NCBI GenBank assembly: GCA_013416795.1
Contig: RQSC01000032.1
Span: forward strand, 781,397-845,396
Length of the DNA: 64,000 bases
Direction: 5' to 3'
From: Prasinococcaceae sp. CCMP 1430
Taxonomy: Eukaryota > Plantae > Prasinodermophyta
Positions 1 through 64,000 of this stretch are shown here, in pieces. The notes under the pieces are model-generated. The model searched no databases. It had not been told where the DNA came from and worked only from the letters and a program-made list of their open reading frames with translations. A program made the translations under genes and the position numbers. Each line of letters begins with the position of its first letter. The stretch's first letter is position 1.

Positions 1-348
1 GCCCGCGCGCGCCGCCAGCATGAGCGGGGTCCGCGAGCGCGCGTCGCGTGCGTTTGGGCGGGCGCCTGCCGCGAGGAGGGCGGCCACCGCGGCAGCGCTG
101 CCCTCGTCACCGCCCGCGCCGCCGTCCGCGGTGCCGCCCCTGCCCGCTGCGGCAACACGCGGCCCAGCCGCGCACGCAAAATGGAGCGGCGTGAAGCCCA
201 TGCCGTAGAAGAGCGAGCGCCGGGCCAGCGCTGGCCGCGCGCGCAGCAGCGCGGCGACCTCTTCGCCATCGCGGGCGCGTATAGACTCCATCAGGGCCTC
301 GCGCCCGCCCCCGCCCCCGACGCCCGTGCAGCTCAGCGCGGCGCCCAT
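1..348 (-). CDS. Ankyrin-repeat protein with N-terminal MG..C myristoylation/palmitoylation-like signal; 5' part only, runs off the left edge
   Basis: Manual translation from ATG at 348, not in the ORF track: MGAALSC...GFTPLHFACAAG...VAALLAAGARPNARDARSRTPLMLAARAG. Two ankyrin TPLH/TPLM motifs; open to position 1. Confidence 0.8.
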   Translation of the reverse strand, partial: MGAALSCTGVGGGGGREALMESIRARDGEEVAALLRARPALARRSLFYGMGFTPLHFACAAGPRVAAAGRGGTADGGAGGDEGSAAAVAALLAAGARPNARDARSRTPLMLAARAG

Positions 349-422
349 GGCGCCCCACCCAAGCGCGCGGCGCCGCCGACTGCGCGGCAGCGCGCGCGAG
401 CGACGTAAAAAAAAAAAGAAGN

Positions 423-800
423 CAGCAGCCGGACGAAAATTTTGCGGTTGAGCGGCGCGTCCTCCACGACCAGGGCGCGCGCGCGCCGCGTGCCCCCCCC
501 GCCCTCAGGGCGCGTGTCCATCGCCGCCGTGACGGCGGCGAGCTCGGCGCCGCCATCTTCGCCGTCGTCGCCGTCAGCAGCTCCGCCTGCGGGATGGATG
601 GGGGCGGGGGCTACCATGTCCTCGCCGACAGCGGCGGTGGGCATGGTTGGCATCGCGCAGGCGGGCACGCGCAGGTGAATGCTGAACGTAGAGCCCTCGC
701 CCACTTTCGACTCCAGCTCGAGCTTGCCGCCGTGCAAATCCACGATGATGCGGCAGAGGTAGAGCCCGAGGCCGCTCGAGTGTTTTGCATTGCGGGCGAG
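423..800 (-). CDS. Fragment of a hybrid histidine kinase (end of HATPase_c plus start of receiver domain), truncated at both ends
   Basis: [35 protein letters not shown] (G2 box), linker, then [19 protein letters not shown] cut by the N at 422. No upstream N/G1 boxes visible. Confidence 0.8.
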
Positions 801-1192
801 CCGGCGCGCGGGCGGGCCGCGGCGCGGCGCGGCATGGGTGTTGCGGAAAGGGACATGGGACAGGGATTTAGATTTAAATTCCGGTTCGAGAAGCCTCCGG
901 ACCGGGCTATAAGGTAAAACCTCCTTTTAGGCTCACATGACTCCCGGCTGATATGGCTGGAGCTCTTTTCGGTTGTTGGTTGGTGGGCGGGATTGCAATT
1001 GGTTCGTTGTTGGCACGTTCAAATTCAGTTGCAATGCAATGCAACGATGGTGGATGCCCGCCCGCGTTCGAAAAGGCCCGAGGAAATGAAGGAGGGCGCG
1101 CACGCGTGGTTGGCCGAGGGCGCGCCACGGCGGCGCGCGCGCGCGCGGGATGCCGCGGGGTTGGGGTTCGCGGTGCTGTCGGCGCGCGGCGN

Positions 1193-1522
1193 GCCGGGTG
1201 GCTCCGGCGCCGAGGACACCGAGGACAACACCGAGGGTGCCGCCGCAGCCGTACCTGCCGATGCCGGCTCAAAAGCCTGTGCCACCGACGTCGTGGGCGT
1301 CGGCAGCGTCGTCGACGGCGTGACGTACGCCGTCGAGCTGCTAGCCACGGTAGCGGGCGCCGGCACGGCCACCGGCCCCGGCCCCGCCGCCGTCGCCGAC
1401 GCCGGCGAGTGCCCGGGCGAGGGCGCCACTTCGGCGATGCCCAGCTTGGCACGCAGCGCCGCCAGGCGCGCCCGCGAGCTGCCGCATCCCGCCGCCCCCG
1501 CAGCGGAAGCAGCTTCCGACAT
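1193..1522 (-). CDS. Hypothetical low-complexity Ala/Ser/Thr/Pro protein, 5' part cut by gap
   Basis: ATG at 1522: MSEAASAAGAAGCGSSRARLAALRAKLGIAEVAP...; open to the N at 1192; AT-rich promoter-like DNA upstream (1650-1790). Confidence 0.45.
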
Positions 1523-2043
1523 CGATCCTTCCTCCCCACACACACGCCGCGCGGCCGCGCGGCGTCTGGCGGGCGCACCACCCCCGCCTCCCCACCCCCT
1601 CCCCCCACCCCCGCCTCCCCGCGCCCGCGCCCCGCGCCCGCGCGTCCGCGCGGTTTGAATTCCTGTCTCCCGTGGGTAATTATAACATTCTTGTGAATGA
1701 GAGTACTCTGCAACGCAAACACGAGCAAAATAGTCTCCCGTCGGGTTCATTGACACTAATTAGGATTTGGTGTCGCATGTGTGCGCGCGTTTGCATCGCG
1801 TTTGTGCGGGTGGTGCGTGAGTGGCGTGGTGGGCGTGCGTCTGCAGGAGCGCACGGAGGATGAAGGAGGTGGGATGGGTGGGTGGCTGGGCTGGGGGAGC
1901 GCGTGTGGGCGCGCGCCACTCGGCGGGCGCGCTGCAGCGCGGCCCGCGGCGCCCGGGCGAGGCATTCAAGCCTGGAGGGGGCAGCGGGGGGGGGGGGACG
2001 GGGAGAGAGCAGGCGGTAGGGGGACAGGTCCGCGACTGCGACC

Positions 2044-5000
2044 ATGGTGAAGGCGTACCTGCGCTACGAACAGAGCGCACTTTGTGGCGTGGTATCGAGC
2101 GCGCGCGGTGGCGGCGGCGTGGCGTTCGCCGACGCGGACGGCGCGGCCGTCGCCGTCGCGGCGGTCGAGCGCGTCAACGTGTGGTCGGTGCGTGCAGGCG
2201 AGCTCGCCGCGAGCCTCGCGCAAGAGGGCAATACGAGCGGCGTCGGCGGGCAGGAGCGTCTTCCCGAGTGCACGAGCCTGCTCGCGCTCGCGGGCGCGCA
2301 CGCGCGCTCCGACCGACTGCTCATCGCGGGGTACGCCGATGGCCACGTCCGCGTGTGGGAGAGCGACGGCGGATGCCGGGCGCAGCTGCGCGGCCACCGC
2401 CGGCCAGTGACGGCGCTCGCCGGCTCAGCGGACGGCGCGGCGCTCGCCAGCGGCGCGGCAGACGGCGATGTGGTGGTGTGGGACGCGCTCGCCGATGCCG
2501 GCGTGTGCCGCCTCAAGGGCCATCGCGGACAAGTCACCTGCCTTGCGTTCCTTGAGGCGTACGGCGCGCACACCGCCGGCCGCGCCGGGTCGAGCGCGCG
2601 CGCAAGCACGAGCGGCGGCGGCAGCGGCGCGTGGCTCGCCTCGGGCTCGAAAGACGGCATGGTGCGCGTGTGGCACGTGGCGACGCGGCACTGCGTGCAG
2701 GTGCTGCAGGCGTGGCGCGGCGAGGTCTGGTCGCTCGCGCTCCATCCCGAGGGGGAGCGTCTGGTGGTGGGCACCGGCGACGAGTATCTGCGCCTCTTCG
2801 ACGTGGACGTCGCCGCGGGCGAAGCGCTCGCCGCGGCGGCCGTCGACGCGGACGCTGCGCTGGCGCGGCGAGAGGGCGACGCCGAGCCCGCTGCGGGCAC
2901 CAAGCGCAAAGGCGGAGGGGGCGACGGCGAGGACGACGGCGAGGGCGAGAATGGCGGTGAAGGTGAGCGGGCCGAACGCTTCCTCGGCGGCATTGCCGGC
3001 AGCCTGGTGGGCGCCGCCACCGACGTTGAGGTGCTGCGTGAGTCGGGTAGGTTGAAGCGCTCTGCGGCGGCGGGCACGCACCGGGCGAGCGCGCTCGAGT
3101 TTTCTGCCGATGGTCTGCTGCTCGCCGCCGCCTCGTCGGGCCGTCTGGTCGAGCTCTATCGCGTGCTCGACGGCGCCGCCGCGCAGAGGCGCGCGAAGCG
3201 ACGCGTGAAGCGCGCGAAAGAGAAGGCCGCCAAGCGCAAGGCGGCCCTCAAGGGCGAGCTCGAGTCACTCGCCGACGGCGATCCGCAGCTGGAGGAGCTC
3301 GAGGCGGAGCTTGCTGAGGCCGAGCGCGAGCTCGCGGAGGGCGTGCACGCGGTGGACACACTGCAGCTGCAGGCGGCGGTCACCACCAAGGCGCGTGTCG
3401 CGGGCGTGGCGTTCGCCGAGCCTGGCGGACCATGGGCGCCGAGGAAGGGGGGGACGGGCAAGGGCGATTCGAGCAAGGGCGGTGCCACGCAGCGGCTGGC
3501 GGTGGCACTCTCCAACAACTCGGTAGAGATCGTGCACGTGTCGCCACCCGCCGACAAGGGCGACGAGGGTGTGGAGCTCGCGCACACGCTCGACGCCGCG
3601 GGCCATCGCGCGGACGTGCGCGCTGTGGCGCTCTCCGCCGACGACCGCCTTCTGGTGACCGCGTCGAGCGGCCTGGTTAAGGTGTGGCCGACCGATGCCA
3701 AGTCCGGCGCACCGCCGACCGCGACCATGTCCTGCGGCTACGCGTTGTGCACGCTGGTGGCACCCGGCGGGCGCTTCGCGGTGGTGGGCACCAAGTCTGG
3801 CAGCCTGCAGGTTTTCGACCTGGGCGCCGCAGCGATGGTCGACGAGGTGGAGGCTCACAAGGGCGAGTGCTGGAGCATCGCCGCGATGCCCGACGGCTCG
3901 GGCCTCGTCTCAGGTGGCGCTGACCGTCGCGTGCGCTTCTGGGAGTACGCCGTCACGCAGCCGGCTGGCGGCGCCGCCTCGATCACGCTGCGCGAGTCCA
4001 AGTCCATGTCCATGTCTGACGACGTGCTCAGCGTGCGCTTCGGTGGATCCGGCGGCAAGTACCTCGCTGTCTCGCTGCTGGATTCGACCGTCAAGGTCTT
4101 CTTCGCCGACACGCTCAAATTCTTCCTCAGTCTCTATGGACACAAGCTCCCAGTGCTGTGCATGGACGCCTCGGACGATGGCGCGCTGCTGGCGACTGGC
4201 GGTGCCGACAAGAACGTGAAGCTCTGGGGGTTGGACTTCGGTGACTGCCACAGGAGCCTGTTCGCGCACGACGGGAGCGTCATGGGTGTGGCGTTCGTGC
4301 CACGCACGCACTACCTCTTCAGCGTCGGCAAGGACGGCTCGCTCAAGTACTGGGACGCCGACAAGTTCGAGCTGCTGCTCACGCTTGAGGGGCACCACTC
4401 GCAGGTCTGGGGCCTGACCGTGTCAAGTCGTGGCGATTTCGTGGTGACGGCAGGCGCGGACAAGTCGGTGCGACGCTGGGTGCGCACTGATGAGCCCTTC
4501 TTCATCGAGGAGGAGCGCGAGCGCAAGATGGACTCCCTCTTCGAGGCTGAGGGAGCGGGAGGCGGTGGCGAGGGTGCGGTGCTCGAGGGCGCGCTGGCCC
4601 CTGCCTCGAACCCGGAGATGGACGCGAGCCTCGCTGGCAGGCGCACGGGGGAGACGGCCGACGCCGCCGATAAGATCATCGAGGCGCTGGATATGGCGGC
4701 AACGGAGGAAAAGCGTCTCAACGAGGCAGCCACCGAAGGTGCGGACAAGGCCGGCGCGGCGAATCCGCTCATGCTGGGCATGGGTCCAGATCCGTACCTG
4801 CTGCGCACGGTGCGCTCAGTGCGTGCGTCGGAGCTCGAGCAAGCGCTGCTCGTGCTGCCCTTTGAGCACGCGATGCAGCTGGTGGGCTTCCTCGCGCGCA
4901 TGCTCCGTGCCGGCGGCGCGCACGTGGAGCTGTGCGCCAAGGCGGCGACAACCATCGCGCGCCTCCACCACGACCAGCTGTCGGGCGCGCACGCCGCACG

Positions 5001-5289
5001 CTCTGCGCTCGAGGAGCTGCGCGACGCCTGCCGGCCGGCCGCGCAGCGCCTGCGGGACACCATGGGCCTCAATCTCGCCGCCGTTCGCATCATCCAGCAG
5101 CGCATCGAGGCCGACCGCGCGGGCCTCCTCGGGGCTGCGGAAGAGCGCGTCGCGCAGCTGCGCGCAGCGTCGGCGCGCATGGCGGCGGTGGCAGCGGGCG
5201 GTGCCACACTTGGCACGAAGGCGGGGGCTGCCGCGGAGGCGACCAAGAGCGAGGCCGGCAGGCGCAGGAAGTCGCGCAGGCTCGCGTAG
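2044..5289 (+). CDS. WDR3: WD40-repeat SSU processome protein WDR3/Utp12/Dip2
   Basis: MVKAYLRYE start; many WD repeats (LRGHRRPV, LKGHRGQVT, FFLSLYGHKLPVLCMD, DFGDCHRSLFAH); C-terminal Utp12-like helical region. Intronless. Confidence 0.95.
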   Translation: MVKAYLRYEQSALCGVVSSARGGGGVAFADADGAAVAVAAVERVNVWSVRAGELAASLAQEGNTSGVGGQERLPECTSLLALAGAHARSDRLLIAGYADGHVRVWESDGGCRAQLRGHRRPVTALAGSADGAALASGAADGDVVVWDALADAGVCRLKGHRGQVTCLAFLEAYGAHTAGRAGSSARASTSGGGSGAWLASGSKDGMVRVWHVATRHCVQVLQAWRGEVWSLALHPEGERLVVGTGDEYLRLFDVDVAAGEALAAAAVDADAALARREGDAEPAAGTKRKGGGGDGEDDGEGENGGEGERAERFLGGIAGSLVGAATDVEVLRESGRLKRSAAAGTHRASALEFSADGLLLAAASSGRLVELYRVLDGAAAQRRAKRRVKRAKEKAAKRKAALKGELESLADGDPQLEELEAELAEAERELAEGVHAVDTLQLQAAVTTKARVAGVAFAEPGGPWAPRKGGTGKGDSSKGGATQRLAVALSNNSVEIVHVSPPADKGDEGVELAHTLDAAGHRADVRAVALSADDRLLVTASSGLVKVWPTDAKSGAPPTATMSCGYALCTLVAPGGRFAVVGTKSGSLQVFDLGAAAMVDEVEAHKGECWSIAAMPDGSGLVSGGADRRVRFWEYAVTQPAGGAASITLRESKSMSMSDDVLSVRFGGSGGKYLAVSLLDSTVKVFFADTLKFFLSLYGHKLPVLCMDASDDGALLATGGADKNVKLWGLDFGDCHRSLFAHDGSVMGVAFVPRTHYLFSVGKDGSLKYWDADKFELLLTLEGHHSQVWGLTVSSRGDFVVTAGADKSVRRWVRTDEPFFIEEERERKMDSLFEAEGAGGGGEGAVLEGALAPASNPEMDASLAGRRTGETADAADKIIEALDMAATEEKRLNEAATEGADKAGAANPLMLGMGPDPYLLRTVRSVRASELEQALLVLPFEHAMQLVGFLARMLRAGGAHVELCAKAATTIARLHHDQLSGAHAARSALEELRDACRPAAQRLRDTMGLNLAAVRIIQQRIEADRAGLLGAAEERVAQLRAASARMAAVAAGGATLGTKAGAAAEATKSEAGRRRKSRRLA

Positions 5290-5462
5290 GCGCGCGGGGG
5301 GGGGGAGGGGGGCCGCGTGGGCGCCCGTTCTCGCGGGGCGCGCGCGCGCGCATCCCGCGCTGGCGGCCCGCGGACCGCTGAGTGGCTCTGCTGGGGAAAA
5401 AATAATTAATGCTTAAACCATCACACACACAAGGGACCCTCGCCAGCCCCGCCGCTCCGGCT

Positions 5463-7850
5463 TCACGCTGGCAAAAAGACCTCGCGGATGGCCCGCGCGG
5501 CCACCCGCGACGTGAGCCTCTCGGTCAGCTCGGGCAGCACCTGGCTGGCCACGCGCGGCAGCAGCGGCGCGATTTCCGCCAGCTGCTCCTGCGTGAGCGT
5601 GCCGCTGCTGTTGCCGCCGCTGCTGCCCCCCGCCACCAGGAACTGCACCATCTTCGTGACGTTCTCGACCTGCTTGCGGTCTTCCTCGCTCACCTCGGGC
5701 ACGAGCTGGAGCGAGTTGATTGCGCCCGGGAGAGGGACAGGGACGGCGAGAGACGAGACACCAAGCGACGACGCCAGCAGCACCAGCTGATCGCGCGAAA
5801 GGGCGTCGATGGACTTCACCACCTCGTCGAGCACGAACTCCCTGAAGAAGCCGCCCTCCTCGGACAGCACGAACGTCAGGGCCTCACGAGAGGAGCCACT
5901 GCCGCCGTCACCACCGCCGCTCGCCGCCCCACCGAGAGACGAGAGCTGCATGGCGCCGAAAGGCGGCGTCGCCAACCCCGCGCCGTCGGCGAAGACGCCG
6001 CTGAGCTGCGGGGGCAGCGGCAGGCCAGCCGGCAGCGGCGGCAGCGGCAGGCCGGCGGGAAGCGGAGGCAGCGGGAAGCCGCCAGGGAGCGGCAGCGTCG
6101 GCGCGCTGGCTAGCGCCGGCACCAGGCTGCCTCCCTGACCGGATCCCTGGCTGCTGGTTGCGGCCGCGCCGCTGCTGGCGCGATCGTCCTGCGCGGCGTC
6201 CTTCTCGCCACCGTCCGGGGCGCCGTCGCCCATGGCAGTGCGCGAAGCCGCGGCGTAGGTCTCGAGTGCCTCCAGTAGGTCGATGACGCGGTCGGCATCG
6301 AAGGTGGTGCCCTTCCCGTAGACCATGTAACGCAAAGCAGCCCGCAGGCGCGGCGAGTCGTCCGTCAGCAGGCGGCGGGAAAGGTAGGGGTACGCCTCGT
6401 CGATGATTGCGAAGTCCTCGTCGGCCGTGAGCGCGATGCCCTCGAGCACACCAATGGCGCGGATGACGATGGCGAAGTAGGGAGGGATCTTGAAGGGGAA
6501 ATCGAACGTGATCTGCGCGAGGTCGGCGGCCAGGTCCTGGAAGTTGATGGCCTTGGCGCCGCCACCTGCGAGGGCCGCGTCGAACACGCGCGCGAGGGCG
6601 GGTTTGATGGGGTCCGTATCGACGCCCGGGTCGATGAAGTCCAGGGTGACGAAGTCGTCCGCGATAGCGTCATAATCCCTGTGGATCAGGTGCGAGACCG
6701 CCTCGATCATGCCGATTTTGATGTCCTGGTCGAGCTCGGTCATCAGCCCGAAGTCAAGCACGGCGAGCTTGCCGTCGGGCGTCCTGATGAGGTTGCCAGG
6801 GTGCGGGTCAGCATGGAAGAAGCCGGTGTCCAGGAGCTGCTTCAGGTAGCACAGCACGCCCACATTGACGAGGTCGCCGACGTCGTCGGCGGTCGACTGG
6901 CTGAGCTTCTCGCCTTCAACCCACGAGGTCGTGAGCACCTTCCGCGAGGTGTACTCCGCGTAGGTCTTCGGCACGACCACCTGCGGCAGATCGGCCTGCA
7001 TCTGCTCGGCGAAGCGCGTGGCGTTGTCGCCCTCGCGCACGTAGTCGAGCTCCTCGAAGAACCGCGCGGCCCACTCGTCGAGCAACGCGACAACATCCAC
7101 GCGCTCGACGAGCTCGGGGAAGTTGCGCAGCCACAGCCCGATCGTCCGGATGATGTACAGGTCGATGGTGACCGTCTCAAGGACGAAGGGGCGCTGCACC
7201 TTGACCGCCACGGTCTCCCCGGAATACAGCTTGCCCTTGTATACCTGTCCCAGGCTCGCCGCGGCGATGGGCTCGGGGGTGAGCTCGGCGTACACCTCGG
7301 AAACGGGCTTGCCGAGCTCCTCCTCGATGCACTCGTAGGCGATCTTGGAATCGAAGGAGGGCACCTTGTCGCACAGGCGCTGCAGCTCGACCATGGCAGC
7401 CGGCGAGAGCAGGTCGGGCCGGATCGCCAACGCCTGGCCGATCTTAATGTACGCGGGGCCCAGCGAGGTAACGATGTCGCGCAGCTCGATGGCGCGCTTC
7501 ACCTCGTTCTCCTTGAGGGTGCCGCGCACGGCGTCCAGCGCGAGGCCGGCCACGAACGAGCCGGCCACCGAGGTGAGCTGCACGATGCGCTTCGCGATGG
7601 CACCCTTGCGCGCACCCCAGTACGCGGCGATGCCCGTCGGCGAGTACACCAGCGGCAGCGCGTCCTCGGAGCCGACGTTGGCGGAGCTGCCGTCGAAGTC
7701 GAGCAGCCGCATGTTGACGTCGGCGCTCGCAAAGTCCTCCTCGTTGAGGTTTGAGCCGCGAAGGCCTGCCATCAGCGCGCTGAGGTCCTCGTCCTCCTCC
7801 ATCTGGCGCCGCACGTCCTTCATCTGCGCGGCCATCTCCTTGACGTTCAC
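5463..7850 (-). CDS. ABC1K6: Plastid ABC1/UbiB atypical kinase, ABC1K6 (At3g24190)-like; native N-terminus unclear
   Basis: LGPAYIKIGQALAIRPDL, AAASLGQVYKG, VAVKVQRP, FHADPHPGN, LDFGLM. RQMEEDEDLSALMAGLRGSNL and LPLVYSP..IAAYWG match ABC1K6 as I recall it. Confidence 0.88.
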   Translation of the reverse strand: MNVKEMAAQMKDVRRQMEEDEDLSALMAGLRGSNLNEEDFASADVNMRLLDFDGSSANVGSEDALPLVYSPTGIAAYWGARKGAIAKRIVQLTSVAGSFVAGLALDAVRGTLKENEVKRAIELRDIVTSLGPAYIKIGQALAIRPDLLSPAAMVELQRLCDKVPSFDSKIAYECIEEELGKPVSEVYAELTPEPIAAASLGQVYKGKLYSGETVAVKVQRPFVLETVTIDLYIIRTIGLWLRNFPELVERVDVVALLDEWAARFFEELDYVREGDNATRFAEQMQADLPQVVVPKTYAEYTSRKVLTTSWVEGEKLSQSTADDVGDLVNVGVLCYLKQLLDTGFFHADPHPGNLIRTPDGKLAVLDFGLMTELDQDIKIGMIEAVSHLIHRDYDAIADDFVTLDFIDPGVDTDPIKPALARVFDAALAGGGAKAINFQDLAADLAQITFDFPFKIPPYFAIVIRAIGVLEGIALTADEDFAIIDEAYPYLSRRLLTDDSPRLRAALRYMVYGKGTTFDADRVIDLLEALETYAAASRTAMGDGAPDGGEKDAAQDDRASSGAAATSSQGSGQGGSLVPALASAPTLPLPGGFPLPPLPAGLPLPPLPAGLPLPPQLSGVFADGAGLATPPFGAMQLSSLGGAASGGGDGGSGSSREALTFVLSEEGGFFREFVLDEVVKSIDALSRDQLVLLASSLGVSSLAVPVPLPGAINSLQLVPEVSEEDRKQVENVTKMVQFLVAGGSSGGNSSGTLTQEQLAEIAPLLPRVASQVLPELTERLTSRVAARAIREVFLPA

Positions 7851-8366
7851 CGAGCCGCCGCCAAAGCCGAGGAAGCTGCCGCCGAACGCGCTGACGTTGC
7901 GGTTGCGGCTCGACTGGCGGTCATAGGCCGAGGCGCGATAGTCGCGCTTGGCCTGGTCGGTCGCCCGCATGTCGAACTTCACCTTGGCGGTGATCGAGCC
8001 GTCGGTCACCACGATCCGGTTGATCCCCAGCATCACCATCGAGGCAAGCAGCTGCTGGCGCGACTTGGCCATGACGATGCGCGCGGCGTTGACGAAGCCG
8101 ATCTCGGCCTCCTCCTCGCTCAGGTCCGACGGAGCCGGGCCGCTCATGCCGAGCGTCGCGTGGATTTCGCTCAGCGCGGCTTCCTCGTCCTCCCCGGTGA
8201 CGCGCAGCTTCGACTTGCCGCTGTCCTCGTCGACATCGAGCGCGAGCAGGTCGGGGAAGCGATCGACCATGTAATCGCGGCCCTGACCCATGCCGATATT
8301 CTCGGCCATATACTCCTCCGCGGTCTTGGCGACGGCGGAGATCAGCTCGGCATAGGCCCGCATCTG
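7845..8366 (-). other. Bacterial-like coding segment (uncharacterised family) fused in frame upstream of ABC1K6
   Basis: QMRAYAELISAVAKTAEEYMAENI...RQQLLASMVMLGINRIVVTDGSITAKVKFD. Tyr is TAT in 4 of 5 codons, whereas the kinase part is overwhelmingly TAC. In-frame TAG at 8367-8369 directly upstream. Confidence 0.7.
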
Positions 8367-8583
8367 CTACGCGCCCCGGCGGAATTCGGCGCGAGCGGCT
8401 CTGGGGGCGCCCGCGGCTCGCCACGCGTGGCGCGCTCTCGGGCGGCAGGCGGATGCGCATGCGGATGCGGATTGGTTGGGATGGGTTGGAGAGTATCGCA
8501 GATGCTGCTGCTGCCGAGGCCGGATCCGCTGTCCTGCCTGGCGCCGCCGCAGGAAGCGGGAGCGGAAGCGCCGCCCAGGTCGA

Positions 8584-8727
8584 ATCGATCCATCAATCCA
8601 TCCATGTCCGTTCTGCCACCAAATGTATCCACATGGGATAAAATTTGCCGCGAAATGATCCCATATGGATGCACTACATTTCGGACGCTGGGAGGTAGAA
8701 CGGACATCGATCGATCGATGGATCGAT
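8584..8727. repeat. 144-bp imperfect inverted repeat (nested hairpin) in the divergent intergenic region
   Basis: 8584-8617 vs reverse complement of 8694-8727: 30/34 identical. 8624-8639 vs reverse complement of 8658-8673: 14/16 identical. Confidence 0.8.
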
Positions 8728-8981
8728 GGAGTTTCGATCGAGATCGAGCATCGACGAAATGTGAATGAATCCGAGGTTGGAACGCGGGTGGAAGCGCGCG
8801 CCGACGGCGCGACGCTCGCAGAGGATCGGATCCGATTTCTGGGGCGCGAATCTCCGAGCCGAGCCGAGCTCGGGCGCGAGGCGCGGCGGTCGGTCGGCAG
8901 CCGGCGCGCTGCCGCCTCGCTGGCGAGGGGGGCGAGGGACGCGCGGAGGGGGCGGGCGGGCGCGCGCGGCGGGCGCGCGCC

Positions 8982-10250
8982 ATGGCGCGCCTCTTCATGC
9001 AGCGCATCGCGAGCGCGCTGTCCTACACGACTGTGCGGCAGGTCAAGGTCCACTCCGTCACGGTGGGCCTCATCTACGCGGGCCTGTGCGCCGTCATCGT
9101 CGCGTACGTGCTGGGCTACGAGTTCTTCCTTGGCCACGGATACCAGGACGCCGAGACGGTGAAGGGGACCGTCCAGGTCAAGGTGAAGGGCACAGCGCGG
9201 TCGGACTGCGCGATGGGGCTCCGGGACTGCGTGGACGGCATGCGCGTGTGGGACACCACCGACCTGACCCTCAAGGCTGAAAACAGCGTGTTCATCACGA
9301 CCGCGCTGCAAAACACGGTGCAAACGCAGGGGCGATGTGCGGGCGCGCGCTCGGACCCGTTGCAGCCCCACTTCGACGAAAACTGCACGGCCGCGCCGAC
9401 GGGCATGTGCCTGGACGGGCACGTGAGCTGGTCGGGGGTGCAGACGGGCAGGTGCCTGCCCGCAGACCAGGAAGGCACGCGCTGGTGCGAGGTGCGCGGC
9501 TGGTGCCCCGCCGAGAGAGAGCGGGTGGAGCCGCTTCCAATGCAAGGCGTGGACGAATGGACGCTCTTCGTGCGGCTCTACGGCGAATTCGCCAAGTTCG
9601 GCGAGTCGTTCGACAATGCCAACGGCACGAGCCTCGTGGAGGGATACAACCTCTTCTCGGTGCGGGACCTGCTTGGCCGCGCGGGGATCGAGTACGATAC
9701 GATACGCTCGGGTGGCGTCGACCTGCTCATGCAATTTGCGCTGGATTGCAATCTGGACTCAAGCGAACAGTGCGTGCCCGCTCTCACCGTGGCGCGCGTC
9801 GAGGCGGAAGACTCCGAACTCAGCAAGGGTTTCAACGAGCGGACCGCCATCCTTTTCTCGCAGCTCCAGGGCAACGCCACGGACGGGAGCGCCGAGACCA
9901 AGCTCGCGCGCGAGCTGTGGAAGCGATACGGCATCAAAGTGCGCATACTGCTCACCGGCCAAGCGAGGAGGTTCGACGCCGTTGTGGCTGCGACGCGGCT
10001 GGGCGCTGGCTTGGCGTTGTTGAGTGTCGCCACTGTGATTGCGGACTTGCTCATCCTGTATGTTCTGCCGCGCAGGAGCGAGTACTACAGCCACAAATTC
10101 GATGAAGTGTACATCAACCATGACCATGATGGAGCACACGACGGTACGGAAGCCCATGAGGACGAGCTCGCCGGGGCGTGGAGGCAGGCCCCTCCGTCAG
10201 CGGCGCAGACCGCGAGGGAGCCGCTCATGCTCGGAACGTCGCGCGGGTGA
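8982..10250 (+). CDS. P2X: P2X purinoceptor (ATP-gated ion channel)
   Basis: N-terminal YTTVR (YxTxK/R), TM1, KVKG, Cys-rich ectodomain, GFNER (NFR position), ELWKRYGI, TM2, C-terminal YYSHK (YxxxK). TGTAA at 10259. Confidence 0.92.
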   Translation: MARLFMQRIASALSYTTVRQVKVHSVTVGLIYAGLCAVIVAYVLGYEFFLGHGYQDAETVKGTVQVKVKGTARSDCAMGLRDCVDGMRVWDTTDLTLKAENSVFITTALQNTVQTQGRCAGARSDPLQPHFDENCTAAPTGMCLDGHVSWSGVQTGRCLPADQEGTRWCEVRGWCPAERERVEPLPMQGVDEWTLFVRLYGEFAKFGESFDNANGTSLVEGYNLFSVRDLLGRAGIEYDTIRSGGVDLLMQFALDCNLDSSEQCVPALTVARVEAEDSELSKGFNERTAILFSQLQGNATDGSAETKLARELWKRYGIKVRILLTGQARRFDAVVAATRLGAGLALLSVATVIADLLILYVLPRRSEYYSHKFDEVYINHDHDGAHDGTEAHEDELAGAWRQAPPSAAQTAREPLMLGTSRG

Positions 10251-10258
10251 CCAGCAGC

Positions 10259-10263
10259 TGTAA
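10259..10263 (+). terminator. TGTAA (UGUAA) green-algal polyadenylation signal, example
   Basis: 8 nt after the P2X stop. The same motif follows other stops, e.g. about 23356, 43905, 52976, 60088 (+) and 13936, 19239, 30481 (-). Confidence 0.75.
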
Positions 10264-10376
10264 CAAACACAACGCAGGGAATTTTGAGAGCGAGCGCGTC
10301 GTGCCTCACAGACGTTGGTTTGCATTTTCTTAAATTAGAGGAGTCCCACTGATGAGCGGGCTTTGCACGAGCCCGC

Positions 10377-13300
10377 TCACTTCCAGCGCCTCGCGAGGTC
10401 CTTGCGGTGCGCCAGCTTCGACGCGACAAGCGTGGCCACGACCATACCCACAACTGTGACGGTGAGCAGAAGGTAGTTGAAGCTGTCCGAGATGGTGTCG
10501 TAGGAGCGCGAGGGCGCCAGCCGTGTCAAATACCTGTCGAGCCCCACGGCGAACACCAGGCAGGTGCTCTCCAGATGCGTGGGCGCCACCTCAATGAGGC
10601 GAAGCTTCGCCACGGTGTGCTTGTGCGTCAGCATGCGCCGCGGGTCGACCGGCAACATTTCTGAGTAGGGCGGTAGGCGCTCCTCCTTGCTTGCCGCCGT
10701 GGGCTTGAGCGGCCTGCGCGGATCGAGCAGCCTGCGGTCGAGCGCGAGCACCTGATCCGTCCCCGTGCCTAGCAGCACCTGCCGCGCGGTCACTCCCTGC
10801 GCTGTGCTCGTCGCGGCCATCGCGCGGGCGCTCATTGGAATGTAGTAGGTCTGCGCGAGCACGCGCAGGGGCGGCAGCGAGTGTGAGCTCGCTGTGGGCG
10901 CCTCCACTTCGGCGCCCAGCAGCCGCATGATGCCCTCCTTGATATGGGACGGCCGGTCGCGCGTGTCGTCGAAGAGCTCGAGCACGCTCATCTCGTTGCG
11001 CATGGCCTCCTCACTCCAGTAGTGGTACACCACCCAGTTCTCGTAGAACGCCGCCTGCACGGGGCCGCTGCTGCCAAGGTGCAGCGTGCGGTACAGCACG
11101 CGACCGGTGGCGGTGTCCAGGATGTACACGACCAGCCCAGGCACGACAGGAGCGCTGCCAACGCTGGCGTCCGCGCCGCTCTCAGCGCCATCCTCGTCGT
11201 CCTGCGCGCGCACAGCGGTGGCGAAGACAGCGGCCGTGTTGGGGCCGAGGTATTTGTAGAGCGCGGATCGGTCACCGAGCACCTTGACCTGCGTGTGCAC
11301 GGCGTCGGCGGTGCGCTCCACGACTGCCTCCATGCGTTCGCTGGGCGGAAGCGTCAGCTGCCACAGCGGCGCGCGGCGCACGCCCACGGCGGCGGCCGCA
11401 TCGGGCACCAGTCCGTAGCCGCGAATCTCGCCAGAAACCTCGTCGGACTCGTAGTAGAACACTTTGCTCGCACGCGATGCAAGCGCCTCGCGCGCGTCGG
11501 CCGCGGCGATGGGATCGGCGGCATCGCCACCGGTCACACCCACGAGGTGCAGCTCGCCGGACGCGCCAACGAGTAGCACGGGGCGCTCGCCGCGCGAGCC
11601 CTCGAAGGCCTCGCCCGCCAACGGGATGGCGCGCGTCGCGGCGATGGGCAGCACCTCCTCGGCCAGCACCGCGCCGTCCGAAGCGCGGATCCACATTGCG
11701 CGGGTAGTGGCGCCGCCAGGGACCGCCCCCAGCGCGAGGAGTTCGTGCTCGGTGCCATCTTCACCGCCCTCACGCCAAGGCAACACCGCGCGCAGAGCAC
11801 CATCGCCCGCAGCGCCAGCGCCAAGGTACGCGCTCCACAGGGCGCGCCCGTCGCCCGAGTGTAGCCCGAAGACCTTGCCAGCGGCAGTGAGGCATACGAT
11901 GAGCTGACGCAGCCCCACCGGGTCGCGGTGGGGATTTGTCTTGGAAGGGTCGGCAGCGCGGAGCACCTGCAGCTCCTCGTATTCGGCGCGGGTGGCCAAA
12001 CGGAGGCTGAGCTTCATGTTGAGTACTTGCATCCGCCACAGCTCGTCCGGCGAGCGGCTGCTGGCGACCGGAACGGCGCCGGCGCTCTCGTCGACAGGGA
12101 GCTCAACGAAGTGCGCGGTCACAATTGAGGCCAGCGCTTCCTCGCGCTCCCACGCCACGACGCCCTGCTGCATCAGCGCAAGGGAGTGGTCCTCGCTGGC
12201 GAGCACGCAGCGGTAGCCAGCGCTGCCATCCTTGCGAGTGTACACAGAGAGCGTCGCCAACACTGCACCGCCGTGCGCCGCACCGCCGCGCCCGTCGACG
12301 TCCATCGTGGACACGATTGAACCATCGGAAAAGTCAAAGACTGTGAGGCGCGTCGCATCGGCGGCCGATGCGTCCACAATCGCGCCGAGCACCGCAGCCG
12401 ATTTCGGTGCGATGACCGCAGCCGTAGCAGCTGCGCCTGCTGGCACTGCGTGGATCACCCTGGGCGGCGCTGCGGCCGAGACGGAGAGAACCGCACCGCT
12501 CACCACAGATCCGTCTGCGCCACGCGCACGCAGGCCGATCGCACCGGCGGGCGCATCCTCGCCCAGCGCGTGGGCCGCCACGCGCGAGCCTGGTGCGTTT
12601 GTGTCGACAATGCCAGCAAGCGGGTACTGCGCAGCCTTGATCTTTTTGCCAGCGGCCTCCGCGGTGGCAACGACGAGCGCATCACCCGCGGCGCTAACGC
12701 CTACCAGTGCTGTGCCTTGCCCCGCCACTGCTAGCCCCGCTCCGGTCGCCACCTCCTTTGGCAGGCGCTGCGAGGCTGAGCGCTCGATGTCGCCGAGCTG
12801 TACGTCATAGCGCAGTGCCTCCAGCGTGCCGGCGGCGCCCGAGGTCACATCCGCGAGCGCGGCAACAACGAGCGCATCCGCGCCAGAGCCTTCCACGAGC
12901 GGCTGGTACATCGCCACGGGCCGCGCGTCCGTCGCAGCGAGCTTGGTGGCTGCATCCGACGCCCACACGAGCTCACCATCGACGGCCGAGTGCACGCTCA
13001 CGCCGCCAGCGGAGAGCACGGCGAGATCTGGCTCACCGTCGCGGTCGGCATCGGTGCGCAGCGCAAGCAGCGCGACGGCAGTGCGGCGCGGGTCCTGTGC
13101 AGCCTCGTCACCGCCGTACACAAGCGTCTCCCAAAGCAGCGTGCCGTCCTCGGGCGCCCACGCGCGCAGGTGCTTGCCGCCACCGGAGAGCGACACGAGC
13201 GCGCCGCCTGCCCACGTGAGCGCATCGGCTTCGTCACCGTCGTCCAGAACGTGTCGCCACGCGAGCTCGCCAGTCTTGAGCTCTATGCATGCGAGCGCGC

Positions 13301-13520
13301 CGCTCGCGCCTGCCACGTACGCGTGCCGCCGGCGCGCGGCGGGCAGCAGCACGTGCGCGACCTCACCGATGCCCTGCGCGTGCCAGTCGATCACGCCCAC
13401 CTGGTCGGCGGTGAGCGCGCGTGCCGCACGCGGCGCGAGCGCAGCGGCGAGCAGCGCGAGCGCGGCGGATGCCACCAGGGCGGCCGGGCCCGCACGGCGG
13501 GGTGATCGGCGAGGCGCCAT
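10377..13520 (-). CDS. EMC1: ER membrane protein complex subunit 1
   Basis: Signal peptide then LTADQVGVIDWH; beta-propeller; C-terminal FYENWVVYHYW...TRLAPSRSYDTISDSFNY plus TM and RKDLARRWK. ATG at 13520. Confidence 0.92.
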   Translation of the reverse strand: MAPRRSPRRAGPAALVASAALALLAAALAPRAARALTADQVGVIDWHAQGIGEVAHVLLPAARRRHAYVAGASGALACIELKTGELAWRHVLDDGDEADALTWAGGALVSLSGGGKHLRAWAPEDGTLLWETLVYGGDEAAQDPRRTAVALLALRTDADRDGEPDLAVLSAGGVSVHSAVDGELVWASDAATKLAATDARPVAMYQPLVEGSGADALVVAALADVTSGAAGTLEALRYDVQLGDIERSASQRLPKEVATGAGLAVAGQGTALVGVSAAGDALVVATAEAAGKKIKAAQYPLAGIVDTNAPGSRVAAHALGEDAPAGAIGLRARGADGSVVSGAVLSVSAAAPPRVIHAVPAGAAATAAVIAPKSAAVLGAIVDASAADATRLTVFDFSDGSIVSTMDVDGRGGAAHGGAVLATLSVYTRKDGSAGYRCVLASEDHSLALMQQGVVAWEREEALASIVTAHFVELPVDESAGAVPVASSRSPDELWRMQVLNMKLSLRLATRAEYEELQVLRAADPSKTNPHRDPVGLRQLIVCLTAAGKVFGLHSGDGRALWSAYLGAGAAGDGALRAVLPWREGGEDGTEHELLALGAVPGGATTRAMWIRASDGAVLAEEVLPIAATRAIPLAGEAFEGSRGERPVLLVGASGELHLVGVTGGDAADPIAAADAREALASRASKVFYYESDEVSGEIRGYGLVPDAAAAVGVRRAPLWQLTLPPSERMEAVVERTADAVHTQVKVLGDRSALYKYLGPNTAAVFATAVRAQDDEDGAESGADASVGSAPVVPGLVVYILDTATGRVLYRTLHLGSSGPVQAAFYENWVVYHYWSEEAMRNEMSVLELFDDTRDRPSHIKEGIMRLLGAEVEAPTASSHSLPPLRVLAQTYYIPMSARAMAATSTAQGVTARQVLLGTGTDQVLALDRRLLDPRRPLKPTAASKEERLPPYSEMLPVDPRRMLTHKHTVAKLRLIEVAPTHLESTCLVFAVGLDRYLTRLAPSRSYDTISDSFNYLLLTVTVVGMVVATLVASKLAHRKDLARRWK

Positions 13521-14008
13521 GGCGCCACCCCCGGGGAAGGGGTGGGGGGTAGGGCGCGCGCCGCGCGCACGCTCTGGCGCCGCCAATGGCCGAGGCGACC
13601 TAAACCTAACAAGCCTTTGATTGGGCAATTTCTTCGTGATTGTGGAGGTGGTTTGCTGGCGTTCGGCTGCTAGAGAGAGGGATGCGAGGACGCGAGCGAG
13701 CACGTCGCGCGAACACGCCAGCCGCCGCCACGGAGCTGGCAAGCGCGCCAGCGGTCCCCGCCAGCGCGCTGGAGCTTGGCGACGCGGCGTGCGAGTGCGA
13801 CGCCATTGCGGGCATTGACGGGTGGGCCGGACGCGCGCGGGTGGCCGCGGCGCGTAGCGCCACATGTGCCGGCAGCCCCTGAGCGAATTCACGAGCGCGC
13901 AGCTTGTTTGCCTCCTCGCACATCCGCGCGATTGTTACAGGTGCTCAGCGTCCGCACGGGCGGTGCTCGGGCCACATGGCTCGCCCTGCCGCCGTCACGC
14001 GTGCTTGC

Positions 14009-15119
14009 TCACGCCGGCAGCGAGAGCCGCTCGTTGTTCTTCCAGCTGCAGGCGTGCGCGCGGCACAGCGCGTGTGGCAAGCGGAGGCGTCAGAGCGCGC
14101 TCAGGGGAAGGCGATCGCACGCACGCGCACGCGCGGGCGCGCGCGCACCTCAGGAGATAGTAGTAAAAGAAATCGCAGTAGATGGCCGTCTGGACCGCGC
14201 CCGAGATCCACACGATCCACTGCTTGTACCCCGGCTCGGTCATGTATCTGTACACCCAGTTGAGGAGATACAGGCCGCGGTACGCCCCCAGCGCAAACAC
14301 GTAGTTGCCCGTCAGGTTGTCGACATTCTTTGTGCGCTGCAGCAGCACGAGCTGGGGCAGGATCGCCACAGCCTCGAGGTAGATCGAAAACGTCCACAGC
14401 ACCTCGGTAAAGCTGAACTCGTGGTTGATCAGGAGGGCGAGGACGCCGCACGGCACGATGATGAAGAGGTACCGGAAGGTGTCCTGGTCCTTATCGTACG
14501 TCTGGGACACGACCTTGTGCGCGCGCATGTACCACACGATGGTGAATGCCGTGCCTAGGAAGATCAGCTTCATGCAGGTGTTGTACAGCGAGATGAACGA
14601 GTACAACAGGTCCAAGTAGCGCGTCATGAATACGAGGGCATACAGCTCCTGCGTCTTGAGCGAGATGCCTGCGAGCGGATTCGGCAGCGCAGCACGGGGC
14701 GATCGGTTGAGGGCGGTCAATCGCACGCGCGCGAGAGAGTGCAGGCGGTCGCGTCAGTGGAGGGAGCGCCGCGGCAGGGTCATGCATGCGCGGCACAGGC
14801 GAGCGCGGCGGCGCCGTGGCGCATGCTCGCACGTGCATGCAAGCGCGTGTCCAGTCACATACGCGACCCACGCGCGCACGAGCGCGCCAGCGAGGCGAGC
14901 GACCCAAATCCACCGCGCCCCCATCCATGGCCCCCACCCTGGCCTCCCATCACATGCCGTCACGCCTCCATCCTGTCCCGCCCCTTTGCCGCGGCGCGGC
15001 GCGCGCGTGCCCCCGCCCACCGCACCTGCGCACGACCGCGTCGCGTGGATCTTGAGCAGCAGCATGACGATCGACATGAGGTGCGTCATGTCGCCCATGA
15101 GCCTGAATATGTTCATCAT
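14009..15119 (-). CDS. ERD2: ER lumen protein-retaining (KDEL/HDEL) receptor, 3 exons (15119-15026, 14668-14149, 14045-14009)
   Basis: MNIFRLMGDMTHLMSI, GISLKTQELYALVF, SIYLEAVAILPQL, ALGAYRGLYLLNW. GT-AG introns join in frame. Confidence 0.95.
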
Positions 15120-15356
15120 GGCGAGCGGCGGTGGCGGTGGCGGCGGCCTCTCGGCGCTCTCCCTCGCTTCTCGGCTCGCTGCCTCCCCCCGGGTGTGCGC
15201 GCGGGGGCGCGGCGCGGCGGGGACGCCGCGCGGTGTCTGGCGCACGCGGCACCGCCGGCGCTGCCAGTACCGCTGGCAGAGGTGGTCTCCGACTGCATCT
15301 TGACAGCCCTTCGCCGGGCAGTCTGGACGCGCGCTCGCGGCGGCGCGCGCGGCGCC

Positions 15357-16180
15357 ATGCCCGGCATGAAGAGCAAGCCCGGCGATCCGGAGCGGCGGCG
15401 TGGCAAGGTGGGCGTGCGGCGAGGCTTCTCGCAGATGGACTGGATGCGGCTCGCCAACCGGCCGGGCGCCGACCTCACGGGGCTCGGGCCGGCGCACAGG
15501 CCGAGGCTCGTCACCATGGAAGAGGTAGGCGCGCAAGCCGCCGGTGGCGAGTGGGGGCGCGTCGAAGGCGTGCCGGGGGCGCGCAGTGACGCGTGTGTTG
15601 CACTTATGCGCTGCCCTTGCTGACTGCGCTCTGCCCGCGCCAGGTGCGTGCACACAAAGCGGAGGGTTGGACGGTGCTGCGGGGACGAGTGTATGCTGTA
15701 GCGCACTACGTGCCGTTCCATCCCGGCGGCAGCCGCACCATCATCCAAGGCGCAGGCAAAGACATGACCAAGCTCTTCGACAAGGTGCGTCTGCGCTCTC
15801 GCAACTCCACACGCCCATGCAACACGAGCGAGCGAGCGTCCGCGCGCGTCCGCATGCGCCCAAGAGCTGACGTTTCCGCGCGCTTGCTCATGCGCGCACT
15901 CGTCCGTGCGCTGCAGTTCCACCCATGGGTGAACGCCGATTTCATGCTGGAAAAGTGCCTGGTTGGCGCCCTCGCGGAGGGTGATCTGCCAGAGCCTGAG
16001 AGTGACGATGAGGAAATGCTGGCTGCGGATGGTGGCACTGACGACACCGGCGACGGCAGTGGCGACAGTGGCGGCGGCGGCGGCAGCGCAGGGGGTGACG
16101 AAGGCGCCAGAGGGCGCGGGGTCAGCAGTGGCGGCGCACAGCGACCAGGGAGCCCCATTATGGGCGTCGTGACGCCCTGA
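15357..16180 (+). CDS. Cytochrome b5-like heme-binding protein (CYB5R4 N-terminal type), 3 exons (15357-15524, 15644-15784, 15917-16180)
   Basis: GFSQMDW, WTVLRGRVY..YVPFHPGG, GKDMTKLFDK|FHPWVN..MLEKCLVG; both heme His present; acidic/Gly tail. Confidence 0.88.
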
Positions 16181-16352
16181 TCACGCGCCTTGGGGGTTGC
16201 GAGCGCGGCCGCTCTCTGCGCTATGTACCATAGGAATTTTCTTACGCCTCGCGTGACATGCCTTGGGCAGCCCAAAGTGCGCCACAGTTCGCGCGCGCAC
16301 CACGTGCGCTCGCGCACATGCGCCGCCCGCACAGGCGCCCAGACGTGCGCGC

Positions 16353-19224
16353 ATGTTGCGATCACCGGCCGCGCTCGCTTTCGCGCAGGGTACCCTAGTC
16401 GCGCTCGCCGCAGTGGCGCTCGCGCCGCCCGGCGCAGAGCATGCGTGGGAGGCAGCACGCGTAGCACCGCTGCAGGCGCGTTCGGCGGCGGCCGCCGCAG
16501 CGCTGCTTGCGCACGGTGCCTCGCGAGCATACCCATCGCTGGCGCGCGCCGCGCGTGCACGTAGCACGCGCGGAGGTGCGTATTTGGTGTTGTGGATCGC
16601 GCAGGCAGTCGATGCAGTGAGGCTCGTCGCGCTAGTCGCGTCGGCGATCCTTATTGAGGACGGTACGAACGCGTGTCGTGTGTGCGTGCAAAGCTGTGTC
16701 GAGCACACGCTGGCGCTGACTGGCGACCTGCTGCGCTATGCACTACGCACACCCAGGAGGTGCCTCGGATGCGTACACATGGCTGGCTGCGCTCGCATTC
16801 ATCTGCCGTCCTGCAGCAGCAGCGTGTGCCCATGGCCGTGGCGGCGGCGCAGCTGCCGCGGTCGCACAGCTCGTCCGGGCGTGCGCTGCTGCCGGCGCGC
16901 TGGCCGCCGTGCTGTTGCTGGGCGGCGACGATGTGCGCAAACGCGGAGTAGTAGGCCTCGCGGATGGCGCCGCCGACAGCGCGCTTGCGCTCGACCTACT
17001 GGGCTGGCATTGTCAACTTGCTGCGCCGCTCGCGCCGCTCGTGCCCGTGCTCGTGCGCAAGCACAGCAATACACGCAACGGACGCGCGGGCAGCGCGGGC
17101 GTGCACACACGACGTGCGCCATCGGATGCACTTGAACGGCGCACACAGAGCGATGCTCAGCTGTACTCGCACAGCACCGATGTGCAAGTACGCGACGCGG
17201 GCGAGACAGGAAGTGCACAGGCACGTGGGGACGACGCACGGGCTGCGACATGGTGGCAGCGGTGCGCACGTACATGCACCGAGGTGAGCGCATCCGCTGC
17301 TGAGGTTGGCATCGGCACCGCCGCAGTGTGGGCCGCGCGCGAATGGGTGCGTCCCGCAAGTGCGGGTACGCATGCGTCTATGGCAGCGTGTGCCGTGTGC
17401 GCGTCCGCGTTGGCGAGCGTGTCGCCCATGCCGCTCTTCATCGTCGCTTTCGCGCTGCGCACGGGAAGTCTATGCGGGGCGCTCGGGCCGCATGTCGACG
17501 CCGTGGCCGAGGTGGGGTTGACACTGTGTGCGGCGGGCGCGCTGGGAGCTCTACGCGCGCCACGACTCGAACGCATTCGTGCAGTGCATGGACTGGCGGC
17601 TGGTGTCGTGCTGAGCGCGTGTGTGCAGTGCCTGCCGGCAAACTTGGAGGCACAGGGAAAGAGTGATGTGGACGACACCGATGCTTACCTGCGCACGCTT
17701 TCGCCGCGTCTCCTCGTGGCTGTGGTGGGCCTCGTGTCTGCTTCTCTCCGTCTCTGGCTTGGGAAGGAACGCGCAAGCAAGCACTCACATCGCAGCGCTG
17801 GGCTCGCGCGGGCAGGAAAGGTGGCGTCACCGGTGGCGTCATCGCCGTCGCTATCACCGTGTTTACCCCACGGCCACGGCGATCCTCGTGCTTTTGTGTC
17901 GCCGCTCCCTTCGCCCATGGCATCGCCGATGGCATCCCCGCCGTCGTCGCCACGTTCTTCAAGGCGCGGTGGCAGGCGTGGAGGTGCTCTTCGTGCAGGC
18001 ATCACCGTCGGAAACACTGAAAGTGCTCCGTACGCCGGCAGCAGCGACAGGCAGGGTGGCCAGCGAATGCGCTTGGGTGCGGAAGAGGACCCTGCGGCGG
18101 CCTCTCCTCGCCTGCCACCTTCGCAGATCATTGCGCCACCGCCGCCACGCGGTAGTCCCCTGCTCGCAGGGGCATCCGCCGCCGCGTTGGTGGTGGCCAT
18201 CGCGACTGCACTTGACGCGCACGCCGTGCTGGCGAACGCTGATCCCGGCACTGGCATCGAGTGGGAGACGGCAGCGGGTGCTGTGACAACGGCACTGCCT
18301 ACGAGGGTAGGGCCTGCGCTCGCGCTCGCGGGCGCGGCGGCGATGGCTACTGGGGCGCTTGCGACGAAAGATCTTGTCTCAGGTGCAAGGTCTGGAAGAG
18401 CACACGCCATCGCGGCGATGGCGGCCGCGGCGCTCTGTCCATTGTCGCCGCTCTTTGCCGCTGCGAGTGCGGGCGTGGAACGTGACATGCACGACGGCAT
18501 TGAGGGCCGAGCTGCTGCAGTGTGTGCGTGTTTGTGCGCGCTTGTGCTGTGCGTGTACGCCACCGCGTACCTGCGACGTGCAGCGCAGCTCATCGGCGGT
18601 GCGAGCGGCGGCGGCGCTAGCGGCCTCACCGCAGCCGGTGCCGCCGCTGCTGTCGCGGTCTCTGCCACTGCCGCCCTATATGCGCTCGGCGGCGTCTGGA
18701 GCGCTTTCGGTGGCCAATGGGCCGGACCGCTAGCCTTCGGCCTCCTGTCGGTGACGGCAGTGTGCGGCGGCCGGGTCGGAGGCGGCGGCGGGGGCGGCGG
18801 CAGCGGGGTGGGCACTAGCATGAGTGCCAGGCGCAACCTTAAGCGTGCGGCCAATACGAGCAGGGCAGTGCTTTTCGCAGCTTTTGCTTGTGCGTTTGCG
18901 ACGGTTGCACGCACGCGTGTGAGTGAACTGGGCGAGCTGCGAAAGCTGCGGCCGCTGCTGACCGGCGTGGAATCCGCACAGAGCTGGGGTGGACTGAGGC
19001 AATCAGAGCATGTGACCGAGCCCGCCAAGTCGAGGCGCGCGTATGACGCATCTCATGCTGAATCCGCGGCTGCCCTCACGACTGAGGGTGAGTGTGATGG
19101 CCATGCAGCAGAGGCAGCGGAACGTGATGTCACACCAGTGCCAATGGTGGAGCACGAGGTGAGCGTGGCCAGCATGGGGCATGAGGAGGGGGCGCGTCGC
19201 AGCGAGTACATTGCACGAGCGTAA
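16353..19224 (+). CDS. Hypothetical multi-pass membrane protein, 2 exons (16353-16662, 16757-19224)
   Basis: GTACGA..GCTGAC..CCCAG intron links two hydrophobic ORFs in frame; many Ala/Leu/Val TM-like segments; no family recognised. Confidence 0.5.
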
Positions 19225-19259
19225 GACTCCCGTACATATTACAGCGGCGCCGTCGAGCG

Positions 19260-20349
19260 CTACAAGCTCGCAGCCGTGACGTCCGCCTTCGCCTTGATGT
19301 GGCTTGAGAGGTACTTGTTCATTGAGAACATGGTGACTGACTTGTTGGGAAACACCTTGCTGAGCAGCTCGTCGACCATGATCTTGCGCTTGTCCTTGGG
19401 GTTCTGGAGCTCGTGCGCCCTCACGTACTCCCACACCCCCTTCACAACCTGCGTGCGCGACATCTCGTTGGAGCCAACCACGGCAGCAAGCTCGGGGCTC
19501 AAAACGCAGATCTGCGGGATCGGGATGGGCGCAAAGGACGGGCGCACGAGCGCGGGTCAGATGGGGCTTGAGCACGCGAGCGCACTCGCGGGCGCCGCCC
19601 CCGAGGCCGCCAGCGCATTCATGCTCCCCGATCCTCTTGCCCGAGAGGCTACCGCCTGCGATGGCATCAATTCGCACGCACCTGCTTGCTGAAGCCGCCC
19701 GTGCCGCCGCCGCCCTTCTTCTTCTCGATCTTCTTCTTGGGTGCGGGCCCCTTGCCCTTCTTGCGGAGAGCCTCGCGCGCCCAGCTGCGCGTGCCGCCAA
19801 GCGCTCCACCGTTGTCCTCCCCCTCATGCTCGTCCTGGCCGTCCTCTTCAGCCACCTCCGCGCCCTTCCCATTGTTGTACGCCTCTATCTCTGCCTTGTT
19901 GTTCGCCTCCTCGATGAAGCGAGCGATCTCATCCTTAATGAGAGCCTTGCGATCCCTGTGCTCGCGGAGCGTTGGAGCACGCGTTTGTGCAGCACGCAAA
20001 CGGCTGTCAGCGGCAGCTCCGCGGAATGAGTCGCGCGCGCACCCCAGGAGGCGCAGATTCACTCCAGGCGTCCCGATGAATGCAGGGCGTCGCGGCGAAC
20101 GCAACGCTGCGCGCTGTAGTCACGCGGCGGGTGACCTTCGCTCCGCTCGGCGCACTCGCTCACTCACCTCAGCTCGCAACCGAAGCGCGTCTCGAGCTGC
20201 TTGCGAAGACTCGACGCGCTCGTGGTGTTGAGGTCCGCGACCGCTAGCGCCTTGCGCAGCGCTCTGCGCAGTGTATTGTCGCTCGGGGGCAGGCTTGCCC
20301 CCGCTGGGTCAACAGGGTCCGGACTGGCGAGAGCCCACTCCACCACCAT
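19260..20349 (-). CDS. DEK-C plus SWIB/MDM2 domain protein (UAF30/Tri1-like), 3 exons (20349-20168, 19955-19682, 19511-19260)
   Basis: DEK-C: LRKALAVADLNTTSASSLRKQLETRFGCELRDRKALIKDEI. SWIB: LSPELAAVVG..MSRTQVVKGVWEYVRAHELQNPKDKRKIMVD. Confidence 0.9.
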
Positions 20350-21853
20350 CGCTGCCGCGGACAGGTCGGGGTACCCTTTCGCGGGCCGTGGCTAAGCTGG
20401 CCGCGGGGACTCCTGCCGTGCCACCTTCTTCGGAGCGCGCTCAAGCGGGAGCGTGCGAGCGCCCGCGCGCGCGAGCGCCGGCGCAGGCGGGCCCTCTCCC
20501 CCACTCGCGCCTCGCGCCTCGCGCCTTTCCCGTCTCCCCCTCGCCGCGGCTCTGGGAGGGGGCCACGCCTCCCGCGCCGGCCTCTAGGCCGACGCCGCTG
20601 CCGCGCTCGACGCCACGCGCGCACGCGCGCGCTCCGGAGACCCCGCGCGGCCTCGGCGGCGGCGCCACCGAAGCGCGCCATCGCTCCGCATGCGACCCGC
20701 ACCAGAACCGAAAACCTACTTTCTAACCCTTAATGCGCAATGCGCAGGACCATTTTGATCCAAAACTTCGTGCATGCACCGTACAGTGCTGCAACCCTAA
20801 AGCGACCTCTAATACCATCCGGATGGTACCACGACTACGGCGCCGCGCGTTCCCGCGGCGGCCGCGTCGGCGTACGTACCTGGATCTTTTTCTGGGTGCG
20901 TGCGCGTCTCCGCGCGGGCGGACGGCTTCGATGGGCTGCGAGCGCACTCAGTCATCAGTCATCATTCAGTCAGTCAGTCGGCCTCGGGAGCGGCGGCAGC
21001 GGCGCGCGACGGCGATGGGTGGATGGAGGATGTGCGGCCGGGCCACCCACCCGACAACGACAATCACATTCATCACTCGATCTATCGAAGCAAGCACCGA
21101 CGACAGCTCGTCAACAACACCAACGAGCACGATGCGGCGCGAACCACGGCGGGGATGCGCTCGGCTGGATTCGCGCTCTGGCTCGGGGCGGGCGGAGGGG
21201 CGCGCGGCGCCGCGCGCGCGGGCCTGGCGGACGATCAGGAAAGCCGGCGCTGCGCTCCCGCCCTCCTCTCCGTCGCTGCGCCCCACCCGACTGGCCGAAT
21301 CTTCGCGCGAAATCGCGAGCGAAAAAAGGAAAGAAAAATCGCCCCCGGCGGAGGTGCGCGGCGCATGCATTCATCGTTCGTTCTCCCGCCGCACGCGCGC
21401 GCGGCGACGCGGCGCCCAGCCCACACGCCGCGCGCCCGGCGGGAGGCGGGCGCCTCGCGCGCGCGCGCCGGCGCGCGGTGCCATCCGCGCCCCCCTTCCG
21501 GCCGGAATCGGAATCCGCCGCTGGCATCGGTCGGTCGGTCGGTCGGTCTGTTTCTTCGATGTGATGGCTGTTGGGGGACGGAGGGGGAACGAGCGATTCG
21601 GCGGGCCAGCTGGCGTTCGATCCGAGGGAGAGCTTTGGTGAGGTCAAATTCAATGTCAGGGGGGGGGGGGGGGGAAGGAGCCCGCGGCCGGAGCGCGCGT
21701 GCGGGCTCGGGGCATCCCGCCTGCTCGCGCGCGTGCTGATCCGTCGCGGCGGGCGCCCGGTCTGCCGCTGGCCTGTGTGTTTGCGTGGCGCGCACCGCGC
21801 ACGGGCGGGGCGGAGGGGGGCAGGGTAGAGACGAGCGGAGGGGAGCACGCCCC

Positions 21854-23338
21854 ATGGATTTCAGCGGGCTGGGGCCCGCCGGCGGGATCCCCGTCGGTGG
21901 CCCTGCGGGCGGTGTGCCCGTGGGCGGCCCCGCGGGCGGCGTGCCTGTCGGCGGCAGCGGCCCCGCGGGTGGCGTTCCAGTCGGCGGAGGGGAGTTGCTC
22001 GGGCCGCTGGACCCGTTTGCCACGCTCCCGTTGCACCCGAGCGGGACCGAGGCCGGGCAGGTGATCGTCACGCCTGGGATGGGCATGGTGCCCGTCGGTG
22101 CGACCGGCTCGCATGCCGCGCCGGTGCCAGCGGCGCGCGGCGGCATGGTGCCCACGCCCAATTTGGCGGGCACTCCAACCATGGTGCCCACCCCGAGATC
22201 GGGGGGGAGCGCCTCGAAAGCGTCCGGCGGTGAGAGGAAGCGCAAGGCACCCGCAAAGAAGCGCGCCTCGCCCGCAGAGAAGTCAGATCGCCCGGCGAGG
22301 CCGCCGCCTAAGAAGCCGCGCAAGACTGCCGCGGAGAAGAAGAGCGCGGCCGCCGCCAAGGCGGCTGCAGCAGCCGCGGCCAATGGCGGCAGCGGCGGCG
22401 CAGCGGCGACGCCCGCTTCCAACGGCGCACAGGCGGGCGCGCAGGCCACTGCCGCAGCCGGCGGCGGCAAGACACCCGCGCCATCGCGCGCAAAGTCCAA
22501 GAGCGGTGCTTCCAAGCCACGCAACTCCAAGGAGAAAACGCCAAAGGACAAGGCCCCCGCCAAGTCCAAGAGCGGCGCCAAGACGCCAAAGGGAAAGGCG
22601 ACGGCGAAAGCAAACGCTGCCGCGGCCGCTGCAGCGGCAACCACGGCCGCCAACGCTGCCGCAGTGGCTGCAGCCGCTTCGAAAGGATCCGCCGCCAGGG
22701 CGGCTGCGCCTGCCGGGGCCGCGTCTGCTGGCCATGTTCCGCCCGCAGCTGGTCGCAAGGAGAGCGCGGCCGCCGCTGCAAAAAAGCTCAAGACGGCCGC
22801 GCCGAAGGTGCAGCCTCCGAAACAGCTGAGCCATGCCGAGCTCGCCGCCAACCACCGCGCAGCCCTGGAGATGCTTCCTGCGCGCGGCGCGGTCGAGCCA
22901 CCGCTGGGCGTCGAGTGGGGCGCATCGACGGCAGGGCCGCGGCGAGCGCTCTTGCCGCAACACTCGAATGCGCGCGGTGGGCTGGGACTCTTTGGAGCGC
23001 TGCTCGACGACAACGCACTGCGCCTCTACATGCAGCTACTGGGCGCCGCCAGCGGCGTGACGCGCGTCACGTCAGACTCGGCAGCGCTCATGGGGAAGGC
23101 TGTGAGGGCATACATATCCAGGCTCGTTGCGAGCGGCATCGCGGCAGCGAGCGCGATGCCAGCGGATGGGGCCGGCAGCAGCGGCAGGAGTGCGGGAGGT
23201 GGAGGGAGGACAGCGGCGCAGCAGGCAGACGGACAGGAGCGCACGCTGCGCATCAGGGACCTGATCCATGCGGTGAGGCTCGACAGAACGCTCGACAGCG
23301 AGACGATAATGGAGCGCCTCTACAGCCAACTGCAATGA
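21854..23338 (+). CDS. Lys/Ala-rich nuclear protein with C-terminal TAF4/Ada1-like histone fold
   Basis: N-terminal GGPAGGVPV repeats; basic middle; LLDDNALRLYMQLLGAASGVTRVTSDSAALMGKAVRAYISRLV and TLRIRDLIHAVRLD resemble the TAF4 C-terminus. TGTAA at about 23356. Confidence 0.5.
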   Translation: MDFSGLGPAGGIPVGGPAGGVPVGGPAGGVPVGGSGPAGGVPVGGGELLGPLDPFATLPLHPSGTEAGQVIVTPGMGMVPVGATGSHAAPVPAARGGMVPTPNLAGTPTMVPTPRSGGSASKASGGERKRKAPAKKRASPAEKSDRPARPPPKKPRKTAAEKKSAAAAKAAAAAAANGGSGGAAATPASNGAQAGAQATAAAGGGKTPAPSRAKSKSGASKPRNSKEKTPKDKAPAKSKSGAKTPKGKATAKANAAAAAAAATTAANAAAVAAAASKGSAARAAAPAGAASAGHVPPAAGRKESAAAAAKKLKTAAPKVQPPKQLSHAELAANHRAALEMLPARGAVEPPLGVEWGASTAGPRRALLPQHSNARGGLGLFGALLDDNALRLYMQLLGAASGVTRVTSDSAALMGKAVRAYISRLVASGIAAASAMPADGAGSSGRSAGGGGRTAAQQADGQERTLRIRDLIHAVRLDRTLDSETIMERLYSQLQ

Positions 23339-23451
23339 CGGCCTGCGCGCGACTGTGTAATGATGGGCGTATGTGTCACGGATCCAGCGTTCGCGCTGCC
23401 TGTTGTGGATGCGCAAGTCAAACATTCATATTCTACAACAGTGGGTGCCGC

Positions 23452-24894
23452 TCAGACAGAGGGCACGCGCATCTTTCCCTTGCGCAGCCGTGCTACGTCC
23501 CTGGGGTACACCCAATATAAGAGCCCGTAGAAGCTGAAACACAGGATCCACGGCACCATGCACGCGAGCACGACTGCGTCGCCCAGCGCCCGAGCGTTGT
23601 CGGCCGAGCCTGCGGGTGCGCCCCTGCGCCAGCCGCGCGCCTCGGCCAGCGCGCCCACCCCGACCGAGCTGAAGCTACTAATCAGCCCTTCAAAGCAGCG
23701 GTCGAAGGCGAAAATGGAACAATATCTCTCCGGAGGGACGACGGCGCTCATCATCGAGTTGTTGGTATTGCCGCACCAAGAGCAGCAAAGCGCTGTGAGC
23801 AGCGCGACGCACGCATACGCGGTCACCAGGGGCAATCGGTCGGACGAGGGATGCTCCAGCGGCATACCCAGGCCGCGGAAAATGAGGTACGCACCAGGCA
23901 TACCGAGGAGGACGCTCGTCTGCGCCGTCGCCGTGCGCCCGCCACTTGGCCAGCGAATGTGCCAGAAGTCGCCGACGTACCCACCGATCATGCCCCCAAA
24001 CGCGTTGCCAGCCAGCCACGCGCCCATAATGAAGCCCGCCTCGCCATCAGAGAACCCCGCCGTTTGCAGGTACATCGTCATGAAGAGCAGCGCCTTCCAC
24101 GGGATGCTGCCAACCGCGCCCTGCGCGCACACGACCTGCAGCGTTTGTACTCGCACGACAGCGCTGACGTCATGCACCGTGTTCCTGGAGAGCTTCACCA
24201 GCCAGCGCAGGGTGCCTGCCCACGTTGCATCCTTGTCAGGGAAGACTGTCCCACTCCCGGCCATCCCAGTCGCATTCGCACCGAGCCTCGTGTATCGCAC
24301 ATCGACCGTCTTCGCCAGCGCAATGCCCGCGACGACGCTCGCGCCTCCAACGAGCACGAACGCGACTCGCCAGCCCTCGGCACGCGCGCTGAGCGGCCAC
24401 ATCGGCACGCTCGCGGTGCTCAGCGGCGCCATTACTGCGGCCGCAACGGCGGTGCCACCGTACGAGATGATGTGGAGCCAGCCGAAGCCGCGGCCGCGGC
24501 GCTCATCTGCGAACGAGTCTGCAAGGACCGACTGCGTGGCAGGTATCGCGGCGGCCAGGGCGGCGCCCGTTACGGCACGCAGCACCAGGACGGCGCCAAG
24601 GGTGGGCGAGAGCGCCACGAGAAGGCTGAGCACGCCCCACACGACGCAGGCGCCGCCGACGACTGCGCATCGGTCGCTGCGGTCTGCCACCGCGCCCGCG
24701 GGCAGGCTGGCGAGCGCCTGCAGCGCAGCGCGCGCCGAGGTCAGCAGGCCCAGTTGCGCGGGCGTCGCCCCGAACGACCTGCCGACCGCGGCGTAGCACG
24801 CCGGGAGGAGCGCCTCGTCCGCCCTCTCCAGGAAGGCCACCGCGTAGAAGAGAGCGAGACGCTGCGCCCCGCCGCCGCCGAGCGCGCCCGACAT
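23452..24894 (-). CDS. Major facilitator superfamily transporter (Spinster-like)
   Basis: AFLERADEALLPA, GAVADRSDR motif A, QSVLADSFADERRGRGFG, about 12 TM segments. ATG at 24894. Confidence 0.88.
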   Translation of the reverse strand: MSGALGGGGAQRLALFYAVAFLERADEALLPACYAAVGRSFGATPAQLGLLTSARAALQALASLPAGAVADRSDRCAVVGGACVVWGVLSLLVALSPTLGAVLVLRAVTGAALAAAIPATQSVLADSFADERRGRGFGWLHIISYGGTAVAAAVMAPLSTASVPMWPLSARAEGWRVAFVLVGGASVVAGIALAKTVDVRYTRLGANATGMAGSGTVFPDKDATWAGTLRWLVKLSRNTVHDVSAVVRVQTLQVVCAQGAVGSIPWKALLFMTMYLQTAGFSDGEAGFIMGAWLAGNAFGGMIGGYVGDFWHIRWPSGGRTATAQTSVLLGMPGAYLIFRGLGMPLEHPSSDRLPLVTAYACVALLTALCCSWCGNTNNSMMSAVVPPERYCSIFAFDRCFEGLISSFSSVGVGALAEARGWRRGAPAGSADNARALGDAVVLACMVPWILCFSFYGLLYWVYPRDVARLRKGKMRVPSV

Positions 24895-25244
24895 CGCGGC
24901 GCGCCGCGTGGCTCCGCCCACCCAGCGCCCTCTCTGGCGCGCCATGTGGCGAGCGCCGCCCGGGGGAAGCGGGGGGGGAGAGCGTCCGCGCCCGCGCCGC
25001 GGCCCCACTTCGCGCGAGAAAGGAAAAGGCGCGCGCGTCAGAATTAGGGTCGATACCATTAGAGGGTCTACGCTGCACCTTTTTTTGTGCCGTCCGGGGC
25101 GATCACGCGCTGCTCGAGGCATTCTTGACATCGGCTCAATGCGGCTGACAATATCTTCTGCGCCGCGTGGTGTGGGCGTGGCCGTGCACGTTCAGTTGAG
25201 TGCTCGCTGTTCAGCCCACGTGGCCGCGGCGCGCAGCCAAAGAG

Positions 25245-25777
25245 ATGGCCGCAAGGGAGCTCCCGCTGCGAGCGCTCCGGGGCTGGCTCGGTCCTGACAC
25301 GTCAGCGCGGGCGCGAAGGGGCGCGCGGCGCGCCCCTTGGGTGGCGGGCGCAGCCGGGGGCGCACGCACCGCCGCGCGAAGCGCAACGGCGGCGGCCCGC
25401 GCCGGGCGGCCGTCACGGCGCGAGCCGTGCCGAAGAGCGCCGAGGCCGTCGCTGCGAGGCTGCACAAGCTCCTGTACGATGACATCGCCCGGATGGACGC
25501 CGCGGCGGAGCGCGCGCGCATTCGCGCGGCCGCTCGCGCAAGCGGCCCGCCTTCTCCCTACCAACGGGGAAGGCGTCCAAGCAGCAACCTGCCAATCCAA
25601 GGGCAGGTACGCGTGTGTCCCATTGACGATGTTCAGCGATTAGATGACCTCCGTTGCCGCAAGGACGCGTGTGCTGACCAGCGCGCTGTTACCCTCACCC
25701 CCGCGTGCTTGCAGGACAACGGAGTGGACTGGAGGAAGATGGACGGCATGCAGGCGCAGAAGCAGTATGACGTGCGT
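25245..25777 (+). CDS. Possible small plastid-targeted hypothetical protein (spliced; apparent frameshift; 3' end unresolved)
   Basis: Transit-like MAARELPLRALRGW...; in another frame ARLHKLLYDDIARMD...; GTACGC..GCTGAC..GCAG intron joins to DNGVDWRKMDG. Confidence 0.3.
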
Positions 25778-26226
25778 GCCGCGCGGCCGCGCGTGAGTCC
25801 TGTATGGGTGCGCGCGCTCATCTTCGCTCGCTACTAAGATCTGACGGCCTCTGTCTATCCCGCCTGGCCGCGCAAACGTCGTGCAAACGCATCCACACTT
25901 TCTCAGTGGTAAGCTTCCCCATCGCCGGCACTGTGATCTGCGCAGCAAAGCACACAGCGCGGGTGACGGTGCGGTGAACAACGAGCACGCCGCTTGTGAG
26001 CCGTCTCAGTCGCCTCCACACGCAGCACCGCGCTCCTCCCGCGATACAGTGCGTGTACACACATGCTCTTAATGATATGCATTGGAGAGAGTCGTCCCGA
26101 ACTAGGCCATGTCACGGGGCGCGCCGCTTCAACATCGCAACAACTTGTTCGGACAGACCCACCAGCGCGTGCTGTACGTCTTTTCGGGATGGCATAGCGT
26201 GTGTGGGGGCTATACATGCACACACA

Positions 26227-28052
26227 CTACTCCTCGGCTATTGTGCCCGAAGAAGAAGAAGACGCATTCCTGGAGGCCGCTCGCAGGTCGAAAGCATCCC
26301 ACGCCGCCTCTCGCCGGGCACTGTTACTGTGCTTCGCGGGGTGTGGCAGGCCTGCGCCTGCGCGCATCGTCCACGGCATGGCGGCGGCGACAGCCTCGGC
26401 GCGTGCGGGCGGCAGGACCTCGCCTTTTGGGCGCACCCTCAGCTCCCACTGACCGAGCCACGGCATGATGCACCCGTCACGCCCCTTCGGCGCGCAAGCG
26501 ACGAAGCCAAACGACGAGCGAAAGAGGAGCGCCGCCATGCGGGCCTCCAACATCGCCCGGAGTGTGGCCCGCTCATCGACGCACACCGGAGGCCTGATGG
26601 TGAGGCGAACGGCAGCACCCCCATCGGGATGCGTCAGTCGCTGCTCGCGCATGCCGTCGGCGTAGGCGGCCTGGATGCGCTCCAGGTATGCGTCGAGAAA
26701 GCTCGGGCACTTGTACTGTGCGAGGCGCGTCTGCGCCGCCGCCGCCTCGGCAGTCCTCTTCGAGCTGTGGTACGTGCACAGCACCGGCACGACTTCCTTC
26801 ACAGGCGGGCCATCGTGACCCGCCGCGTGGGTCGCGGCGAAGCGCGCCCCCAGGAAGTCCGCGTACTCCAGGCTCTCAAGGTGTGCAAAAGCCTGTGACT
26901 CGAATGGCACGTCTGAGCAGCGGAAGTGCACTACGGCCGCGTGAGCCCAGTCGACGTCCGCCAGCACGTCCGGGAAGGGCGCGCAGCCCACATATGCGGC
27001 CACGTACGCGCCGAGGGGAGTGACGGTGCGCGACCAGAAATCGGCGTAAGCGGTGACAGCCGCAGGCAGATCGGCACCCTCCGCCTCCGGGCCGCCCTGT
27101 CCATCGTGACGATGGCCACTGCTGCTGCCGCCGCTGAGAGGGTCGCGCCAAAACTGAAGCTGGAACACACTCGTGTCGCGGTACTCGCGAGAATACGCGT
27201 CGGCAGGTGCTGCGCGCGCCTCGTCGTAACCCATCTCGTCTGTGGGGCGTGCACTACCACCCGGGGATGCAACGAAGCCGAATGCGCCGCTGAGAGGAGG
27301 CTGCTTGAGAAGACCGTCCATTGCCAGTGTGCCTTCGCCTCCCAGGGCGCGGACGAGGGCCTCGTGCGCAGCCGAGGTGTTGATGGCGCCTTTGGAGGGC
27401 TTTGCGGCCTCGAGGACCGCACGTTCTCCTTCTCCGAGCAATGCGGTAGTGTCACCATCACGGTAATAGAACGGGAGTACTCCACGGCCTGCGCGCCGCG
27501 TCGCCATGTTGCCGAAGCGCTCGACCAACGGTGGGCTGCGAAAGGGGCATGCATTGGTCAACGCGCGCCGTGCGTCAGCGCAAAAGGGTCGATAGTCAGG
27601 GCGCTTCCTGTTGCGCGCACAGGGAGCGAGCGGCGCATTGTCCGGCTGCGTGCGCGGCGACAGCTCATGGGGGACGCCGCCGCTTCGTTCGCTCGAGCAC
27701 ACGGCGCTGCTGCTCGTCGCCTCTGTCGCTCGCTCGCTCCTACGCACCACCATCGCTGCGCCGTCGCGCCGCCCGCGTACGACACGTCTGCCTCGCTCCG
27801 CCCCACCGCGTGATCAAAGCGCGAGCGGTTGCCCTCGTAAGCGCCTGCCCACACGAGCTTCATCGGCCTTCTCTGCTCCTTGTACCCAGCATGCCGTGGA
27901 TGTACTCGCCACAGCCTGGCCAACAGGCGCTTGGTGTCCGGGCTCGCCGCCGCTCCCTGCAACGCGCGCGGCGTCGCGCCCGAGCCTGCTGCCGCCGCTG
28001 CCGCCAGCTCCATCATCATCAGCAGCAGCAGCGCCGCCGTTCGCGGCGCCAT
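26227..28052 (-). CDS. Secreted/type II membrane protein with HFRCSD motif (GT11/GT23 fucosyltransferase-like), 2 exons (28052-27781, 27535-26227)
   Basis: Hydrophobic N-terminus MAPRTAALLLLMMMELAAAA; phase-2 GTACGC..GCTGAC..GCAG intron restores the frame; AVVHFRCSDVPF resembles the HxRxxD GDP-fucose-binding motif. Confidence 0.55.
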
Positions 28053-28887
28053 CCCGTGTGCCTGCGCGCGCATGCGCACGCGTGCGCCCTGTGGCGGGGG
28101 CTGTTCACGCGACGCGCCTGCACGAACCCGCCACCCATCGAGACGCTTCAAATTTTGCACACTTTTCTGGGAAGCCATCGTTGCGTCCAAAAATCGAACG
28201 CCGATGACGCCCGACTGTGGCACCCTGTGCAGAGATTTAGATTTGCACCCGTCGCGCGACACGTTTCGGAAGCAGCTCGCATGCGATGTGAAACCCAATG
28301 CGGCTGTGCTGTGCGCCGCCCCGCCGCTGGCAGCGCGGCGCTGGAGCAGGGGGGCTGGCAGCGGCGCCACAGAGCGCGCGGGGCGCCGCGCGCGCGCGGA
28401 GGGGAAGGGGGAGGGAGGGGTGTCCTGGGTCTGCCGGTCGACGGAGAGGCTTCGTCCTTCTCCGCTTTCCTACCGCGCGCCGTCCCAGCGGCGCGCGGGG
28501 GAGGCACGCTCGCGCCGCGGAGGTGATGCGGAGGCTGCGCACTGCGGCGGCGGAGCAGGAGGGCGGGCGTGGGTGTGTGGGGGGTCGGCGGGCGAGGGAG
28601 GGAGGGCGGCGCCGCGGCAGCGCGCCGGGAGCGCCCGCGGGGGACGAGCGCGGAGTGCGCGCGCGCGGTACGGACTTTTTTGCGCGTGGGCCAGGGTGCT
28701 GTGCGCAGGCGAGCGCACACTCGCGTCGTGCGCGCACTGCGGGAGAGACCCACCTCCACCATGGGGTTGCGTGGAATGACCGCGGCGGAGCGCGAGACAG
28801 GCGTCCTAGAGGTGCGCGCGCGGTCGCGGCGGCGCGCGGGGCGGCCACACGTGCGTGCCACCGGCACGCGGAAACGCCATCGAGCGC

Positions 28888-30287
28888 ATGGCCGCGATGA
28901 CGTTCACGACGACGGTAGTGCTGCCTTCCGCGCGGACGGTCCGGGCGGTGGCGCCGTACTACCGCACGACAGGGCGACGAAGGCGCTCGTGCTTTACTCG
29001 AAGCCCACTACCGTGCGTGAACACGCCACGCGCACAAGCACTATCAATCTCCTCGGGCCTCTTGCTGTCCCACGCTCACAGAACACGCGCTGACCCGCGC
29101 CACTCGCTCGCCGCGCCGGCCCGTGCGCCCCACGTGCTATCGACCGCAAAGGCTATCTATCGTCGACAGAGCGTCGTTGTGCAACCGCTGGACGGTCAGT
29201 ACTGGCTAAACATCCTGAGGACGAAGGCGCACAGCGAAGGCGATGGTGACGAATTGTCGGCAGCGCCGGGCGACCGGCGACCGGACGCCCAAGTGCTGTC
29301 CGACGAGGGCGACATGCGCCGCGTTACTGTGTACGCGGACGCAGCGAGCACGGGTGCGAGCAGCTTTGCGGCAGTGCGCTTTGACTTACACGAGCTCACC
29401 GAGCAGGAGGCGGGCCTCGGGCACGCGGTGTGGCCCGCCAGCGTCTGTGGCGCGAGCTGGCTGGCGCGTATGGGCGTGGCCACGGGCAAGAGCACGAACG
29501 GCACCCCGACTGCCCCTGCACTGGCTCTCAGGGGAGACATTCTAGAGCTAGGTTCAGGGGTCGGCGTCTTCGGAATTGCCGCCGGGGCAGCCGCATCCGC
29601 GCTTTGGCGTGCCGAGGCGAGCGCTTCGCCCGCGGGCAAGGACGGGCCACAGCCGCCTACGCTGACACTGTCTGACCTGAGTTCGGTGCTCGTTGAGAAT
29701 CTCGAGCGCAACCTCCAGGCGAATGCCGCGCTGTTGGACGGGCTGGCCGAGACGCGCGCTATCAAGGTGAGCCGCCAACGCGCGCGCATCGTTAACGCGC
29801 AAGACAGCGGCAGCGCGCGCTTCGTGTTGGAATGGCGAGGGTGAGTGTGCCTACGAGCTGACGGACGCATCAACGCCGCTTGCAGCTGAATTGGGACAGT
29901 GCATACCAAAGCAACTTCGTGCCTGAGCGGCGATACGACACGATCGTGGCCGCCGATGTCGTGTACAACCCGGGCAACGCACGCACGATGGCAGCATGTG
30001 CGATGGCACACCTGAAGGAGGGGGGGCGGCTGCTACTGGTGGTGCCGGCGAACCGCCGCGGCCTCGCAGAGGCCTTCAATGAGCTGCGCGAGCGCGGGGG
30101 CGTGAGCGTCCGTGTGCACGCGGCGCTCGCGCATCGCCCCGCAGAGGGCCTCGACGCGCACACGGGTACGAGCAGCAGCTCGCCATGGATCGCCGCAGCC
30201 CGCACCACAAGCGTGCACGGCATGGAGCTCGTCGTTGTCACAAAGTCATGCGAGCGTGGGCTGCCACCACCTGAGTCGACCGTATAG
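28888..30287 (+). CDS. Seven-beta-strand protein methyltransferase (Methyltransf_16; METTL21/EEF2KMT-like), spliced
   Basis: GLGHAVWPAS, ILELGSGVG (motif I), LTLSD (post-I), YDTIVAADVVY (motif II). Intron 29767-29885. Start approximate. Confidence 0.85.
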
Positions 30288-30573
30288 CGCTCACAACGAG
30301 TGCAGCGCACTCAGCCGCTTCGAGGCATCTATATTGTGATCATCGCGGCGACCTATATTGTATTGGGTCGTGACAGCTCTGCGCGCAAACCTACAGTACG
30401 TAAGCAAGTGGTCGAGAACTGTACCTCTGTCTCGGTCCTCCGTGTGCGTGCGGCAGGTGATGCACGACGCCCCTTGTATGTTACAATACTCTATAGACAA
30501 TAAGCTTGTTAGCTGCTGCTCTTCTTCTCATGGCCCTCTCTTCCACCCGCCTCCCTCCTCGCGCGCGGGCCCG

Positions 30574-30662
30574 CATCGCTGTGTCGAGTGCGCGAGCTCA
30601 GGCAGCGACCCCTCACAAAGTTGTGAGTTTGGGCCGTGCCATCATGATCGTCACGTGCGATG
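30574..30662 (-). promoter_or_regulatory. Type II SECIS element in the 3' UTR of the DsbA/FrnE selenoprotein
   Basis: Minus strand: AUGAU core (30645-30641); helix GGCACGGCCC/GGGUCGCUGCC (10 bp, 1 bulge); unpaired AAA; mini-stem CUCACA-ACUU-UGUGAG; 3' UGAG (30600-30597); lower helix GUGACGA/UCGCGCAC. Lies between the stop (30806) and TGTAA (30485-30481). Confidence 0.85.
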
Positions 30663-30805
30663 ACAGCCATTGGCGAGGATTCTGAAGGGGTGAGCCTGGA
30701 CAAGCAACGGCAGCAGCAGCTGGCGCCTCCACTGCGGTCTCAGAAAGCAGCAAGAGTGCGCTTTCGCGCATGCGTCGCGTAGCCTCAACGCGGCGCCTGT
30801 GGCTC

Positions 30806-31759
30806 CTAGATAGAAGGCGCCACGTCAGCCTCTGCTCCCTGTCCCGCCCCATTCGCCGCACGAAGCTCCGCGTCGACCATGGCCAAAAGAAGACGGTAGA
30901 ATTGCTCGTTCGATCCACTGCCTTGGTGCATCACCGCCCCTTCCGAGCCGTCTCCCCACGGTCCACCATTGGTGTATTTCGCAGGCCCGTCGTGGTTGAA
31001 TACAAAGTAGGGGATCGAGTGTATGTGGTGCACATGTATGGTCTCCCCGTACGATTTCCACACCTCGTCTGCCAGTTCGTCAGTATCGAGCCAAGCGTCG
31101 AGCGCGCCAACGTCCAGCCCAGCCTCCTCGGCGGCTTCGAGGATCGTGGAGCGCTCGCTGGCGGACTTCCGCTCCGTGAAGTGGCGCTTGCTCAGCGCAC
31201 TCATGAACTCCTCCTGCTTGCCCTGGCGCGCGGCCCACAAAAGCGTGCGCTGGCTCTCCACTGGCTGCCACTGGGTGTACACATCGTAGTTCAGCGTCGT
31301 CCCTGCCTGCTCAGCAAGCGAGCGCATCTGCGACTCGATTGCGTCGCGAGCGCGCGGGTCGCCGCCGACGTACGTCAAAAGGCTCTCGTGCCACGTGCCG
31401 GGTTTCAGCCGCACCTCGGCGCCCGGCGGCGCGTCGGCGATGAAGCTGTACGGCCGTCGGCGCACGTCGATGGACAGGTACACATCGGGGCACTCCTCAG
31501 CCAGCCGCTCGAGGGCGTGCTGGATGTTGAGCTTCCCGATGTATCCGTGTGGTCACTGTGTGCATGTCACAAAATCGCCGACCAGCCGCACCTCCGTGGC
31601 GCCGCTGTTTGTGGTCGGGGGCGTGCGCGAGCCCGGTAAGAGGTTGCGCACGCGCTGGGTGGCCTGTGGGACGCCTCCACCGGCGGCGGCGGCGCACGCG
31701 GCGTCGCCGGCGCCGTCGGCGGCGGAGTTCGCCGCGACGTGGGGCACGGTCGTGGTCAT
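30806..31759 (-). CDS. FrnE/DsbA-like thioredoxin-fold selenoprotein (in-frame TGA at 31555-31553 read as Sec); 5' end uncertain
   Basis: EVRLVGDFVTCTQ-TGA-PHGYIGKLNIQHALE aligns to FrnE SDVVC-PWCYIGK; RPYSF and cis-Pro SIPYFVF downstream; the two ORF-track ORFs are in the same frame; SECIS downstream. Confidence 0.85.
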
Positions 31760-34700
31760 CAAGAAGGTCCGCGTGTCGCGCCGCGCCGCGCCACGCGGCG
31801 CCAAAAGTGCTCGTGTCGGGCGCCGCCACCGTATGGCGCATGCGCCCGCGCAGCTCCAGGGAACCGCCGCTGACGCGAGCGCGCCTCTGCCTCGAACAAC
31901 AGGACGGGTCCGATGGCCCCCAGATGCCTCTTGACGACGCTGGCGTTTACGCCATCGGCCGCAGCGACGAATGCGACGTGCGCGTCAACCGCGAGGGCGT
32001 CGAGGACGTGCACGTTGAGCTTATTGTCGAGGAGTACGCGCGCGGCGCAATGCTGTGCGCCATGGCGTCGGCTAATCCCGCTAGGCTCAACGACGCCCCC
32101 ATGGAGGGCGAGCAGAAGGTCCGCCTCCGCAACGGCGACACCTTCGAGGTCGGCGGCCGCCTCTTTCGCTACGAGACGGACGACACTGAGGAGCGCATTG
32201 CCGAGGAAGTCCTCGTGGCAAGCGCCAAAAAGAGTGCCAAGAAAGGTGAGCTCGCACCCAGCACCGTCCAAGGAGTGCCGCAGCTCTGCCTTGAAGCGCC
32301 CCATCCCACCCCCCGGTCCCCTCCCCGATCCCTCACTCAGACTTCGCCGGTCCAGCTGAATGTGCTGCGCGTGCTGACTTCCTAGCCTCCGCCAAACAAA
32401 CGCGTCTCGCTCATGCAGCCAAGCGCGTGTCGTTTACTTCGCCGATGTCGCGCAGCCCGCTTGGCGCCCACAACGCCAATCTCGCTGGCCGGCAGCCGAC
32501 GCCCTTCCGCAGTTCTTCGGCCAAGAGCCCGCTCAACGTGAGGAGCCCTATGACGCCGAAGGACAGCAACACCCCGAAGGCAAAGTCTTCAACGCCCAAG
32601 GCGGCCACCCCGAAGGCGGCCACGCCCAAGGCGGCCACGCCCAAGGCAGCCACGCCCAAGGCGGCCACGCCCAAGGCGGCCACGCCCAAGGCGGCCACCC
32701 CGAAGGCGGCCACGCCTAAGATGCCGACCCCCAAGGCGGCCACGCCGAAGGCGGCCACCCCCAAGGCGGCCACTCCGAAGGCGGCAACGCCCAAGAAAGA
32801 CCTAACCGAGACGCTTTTGTCGCCTGTTGCAGCTGTCGAAGGCGCCAACACGGCTATCTTCGAGGCTGACTATGGTGCGGATGATTTCACCAATGCTGTC
32901 TTCCCATCGATCAAGGCGGCCACCCCTAAGGTCACCACGTCCAAGGCGGCCACCCCGAAGGCGACCATCCCGAAGGCGACCACCCCGAAGGCGGCCACGC
33001 CCAAGGCGGCCACGCCCAAGGCGGCCACCCCCAAGGCGGCCACCCCCAAGGCGGCCACGCCCAAGGCGGCCACGCCTAAGATGCCGACCCCCAAGGCGGC
33101 CACCCCCAAGGCGGCCACCCCCAAGGCGGCCACCCCCAAGGCGGCCACCCCCAAGGCGGCCACGCCCAAGGCGGCCACGCCCAAGGCGGCCACCCCGAAG
33201 GCGGCCACGCCTAAGATGCCGACCCCCAAGGCGGCCACTCCGAAGGCGGCCACGCCCAAGGCGGCCACCCCGAAGGCCGCCACGCCCAAGGCGGCCACCC
33301 TCAAGGCGGCCACGCCCAAGGCGGCCACGCCCAAGGCGGCCACGCCCAAGGCGGCCACCCCGAAGGCGGCCACCCCGAAGGCGGCCACCCCGAAGGCGGC
33401 AACCCCGAAAGCAGCCACGCCTAAGGCAGTGTCCCCGAGGAGCCGCACGCCCAAGGCGGGGACGCCGACAGAGGTCGCTGTAATTGCGAATCTCTCCCCG
33501 GTGGTGCTGAATGACGTTGTCGAGGAGGGCTGCGAGGCCATCGTTGAGGACGTAGTCGACGTTGAGCAGGCGATGCCGGCCGCCTGCACGCTGGCTACCA
33601 GTGCAACAACCATGCGCTCACTGTCCACGTCTCTGCGCGCGGAGATCAATGCCAAGGGTGCAACGCCCACGCGGTCGACCCCCAAGGCTGCCACACCGAA
33701 GGCTGCTACCCCCAAGATGGCCACTCCGAAGACGTCAGCCAAGAAGGCTGCCGCTACGCCAAAGTCTGCGGCTGTGACCCCCGAGATCGCAGGTCTTCTC
33801 GACTCGCTGGTGGCCAGTGCGTCCAAAACCGGGCCGAGGAGCGCCGGTCGCCGTCGCAGCAGTGTCGGCAAGTTTGCGCTCGCCTCGCCCGTGTCGGCGA
33901 AGAAGCGGTCACTCGAGGACGAAGACATCGAGATGATGGAGGTGTCGCCGCCCGCGAAGCAGGCCAAGCAGGTGCAGCCCGAGGACGGAGCGGAGTCCGA
34001 GGAGGAGGTCGCTGAAGAGGACGCTGCCGCTCCCAGCCCAGTCGAGTTTGAGGTGCCCGCGTTTGAGGACGCTGCCGACGATGCGGCCGAGGATGCTTGC
34101 GAGGACGTTGAGGAGGCCGACGCCGATGTCAGCGCCGAGGTCGACGAGGCAGTAGTTAAGCCGGTCGGAGCAGTGGTCCGCATGCCGCGGGACCCGCGCG
34201 CGCTTCTGCACGCAGGTCTGCACAAGTCCAGCATGAACCGCGCCAACATGCGCCTCAAGGGCATGGTGCAAGATCTGGAGTCGAGGCTCGATGCAGCGCT
34301 CACTGCGCTTCAGCATTCCGAGAACGCGCGCGAGCGCGACGCGCGTCGCCTCGCCAAGGCGGCATCCAATGTCGCGCAGCTGCGCGCTGCCAACGCATCC
34401 CTGGAGAAGAAGCTCGCCAAGGCGAAGGCCGACTCAATCATCACCAAAAAGATTGCCCAGTACAAGGCCGACATGCAGATGAAGGCGATGATGGCAGCCC
34501 CCGAGATTGCCACAGCGCCCGCAGTTGAGCCTGCGGCCGTGACCGAGGAGGTGATCGTCGAGGAGGTCGTCGAAGAGGAGCCCGTCGCTGCCGCCGCCGA
34601 GGAGACCGATGAGGTGGTCGCCGAGGAAGTGGTCGCCGAGGAGGCCGAGGACACCGATGAGGTGGTCGCCGAGGAGGCCGAGGACGTCGAGGAGGCGGTC

Positions 34701-35402
34701 GCCGAGGAGGTCGACGAGGTCGAAGAGGCGGTCGCTGAGGAGGCGGTCGCCGAAGAGGCTGAGGAGGCGATTGTCGAAGTGGCGGTCGCCGAGGAGGATG
34801 AAGAGACGGCAGCTGAGGAGGAGATCGCCGAAGAGGCGATCGCCGACGAGCCCGAGCCCGAGGCCATGGATATTTCCATGGAGGACGTCGAGGACGTCGA
34901 GGAGTCTGAGGATGATGAGGTGGTGGTGAACAAGACCCCCACTCCCGCCAAGATCGCGCAGGAGATTGTCGTCCTCGAAGAATCAGACAACGACGCAGCG
35001 AACGATCAGGACGAGGTCGCCGACTCTGAGCCGCTCGAGGAGCAGGCTGAGGCTGAGGTCGAGACTGCTGTTGTTCAGAGCACGCCAGAGATCGTCGAGG
35101 TGGTCGCGGAGGCCGAGGCGGAAGGGGAAGGCGAAGAGGAGACTCCGTGCCTGGTCTGTGGCTCGTGCGACGACTCAGAGGAGATCATGCTTCTGTGCGA
35201 CGGCTGCGATAAAGCCTGCCATCTCTCCTGCGCGGGCTACAAGCGCGCACCCAAGGGCGACTGGTTCTGCATCGAGTGCAAGCCCACCAAGCGGGGCCTC
35301 GACGCCGCCGCCGCGTGGCGCAAGGCCAACGGCAAGGAAAACAACGCCGCGGAGGCCAACGCGGCGCCTGTAGCAAGGCGCTCTACGCGAAGCCGCCGGT
35401 AG
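31684..35402 (+). CDS. Ki-67-like protein: FHA, RVSF PP1 motif, TPK repeats, coiled coil, acidic region, PHD finger; exons ..31766, 31903-32245, 32419-35402; start codon not found
   Basis: Spliced [10 protein letters not shown]|[46 protein letters not shown] closely parallels the Ki-67 FHA; AKK|AKRVSF; C-terminal C4HC3 PHD ([33 protein letters not shown]). Confidence 0.85.
32553..33455 (+). repeat. 15-bp coding tandem repeat (AAGGCGGCCACSCCS-like, encoding AATPK) in two blocks
   Basis: About 16 TPK units at 32553-32796 and about 32 at 32914-33455. The variant MPTPK unit recurs with identical DNA three times. Confidence 0.95.
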
Positions 35403-35616
35403 AAGGTCGTCTCACTGGCGCGGGCCTCGAGGTTGATGCGACGGCGGCAGCACTCCAGCATGCCGTCGGATACGCTCCTTCGGGCACGCCCACGCACCCC
35501 AGAGTAGCGTGTGAGCGAGCGAAGCTTTGTACAGTCACTAAAAGCAGCTATATTTTACCGCGTTGCTCGAGTATGAGCGCCTTATTAGTATTATACGCGC
35601 GAGCATTGTGCGCGCG

Positions 35617-35768
35617 TCACAGCTCCATCGCCTTGAGCGCATCCGCTGCGGCGCACGCGCCGTCGGCTGTGGCGGCTCGAGCTCTGGCCTCCGCCTCGGC
35701 ACGCTTCTTGGCGGCGTACGCCGCTCGCTTCTGCGCGAGGATAGGTACGCGCCGGGCACTCTCGAGTG

Positions 35769-35800
<32 letters not shown>

Positions 35801-36438
35801 GCGGGCGTCTCTGGAGTGCCGTCGACAGCCGCCGCGCGTGCTGAGGCATCCGCGGCGGCCACCCTCGCCCTGTGCTCCTCGGCGAGCAGCTCGGCCCCTC
35901 GGCGCGCCTCCATTTGTCGGGTGGTCGCCACTGGCGCTGCTGCTCGCGCGGGCAGGGGCGCGTCCACCTTCGCGCGCGTGAAAATTGCCCGCGCGCCCTC
36001 GACCCATGTCCCGCACGAGCACTTGGCGCCGGCAGACACGAGCGAGCCCACGCGCGCGCCGCACCGGGAGTTCGGGCACAGTAGGCGCACGGCCGCGGAC
36101 GGCTCCGCGTGCGTGGGCGTGGCCCCTGCTTGGGCCGCCCACTCAGGTGCGGACGTGAGGTAGTACACCGAGCAGTGCGCATGGCGCACGCCGAGCTCGG
36201 CGTCGAGCTCGTGGCGCTCGAAGAGCGCCGCGCGGCACTTCCTGCAGCGGAAGGTTCCGACCGCGGCGCCCAACCCAGCCGCTGCCTCCGCATCGCCTGC
36301 GCCGCCGTGGCCGCCGCAATGGCCCAGCGGCCGCGCTGCGGCGCGCGCCTGCTCCTCGGCGACGAAGAGCGCGCGCTCGCGGCGCGCAACGCGCGCCGCG
36401 GGCGTCTCCGCGAGGCGCGGCGCGCCCCCCCGAGGCAT
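35617..36438 (-). CDS. Stand-alone YVH1/DUSP12-type C-terminal zinc-binding domain protein with polyQ tail
   Basis: FRCRKCRAALF, HCSVYYL..PEW, LLCPNSRCGARVGS, GAKCSCGTWV..TRAKVD. No phosphatase HCxxGxxR motif. (CAG)n at about 35771-35799. Confidence 0.7.
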
Positions 36439-36806
36439 GGGTCTCCCCTCTTGCCCTCAAGCTCAGACCCCGGACCCCGCGAGGAGACCTGCTCGCCTCC
36501 CACTCCCACCCAGCAGGGGTGAGGGCGGGGCCTCCACCCGCTGCACGCGCGTGGTCTGGCACACACCGGGGCCGCCCCGCGCTGCTCGGATCGGCGAGCA
36601 CGGAGAAACGCGCCGCCGTGTTTGTCCCGCCTGAGCGCCGCTGTCACTCTGCGCGCACGCGGCGCCGTAGCGCGCGGCCAGCGGCGAGCGGGGCGCGCGG
36701 CAGAAGCCGCACCAGCGGCGCCCCCGGCGAGCTTCCGAGGAAGGCCGCCTGTGTCACACCCATCCCCCTCCGGCCTCCTGCACTCCCGCCCTCCCCCGCG
36801 CGCGCC

Positions 36807-37712
36807 ATGCCGCGCAAGAGCGCGCGTGCGCAAAAGGCGACGGCCGCGTCGGTCGTCACCGATGAGATGCGCGCGATGGCCGCGCTCGCGAGGCTCGACG
36901 CGCTCAACAGGGACGATGGGTGCGTGTGCGCCGACCGGGATGCCCGCCCGCCCGCTCGCGTGACCGCGCGCCCGCCCCGCGCGTGCGCCGCCGCCGGGAG
37001 GCTGGGCACGTTTGGCGCGTCCAAGCGCGCTGACACCCCAGCTATGCTGCGTGGGCTCTGTTCCCAACGGGGTGCTCGCGCAAACTCGGTCGTGTGCGCG
37101 TGCGCACTCGCGCCCCCCCCCTGTGCCCGTGCGCGCACGCATTCAGTGGCGCTGCCGACGCCGAGGCCGAGGCGGAAGGCTCAGACGATGAATACGTCTT
37201 CGAAGGCGAGGAGGTCGACGAGGACGGCGACCTTGTGGAGAAGTCCTCGCGCAAGAAGGGCAAGGCCAAGGCCAGGGGGGGGGCGAAGGGACGCGGCAAG
37301 AAGGCGGTCGCTGCGGGTGTGGGCCCGCGGCGCACGAAGAAAACGCGCGCGGCTCGTGGCGCAGCCGCGTCCGCTGCGGCGCGTGCAGGACTCGCCTCGC
37401 TCCTGGAGGAGGCGCCAGGTACGTGCGCCCCCGATCGCGAGACCTCGCGCGCGGCGAGCGCGCGTGTACGTACTGACGCAGGCGCTCTTGGTCCTCCACG
37501 CGAGCTCAGAGGCCGCACGCCGCGCGTACCTGTTCGCGTCGGCCACGCCGAGCACGTATCCGTCCCGGCGCTTCTGCGACCTTAGCGGCAACGAGGCGAA
37601 GTACGTCGACCCCAACACGCGCATGCGGTACGCTGGGAGGAAGGAGTTCCGCATGATCCAGGAAATGCCGGCCCTGGCAGTGCAGGCGAGGACGCTCCGC
37701 AACGTCAGGTAG
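36807..37712 (+). CDS. Chromatin-remodeller subunit with SWC6/ZNHIT1-like N-terminus and YL1_C (Ies6-like) C-terminus, 3 exons (36807-36919, 37147-37418, 37510-37712)
   Basis: AALARLDALNRDDG, acidic stretch, RRTKKTRA, LASLLEEA (SWC6-like); then PSRRFCDLSGNEAKYVDPNTRMRYA..EFRMIQEMP (YL1_C). Confidence 0.75.
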   Translation: MPRKSARAQKATAASVVTDEMRAMAALARLDALNRDDGCVCADRDARPPARVTARPPRACAAAGRLGTFGASKRADTPAMLRGLCSQRGARANSVVCACALAPPPCARARTHSVALPTPRPRRKAQTMNTSSKARRSTRTATLWRSPRARRARPRPGGGRRDAARRRSLRVWARGARRKRARLVAQPRPLRRVQDSPRSWRRRQVRAPPIARPRARRARVYVLTQALLVLHASSEAARRAYLFASATPSTYPSRRFCDLSGNEAKYVDPNTRMRYAGRKEFRMIQEMPALAVQARTLRNVR

Positions 37713-37893
37713 CCCCTGCGGGCGCGAGCGCCGTCGGAATGCGGGTCCGCCCCTGGCCTCGCCTGAGATCGAGCTGGCAGGCTCTCGCTGGCACCACGCC
37801 ACGCATGGCACGGGCGTGCGCGCGCCCGCGAGCTCGTGCGCGCGACGAAGAATAATACTTACGAGATAATACAGCGGTGTCTCCGTAACAGGG

Positions 37894-38794
37894 CTAGGCC
37901 TTGTTGGGGTAGCTCCTAGCGCCGAAGATGGTGGAGCCAACGCGCACGTTGGTCGAGCCCATTCTCACGGCCGCCTCGAAGTCACCACTCATGCCCATCG
38001 ACAGGTCAAGCGCGTCCTCGTCGAGCGCGAGTGCCGCCGCGACCTCGGCGCGGCATCGCGCGAGGCACTCGAAGTTCTCGGGCTTGGAGGTGTAATCTGG
38101 CATGCCGATGGTCATCAACCCAAGGAGCTCCAGGTTCGGGCATGCCTCGCTCACGATGTGCTTGGCGAGCTCTACCGCCGCCTCGCCGGGCTCAACTCCT
38201 GCCTTCGACTCCTCGCCGGATGTGTTGACTTGCACCATCACGCCGAGCTTGTCGGCGCGCCCCGCGTTCTCGCACGCGTTACTGAGTTTGGTGGCGATCT
38301 TCGCAGAGTCCACGCTCTCGACGCACGCCAGCGATGGCACGCCCCTTCCGCACCACGCGTGGGGGCGCGCACGCGTCCCAGGGTCAGCTCGTGCATGCGC
38401 GCGGCTGCAACGCGGCGCGCAGAGCGGCGCGGCGCGACCACAACGCTGCGTCGTGCCACGCACTGCGGCGGAGCACCCGAGGGAGGCGAACGGCGCTCAC
38501 GCACTTGACTAGCGCATTCGCCTTGTTGGACTGCAAGTGTCCGATGTAGTGCCACTGCACGTCCTCGGGCATCTGCGGCGCCTTCTCTGTGATCTCCTGG
38601 ACGTAGTTCTCGCCGAACACGCGCTGGCCCGCCGCATACGCCTCGCGCAGCAGCTCGACAGGCTTTGTCTTCGAGACAGCCACGAGACGCGGCGCCCTGC
38701 CCCCACCCTCCCGCGCCGCCGCGGCGCCGTCGATGCGCTCGCGCACGTCCGCCAGCGCCGCGGCGACGTCGTGCACTGCGGCCTCTGCCGCCAT
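37894..38794 (-). CDS. PLPBP: Pyridoxal phosphate homeostasis protein (YggS/PROSC), 2 exons
   Basis: [65 protein letters not shown]. Confidence 0.95.
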
Positions 38795-39190
38795 CGCACA
38801 GGGCAGCGGTGCGCCGCGCGCGCGCTGTGGCGCGCCGCCGCCCCGCCTCGGGGCTCGGATCGGCGCCGGATCGCAATGCCATCAAAATGCGCTCTCAAAA
38901 AGGTTCTACGAATGGCCCTTGCCCCTTGATCACACATTCTCTTTTGCGCACGGACCACCGTTACGGTTAGGATAAAACCTTAACTCGTGTGGCGCCGCGG
39001 TCCCATCAAAACGCGTTGGATTTCGCCGGGCGCTTTTTGAGGAATTGATGGGACAGGGTGGGTGCGGCGGGCCGTTCCCGACCGCACGTGCGCCGGCGCC
39101 GGGCGCCCGCACAAACCGTAACTGACGCGCCAGGAGATGCAGCGCGCGGGCGGCAGGCGCGAGTGGGCGCGGGCGCGTCGCGAACGAAGN

Positions 39191-40260
39191 CCGTGGCGGC
39201 CGCGGCGGCAGCGGCGGGTGCGGCCGCTGTTGCGGCGGTCGCGGCACCCGCGCCTGCAAAAGCGCTGCAAGGTTCCATGGCCCTCCTCCCCGCGTCGCAG
39301 ATGCGCGAGAACGCATCGTGGCGCCTTTTTGAAACCGCTGGTGAGCGCGTCGTCGCGAGTCACCCCTCGAGCCAGCATGCGGAGAAACTCGCCATCGGTG
39401 CCGTGGCCGGAGCGGTGTCCAAGACTGTCGTGGCGCCAGTCGAGCGCTGCCGCGAACTCGCGCAGGCGTCCGCGGGCGCCTCCAAGGGGCTGTTCGCGAT
39501 GCTCGCGGGCATCGTGCGAAACGAGGGGGCAGCGCAGCTATGGCGCGGCAACGGCCTCTCGCTGCTCAAAATAGTCCCCTACGTGGCACTGCAGTTCACG
39601 CTCTATGACGCGGCGAAGGACGCGCTCTCCCAAGCGCGCGGCCAGCTCGGGGTGGTAGAGCGGGTCGCTGCAGGCGTGATGGCTGGCGGCGTGGCCAGCC
39701 TAGTGACATACCCCTTCGACTGCCTCAAGACGCAAATCAGTGCGGGAGGGCTGAAAGGCTCCCTGCCGCAAGTGACGCGGAAGGTGGTCGCCAGGCTGGG
39801 GGTCGGGGGGCTCTACCAGGGCCTGATGCCGAGCCTCAGCATAAACGTCATTGGGACGGCCATCGGCTTCAACATAATGGACGCCATGGCCGACGCCTAC
39901 CGCGATTCGGTCGCGCGGGGGCGCCATCTGACAGCGCTTGAGACGGCTTTCCTGGGGGGCATTAGTGGAATCTGCTGCGCTGGCCTCTCGCTGCCCTTCT
40001 ACACCAGCTCGGCGCGCTTGCGCGTTCAGGGGCTCAAGGGATGGCCCGTGCGTTACGAGGGCATGACCCACTGCATCGCCACGATGGTTCGCACGGAGGG
40101 CGTGCGTTCGCTCTATCGCGGTGCCGTGCCGCTGATCGTCAAGATCTTCCCGCAGATCGGCATTATATACTACATAACAGAGGCGCTCCGCCGCCACTAC
40201 GGCGTGAGCGGGCTCAGCGTGTACGAGCAGGCAGCAGGCAGCACCGGCCGCGCGCTGTGA
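39191..40260 (+). CDS. Mitochondrial carrier family (SLC25) protein; 5' end interrupted by gap
   Basis: Three carrier repeats with PVERCR, PFDCLK and degenerate PFYTSS signatures; LWRGNG, LYQGL, LYRGA. Confidence 0.88.
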
Positions 40261-40410
40261 GCGAGCGGCGGCGTGTCGCGCGGGCACATCGACCGCGGCG
40301 CAACACGCTCCTACAGCAGCACCAACACTACGAACAACGACATCTCTTTGTTTGACGGGTGCTTGTGCTGGGTCTCTCGGTGCTTGCTGCTGGCCGGGCC
40401 TTCATATCAG

Positions 40411-42354
40411 TCAGCAGGTTGCTTGCACGTGCGGCTCGAAGCGCCGCTCGTACAGCGGCGGCTTCGAGGGGCAGCGCTCGCGCATGTGCGCGAATGGCTC
40501 TACTTCGCTCCAGTGGCGCAGCATCATCTCATAATCGCCCATCACCTGCTTCGGCTCGGCGCTCGTGTCGAAGACGGCAAGCTCGGTGAGGTCAACGGGC
40601 GTAAACTCGGTGCACTGCACGGATGAGGCGCCACCTTCGACGCCGTCAAAGAAGCCCGCCTCCTTCCACATGCGGCAGACGAACGTGTCGCACACGGATG
40701 CAAGGCCAGCGGGATAGGCGCCGTTGGGCGCGCCCGGGTACTCCCAGTCGTCCTGCTCAGGCATGCGCACGAGGTCCAGGAAGGTCAGGTTGCGCTCGCG
40801 CGCCACCTTCAGCAGTGCGGCCGTCTCAAGGTCGTTGGGAAGCTGCAACCCCAGCCGCTTCGAGAGGGCCGAGTTCCAGAGGCTGGGGATGGGCAGGTCG
40901 GGTGAGGCGCGCGCGATGGCCCTGTCCAGCAGAGGATCGATGAGGGCGAAGCCGCACGCCACGAGACGCCAGTCGGCTGGAGACGGAAGGTTCTCATTGC
41001 CGAGGTCCAGGAACGTGAAGAGCATATTGACGTAGCCGTACAGCCTCCCCTCGTGCTCGTTCGCGAACACTTCGGCGATCCGACCCTCGCGCTGCGCGAA
41101 GAGCTTCGCATGCGACGCCGACAGGCGCAGATGCAGGACATTGTAGCTCGCCGCCTGCGCTTGCGCCATCCACTGGGCGTAAGGGGTCCGCTGCACGAAG
41201 TTTGTCGGCCAGTAGTTCGATTTTGTCTGCGACTCCACGATGTACAGCTCGCCGCCGAAGCGCAGCGCCATCACGCTGTGCCCGCAGTAGGAGCCGGTAC
41301 CCCACATGATGAGCGGATCCAGCCCGTCGAGCCGGACGATGCAGAAGTAGTCGCCGCTTTGCACGTCGGCCTCGGCCGGCACGCGCGTGCGCGCCGCCTC
41401 GCCCGCGCGCGGCCGCATGTCGATCCCCACGTAGTCGCGCAGGAAGGCCGCGTTGCGCGCGGCCGTGCCCGAATCCACGGGCTGCGTGAGGACGCCAACG
41501 AAGAGCAGCAGCGTCTCAAAAGTGGCGGACACGAGGTGGCGCGCATCCTCTTGGAAATGAAAGAGGCGCACGCCATCCTGGCGGAGCTCGTCGGCCTCTG
41601 ACGCGCTGAGGCCTTCCCAGCGCACTGTATGCGCGCCCGCACGCCCTCCGAGGCGCTCGACGTGCCAGCCGGTCGTCGTGAGCATCGCGTACCAGTCGCC
41701 GCACAGCGGTCCGCCGGTGGGTTCGGGCGTTTCCAGCGTGAGCGTCGCGGAGTACGTGCCATCCTCCGCGGCGGGCCCCTCGAGCGCGCCCATGCGCGCA
41801 GCGGTCCACGAGTAGCACGGCGTGCGGTACGAGCTGACGTTCCAGCGCAGCGCTGGCGCCGCCGCGTCCGCGCGCGCGGACCCAACAAACTCGGGGATCA
41901 TGCGCCACTCCTCCGCGGGCATCGGCAGCGCCTCGTGTTCGCCGCCGCCGCCGTCGGTCGCCAGCAGCCTGCGCATGGCGGCCGCGGCGGCAGTGGTGGC
42001 TGCTCCGACTCTGGGGCCGCCCGCGGCGTGCACTCCGACGGCTTGGGCAGAGGCGACACCGGACGCGCTCGCGAAGCCCAACGCGCGCGCGTACTCCGCG
42101 AGCGGGAGCGGCTCGGGGGGTAGCCCAGCGTCGAGGTCACGCACGAGCGTCGCGCGGGCGGCGTCGTGGCGCCACACGCGCTTGCCGCGGGGGGCGTCGC
42201 GCGGCTCGACCTCGCGCCACCGCTCGCCCAACGCACCGGCCTCGTCGCCGAGCGTGCCGAGCGCGGCGCATGCGTGCGCGGCCACCAGCGCCAGCACCAG
42301 AGCGCATGTGAGCACCGCCTGCGCGGCGCGCCCTCGTGCCACCCGCAAGGCCAT
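40411..42354 (-). CDS. Secreted permuted papain-like (NlpC/P60, YiiX-type) uncharacterised protein
   Basis: Signal peptide; VQSGDYFCI..GHSVMAL..LYIVESQ (His and Glu) preceding SVCDTFVCRMWKEAG (Cys), the permuted catalytic order. Confidence 0.65.
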   Translation of the reverse strand: MALRVARGRAAQAVLTCALVLALVAAHACAALGTLGDEAGALGERWREVEPRDAPRGKRVWRHDAARATLVRDLDAGLPPEPLPLAEYARALGFASASGVASAQAVGVHAAGGPRVGAATTAAAAAMRRLLATDGGGGEHEALPMPAEEWRMIPEFVGSARADAAAPALRWNVSSYRTPCYSWTAARMGALEGPAAEDGTYSATLTLETPEPTGGPLCGDWYAMLTTTGWHVERLGGRAGAHTVRWEGLSASEADELRQDGVRLFHFQEDARHLVSATFETLLLFVGVLTQPVDSGTAARNAAFLRDYVGIDMRPRAGEAARTRVPAEADVQSGDYFCIVRLDGLDPLIMWGTGSYCGHSVMALRFGGELYIVESQTKSNYWPTNFVQRTPYAQWMAQAQAASYNVLHLRLSASHAKLFAQREGRIAEVFANEHEGRLYGYVNMLFTFLDLGNENLPSPADWRLVACGFALIDPLLDRAIARASPDLPIPSLWNSALSKRLGLQLPNDLETAALLKVARERNLTFLDLVRMPEQDDWEYPGAPNGAYPAGLASVCDTFVCRMWKEAGFFDGVEGGASSVQCTEFTPVDLTELAVFDTSAEPKQVMGDYEMMLRHWSEVEPFAHMRERCPSKPPLYERRFEPHVQATC

Positions 42355-43096
42355 CGCGTCCCGGGCTTGGCGGGCGGGACCCTCCAGGCACTCCCCACCC
42401 TGTCCTCGCGACCTCGGCAAACACCCAAAAAGCGAGAGCGCGCGCGGCCGGGTGCTCCGCGCTCCGCGCACGGCGCGCGTAGCGCTCGCCTCCCTGAAAC
42501 CCCACCGCCAACCACCCACACACGCCTCCTTCCCCTCCCCCGTCCCCCTTGCTCCGTGCCGCCGCGTGGCGCCGCCGTGCCGGGAAGGCGCCCGGCGGCC
42601 AGTGTGGCGCCACGTCCGCCCCTCGCTCTGCGGCGCCCCGCATCGCGCGTGTTTCGGCGGCGCGCAGGCGCTCACGCTGGGCGCTTTGGAACCCCTGAGG
42701 ACTTATTCAAAAATACAAAAACAAAGATGGATTCGCTGTAAAGAAGGGAATTATTGATGGAATCCACAGAATCCCTTTGCCTTTGCGCACGCGCGTGCGC
42801 GCGCGCGCGGCGCCGACTGCCGCCAGCCTGGCGCGCACCGTGCCGCCACACACGCGCGGGCACTCGCGCGCGCGCGCTCTCGCGCGCGTGGGTGTGCGCG
42901 CACGTGTGTCGACACGCGTGTGTGTGTGTCTTGGGGGGGGGGGAGTCACGTGTGGGGGCACGTGTGTGTGTGATTGCGTGCGTGTGCGTGCGCGTGCGTG
43001 CGCTCGCGCGCGTGCGTGTGTGCGCGAGTGCGCCCTCGCGCGCTGCCCGGCGAGGGCGTGGCCGGACGAGGGCGCCGCCCGGCGAGTGCGCTGGCG

Positions 43097-43882
43097 ATGC
43101 GCGAGGCGCAGGCGCTGAGCGTGGACCCGCGCGCGGCGTGCGCGGTGAGCTGGAGCGGCGGGAAGGACTGCAACCTGGCGCTCCTCCGCGCGTGGCGCGA
43201 GCCCTCGCTGGAAGTGCGCGCCCTCTGCGTGTTCCGCCCGCCGCGCGCCGCGTTCAGGGCGCACCCGCTTGCGCTGATGGAGGCGCAGGCGCGCGCGCTG
43301 GGGCTGCCGCTGCTGCACGCCGTCGTGGACGCGGAGGCGCACGCGGGCAGCTACGAGGCGGCCTACATCGCGGCGCTGGAGGGCCTGCACCGCGAGCACG
43401 GCATTGCGGTTGTGGCCAGCGGCGACATGGACCTCGTGGGCACCATGCCGCGCAACTGGCTGACACAGTGCTGCGAGGCGTGCTCGCCGCCGATGCGCGC
43501 CTTCCTGCCGCTTTGGGGCGCCGACCGCGAAGGGGTGCTGAGGGAGCTGCTCGACCAGGGCGTTGAACCCGTCTTCAGCTGCGTCAAGAGCCCCTTCTTC
43601 GACGAGTCGTGGATCGGTCGCAAGCTTGACGCCTCCGCGGTGGAGGAGATGAAGATAAAGCGCAGCAGCGGCGTCGGCAGCGACGAGGCAGGCCTCGACC
43701 TCTGCGGCGAGAGGGGGGAGTACCACACGATGGTGGTGGACGGCCCGCTATATGCGCGGCCGGTGGATGCGGCCAGCGGTCGCGCGGTCGAGCTCGTGGG
43801 TGAAAAGGGGCAGCCCGAAGGGCAGAGATGGTGGGTGCTGCAGCTGCCGCTCGGGCCGGAAGGCGAGGCGCTGGAGCGCTGA
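43097..43882 (+). CDS. PP-loop ATP pyrophosphatase of the diphthine-ammonia ligase (Dph6/MJ0570) family, bacterial-type
   Basis: SWSGGKD, AQARALGLPL, ASGDM, LPLWG, DLCGERGEYHTMVVDGP. TGTAA at about 43905. Confidence 0.88.
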   Translation: MREAQALSVDPRAACAVSWSGGKDCNLALLRAWREPSLEVRALCVFRPPRAAFRAHPLALMEAQARALGLPLLHAVVDAEAHAGSYEAAYIAALEGLHREHGIAVVASGDMDLVGTMPRNWLTQCCEACSPPMRAFLPLWGADREGVLRELLDQGVEPVFSCVKSPFFDESWIGRKLDASAVEEMKIKRSSGVGSDEAGLDLCGERGEYHTMVVDGPLYARPVDAASGRAVELVGEKGQPEGQRWWVLQLPLGPEGEALER

Positions 43883-43983
43883 GGATCGCCGCCGGTCGTA
43901 TCTTGTAACAATGAATGTACGTTAGTGCCTTGCGTCCTTTTAGTTGTACTACTGTATGGTTGTGTGCAGCGGTGCCGTCCACG

Positions 43984-45597
43984 TCAATCGTGGACGTCGG
44001 CTGGCTCAGCACCGGCGCTCTCATTCGATGCCGGCGCTGGCAGTGCGACCACGGGCGCTGCCGCCGCTACGAGGGGCGAAAAGGCAGGCATGACGTCGAG
44101 GCGGCCGACGGCGTTGTTGTTGTCCGCGCCAGAGCCGGCGAGCGGCATGACTTCGCTGTGGCACCAGTGCTCGCCGTTCACGATAAACTTGCACTCGAAC
44201 ACGGTCGGGTTGAGGTCCGTGTCGTCGTCAGCGGGGACGCGCGGCCCCGCGGCCTTCTTCGACGCGAAGAGCGACTTGAGCGACGCGGTGCGGATCGGGC
44301 AGGCGAGCGTGCAGCTCCAGCTCGAGCCCTGCGACCGCGGCAGGAGCGCGACTCGCCCTTTCCAGTCGTCCCAGCTGCCGGCCACCTCGACGCTCTCGAC
44401 TCGTCCCTCTTCGAGGTCCCTCGCGGCCGGGCTGAAATTCACGTCGAAGACCGCGATGACATCGAGGTATGCGTTGGCGATCAACGCATCGTCCATCATC
44501 GTCGCCTCTCGATTGTCCGATACGTCGCTCGCCTCGACCTCGATCACATCATCCTCGCTTGGTTCAACGACACCCGAGACCAACAGCTGAGGCCCTTCTT
44601 GATCTCTGAGAGCCTTGGGATCGCGCGTCGCCGCGGCTTCGAGTGCTTCGATCGTCGGCGCGGCTGCCTCGAGCATCGGCGCGGCTGCGTCGGGCGTCGG
44701 CAACGCCGCGTCTGACGTCACCGGAACTGCCGCGTCCTCAGGTGTGAGGATAGCGCCGCCGTCGGCTGTGCCACCCGCAGCGGACCCAGTGACCCTCATA
44801 GTCGTCACGGTCTCCGTGGTCACTGAGTGCTTCATCGTGATCTCGGCCGTTCCACCGCTCGCAGCGGCGGCGCCCGCGAGCCCGTAGACGTGCAGGGGGA
44901 GAACGCTGGCCGGGGACCCCGATGCCACCTCGCCAGCCTGATCAGGTCGCGCGAGCTCGCCCGGAGCTTGGTGAGGCACCAGGGCGCCGCTTTGGCGCGC
45001 GTCAGCAGCTGCAGCTGCGTCAGCAGCTCCAGCTGGGATCTGGAGCATCGCCAAGTCCGACACGCCGACGGCGCACTCCGGCGATGCGACGTGATCGAGG
45101 GACGTCGGCGCGGCGCCCTCCCGCCCGAGGCGCGCCCGAAGCACGAAGTTGCCCCCGTCGCTCGCCCCGATCCACGACGCGGGCGCGCCCTTCCGGAGGA
45201 CGACTATCTTGAACTCGGCCAGCGCCCCGCACGGCACGGCGATGTCCACCGACCACGCGTCCTCGGCGTCGGGACTTCCCGAATTCGCCATCGCGACGGC
45301 GCGGTCCAGGTCCCACTCGCCCAGCGCGGCGAGGCTCCCGCACACTGCCAGCTGTTCGCCGAACTCCACCCGGCGACGTGCCACGAGTCTCACCACGGCA
45401 GCCGCGCCCTGCTGCCCCTGGAGTGCAGCGCTTCCCTCCGTTTCCGCCGTGTTGCCGCCGACGGCCGACGCCCGGCACGTCCGGCGGTGGCTCGAGGTGG
45501 AGGGACTCCTCGCCCCGACAGCACCGCGTGGCCGCAGCGGCAGCAGCGGCTCGCGGCGCGCGCGCTGTGGCGCACCGCAGCGGCGTGCGGCGCACAT
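43984..45597 (-). CDS. Plastid-targeted non-catalytic starch-binding protein with CBM20 and CBM48 (AMPK-beta type)
   Basis: Arg/Ser/Ala transit peptide; CBM20 VEFGEQLAVCGSLAALGEWD..W..EFKIVV; CBM48 VEVAGSWDDW..ECKFIVNGEHW..NN. Confidence 0.75.
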   Translation of the reverse strand: MCAARRCGAPQRARREPLLPLRPRGAVGARSPSTSSHRRTCRASAVGGNTAETEGSAALQGQQGAAAVVRLVARRRVEFGEQLAVCGSLAALGEWDLDRAVAMANSGSPDAEDAWSVDIAVPCGALAEFKIVVLRKGAPASWIGASDGGNFVLRARLGREGAAPTSLDHVASPECAVGVSDLAMLQIPAGAADAAAAADARQSGALVPHQAPGELARPDQAGEVASGSPASVLPLHVYGLAGAAAASGGTAEITMKHSVTTETVTTMRVTGSAAGGTADGGAILTPEDAAVPVTSDAALPTPDAAAPMLEAAAPTIEALEAAATRDPKALRDQEGPQLLVSGVVEPSEDDVIEVEASDVSDNREATMMDDALIANAYLDVIAVFDVNFSPAARDLEEGRVESVEVAGSWDDWKGRVALLPRSQGSSWSCTLACPIRTASLKSLFASKKAAGPRVPADDDTDLNPTVFECKFIVNGEHWCHSEVMPLAGSGADNNNAVGRLDVMPAFSPLVAAAAPVVALPAPASNESAGAEPADVHD

Positions 45598-46149
45598 CAA
45601 AACGAATGGAGCGCAGGTGATGGCGCGTGATGGTGGAACGCAGGTGCCATCAAATCGCATCGTTTGGTTGGGCTTCGCGCGAACGTTGGAAAAAACGCAT
45701 GCGCGCCGATGGCGGGGCCTTGCGCGGAAGCTTCAGAGATACTAAATAATATTTAAGATCAACTTACCACACGGGCGACCCTTATCCACACTCGATCGCG
45801 TGCCGCGGCCGCGCGCGTGGCGCGCGCGCGCGCGGGCGGGGATTCCCCGCCACACGCGCACAGGCGCGGGGCCGGGGCCAGAGGGGGTTGCGAGCGGCGA
45901 GGCGCGACTCTCCCGCCACACCTGCGGACGGCCTCCCTCGCCCGGAGACAGATGGCGTCCACCGCGGGGCGCTGTGGCGCGGCGCGCGGCGGCCGCGCCC
46001 CAGGGCACCCGCACCACCAGGGCGGCGCCAGAATCCCGCCGCAGCTCCTCGAGGACGAGTGGGCGCAGCGGCAGCAGGTGCGCGCGCGCGCATAGGGATG
46101 CGAGTGCGCCCGCGCCCGGGCCACAGCGCAGGCGGCGGCGGTGGCCGCG

Positions 46150-46646
46150 TGCCAGCGGAGGGAGCGGCGGAGGGGGCGGAGGGAGGAGATCTTGTGCGAT
46201 GCGGTCCTTGTCACGGTACCACTGGGCGTGCTCAAGGCCGGCTCGATCGAGTTTGACCCACCGTTGCCGCGCGCGAAGCGCAATGCCATTGACAAGCTCT
46301 GCTGTGGCGGGCTTGAAAAGCTGGTGCTCGAATTCCCGCAGTCTTTCTGGAAGGATCATCCGGCATTCGCTGGACCCATGGTCAGCGTGGTCGCCGAGCC
46401 TGAGGAAGGTGCAGGCGCCGAGGCTGCTGAGGCGGCGAAGAGGACGGATGGTGACAGCGACAGCGACGACGACGCTGACCGCGGCGTGGAAGCTTTCGAC
46501 GGCGCATCGCTCACAAGCTCCGTCGCTGGGCGCTGCTTCATGTTCTGGAACGGCGAGCTCGTGCACGGAAAGCCGATATTGACGACGCTGCTCGCCGGCG
46601 AGGCCGCACATGCTGCACTGCGGCCCGGTGGCGGCGAAGCCGCCAA
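46150..46646 (+). CDS. Internal fragment of a flavin amine oxidase (LSD1/LDL/PAO-like), cut by gap
   Basis: CDAVLVTVPLGVLKAGSIEFDPPLP..AIDKLCCGGLEKLVLEFPQSFW, FMFWN..GKPILTTLLAGEAA. No upstream FAD-binding region visible. Confidence 0.82.
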
Positions 46647-46921
46647 NGCGCCAGAGCGCGCGCGCGCGCGCGGGCGCGCGAGCGCGCGCGGGGCGGGGCC
46701 CCCAGGGGGGGAGAGAGAGAGAGAGAGAGAGCGAGGGGGAGGGGGCCGGCGCGAGGGCTCCGGCAGGCAAGGGGCGGGGGGGGAGGTCCCGAGGCGCGCC
46801 CCTCCTCTTCGGGGGATTTCGAGGGGAGGCGCGGCGCGGCAGGCGCAACAGCTGCTAATTTGGCGCGGTTTCGCGCGCGCGCTTTTTTCCGAGGCGCGCA
46901 GCGATCGGGGCTCCGGCGAGA

Positions 46922-49900
46922 ATGCCGTACCGCGAGTACGCGCCCGGCGGGGCGTCCCAGCCGCTGCACTCGCAGTACATGCCGCCGCCGCCAGCGCAGC
47001 AGCCCCGGGGGCAGCCTCCGGCGCCGCCGCCACCGCAGCAGCAGCAGCCGCCACTCGCTCACCCGCTGCACGCGCCGCCGGGGCTGGGGCGCGCGCGCGC
47101 GCCGCAGCCGCAGACCCGAGGCGGCGGCCCGCACTCAAGCGGCGGGTCGTCGGTGTCGTACCCGATGCCGCCCCAACAGCACAACTCCGCACTGGGGCAG
47201 CGCCAGCACCACTCCGGCGGCCACCCGGGGGCGGCGGTGACCACCGCAGGCGGCGGCGGTCCGCCGCAGCCGCAGCCGCACGCGGGCGGCAGCTTCACGC
47301 GCGTGTCCGCCGGAGGTCAGGGCGGACTGGGCTCGTCGCTGGCGCTCCAGGAGGCCAAGCGGCTCAACGGCGAGCTGGTGCGCGCGCCGACCGTCGACCA
47401 CCTCTTCTACCTCATCGACCAGCGCGTGAGCGATTTCTCGCACATCAACAGCTCGACGGCCCTGCATCGGCTGGCGCGCCTGTCCAAGCAGGAGGGGCTG
47501 TTCACGCTCGAGGAGATGGTGATGGGACCGATGGGCCAGGCGCGCGCGTGGGCCTTCGAGAGGCTCATGGCCTCCATAGAGTCGCACCTGATCGAGTTCA
47601 ACACGCAGTCCCTGGCCAACATCCTGTGGGGCATGGCGTCGCTCTCCTACCACCCCGGTGACCTGTTGGACCTCATGGCGGTGGAGGCTTTGAAGCGCAT
47701 ACGCTCTTTCAACCCACAGGAGCTCGCCAACACGGTGTGGGCGCTCGCGAAGCTCTCGCGCTTCGCGCGCTTCACTCACCAGCAGCAGCAGCTGGTGGAC
47801 GCCATCGCAGTCGAGTGCAGGCGCAAGTTGGACGCGTACAATCCGCAAAACCTAGTCAACACAGTGTGGGCGTACGCCACCCTCGCGAGGCACCCCGGCG
47901 ACGCGATGCTGCAGGCGGTCGTCGAGAACAGCCACGCCAAGATCCAGGACTTCAATCCACAGAACATCAGCAACCTGCTGTGGGCGCTCGCGACGCTTCA
48001 CTACTACCCCGGGGACGCGCTGCTCGAGGCCGTGCAGGAGGAGGCCATGTGGAAGCTGCGCGACTTCAACAGCCAAAACCTCGCGAACACCCTCTGGGCA
48101 TTCGCGTCGCTCGGCCATCACCCAGGGCGGCTGGCGGACGCCATTGCGGCCGCGGCCGAGTCCAAGCTGCACAGCTTCACCTCGCAAGGTCTGTCAAACC
48201 TGCTGTGGGCCTTCGCCGCGCTGGGCCACCACCCGGGCACCCACATCGTCGAGTGCATCTCGGTCGAAGCCGAGCGCCAGCTGTACCACTTCAGCAGCCA
48301 GGAGCTCTCCAACACGTGCTTCGCGCTCGCAAAGCTGCACATGACGCAGGCGCACCCCGTGTCGCCAAGCGAGCGCCTGCTAATGCAGGCGATCGCCGCT
48401 GAGGCCGAGCGGAAGATCGCCAAATTCAAGCCGCGCGACCTGACCGACCTCCTGTGGGCGTTCGCCACCGAGGAGAACAGCGGCGAGAGCGACGGCGCGC
48501 GGCTCTCGGACAACGCGCTCGAGGTGGCGGCGTCGACGGTGGAGCGCTCCCCGGGGCAGTTCTCACCCGGAAACCTCGCTGTGGCCCTTTGGTCGCTCGC
48601 AGCGCTCGGCCACCGGCCGCGCGGGCCGGGCCTCTGCGAGGCGGCCGCCGCGGAGGCGCGCAGGCGCGCGGGCGAGCTCAAGGGCACCGATCTCGCCAAC
48701 CTGTTGCTTTCCTTCACCGCCTTCGAGGAGCCTGCCCTCGGTGCGCAGGCTTTGAGTGCCATCCAGCGCGGCGCCGACGTCTCCTCGCTGGTGGCCGAGC
48801 TGCCGGGTACCTTGATCTGCCAGGTGACCGCTGCTGCCGCCGACCTTGTGGAGGCCTCCGTAGAGGGCGACGCACCCACGCAGCTGTGGGAGGAGATGTA
48901 CGCGATCGACATCGACTCGCTCCTGCAGGGGCTGGCCGAGGAGCTCATCGAGCGTTTCCGCGCGCAGCTGTCGCGCGCGCAGCGCGGCGGCACGGCGGCG
49001 CGGCAGCAGCAGCCATTGGAGGCGCCTGCGGAGGACGATGTCCCGCTGTCAATGGCCGCCTTGGCGTCGCTGGGTCTCGGCAGGATGATCAGGGACCGCG
49101 CGCGCGACAGGGCCAGGAAGAAGAAGGCCGCAACCACCACCGAGTTAGGCGCCCCGGCTCCCGCAGAGGCAACCAACGACGACGGCGGCGCCGTCAAGCT
49201 CGCAACGGATGCCCTCAACGTGGCGGCCGACGTGCTGGCGGCCTCGCCTGCAGACCTTCCGCTGCATCCGCGCGCGACCGTCGAGGCCCTGTCGGCGTTC
49301 GCCGCCTCGGGTGTGCCGATGCGCCCAAGGACGGCGCAAACGATCCTACAGGCTGCGACGCGTGCCGTGCCCGCGATGACGGCCGGCGACCTGGCGGAGC
49401 TCATCGATGGCGTCGTGCGCATGGGTGTGCATGGCGGCAACCTCAAGGACACTGCCACGCAGCTGATCGACGCCGCGGGTGTGGGCATGTGCGCCGCGGT
49501 GCAGCAGGGCGATGAGCTGCGCCCTGCGGCGGCGGCGACGGCGCTGCGCGCCATCGCGCTCTCCGGGCGCCACCTGGGCCCGGGCCTGGCCATCGTGGCC
49601 GCGACTGCCGCGCTGTACGCACACAGCGAGCTCTCGGAGGGTAAGGTTCTCGACGCGTGCTGGGGTGCGGCCGTCCTCGGCGCGGGCAAATGCCCCGAGC
49701 GCCGCATGCTCCTCGCCGAGGTCGTCGTCGCCTCCTGCGGGCGCCTCTGCGGGCGCGAGGGCCAGAATGCGTCGACGGCGGTGCGAGCCGCGTGGGCGGC
49801 CGCGTGCCTGGCCGTGCGAGCTGCCGATGTTGGCGCCGACACAAGCGCCGACGATAGCGCGCCGCAGGCGCGGCAGCTCTCCGACGGTGTCATCGACGAC

Positions 49901-52600
49901 CTGGGTAGCATGTGGGCGGCCCTGCGCGGGGTCGACCCAATGGAGCTCGCAAATGAGGAACTCGAGCTGCTTTTCGAGCTCAGGATGGCCATGGAAGCGC
50001 TCGGGATCGCGGACGCCTTCCCCTCGGGTGCTAATACGTCGCTGATCGCCGCCGCGGCGGACGCATACGCCGAAGCGGAGCGCGAGCGGTGCAAGGGGCT
50101 GGAGGCCACCGCGCGTGCCGTCGCGGCGGCTCTGAATAGTAGCACGGACGCATCCACCACTACATGCGATGTGGTCGTCCTGGCAGAGCCTGAGGCCGAC
50201 AGACTGACGATAGACGCGCCTCCAGAGGCCACGCGTCTGAACGGCGCGCACGCGGACGCTGGGGAGAAGCACCTCGAGCGCTCGGACTGGCTTTTCGAGG
50301 GCCTGTCGGAGGATCCCAAGGGTGACGCCGTCGCGCTCGAATCGCTCGAACCAGAGAAGGAGCAACGCAGAAGTGCGAAGCAGACGGCGCAGCAAGAGGC
50401 GGCAAAGACGGTCGCCTCGGCGGCAAAAGCGCCGCCGGCCGAAGCACCACCCAGGGACGGGGTGAGCGAACGCACCAATTCCGTTTCCGGTGACGATCAT
50501 GCTGTCGCACTGCCTGCGCAAGACCAGCAGCCGCCGACCGAGGACAGCGCACGAAAGTGCGCCGAGCAAGGGGGTGCGCCCAGATGCCACCCTGCGCCGC
50601 CCCACGCGACGTACGTGGGCACGCGCGCGCCACCGCTTATCGCGGTCGCACTAAAGGATGGCACGCTCGCCATGGCCGTCGAGGACGACACTCTGTGGGC
50701 CCTCAACGCCGACGTGGCCATGGGACGCGCGGCAATGCGTCACGGGCTCGCCGCAGCGGCCCTCGCGCGCGGTGACTGGGCGGGCAGGCGCGTCGTGTGG
50801 GTCCGCGAGGGCGCACTGAAGCAACAGCTTGCGGAGTCGAGCGACGGCAATGCTCTGGCGGACTTCGTCGAGCGACTGGCCGACCAGGGATTCGGCAGCA
50901 CTGCGGACGAGCTCGAAACCGGCACAGGGGAAGGTTTGGAGGCTGCCACGCAGCAACTACGGCGCCTGGCAGGAGGTGGATTCATCGGCCCGCCTGCTTC
51001 GGCGGTAGCAGCAGGGGGGCGCGAGCTGATTGCGCCGGGGAGCTCGCCGCTCGACGTGAGTGGGGCTCAGTACCCGTTCGGCTACGGCACCACCACAGAC
51101 GCGTCGCAGAACCGGCATTCTACACCCCCCTCTCCGACGCCGTCATCCAAGGCCACCGGTAGCCCCGAGCTGTCGGTTGGCGCGGCACCTTTTCAGCCCG
51201 CCTCCCGCAGGTCTCCTCCGGGTGCAGGGTTCGCGAGCTCACCGGGAGGTTGGCAGCAGGAGCCCTCGCCGCGTGAAGGCGGGGCCGCAGGCTTTTCGTC
51301 GTCGTACCAATCAGAGGAGAGCTATGGCCTCGGCATGATGTCATCTGCAGGCATCGCGCAGCAGAGAGGCGCGGGCGCGTTCCTCTCCAGCGTGCCCGCG
51401 CCGAGGTATTACGACGACGACAGCACGGGCGCCGGCTCGCACGTGGCACGAGTTGGTGGTCAGGGGCTGCCCTCCGCGTCCAGCGCGGCCGAGCAGCTGG
51501 GTGTCCCCGCTGGCTTGTTGGCGTCGTCCCCGGGGGCGTCAGGGTACGACCTGGGGGCTGCTAGAGGTCAGTACTACGGCGGAGGCAGCGGCAGCGGCAT
51601 GATGCGCGCGGCGAGTACCGGCGGCTCGTCGTCCTTCGGCGGCGTCGGCAGCGTCAGGCCGGCGATGGGCGGCGCGTCCTCGCAGATGGGGCGCTTTGCA
51701 AACATGCGCCCCAGCCTCAGCCAGGCTCCTCGTGCCGCAGAGCACGGCGCCGCCGTTTCCTCCTCGGAGGTCGAGGTGGCTCAACTTGGCTCCCGCTTCG
51801 CCGGCATGTCCACGCGCCAGCAGCAGTACTCATTCCCCGAGTTTCGCGAGTCTAGCGGCAGTGGTGGCACCATCAGCTTCACCGCGCCGGGCGAGTGGAC
51901 GTCCTCGTCTGGGGTCACGGGGCCGCGCGCACAGCAGGAGCGCCCCCTGCAGTCGCGGCAGCGGCAGCAGGCGCAACTCCGGCAGCAGCAGTCCCAGCAT
52001 CGGGGCCAGTATGTGCCGTCCCAGACCACTGCTCCCCACTCCGAGTCGGGTTATGAACGAATGCAGCAGGCAGGCTTGAGCGCAGGGAGGAGCCAGACCC
52101 TTCCACCGCTAGGCTATCGCGGCGGCGGCGACTCTCTGCACCAGGCCTCGGCCCGCGCGCAAGAGCGCGACAACAGGACGTTGTGGGCGGGCGGAGGCAA
52201 TGGTAGTGGCCGCCCGTATGGCACCGACTGGGGATCCGGAGGCGGCGGCGCCGAGGCCAGTGGGGGAGGGGGCGGCTGGGCATCCGCTGGCGGGAGGGGA
52301 GGTCACCGTTCGTCGCAGCCGCCGCCGATGACAAGCTTTCTTCCGGCCACCTTGCTGTCTGAGCCCGATGTGGTCGGCGGACGGAGCGAGCCGGCGCCTG
52401 CTGCTGCATCGTCCAGTGCGGCGCCAACGTCTGCCGCTCCACAGCTGCTCTTCGGCGGCGGCCTCTTCTCTGGCAGCAGCTCCTCGGGGCGGAGCGGCGG
52501 GGGAAGCACCACCAACCCCGCGAGCTTCTTTCCATCTCAATCATCATCTTCTTCCTCGCAGCAGCAGCAGCAGCAGCAGTCTACCTACGGGCAGTTCTAG
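46922..52600 (+). CDS. OPR-like (38-aa helical repeat) protein with degenerate RAP domain, PAM2-like motif and low-complexity termini
   Basis: About 10 repeats of F-x-PQ-x-L-x-N-x-x-WA-x-A-x-L at 37-46 aa spacing; LAMAVEDD..GDWAGRRVVWV (RAP-like); in-frame TAA at 46856 upstream of the ATG; TGTAA at about 52976. Confidence 0.85.
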   Translation: MPYREYAPGGASQPLHSQYMPPPPAQQPRGQPPAPPPPQQQQPPLAHPLHAPPGLGRARAPQPQTRGGGPHSSGGSSVSYPMPPQQHNSALGQRQHHSGGHPGAAVTTAGGGGPPQPQPHAGGSFTRVSAGGQGGLGSSLALQEAKRLNGELVRAPTVDHLFYLIDQRVSDFSHINSSTALHRLARLSKQEGLFTLEEMVMGPMGQARAWAFERLMASIESHLIEFNTQSLANILWGMASLSYHPGDLLDLMAVEALKRIRSFNPQELANTVWALAKLSRFARFTHQQQQLVDAIAVECRRKLDAYNPQNLVNTVWAYATLARHPGDAMLQAVVENSHAKIQDFNPQNISNLLWALATLHYYPGDALLEAVQEEAMWKLRDFNSQNLANTLWAFASLGHHPGRLADAIAAAAESKLHSFTSQGLSNLLWAFAALGHHPGTHIVECISVEAERQLYHFSSQELSNTCFALAKLHMTQAHPVSPSERLLMQAIAAEAERKIAKFKPRDLTDLLWAFATEENSGESDGARLSDNALEVAASTVERSPGQFSPGNLAVALWSLAALGHRPRGPGLCEAAAAEARRRAGELKGTDLANLLLSFTAFEEPALGAQALSAIQRGADVSSLVAELPGTLICQVTAAAADLVEASVEGDAPTQLWEEMYAIDIDSLLQGLAEELIERFRAQLSRAQRGGTAARQQQPLEAPAEDDVPLSMAALASLGLGRMIRDRARDRARKKKAATTTELGAPAPAEATNDDGGAVKLATDALNVAADVLAASPADLPLHPRATVEALSAFAASGVPMRPRTAQTILQAATRAVPAMTAGDLAELIDGVVRMGVHGGNLKDTATQLIDAAGVGMCAAVQQGDELRPAAAATALRAIALSGRHLGPGLAIVAATAALYAHSELSEGKVLDACWGAAVLGAGKCPERRMLLAEVVVASCGRLCGREGQNASTAVRAAWAAACLAVRAADVGADTSADDSAPQARQLSDGVIDDLGSMWAALRGVDPMELANEELELLFELRMAMEALGIADAFPSGANTSLIAAAADAYAEAERERCKGLEATARAVAAALNSSTDASTTTCDVVVLAEPEADRLTIDAPPEATRLNGAHADAGEKHLERSDWLFEGLSEDPKGDAVALESLEPEKEQRRSAKQTAQQEAAKTVASAAKAPPAEAPPRDGVSERTNSVSGDDHAVALPAQDQQPPTEDSARKCAEQGGAPRCHPAPPHATYVGTRAPPLIAVALKDGTLAMAVEDDTLWALNADVAMGRAAMRHGLAAAALARGDWAGRRVVWVREGALKQQLAESSDGNALADFVERLADQGFGSTADELETGTGEGLEAATQQLRRLAGGGFIGPPASAVAAGGRELIAPGSSPLDVSGAQYPFGYGTTTDASQNRHSTPPSPTPSSKATGSPELSVGAAPFQPASRRSPPGAGFASSPGGWQQEPSPREGGAAGFSSSYQSEESYGLGMMSSAGIAQQRGAGAFLSSVPAPRYYDDDSTGAGSHVARVGGQGLPSASSAAEQLGVPAGLLASSPGASGYDLGAARGQYYGGGSGSGMMRAASTGGSSSFGGVGSVRPAMGGASSQMGRFANMRPSLSQAPRAAEHGAAVSSSEVEVAQLGSRFAGMSTRQQQYSFPEFRESSGSGGTISFTAPGEWTSSSGVTGPRAQQERPLQSRQRQQAQLRQQQSQHRGQYVPSQTTAPHSESGYERMQQAGLSAGRSQTLPPLGYRGGGDSLHQASARAQERDNRTLWAGGGNGSGRPYGTDWGSGGGGAEASGGGGGWASAGGRGGHRSSQPPPMTSFLPATLLSEPDVVGGRSEPAPAAASSSAAPTSAAPQLLFGGGLFSGSSSSGRSGGGSTTNPASFFPSQSSSSSSQQQQQQQSTYGQF

Positions 52601-53051
52601 AGCTCGGCAGTGTGCGCGCGGCACTACTGGCGGCGCACGCGCCATCGCAGAACACGCTTCAGCCGGCGTACGACGGCGCCGCTCCCCGTCGCCCTTGCTG
52701 CCGCCACGAACCATCAATGAAGGCTGTGCCCTCGGTGGCGGCGCACATGAGGCACACGCGACTTCTTCAGAATCATGCACGCGACGACAACGAGTGTTGG
52801 CTTCGACTATGAGGCCGCCGAACACGCATACACGCAGCGGCGGCACACCGACAGAGCGCCTTCCTCGGACACACCACCCCCCTCACGAACACCTAACACG
52901 ACCGATCGACATCCACAAAGCCCCTTTCCCTGAACGAACTACGTGAGACATGCAATGAACTCTTCTTGATGTATGTGTAAGATCCCTAGAGAAATGGACA
53001 GACTCAAAGCAGGTGCCTTTTTATGTAAATTGCGTGGCGTCCGCTCACTCG

Positions 53052-54326
53052 TCAGTCGCCGCCGCCGCCGTTGGCAGCGGCGGTGCAGGCGGCTATGATT
53101 TCCGCCTTGGAGGCGTTGGCTGCAAGCGTCACCGCCGGAACGATGCTCCTGCTGTCAAGCTGTGACTCCTCCTTAGCGGCCTCCTTGGCAGTCTGCATGT
53201 CCTCGAACGCGCCGTACTTGCCCCAGCATTTGGCGTGACCGCCGATTGCGGCTTCGAGCGCCGGCCCCGTGTCCTCGCCCTCGATGTCCACCTCGATGAG
53301 CGGCCGACCGTAGCGTGCCGCCAGCTCGCGCACGCGATCCGCATGCGCGTCCATATAGTCCACAAGGGCGGCCTGCAGCTCGTTGCGCTCAAGCCGCCAG
53401 GCACCGCGGGCGTCGGCACGGGAGACCGCTGCGCTATGAGCGCTGTCGAAGGCAGGCGCATCCTGCGTGCACATGCGTAGACGCGTGAGCATACCGCCGC
53501 GCCAGTTGCGGGCGCTCTCGACCCAGTGCTCAGCAGGCCGACGGTTCAGCACGAACGTCGCCGTCGGGTAGTCGAGCATCAGGCGCTCGAGGTGCGAGCT
53601 CTGCGGCAAGAAGCAGTCGGGCGGAGTGGGCAAGTCGAAGCCGGCGTAGGCCTGGTGCGGTGGAATGCAGTCGAAGAGCGGGCGACCCGCCCGTGCACAG
53701 GCATGCGTGGCCATTCCCGCGTGCCCGCGGCCGTTCTTCTCTCCGTACACGCTGAAGACTAGCTCGGCCAGGGCCTGGTCGGTGCCGTTACGCACCTCCT
53801 CGAGCCAGGTGCTGGCGCCCACTCCCGAGTAGGCGCTCGACAGGCCAGAGCATCTGAAGTAGCGGTGGAGTGATGCGGTGCCACTCTTGGGCATGCCCAC
53901 CACTATCAGCGGTAACGAAACCTTAATGGTGTGGGCGGGGGAGGGCTCCTCCTCCTTCATGTCGGCGGCAAGTGCCGTCGACGTGTCATTGGCAAGCTCG
54001 TTCGCGGCTGGCGCCGTCTCGTTCGCCGCCGCCTTGCCGTTGTCCTCGCTGGTGGCGTTCACGGTGCTGCCCATGTGGCCGCTTGGTGCGATCCCGCTGG
54101 CATTGCTAGGGGCGAGCGCTGCCTCGGGCTCCTTGTCCGGCACGAAGTTGTAGGTGCGCACGGTGTTAGAGTAGCTAGAGGTGTAGTTCGTCCCCCTCAG
54201 CGGCGGGCCGGAAGTCCGACCTTTCATGTGCGTCCATGGCACTGCGTCCACCGCGACGCGGCCGGCGGGCGCCATCGCCATCGCCACCACCACCGCGGCG
54301 GCCGTCACGAGGGCGCCCTTCCCCAT
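53052..54326 (-). CDS. Secreted/type II membrane P-loop sulfotransferase-like protein
   Basis: Hydrophobic N-terminus; LIVVGMPKSGTASLHRYF (5'-PSB-like); FVLNRRP..WVES (3'-PB-like). ATG at 54326. Confidence 0.7.
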   Translation of the reverse strand: MGKGALVTAAAVVVAMAMAPAGRVAVDAVPWTHMKGRTSGPPLRGTNYTSSYSNTVRTYNFVPDKEPEAALAPSNASGIAPSGHMGSTVNATSEDNGKAAANETAPAANELANDTSTALAADMKEEEPSPAHTIKVSLPLIVVGMPKSGTASLHRYFRCSGLSSAYSGVGASTWLEEVRNGTDQALAELVFSVYGEKNGRGHAGMATHACARAGRPLFDCIPPHQAYAGFDLPTPPDCFLPQSSHLERLMLDYPTATFVLNRRPAEHWVESARNWRGGMLTRLRMCTQDAPAFDSAHSAAVSRADARGAWRLERNELQAALVDYMDAHADRVRELAARYGRPLIEVDIEGEDTGPALEAAIGGHAKCWGKYGAFEDMQTAKEAAKEESQLDSRSIVPAVTLAANASKAEIIAACTAAANGGGGD

Positions 54327-54903
54327 CGCGCGGGCTGCCCGGCGCCTGTGAGGTAATCGCCACGCGCCCGCCCGCCCGCTCGCCACTTGCACCACGCCGC
54401 ACGACGCTCACGATCCGACGCTCCCGCTCGCTCGGGTCGGACGGGCGCGCGCACCGCGCCGACTGGAAGTAGCTGCGCTCCACCGAGCCCTCGCCGACGC
54501 CCCCTCCCCCGCCCTTCCAGTTCGAGCCAGAGGAGCGCGCTTTCTCCCGCGCCCGCCGCGCCGCGGAGGACGTGTGGCGGCGGCGGCTGCGCCCGCTCGC
54601 CCGCCACCCCCCTTCGGGCGCGCGCCCCCGCGGCGCGCTGTCTCATCATCAGCGCACTCAGCGGCGCCCGCGCGCGCGCGCGTTCAATGAGCGCAAATCA
54701 ATTGAAATCATTCACTTTAAACCCAAACACAAATCACTAAACCTAAACCAAAAACAATTATCGAAATGAATATCTTTCGCATCGCATAGAAACCCTGAAA
54801 GGCACGCAGAGGCGTGGCGGCGGCGCGTGAAGCGTGCAATGAGCTGCTGCCGCGGCGCAAGGCATTGAATGATCATGAGGGAATGCTGACCTGGCGCTCA
54901 TCA

Positions 54904-55130
54904 GTGTGTGTGTGCGTGCGTGTGTGCGTGCGCGTGTGTGTGTGCGTGCGTGCGTGCGTGCGCGCGCGCGTGTGTGTGTGTGTGCGTGTGTGTGTGTGTG
55001 TGTGTTTTCGTGTGTGTGTGTGTGTTTTCGTGTGTGTGTGTGTGTGTGTGCATGTGTGTGTGTGTGTGTGTGTGCATGTGCATGTGTGCATGTGCATGTG
55101 TGTGTGTGTGTGTGTGTGTGTGTCTGCGTG
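54904..55130. repeat. Imperfect (GT)n microsatellite with GC and GCAT interruptions
   Basis: About 225 bp of alternating purine-pyrimidine sequence downstream of the DLD-like stop. Confidence 0.97.
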
Positions 55131-55225
55131 TACGCTCGTGCGCACGCAGCACGCGCCTGAGCTGCACACGGCGCCCCTCCCCCCGCCCCCCCCGTAGCGC
55201 GAGTGCGATACTGTACACACTAGTC

Positions 55226-56780
55226 TTACAGCGCCTCGCCGTAGGCGTGGGGCACGTGCCTCGACCCCAGCTTGAACGGGTTGAAGATGTCCTCGGGGTC
55301 CAGCGCGGCCTTGATGGCGCGCATCGCCTCGACGGCGACCGCGCCCGTCTCGGACTCGAGGTGCTTGAGCTTGCCGCAGCCGAGGCCGTGCTCGCCGGTG
55401 ACGGTCCCGCCCAGCGCGATCGCGCGGGCGACCAGGCGCGCGTTGGCCGCCTCGACGCGCGCGACGTCCGCGGCGTCCTCGCGGTCGACCAGGAGGATGA
55501 AGTGGGCGTTGCCATCCGTGGCGTGCGCCATGAGCGGCGCGCTGATGCCGCTTTCCTCCAGCTCCTTCGCCGTCTCGCCCACGTACTCGGCGAGGCGCGA
55601 GATGGGCACGCACGCGTCCGTCGGCCAGCCGACCTTGCCCGGCGCGGCCGCGAGCGCGGCCCAGTATGCCGTGTGCCGCGCGTGCCACAGCGCGCGCCGC
55701 TCGGCCGCGTCGACCGCGAAGGCGAAGCCGCCGCCGCCGCAGGCCTCGATGAGCTCGCGGGCGCCCGTCGCGAGCCGCGCGACGGCGTCGTCGTCCTCGC
55801 CCTGCCACTCCAGAAAGAGGCTGGCGGGCGCTTCGTCGTACGCGGTGTGCGAGTACGCATTGACCGCCGCGACGGCGCGCGCGTCCAGCAGCTCACAGCG
55901 CGCGAGCGGGGCGCCGCTCTGCGCGAGCGCCGCCGCCACGCCGCCGCCGCGTCGCACGCGTCGGCGAGCGAGGCGAAGCTGGCGCGAGCGGCCGCCTCGG
56001 CGGCGGGGCGCGGTCGCAGGCGCAGCGTGAGCTCGGTGATGAGCCCCAGCGTCCCCTCGCTGCCGACGAGCAAGGACTTGAGGTCGAGCCCTGCGCTCGA
56101 CTTGCGCGCGAGGCCGCCGGTGCGCAAAATTTCACCCGAGGGGAGCACGGCCTCGAGGCCAAGCACGTTCTCGCGCATCGTGCCGTGGGCGAACGCCGTC
56201 GTGCCGCTCGCGCGCGTGGCAGCCATGCCACCGACGGAGGCGTCGGCGCCTGGGTCGACGCTGAAGTGCAGCCCCGTGTCGCGAAGGTGGTCGTTGAGCG
56301 CGCGTCGGCGCACGCCGGCCTGGGCGACGCACGCCATGTCCTCGGCGCACACGTCGACCACGGCGTCGAGCGCGCTCGTGTCGATGCTGAGGCCACCTGC
56401 GAGCGCGTGCACGTGACCCTCGAGGCTCGTCCCCGCGCCGAAGGGCACCACCGGCACGCGCAGCGCACGCGCCACGCGCACCGCCTCCGCAGCCTGGGCG
56501 GTCGACGCGGGGGTCGCCACGACGTGCGGTGCGTGCCGCCGCCGCGAGGCGTCCGCCCCCGCCATGGCGGCGGACGCGCAAGCGCGGCGACCGCCGGGCG
56601 TGCCCGCGCAGCGCACGGCGGAGCTCCCGTGCTCGCGCGAGCTCCTCCTCAGGGTGGCTGTGTACGTTGCGCGTGTGCCCACAGCAACCCGCCGCCGGTG
56701 CGGCTGCTGGCGGAGCCGCTGCGCCCGCCCGCGGCTCTGCCCTGGCGTCCGCCGCCCCGTTCGCAGCAGCCGACGCCACG
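55226..56780 (-). CDS. FAD-linked oxidase, D-lactate dehydrogenase (cytochrome)-like, with two apparent frameshifts and unresolved start
   Basis: VVPFGAGTSLEGH, VDPGADASVGGMAATRASGT, RKSSAGLDL..LVGSEGTLG, HATDGNAH, TGEHGLG..K, IFNPFKL. Frame changes at about 56556-56560 and 55940-55950. Confidence 0.85.
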
Positions 56781-56899
56781 ATTGCGGGAGGCGGCTACGC
56801 GCATGCAGCAGTGGCTGAGTGCCCCGCGGCTGACTCGCGCCGTCTCCTTCGCGCGTGTCCCCGTTCCTCCATCGCCCCCGCGTGGCGCCCATGTAGCGA

Positions 56900-57257
56900 G
56901 CCATCAGAGTTGGCGCCGGCCACAGCCGCCGAGCTCGAGGCGCTCGCGGAGCTGGCAATGCTGGCCGCGTACGGCACGCTGGGCGCCACGCGCAGGTGTG
57001 CGCTTCGGGCGCTGCGCGCAGACACGCTAGCCGTCAGCGTGCCCCCGAGCAGCAGGCGCGGCGCGGAGCCCCGCTGCGGCAGCGGCAGCGGCCGAGCGGT
57101 GCGCCCACACGAGGCGCACAACGCCGCCATTGCCGCGCTCACCGCGTATGGCGGCGAGCGCGGCGGCGCCGCTGTGCGCGTGCGCGTCGAGCGCACCGCT
57201 GCATTTGCCGTGGCGCTGCCATCGCTCGCACACGCTGATGAAGCGTGCTGGGGATGA
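56900..57257 (+). CDS. Possible RNase P/MRP Rpp14/Pop5-family-like small protein; start unclear
   Basis: ELEALAELAMLAAYGTLGA and AAIAALTAYGG..VRVERTAAFAVAL loosely parallel human Rpp14 FKQLLISAVKDLFGEVDA and FRVIQVSPFLLAL, recalled from memory. Confidence 0.35.
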
Positions 57258-57489
57258 GGCGGGCGCGCGCGTGCGGCGGTGGACGGCGGGCAATAATACA
57301 AGATCGTGGACATGTACGGCTCTGTCTCCTCCCTCGGGCGCGCGCCCTGCGGTGCGCGGCTGCGTGCGCATCGCGCGGCGGTCACGACAATAGCAATGCC
57401 AAGGTGTTTACTGCCTACACGCAGCCGGCACACAGACTGACAGAATGGCATGTCCCTGCATGCTCCGGGGAAAAAGTGTGCGTGTGTGT

Positions 57490-57595
57490 CTACTTGCCAA
57501 TGTTGTCCACGAGCGTGTCCACGACCGACGGGTCCGCCAGAGTCGAGGTGTCGCCCAGCTGGTCGAGCTCGTTTGAGGCAATCTTGCGCAGCACG

Positions 57596-57631
<36 letters not shown>

Positions 57632-59520
57632 CCCGGGGCCCAGTGGATGGTGTCGGGGCCCGCGAAGGGGCCGATCTGCGAGCGCGGCATTCCGCGCAGC
57701 TCCATGCGCAGCTCGTCGCTGGGCTCCTCGCCATCCATGAGCGTCACGTAGGCGTAGATGGCCTGGCCCTTCACGGGGTGCTCCACGCCCACGACCGCGG
57801 CCTCGGCGCACTTCGGGTGCAGCACGAGCGCGCTCTCCACCTCGGCGGTGCCAATGCGGTGGCCAGACACGTTGATGACGTCGTCCACACGGCCGGTGAT
57901 CCACAGGTTGCCGTCGGCGTCGCGGCGCGCGCCATCGCCCGAGAAGTAGTAGCCCTTGCAGGGCGCGAAGTAGGTGGTCTCATAGCGCTCGTGGTCGCCG
58001 TACACCGTGCGCATGGCCGAGGGCCACGAGCCCTTCATGCACAGCAGGCCCTCGGCCTCGCCCTCGACCTCGTTGCCCTTCTCGTCGATGAGCACCGGGT
58101 TGGCGCCGAAGAATGGCGAGCGCGCCGCGCCGGGCAGCTGCGGCCCAACGCCTGGCAGCGGCGTGAGCATGTGCCCGGCGGTCTCGGTCTGCCACCAGGT
58201 GTCCACGATCGGGCAGCGCTTGTCGCCGACGACCTCGTAGTACCAGCGCCACGCCTCGGGGTTGATGGGCTCGCCGACGGTGCCCAGCACGCGCAGGCTC
58301 TCGCGCTTGGAGCGCGTGACGAAGTCGTCGCCCATGCTCATGAGCGAGCGGATGGCCGTCGGCGCCGTGTAGAACGCGCTGACGTTGTACTTGTCGATGA
58401 CGTCCCAGCACCGGCCCGCGTCGGGGTAGCTGGGCACGCCCTCGAAGACCACCTGGCTGGCGCCGTTGAACATGGGGCCGTACGCCAGGTACGAGTGGCC
58501 CGTGATCCAGCCGCAGTCGGCCGTGCACCAGAACACGCCCTCCTTCTGCTGCTGCTCGTTCCAGTCGAAGACGTATTTGAAGGTGGTGGCCGTGTACACC
58601 ATGTAGCCGCCGGTGGTGTGCAGCACGCCCTTGGGCTTGCCCGTCGAGCCCGAGGTGTAGAGCAGGAACGAGGGGTGCTCCGAATCAACCCACTCCACCT
58701 CGCTCTCCTCGGGCTGCGCCGCGACGGCCTCCTGCCACCATGCGTCGCGCCCCTCCACGAAGCCCGCGTCGGCGCGCGCCATCGCGCGCTCGTTGTCGTA
58801 GCACAGGCAGTGCCCCACGGGCTTGCCCTCCTTCTCGCAGATCTCCATGGCCGCGTCGGCGATGCTCTTGAGGCCGATGGACTTGGGCCCGCGCTTGACC
58901 CCCGTGCAGGTGAGCAGCACGTTGGCCTCGGAGTCGATGATGCGGCTGGCGAGCGCCTCGGCGGAGAAGCCGCCGAAGACCACGCTGTGAACAGCGCCGA
59001 TGCGCGCGCACGCCAGCATGGCGATGGGCAGCTCGCAGATCATGGGCAGGTAGATCACCACGCGGTCGCCCTTCTTGACGCCCACCGAGCGCAGGTGGTT
59101 GGCCAGGCGGGACACGGCGACCTGCACCTCGGCGTAGGTGAACTTCATGTCCTCGTCCACGTCGTTGCCCTCCCAGAAGAAGGCCACCTTGTCGCCGTTG
59201 CCGGCCTCGACGTGGCGGTCGACGGCGTTGTAGCAGAGGTTGGTCTCACCGCCCTCGAACCACTTGATGTCGATGGGCCCCTTGGTGACGTCCATGTTGT
59301 TGTCCGGGCAGCACACCGACGCGGGCTTCTTGTGCCAGTAGAACTCGTCGGCGATGCGCCCCCAGAAGGCGTCCGGGTCGTCGATGGACTCGCGCCACAT
59401 GGCCTCGTACTCCTCCTTCGATCCCACCAGCGCCGTCTCGGCGAACCCCTCGGGCATGGCCACGTAGTCGTGCGCCGCCGCCGCGACCTCGCTGCTCGTC
59501 GCCGCGCGCGCCGTGCACGC
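57490..59520 (-). CDS. ACS: Acetyl-CoA synthetase (AMP-forming)
   Basis: WFEGGETNLCYNAVDRH, LLYTSGSTGKPKG, IVDTWWQTET, YFSGDGARRD, GRVDDVINVSGHR, LPKTRSGKIMRR. N-terminus ambiguous near the gap. Confidence 0.96.
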
Positions 59521-59523
59521 TTG

Positions 59524-59653
59524 CCTACTTCGCAGGCCCCGTCTGGAAGCCCCACTGAATCCCCGACGACGACACCCACCAACGTGCTGCCCCCAGGCGA
59601 GAGCTGCAACGGTGGCTGCGGCGTGCAGCGCCCTTCGGGCTGTTGGTGTGACG
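59524..59653 (+). other. Short fragment encoding a Pro/Thr/Ser stalk plus somatomedin-B-like Cys motif, next to gap
   Basis: PTSQAPSGSPTESPTTTPT..ESCNGGCGVQRPSGCWCD then N. Antisense to the open 5' frame of ACS. Confidence 0.45.
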
Positions 59654-59654
59654 N

Positions 59655-60063
59655 AGGCGTCACCGGCCACGCCGAGGCGGTACAGGTCGTGTACGACCCG
59701 GCCGAGTGCACTTACGAGGACCTGCTGGACGCGTTCTTCCACAACATCGACCCCACGACGAAAGACAGACAGTTCGTGGACGCTGGCACGCAATATCGCT
59801 CCGCAATTTTCTACCAGGGCGATGGCCAGAGGGACGCCGCGCTCGCCGCTATCTCCAAGCTCGACGCCGCTGGCGTGTTCGGCGCTCCTATCGTCACTGA
59901 AGTCGTTGCGGCCACGCCGTTCTATGCTGCAGAAAACTATCACCAAAATTACTACGTGACGCACAAGCAGCGCTACGGCGTGTACCGTTCGCTCTCTGGC
60001 CGCGACGAGTACATCCAGCAGACATGGGGCGTCGACTATTGGCAGAAGCATCACCACGACTAG
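59655..60063 (+). CDS. msrA: Peptide methionine sulfoxide reductase A, 3' part (catalytic N-terminus lost in gap)
   Basis: TGHAEAVQVVYDP, DPT...QF.D.GTQYRSAIFY, FYAAENYHQNYY. TGTAA at about 60088. Confidence 0.92.
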
Positions 60064-60133
60064 AGAGAGGTTTTCTTGCGTGCGTGGTGTAATGTACAGG
60101 TCGCTCTCTCATCTGGGCCTGACCAGAGCCGCC

Positions 60134-61352
60134 ATGAAGTGGCCCTGGCCTCCAGTGACCAGCCAAGCGCGCGCGCTCGCGTCGGCGGCCGCGGCCGCCG
60201 TGCCGCGGCTGACGTACTACTCGGCGTGGTTCTGCCCGTACGCGCACCGCGCGACCATCGCGCTGTCGTACCACGAGCGGAGCGTGAAGAGCGACTGGGT
60301 GGAGTCACTTGGCTGGGAGCGGAGGCCGACCGAGGACGCAAACACGCGTGCGCAGGGCGGCGAGCCGGCGCATGAGAACTGGTACCACTGGAAGAGCCCG
60401 GGTGAGCCCTCACCCTTCCCCTCCCCACCCCTCCCGCCCCGCGCGCGTGCGCGAGCCGCCGCCGCCGCCGTCAGCGCTCGCGCCTGCATCCGCAAAACGA
60501 AGCGCAGGCTCGCAACGCTGACACGCGGGCCCGCACGCGCACGCGACCCGCGGCATTCGCCACGCAGATTTGCTCAAGGCCAATCCGGAGGGCCTCATTC
60601 CCACGCTCGTCGACGAGAAGGGACGCGCCGTGCACGAGAGCCTGGTGACCATCGAATATGTCGACGAGCTCGCCGCGCGTAGCGGCGACCCCGCAGAGCG
60701 CGCGACGCCGCTGCTTCCGACCGACCCGGCCGAGCGCGCGCGCTGCCGGCTGGCAATGGACTGGGTCAACAGAAAGCTCTGCTCGCCGTACTACACAATG
60801 CTGGTGCGCACGGACCCGGGCGAGCGGCGCGCGGCCTTTGACACGCTCCTCGAGGACATCGCGACCTTCAGTCGGGACCGCCAAGGCACTTTCTACTGCG
60901 GAGACACCCTCTCCGCCCCAGACGTTGCGTTCCTCCCGTGGGCGTCGCGCTTTTACATCCTGGAGCACTACCGCAACTTCGTCATCCCCGACGAAGGCGA
61001 CCTCAAGGGCTACCACGAGTGGCTGCGCGCCGCGCTCGCGCTGCCCGAGGTCGCTCGCACAATGCCTGATCGCGCGCGCTATCTCGAGCACATCGGTCGC
61101 TACGCCGACGCGTCGGCGAGGTCCAAGGTGAGCCCCGACGCGCTCGCGCCCAGTTGCCCTCCGTGCTCGAGTACGAGCGCGAATTGGCGAGCTGTCTGCC
61201 GACTCGATCGCGGGACTGACACACGCGCCTGCGCATTTCCCCCCCGCCCTCCCTTTCCGCGTGCCTCCCGCTGGCCCCCTCGCCGCGCCCGCCAGGTGGC
61301 CAATGCCGTGCGCTCCGGCCGTGCGGCGCACGACCTGCAGCGCGACGACTGA
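60134..61352 (+). CDS. Omega-class-like (Cys-type) glutathione S-transferase, 3 exons (60134-60401, 60568-61127, 61296-61352)
   Basis: YSAWFCPYAHR, NPEGLIPTL, HESLVTIEYVDE, GDTLSAPDVAFLPW. Confidence 0.9.
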
Positions 61353-61586
61353 AGCTCGATGCGGAGGAGCGCGCCGCTCGAGCCGTGCGCGCCTAGGGAC
61401 GTGTGCCGGCTCCAGCCCAGGCGCGAGGCCGCGCATAACGCTTCTAAATAATTTGGAGTAACTGTGTCAAACGCGGCAGCAGTGGCAGCGCCCTGCGCCC
61501 CGCCCGCAGTCGCCCCTGCCACAGTGCGCCCGCGGCGCGCTGCCGCAGCGCGCGGTTGGCCCGCGGCAAGCGGCGCTCGCGCGACG

Positions 61587-63146
61587 ATGGCCGGCGGCGA
61601 CAACGCGCGCAACGGGCAGGCGAGGGCGCACGAGTACGCGCGTGCAGCCGCGGCCGACGCGGCCGCGGCCGCGGAGGCTGCGGCGCTGGCGCTGGAGGGG
61701 CTCACTGGCGTGCACTCATCGACCGCTGCGCAGCCAGTTGCGTGCAAGCCCGCGCCGGCGGGCAGCGGCAGCGACGCGAAGGTGAGCGCAGCTTGTCGCT
61801 ACACGATGCGCCCGCGCTCGCGCGGGCGCCTTCAGCCCGGGCCGCCCACTGACGGTAGCTCACGCGCTCGTGCCTACCTTGCCTCTGTCCTGCGCGCGGC
61901 TGCGGCCATCTGCCCTGTCCGGCCCGAGCGCAGTGGGACCGGTCGTCCGAGGGCAATCCGGAGCTCAAGGCCATTCTCGAGCGCGTCGCCATCAACGGCG
62001 AGGTCATGGCGGCCGTCTCAAACAAGGCCCTCATCACGGAGGATGGGAAGTACGGCATGCTCGAAACGTTTGTCACCAACGTGAAGCGAGCGGGCGTCAC
62101 CAACTTCGTCCTGATCGCGCTGGACGATCACACGCACAACGCCATGAAGGCGATAGGTGTCGAGTCGTGGCGCGCGCACACTGAGACGCTGCTCAAGGTG
62201 CGCACGCGCACCGCTGGGCGCGCCGTGATCCCCTTACCCCGCCTTCCTCTCTGCGCGTGCTTGGCCGCTGACGTTGCCGTCCCGCTGACCCCACGCACGC
62301 TGCGGTGCGCCCCCGCCCGCGACCTGCCCCGCGCAGGATCGCGAGGCCTCCAATCACGGCATCTCGGGCCTCAAGTTTCAATTCATCCGACAGTTCCTGC
62401 TGCTCGGGTACAGCGTGCTTCTCTCAGACGTGGACATCGTCACTCTGCAAAATCCCTTCCAGTTCTTGCACCGCGACACCGACGTTGAGGCGCTCAGCGA
62501 CGGCTTCGACGACCGCACGGCCTACGGCTGGAACGACGGCATCGATGACCCCTCCATGGGATGGGCGAGATACGTGGCCACCATGCGCATCTACGTCATG
62601 AACTCGGGACTGGTGCGTGCGCCTCTCGCCGCTTCGCCCTGCGCGCGCGTGGCGCGTGCACACGCGGCTGCCGCTTCGCATGGAGTGCACGCGCGGGCGG
62701 CGCCCGCCTGGTCGCGCCTGGCGTGCACCCCTGTGCGCTGACGCGCCTGTCCACGCGACCTGCCCCGCCAGTTCTACGTGCGCCCGAGCGAGCGCACGGT
62801 GCACCTCATGGACCGCTGCACGGAGCAGCTCGCAACCAAGGGCGGCTGGGATCAGGTGGTGTTCAACGAGATGATCTTCTACCCGTCGCATGGTAAGTTC
62901 CAGGGCACGCACATCTCGACGCGCATCATGGACATCCACGACTTTGTCAACTCGAAGACGCTCTTCAAGTACATGCGCAAGGACCAGCGCTGGAGGAATC
63001 ACAAGCCGGTCATGGTCCACGTCAACTATCACCCAGACAAGTGGGATCGCATGAAGGCGATCGTCAAGCGCTACGTCGACGGCGACACGACCGCGCTCAA
63101 CAAGTTCCCCAACGGGTCATGTCCCAACGACGCGCCCAAGTGCTAA
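61587..63146 (+). CDS. GT77 nucleotide-diphospho-sugar transferase, RRA-type arabinosyltransferase-like, multi-exon
   Basis: [21 protein letters not shown] (DxD), [15 protein letters not shown]|[19 protein letters not shown]. No clear signal anchor in the called first exon. Confidence 0.88.
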
Positions 63147-63290
63147 TCACAAGGGGCCTGCCCAATGCGACCCCACTGCCACGAACCCCTTTCTTCCCCA
63201 TACCGCGCGTGAGGCAGGGCCCGCCCACGTGCATCATTAATGTGACATCTTAGTGTACAACCCACTGGGGGCAGCGGTCGCGATGGCGGT

Positions 63291-64000
63291 CTACGCGGCC
63301 GCCTTCGCCGCGCTGGCCGCGTAGTTGGGCAGCTCGACGTCCGTGCGATCCTCGATGACCTGGATGCACTCGCTGACGCTCGCGCCGCGGTCCATCGCAA
63401 GAGCGAGCTCCTTGTGGACATCTTTGAACTCGCGCAGCAGCAGCACCGTCGCGAGCACCGCCCAGCGCACCTGCTTCGTAGCCTTCGACTGGTCGAAGCC
63501 GAGCGCCCTGAGCAGCCCGTCGAGCTGCGCGACGTCCGCGCTGCCGCCCTCCGCGCGCCCGAACGTCATCACCTCCGCCGCGATGCCCGCGAGCGCCACG
63601 CACGCGTACCTGTCGAGGTCGCTCGACTGCAGCTTTCCCTTGCTCACGGAGCGCTGGAAGTCGCCGTCGCAGAACAGGCAGCCCGCCTGCACGCGCAGCG
63701 CCCCGTACGTGCGCAGCGCGTCCCAACCGCTCAGCGTGTAGCCCCTCGGGAGGATGCCCACCAGGTACGCCACGAGGAAGTGGCCAGCCTCGTGCGCCGC
63801 GACGCGCTCGCGATAGCCACTCGCCGTGTAGCGCGCCAGCGAGTCGAGCACGAGCGCGCCGCCCGCCCCGCCGTAGGCCACCGTGTCGACGCCCAGCGCG
63901 AACAGGAAGGCGGAGCCGTCCACCGCAACCTGCTCGGGGGACAGGCCGAGCGCGACGGTCGCGCCCAGCGAGGCGGCCGCCAGCGAGTAGCCGATCGTGC
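63291..64000 (-). CDS. M41-like HExxH membrane protein (At5g27290 stress-regulated/VIR3-like); 5' end off window
   Basis: ERVAAHEAGHFLVAYLVGILPRGYTL, VALAGIAAE, AEGGSADVAQL, QVRWAVL, CIQVIED. Confidence 0.85.
   Translation of the reverse strand, partial: TIGYSLAAASLGATVALGLSPEQVAVDGSAFLFALGVDTVAYGGAGGALVLDSLARYTASGYRERVAAHEAGHFLVAYLVGILPRGYTLSGWDALRTYGALRVQAGCLFCDGDFQRSVSKGKLQSSDLDRYACVALAGIAAEVMTFGRAEGGSADVAQLDGLLRALGFDQSKATKQVRWAVLATVLLLREFKDVHKELALAMDRGASVSECIQVIEDRTDVELPNYAASAAKAAA

Follow-up and report, generated by a model that had tools for sequence, protein, structure and literature searches.

An in-frame UGA very probably read as selenocysteine in a DsbA/FrnE-like gene of Prasinococcaceae sp. 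CCMP 1430

Background

Selenocysteine-containing relatives of the disulfide oxidoreductase DsbA have a history that runs from bacteria to marine algae. In the accessible text of PMC2874816, selenoprotein DsbA was found in bacteria, in marine communities and in the picoeukaryote Micromonas, with M. pusilla being the only member of the Viridiplantae given a Sec-DsbA. Sec-containing FrnE is reported from the Mamiellophyceae and Mesostigma in the consulted portion of PMC6627142, and that of PMC7539508 names DSBA as one of the algal selenoproteins with the widest distribution. The statement, made before our analysis from the sequence alone, that DsbA-like selenoproteins are known from marine algae is thus borne out by all three. 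Outside the algae, the redox-motif table of PMC1088965 shows the bacterial DsbA-like selenoproteins as UxxC, and the DsbA selenoproteins of Ciona and amphioxus are likewise described as UxxC in the text of PMC2874816 that was available. The texts of the Mamiellophyceae papers, as far as they could be searched, write the site as U(C)XXC.

Here we describe a locus in a window of 64,000 nucleotides (the whole stretch of DNA analysed; all coordinates are window positions) from Prasinococcaceae sp. CCMP 1430. Its gene resembles the Mamiellophyceae Sec-DsbA/FrnE in fold family, in having Sec at the active site and in carrying a eukaryotic SECIS in the 3' UTR, and very probably belongs to the same orthologous group; the site in the window gene and its relatives, however, is U-P-H-G with a Cys at -3. 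A GST-DsbA selenoprotein cluster, as described for some Mamiellales, was sought beside the window gene and not seen. With the bacterial (COG2761, marine metagenome), Ciona and amphioxus DsbA selenoproteins it shares the DsbA-like fold and Sec in place of the upstream nucleophilic Cys, but unlike these UxxC forms it has Gly at +3 and the partner Cys at -3 (CxxU-PHG), and whereas the bacterial forms have a bacterial SECIS inside the coding sequence, the window gene has a eukaryotic one in the 3' UTR.

FrnE of D. radiodurans, a cytosolic disulfide isomerase/oxidoreductase, has a Cys-containing C-terminal tail motif. A C239S mutant of FrnE is among the PDB entries by its entry title, and unlike FrnE, the window protein is free of Cys over its last ~60 residues. 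The helical insertion, the cis-Pro loop and the lack of a clear signal peptide are common to FrnE (5CNW/5XWH) and the window protein, which has Sec and Gly instead of the Cys-x-x-Cys site and only about 20% identity. A further likeness is to kappa-class GST and HCCA isomerase, which have a DsbA-like architecture with a single catalytic residue, not CxxC, at the first-Cys position; these are glutathione-dependent with Ser or no redox residue, whereas the window protein has Sec, and their fold matches are weaker (1r4w, 3rpn, 2imd; E about 1e-2).

Results

Gene model and neighbourhood

Two open reading frames on the minus strand, 31553-31804 and 30806-31483, share a frame with a TGA at 31555-31553 between them, exactly as the sequence-only reading had placed them. 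The N-terminal coding part (31556..31759, minus strand) runs for 68 codons, starting at the first ATG that is in frame in the genome (31759-31757) and reaching up to the Sec codon, and includes a conserved NLLPGS motif and a beta1-like V-R-L-V-G-D-F-V stretch. The in-frame TGA (31553..31555, minus strand), as the selenocysteine codon, would encode residue 69 in the model that starts at ATG 31759 and yields 317 aa, and a Cys codon, TGC, lies at position -3 from it (31562..31564, minus strand), giving a C-x-x-U motif. The C-terminal coding part (30809..31552, minus strand), 248 codons for a DsbA/FrnE-like thioredoxin fold with a helical insertion, opens with the P-H-G-Y-I-G-K helix start, contains the cis-Pro loop I-H-S-I-P-Y-F-V-F and ends at a TAG stop codon (30806..30808, minus strand). 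Over the site the minus-strand DNA reads ACG GAG GTG CGG CTG GTC GGC GAT TTT GTG ACA TGC ACA and continues CAG TGA CCA CAC GGA TAC ATC GGG AAG, which translates as TEVRLVGDFVTCTQ-(TGA)-PHGYIGK (context GDFVTC-T-Q-U-P-H-G-YIGK); the read-through peptide is ...VRLVGDFVTCTQ-U-PHGYIGKLN.... The 3' UTR of about 334 nt (30472..30805, minus strand) is drawn from an RNA contig of run X1, ends ~9 nt past a TGTAA signal (30485-30481, minus strand) and contains a form 2 (type II) SECIS element (30588..30654, minus strand).

The neighbouring gene is divergent (32427-35402, plus strand, with an ATG at about 31925, plus strand), and the two start codons lie only about 165 nt apart; its product has an FHA-like start, about 50 KAATP/TPK repeats and then a C-terminal PHD-like CxxC cluster. 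The 64-kb window contains no tRNA genes.

Family and fold

The upstream ORF piece by itself has no family match. What follows the TGA matches Pfam PF01323 (DSBA) with an E-value of 2.5e-11 and 44.2 bits against a cutoff of 25.6, and the match begins at profile position 11, directly past the place of the first active-site Cys. Among solved structures, D. radiodurans FrnE (PDB 5CNW, E 2.7e-4) is the closest in sequence. An AF2 model of the downstream piece, which contains neither beta1 nor the Sec, reached only a moderate pLDDT of 68, owing to the absence of beta1 and the active site; a Foldseek search with this model again ranked FrnE first (probability 1.00, E 2e-6, TM about 0.4), followed by SCO1869, YjbH, kappa GST and HCCA isomerase. 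The cis-Pro loop IHSIPYFVF aligns to IRSIPYFVF of a distant alphaproteobacterial relative described below. By profile and by fold similarity, then, the gene is a member of the DsbA/FrnE-like thioredoxin-fold family (PF01323, COG2761).

Conservation of the UGA and its surroundings

A search of a 5.8-billion-protein collection returned 35 homologues, all of which (35/35) are N-terminally truncated and begin at or after the YIGK motif, as happens when gene callers stop at a TGA. The expectation that standard annotation would truncate this gene therefore holds for every database homologue, each being without the N-terminus and the active site. We then drew about 70 further loci from metagenomes and metatranscriptomes by means of two far-downstream peptides, QWQPVDSQR and IHSIPYFVF; these are distant from the site, so the set is unbiased with regard to the codon found there. 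Every locus that covers the N-terminal region carries TGA, in the context D[FWMY][VI]TC[ST][QT]-TGA-PHG[YF][IV]GK, and none carries a Cys codon. In the DNA of homologues from the protein collection, L001 reads GDFVTCTQ-TGA-PHGYIGKLN and differs from the window at eight synonymous third bases within 18 codons, L004 reads ADFVTCSQ-TGA-PHGYIGK, and in L002, which encodes an identical peptide, a GT..AG intron of 94 nt (L002:259-352) splits the His codon directly past the TGA. An anchor that is agnostic of what lies upstream, G[YF][IV]GK, gave 59 distinct contexts, 57 of them with U-P-H before the anchor and the other 2 being intron-interrupted genomic loci.

At the 15 flanking positions from -7 to +7 of the TGA the amino acids are invariant or nearly so, while each is written with 2-9 codons, and upstream of the site no relative has its frame closed before an ATG or the contig end is reached; a second conserved motif (NLLPGS / VDNLLAA, (V/L)(D/x)NLL) lies there. 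Conserved residues with synonymous codon variation on both sides of the UGA point to purifying selection on a protein translated across it, and the question raised beforehand, whether orthologues have Cys or Sec at this position, is answered by TGA in all covering loci. An exhaustive comparison of the profile with 1.84 billion representatives yielded 1308 matches, and among the best 150 of these, all from this family or fragments of it, no Cys form of the site was found. One apparent Cys form, P0041, was rejected: an intron-blind gene caller had read through a 63-nt GT..AG intron that splits the codon as T|GA.

The relatives differ at their N-termini. One subclade (L007, L009, L011, L012 and L030) starts with MGN[KR]TS / MGNRAL, resembling an N-myristoylation signal, and others have MRKGFLLGGS or hydrophobic or Ala/Thr-rich leaders, so that localisation, judged from these varied N-termini, may differ between lineages.

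Transcripts across the UGA and the 5' end

Introns at or beside the codon do occur in relatives (L002, L076, L036, L044), and together with a departure of one RNA contig from the genome at 31702 they could suggest that the TGA is removed from the mRNA by an intron or that it is an assembly or sequencing artefact. In the relatives, however, splicing either restores T|GA or leaves the TGA intact: the 63-nt GT..AG intron at L076:551-613 (also in L077) splits the Sec codon as T|GA, and the introns of L036 and L044 lie immediately before the Gln codon. For the window itself we compared the reads of RNA runs over 30300-32100. Run X1, from the window's own organism and apparently a transcriptome, gave a contig of 1318 nt that agrees with the genome over 30472-31702 without a single difference, gap or joint; a contig of run X2 covers 31394-31629 and one of run X3, a metatranscriptome, covers 31409-31559, both colinear across the TGA. 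Since the contigs of all three runs cross the TGA colinearly, it is not spliced out, and since the same TGA stands in an independent metagenome scaffold from Tara Oceans (L003), which shares about 99% identity with the window across 968 nt, it is not a sequencing error. The two doubts that had been attached to the codon from the start, error and splicing, are thereby settled, and as an account of the TGA the artefact or intron reading, to which we leave practically no probability, is already refuted.

The X1 contig also carries the coding sequence from 31702 downwards and the SECIS on one RNA and ends 9 nt beyond the TGTAA, where a poly(A) site would be expected. Because it joins coding sequence, SECIS and the poly(A)-proximal end, the SECIS lies inside the 3' UTR of the transcript, 152 nt past the TAG stop and about 900 nt past the UGA; the presence of the element in the mRNA, which the sequence-only reading had wanted confirmed by RNA data, follows from a single contig that covers UGA and SECIS together without joints.

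At 31702 (minus strand) the X1 contig diverges from the genome and continues for 87 nt, which were searched for in the window and are absent from it. In reverse complement this extension contains GCCGCC-ATG-GCC GCG CGT GCT, a Kozak-like start that is in frame and would give MAARA|AACAAAAGGG..., and the junction (31704-31703) lacks an AG acceptor. The contig may be a chimera made where GCC is repeated, or the extension may reflect a strain difference or come from a distant 5' exon. Because the contig leaves the genome at 31702, the 5' end of the gene model is tentative, and the protein would have either 317 aa (ATG 31759) or about 303 aa; the Sec claim is unaffected by this choice.

The SECIS element

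In eukaryotes, a type II SECIS consists of AUGA-U, a helix, an unpaired AAA, a mini-stem and a closing UGA. In the window, helix 1 is followed by the core AUGA at 30645-30642 and U at 30641 (minus strand); helix 2 has 10 bp (30640-30631 with 30611-30601) with a single bulged C at 30605; the apex is formed by the unpaired AAA (30630-30628), a 6-bp mini-stem (30627-22/30617-12) and an ACUU loop; and the closing UGA is at 30600-30598. An unconstrained minimum free energy fold of 30580-30665 gave -32.5 kcal/mol (z -2.58; 1 of 200 shuffles was as stable) with the same layout. All parts that had been picked out from the sequence (AUGA-U, the 10-bp helix, AAA, the 6-bp mini-stem, UGA and the TGTAA signal) are present, those of the SECIS are reproduced by the fold, and their assignment to type II agrees with its form-2 architecture.

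We formulated a strict SECIS rule (ATGA and one further nt, 9 bp or more with a single irregularity allowed, AA 10-14 nt past the core, then NGA), which found 15 sense-strand matches in the loci, all 3' of the coding sequence, and 1 antisense match, against 0.2 in shuffles of the same 120 kb. On both strands of the 64-kb window the rule matches twice, and one of the two is the proposed SECIS; counted in this way, a match on the right strand would fall in the 334-nt UTR by chance only a few times in a thousand. The second match (37188-37230, plus strand) falls within acidic coding sequence (…DDEYVFEGEEVDEDGD…) of a neighbour gene and was rejected as a probable chance match.

Sixteen candidate SECIS elements were aligned (A3), and a covariance model (R1) was built from the alignment. 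RNAalifold recovered the five basal pairs of helix 2 across the 16 elements, four of the five with compensatory double changes. In the alignment fitted to the model, which leans toward the model structure, 84% of the cells are paired as against 41-50% with slid partners; 8 of the 10 pairs are changed on both sides, and covariation is 0.47 compared with 0.08-0.15 in the slid controls. Applied to the loci, the family covariance model yields 28 matches, every one of them sense-strand and 3' of the coding sequence, some in loci outside the seed, and it scores the window SECIS at 35 bits. Elsewhere in the window it has one weak match (23678-23765, minus strand; 14.9 bits, E 0.46), ATGA-TGAGCGCCGTCG…CGACCGCTGCTT-TGA, which is without a clear AA motif and is probably a chance match.

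With the curated Rfam model SECIS_1 (RF00031) the element aligns from end to end (1-64/64) but scores 18.6 bits, short of the 35 required for gathering, and at the gathering threshold Rfam has no match across the whole window. In this one respect the outcome departs from what had been expected at the outset, namely a SECIS that scores above threshold. The 20 orthologous loci compared with Rfam behave likewise, with one sub-threshold SECIS_1 match at 22.9 bits, the best among them, and none at the gathering score. Because orthologous SECIS elements also fall below that score, the Rfam model, which is largely metazoan, is insensitive for this clade; this removes the below-threshold objection but adds no support.

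Is the TGA a true stop after all? Automatic gene callers annotate it so, all database homologues start past it, and with the low Rfam score this would speak for a pseudogene or for two separate ORFs, a short upstream peptide and a truncated DsbA-like protein made from an internal start, beside a coincidental hairpin. We regard this as extremely improbable, because such a truncated protein would miss both beta1 and the active-site nucleophile, about 60 diverged lineages keep the upstream frame open and conserve its protein sequence while the codons vary synonymously, the TGA is invariant, unlike a random stop, and the SECIS is conserved with covariation in the orthologues. That the UGA is read through as something other than Sec, either by near-cognate Trp, Cys or Arg or through a lineage-wide reassignment, we hold to be very improbable: TGA is the ordinary stop of many orthologues' own coding sequences, the SECIS accompanies the gene in many lineages, the site is a redox-active Cys position, the classic Sec context, and published surveys, in the portions of their text that could be consulted, class the family as Sec-containing (PMC7539508, PMC6627142, PMC2874816). 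With a probability of about 0.93, then, we read the region as a single unspliced minus-strand gene for a DsbA/FrnE-like selenoprotein of ~300-317 aa, whose UGA is recoded via a 3'-UTR SECIS.

The active site

A scan of bacterial and archaeal genomes found only one prokaryotic relative, a distant one in an alphaproteobacterial MAG (L078), whose protein starts MILEIWSDPS-C-P-W-C-W-I-G-K-R; it is useful as a CPWC reference and says nothing about origin. A local ungapped alignment places P-H-G-Y-I-G-K of the window on P-W-C-W-I-G-K of L078, so that U corresponds to the first (nucleophilic) Cys, P to P and Gly to the second Cys. This alignment to a CPWC-WIGK protein and the start of the Pfam match at profile position 11 both uphold the earlier placement of U at the first Cys of the CPWC motif. 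The C-P-x-C dithiol at the N-terminus of helix alpha1 is absent, the site being U-P-H-G. The active site of E. coli DsbA is C-P-H-C, which the U-P-H-G of the window gene echoes.

Gly at +3 is found in 100% of the relatives. A Cys at -3 (CxxU), which the sequence-only reading had missed, is invariant in all contigs without an intron there, with CTQ, CSQ or CTT before the U. A conserved Asp lies 7 residues before the nucleophile as against 3 in L078, which places this Cys within an insertion of ~4 residues; it is likely to be the resolving cysteine. No Cys-containing orthologue was found among about 60 lineages. We tentatively suggest, at somewhat less than even odds, that the marine-protist clade is a distinct, obligately Sec-dependent branch of DsbA/FrnE whose redox pair has been rebuilt, with Sec as the nucleophile, Gly where the canonical resolving Cys would be and a new resolving Cys at -3.

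Discussion

The gene organisation suggests how the protein may be made and how it may work. The UGA at 31555-31553 would be recoded as selenocysteine by the form-2 SECIS at 30654-30588, presumably along the standard eukaryotic route of SBP2, eEFSec and tRNA-Sec; Sec insertion at this codon is what we infer from the sequence evidence above. The Sec would occupy the position of the N-terminal nucleophilic Cys of C-P-x-C, at the start of helix alpha1, with the second Cys replaced by Gly, and could attack substrate disulfides or sulfenic species. The Cys at -3 would then most likely resolve the mixed intermediate as an intramolecular selenenylsulfide, to be reduced in turn by thioredoxin or glutathione, and the enzyme would be a thiol-disulfide oxidoreductase or isomerase. 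As an alternative to resolution by this Cys, the mechanism could be monothiol and glutathione-dependent, of the kappa-GST type. Because the N-terminus is without a clear signal peptide, a cytosolic role is the most likely one, and the protein is probably cytosolic in the manner of FrnE.

How new is this? The gene had been announced from its sequence as a hidden selenoprotein, and hidden it is from automatic gene callers, but the family has already been published for this algal lineage (PMC2874816, PMC6627142 and PMC7539508). What may be new is the explicit CxxU-PHG geometry together with the complete absence of Cys orthologues; no description of this geometry was found in the searchable running text of the literature.

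The locus carries two lessons for annotation. Automatic gene calling systematically truncates the family, as the 35 database homologues without N-terminus and active site show, and because Rfam SECIS_1 misses nearly all the SECIS elements of this algal and protist family, screens based on Rfam under-call protist selenoproteins. For the biology of the family, a CxxU-PHG site kept throughout without Cys orthologues would make a good case study for enzymes that are unable to swap Sec for Cys, and for the organism, the gene enlarges the large selenoproteome of marine picoalgae, by which their redox biology is tied to the availability of selenium in the ocean.
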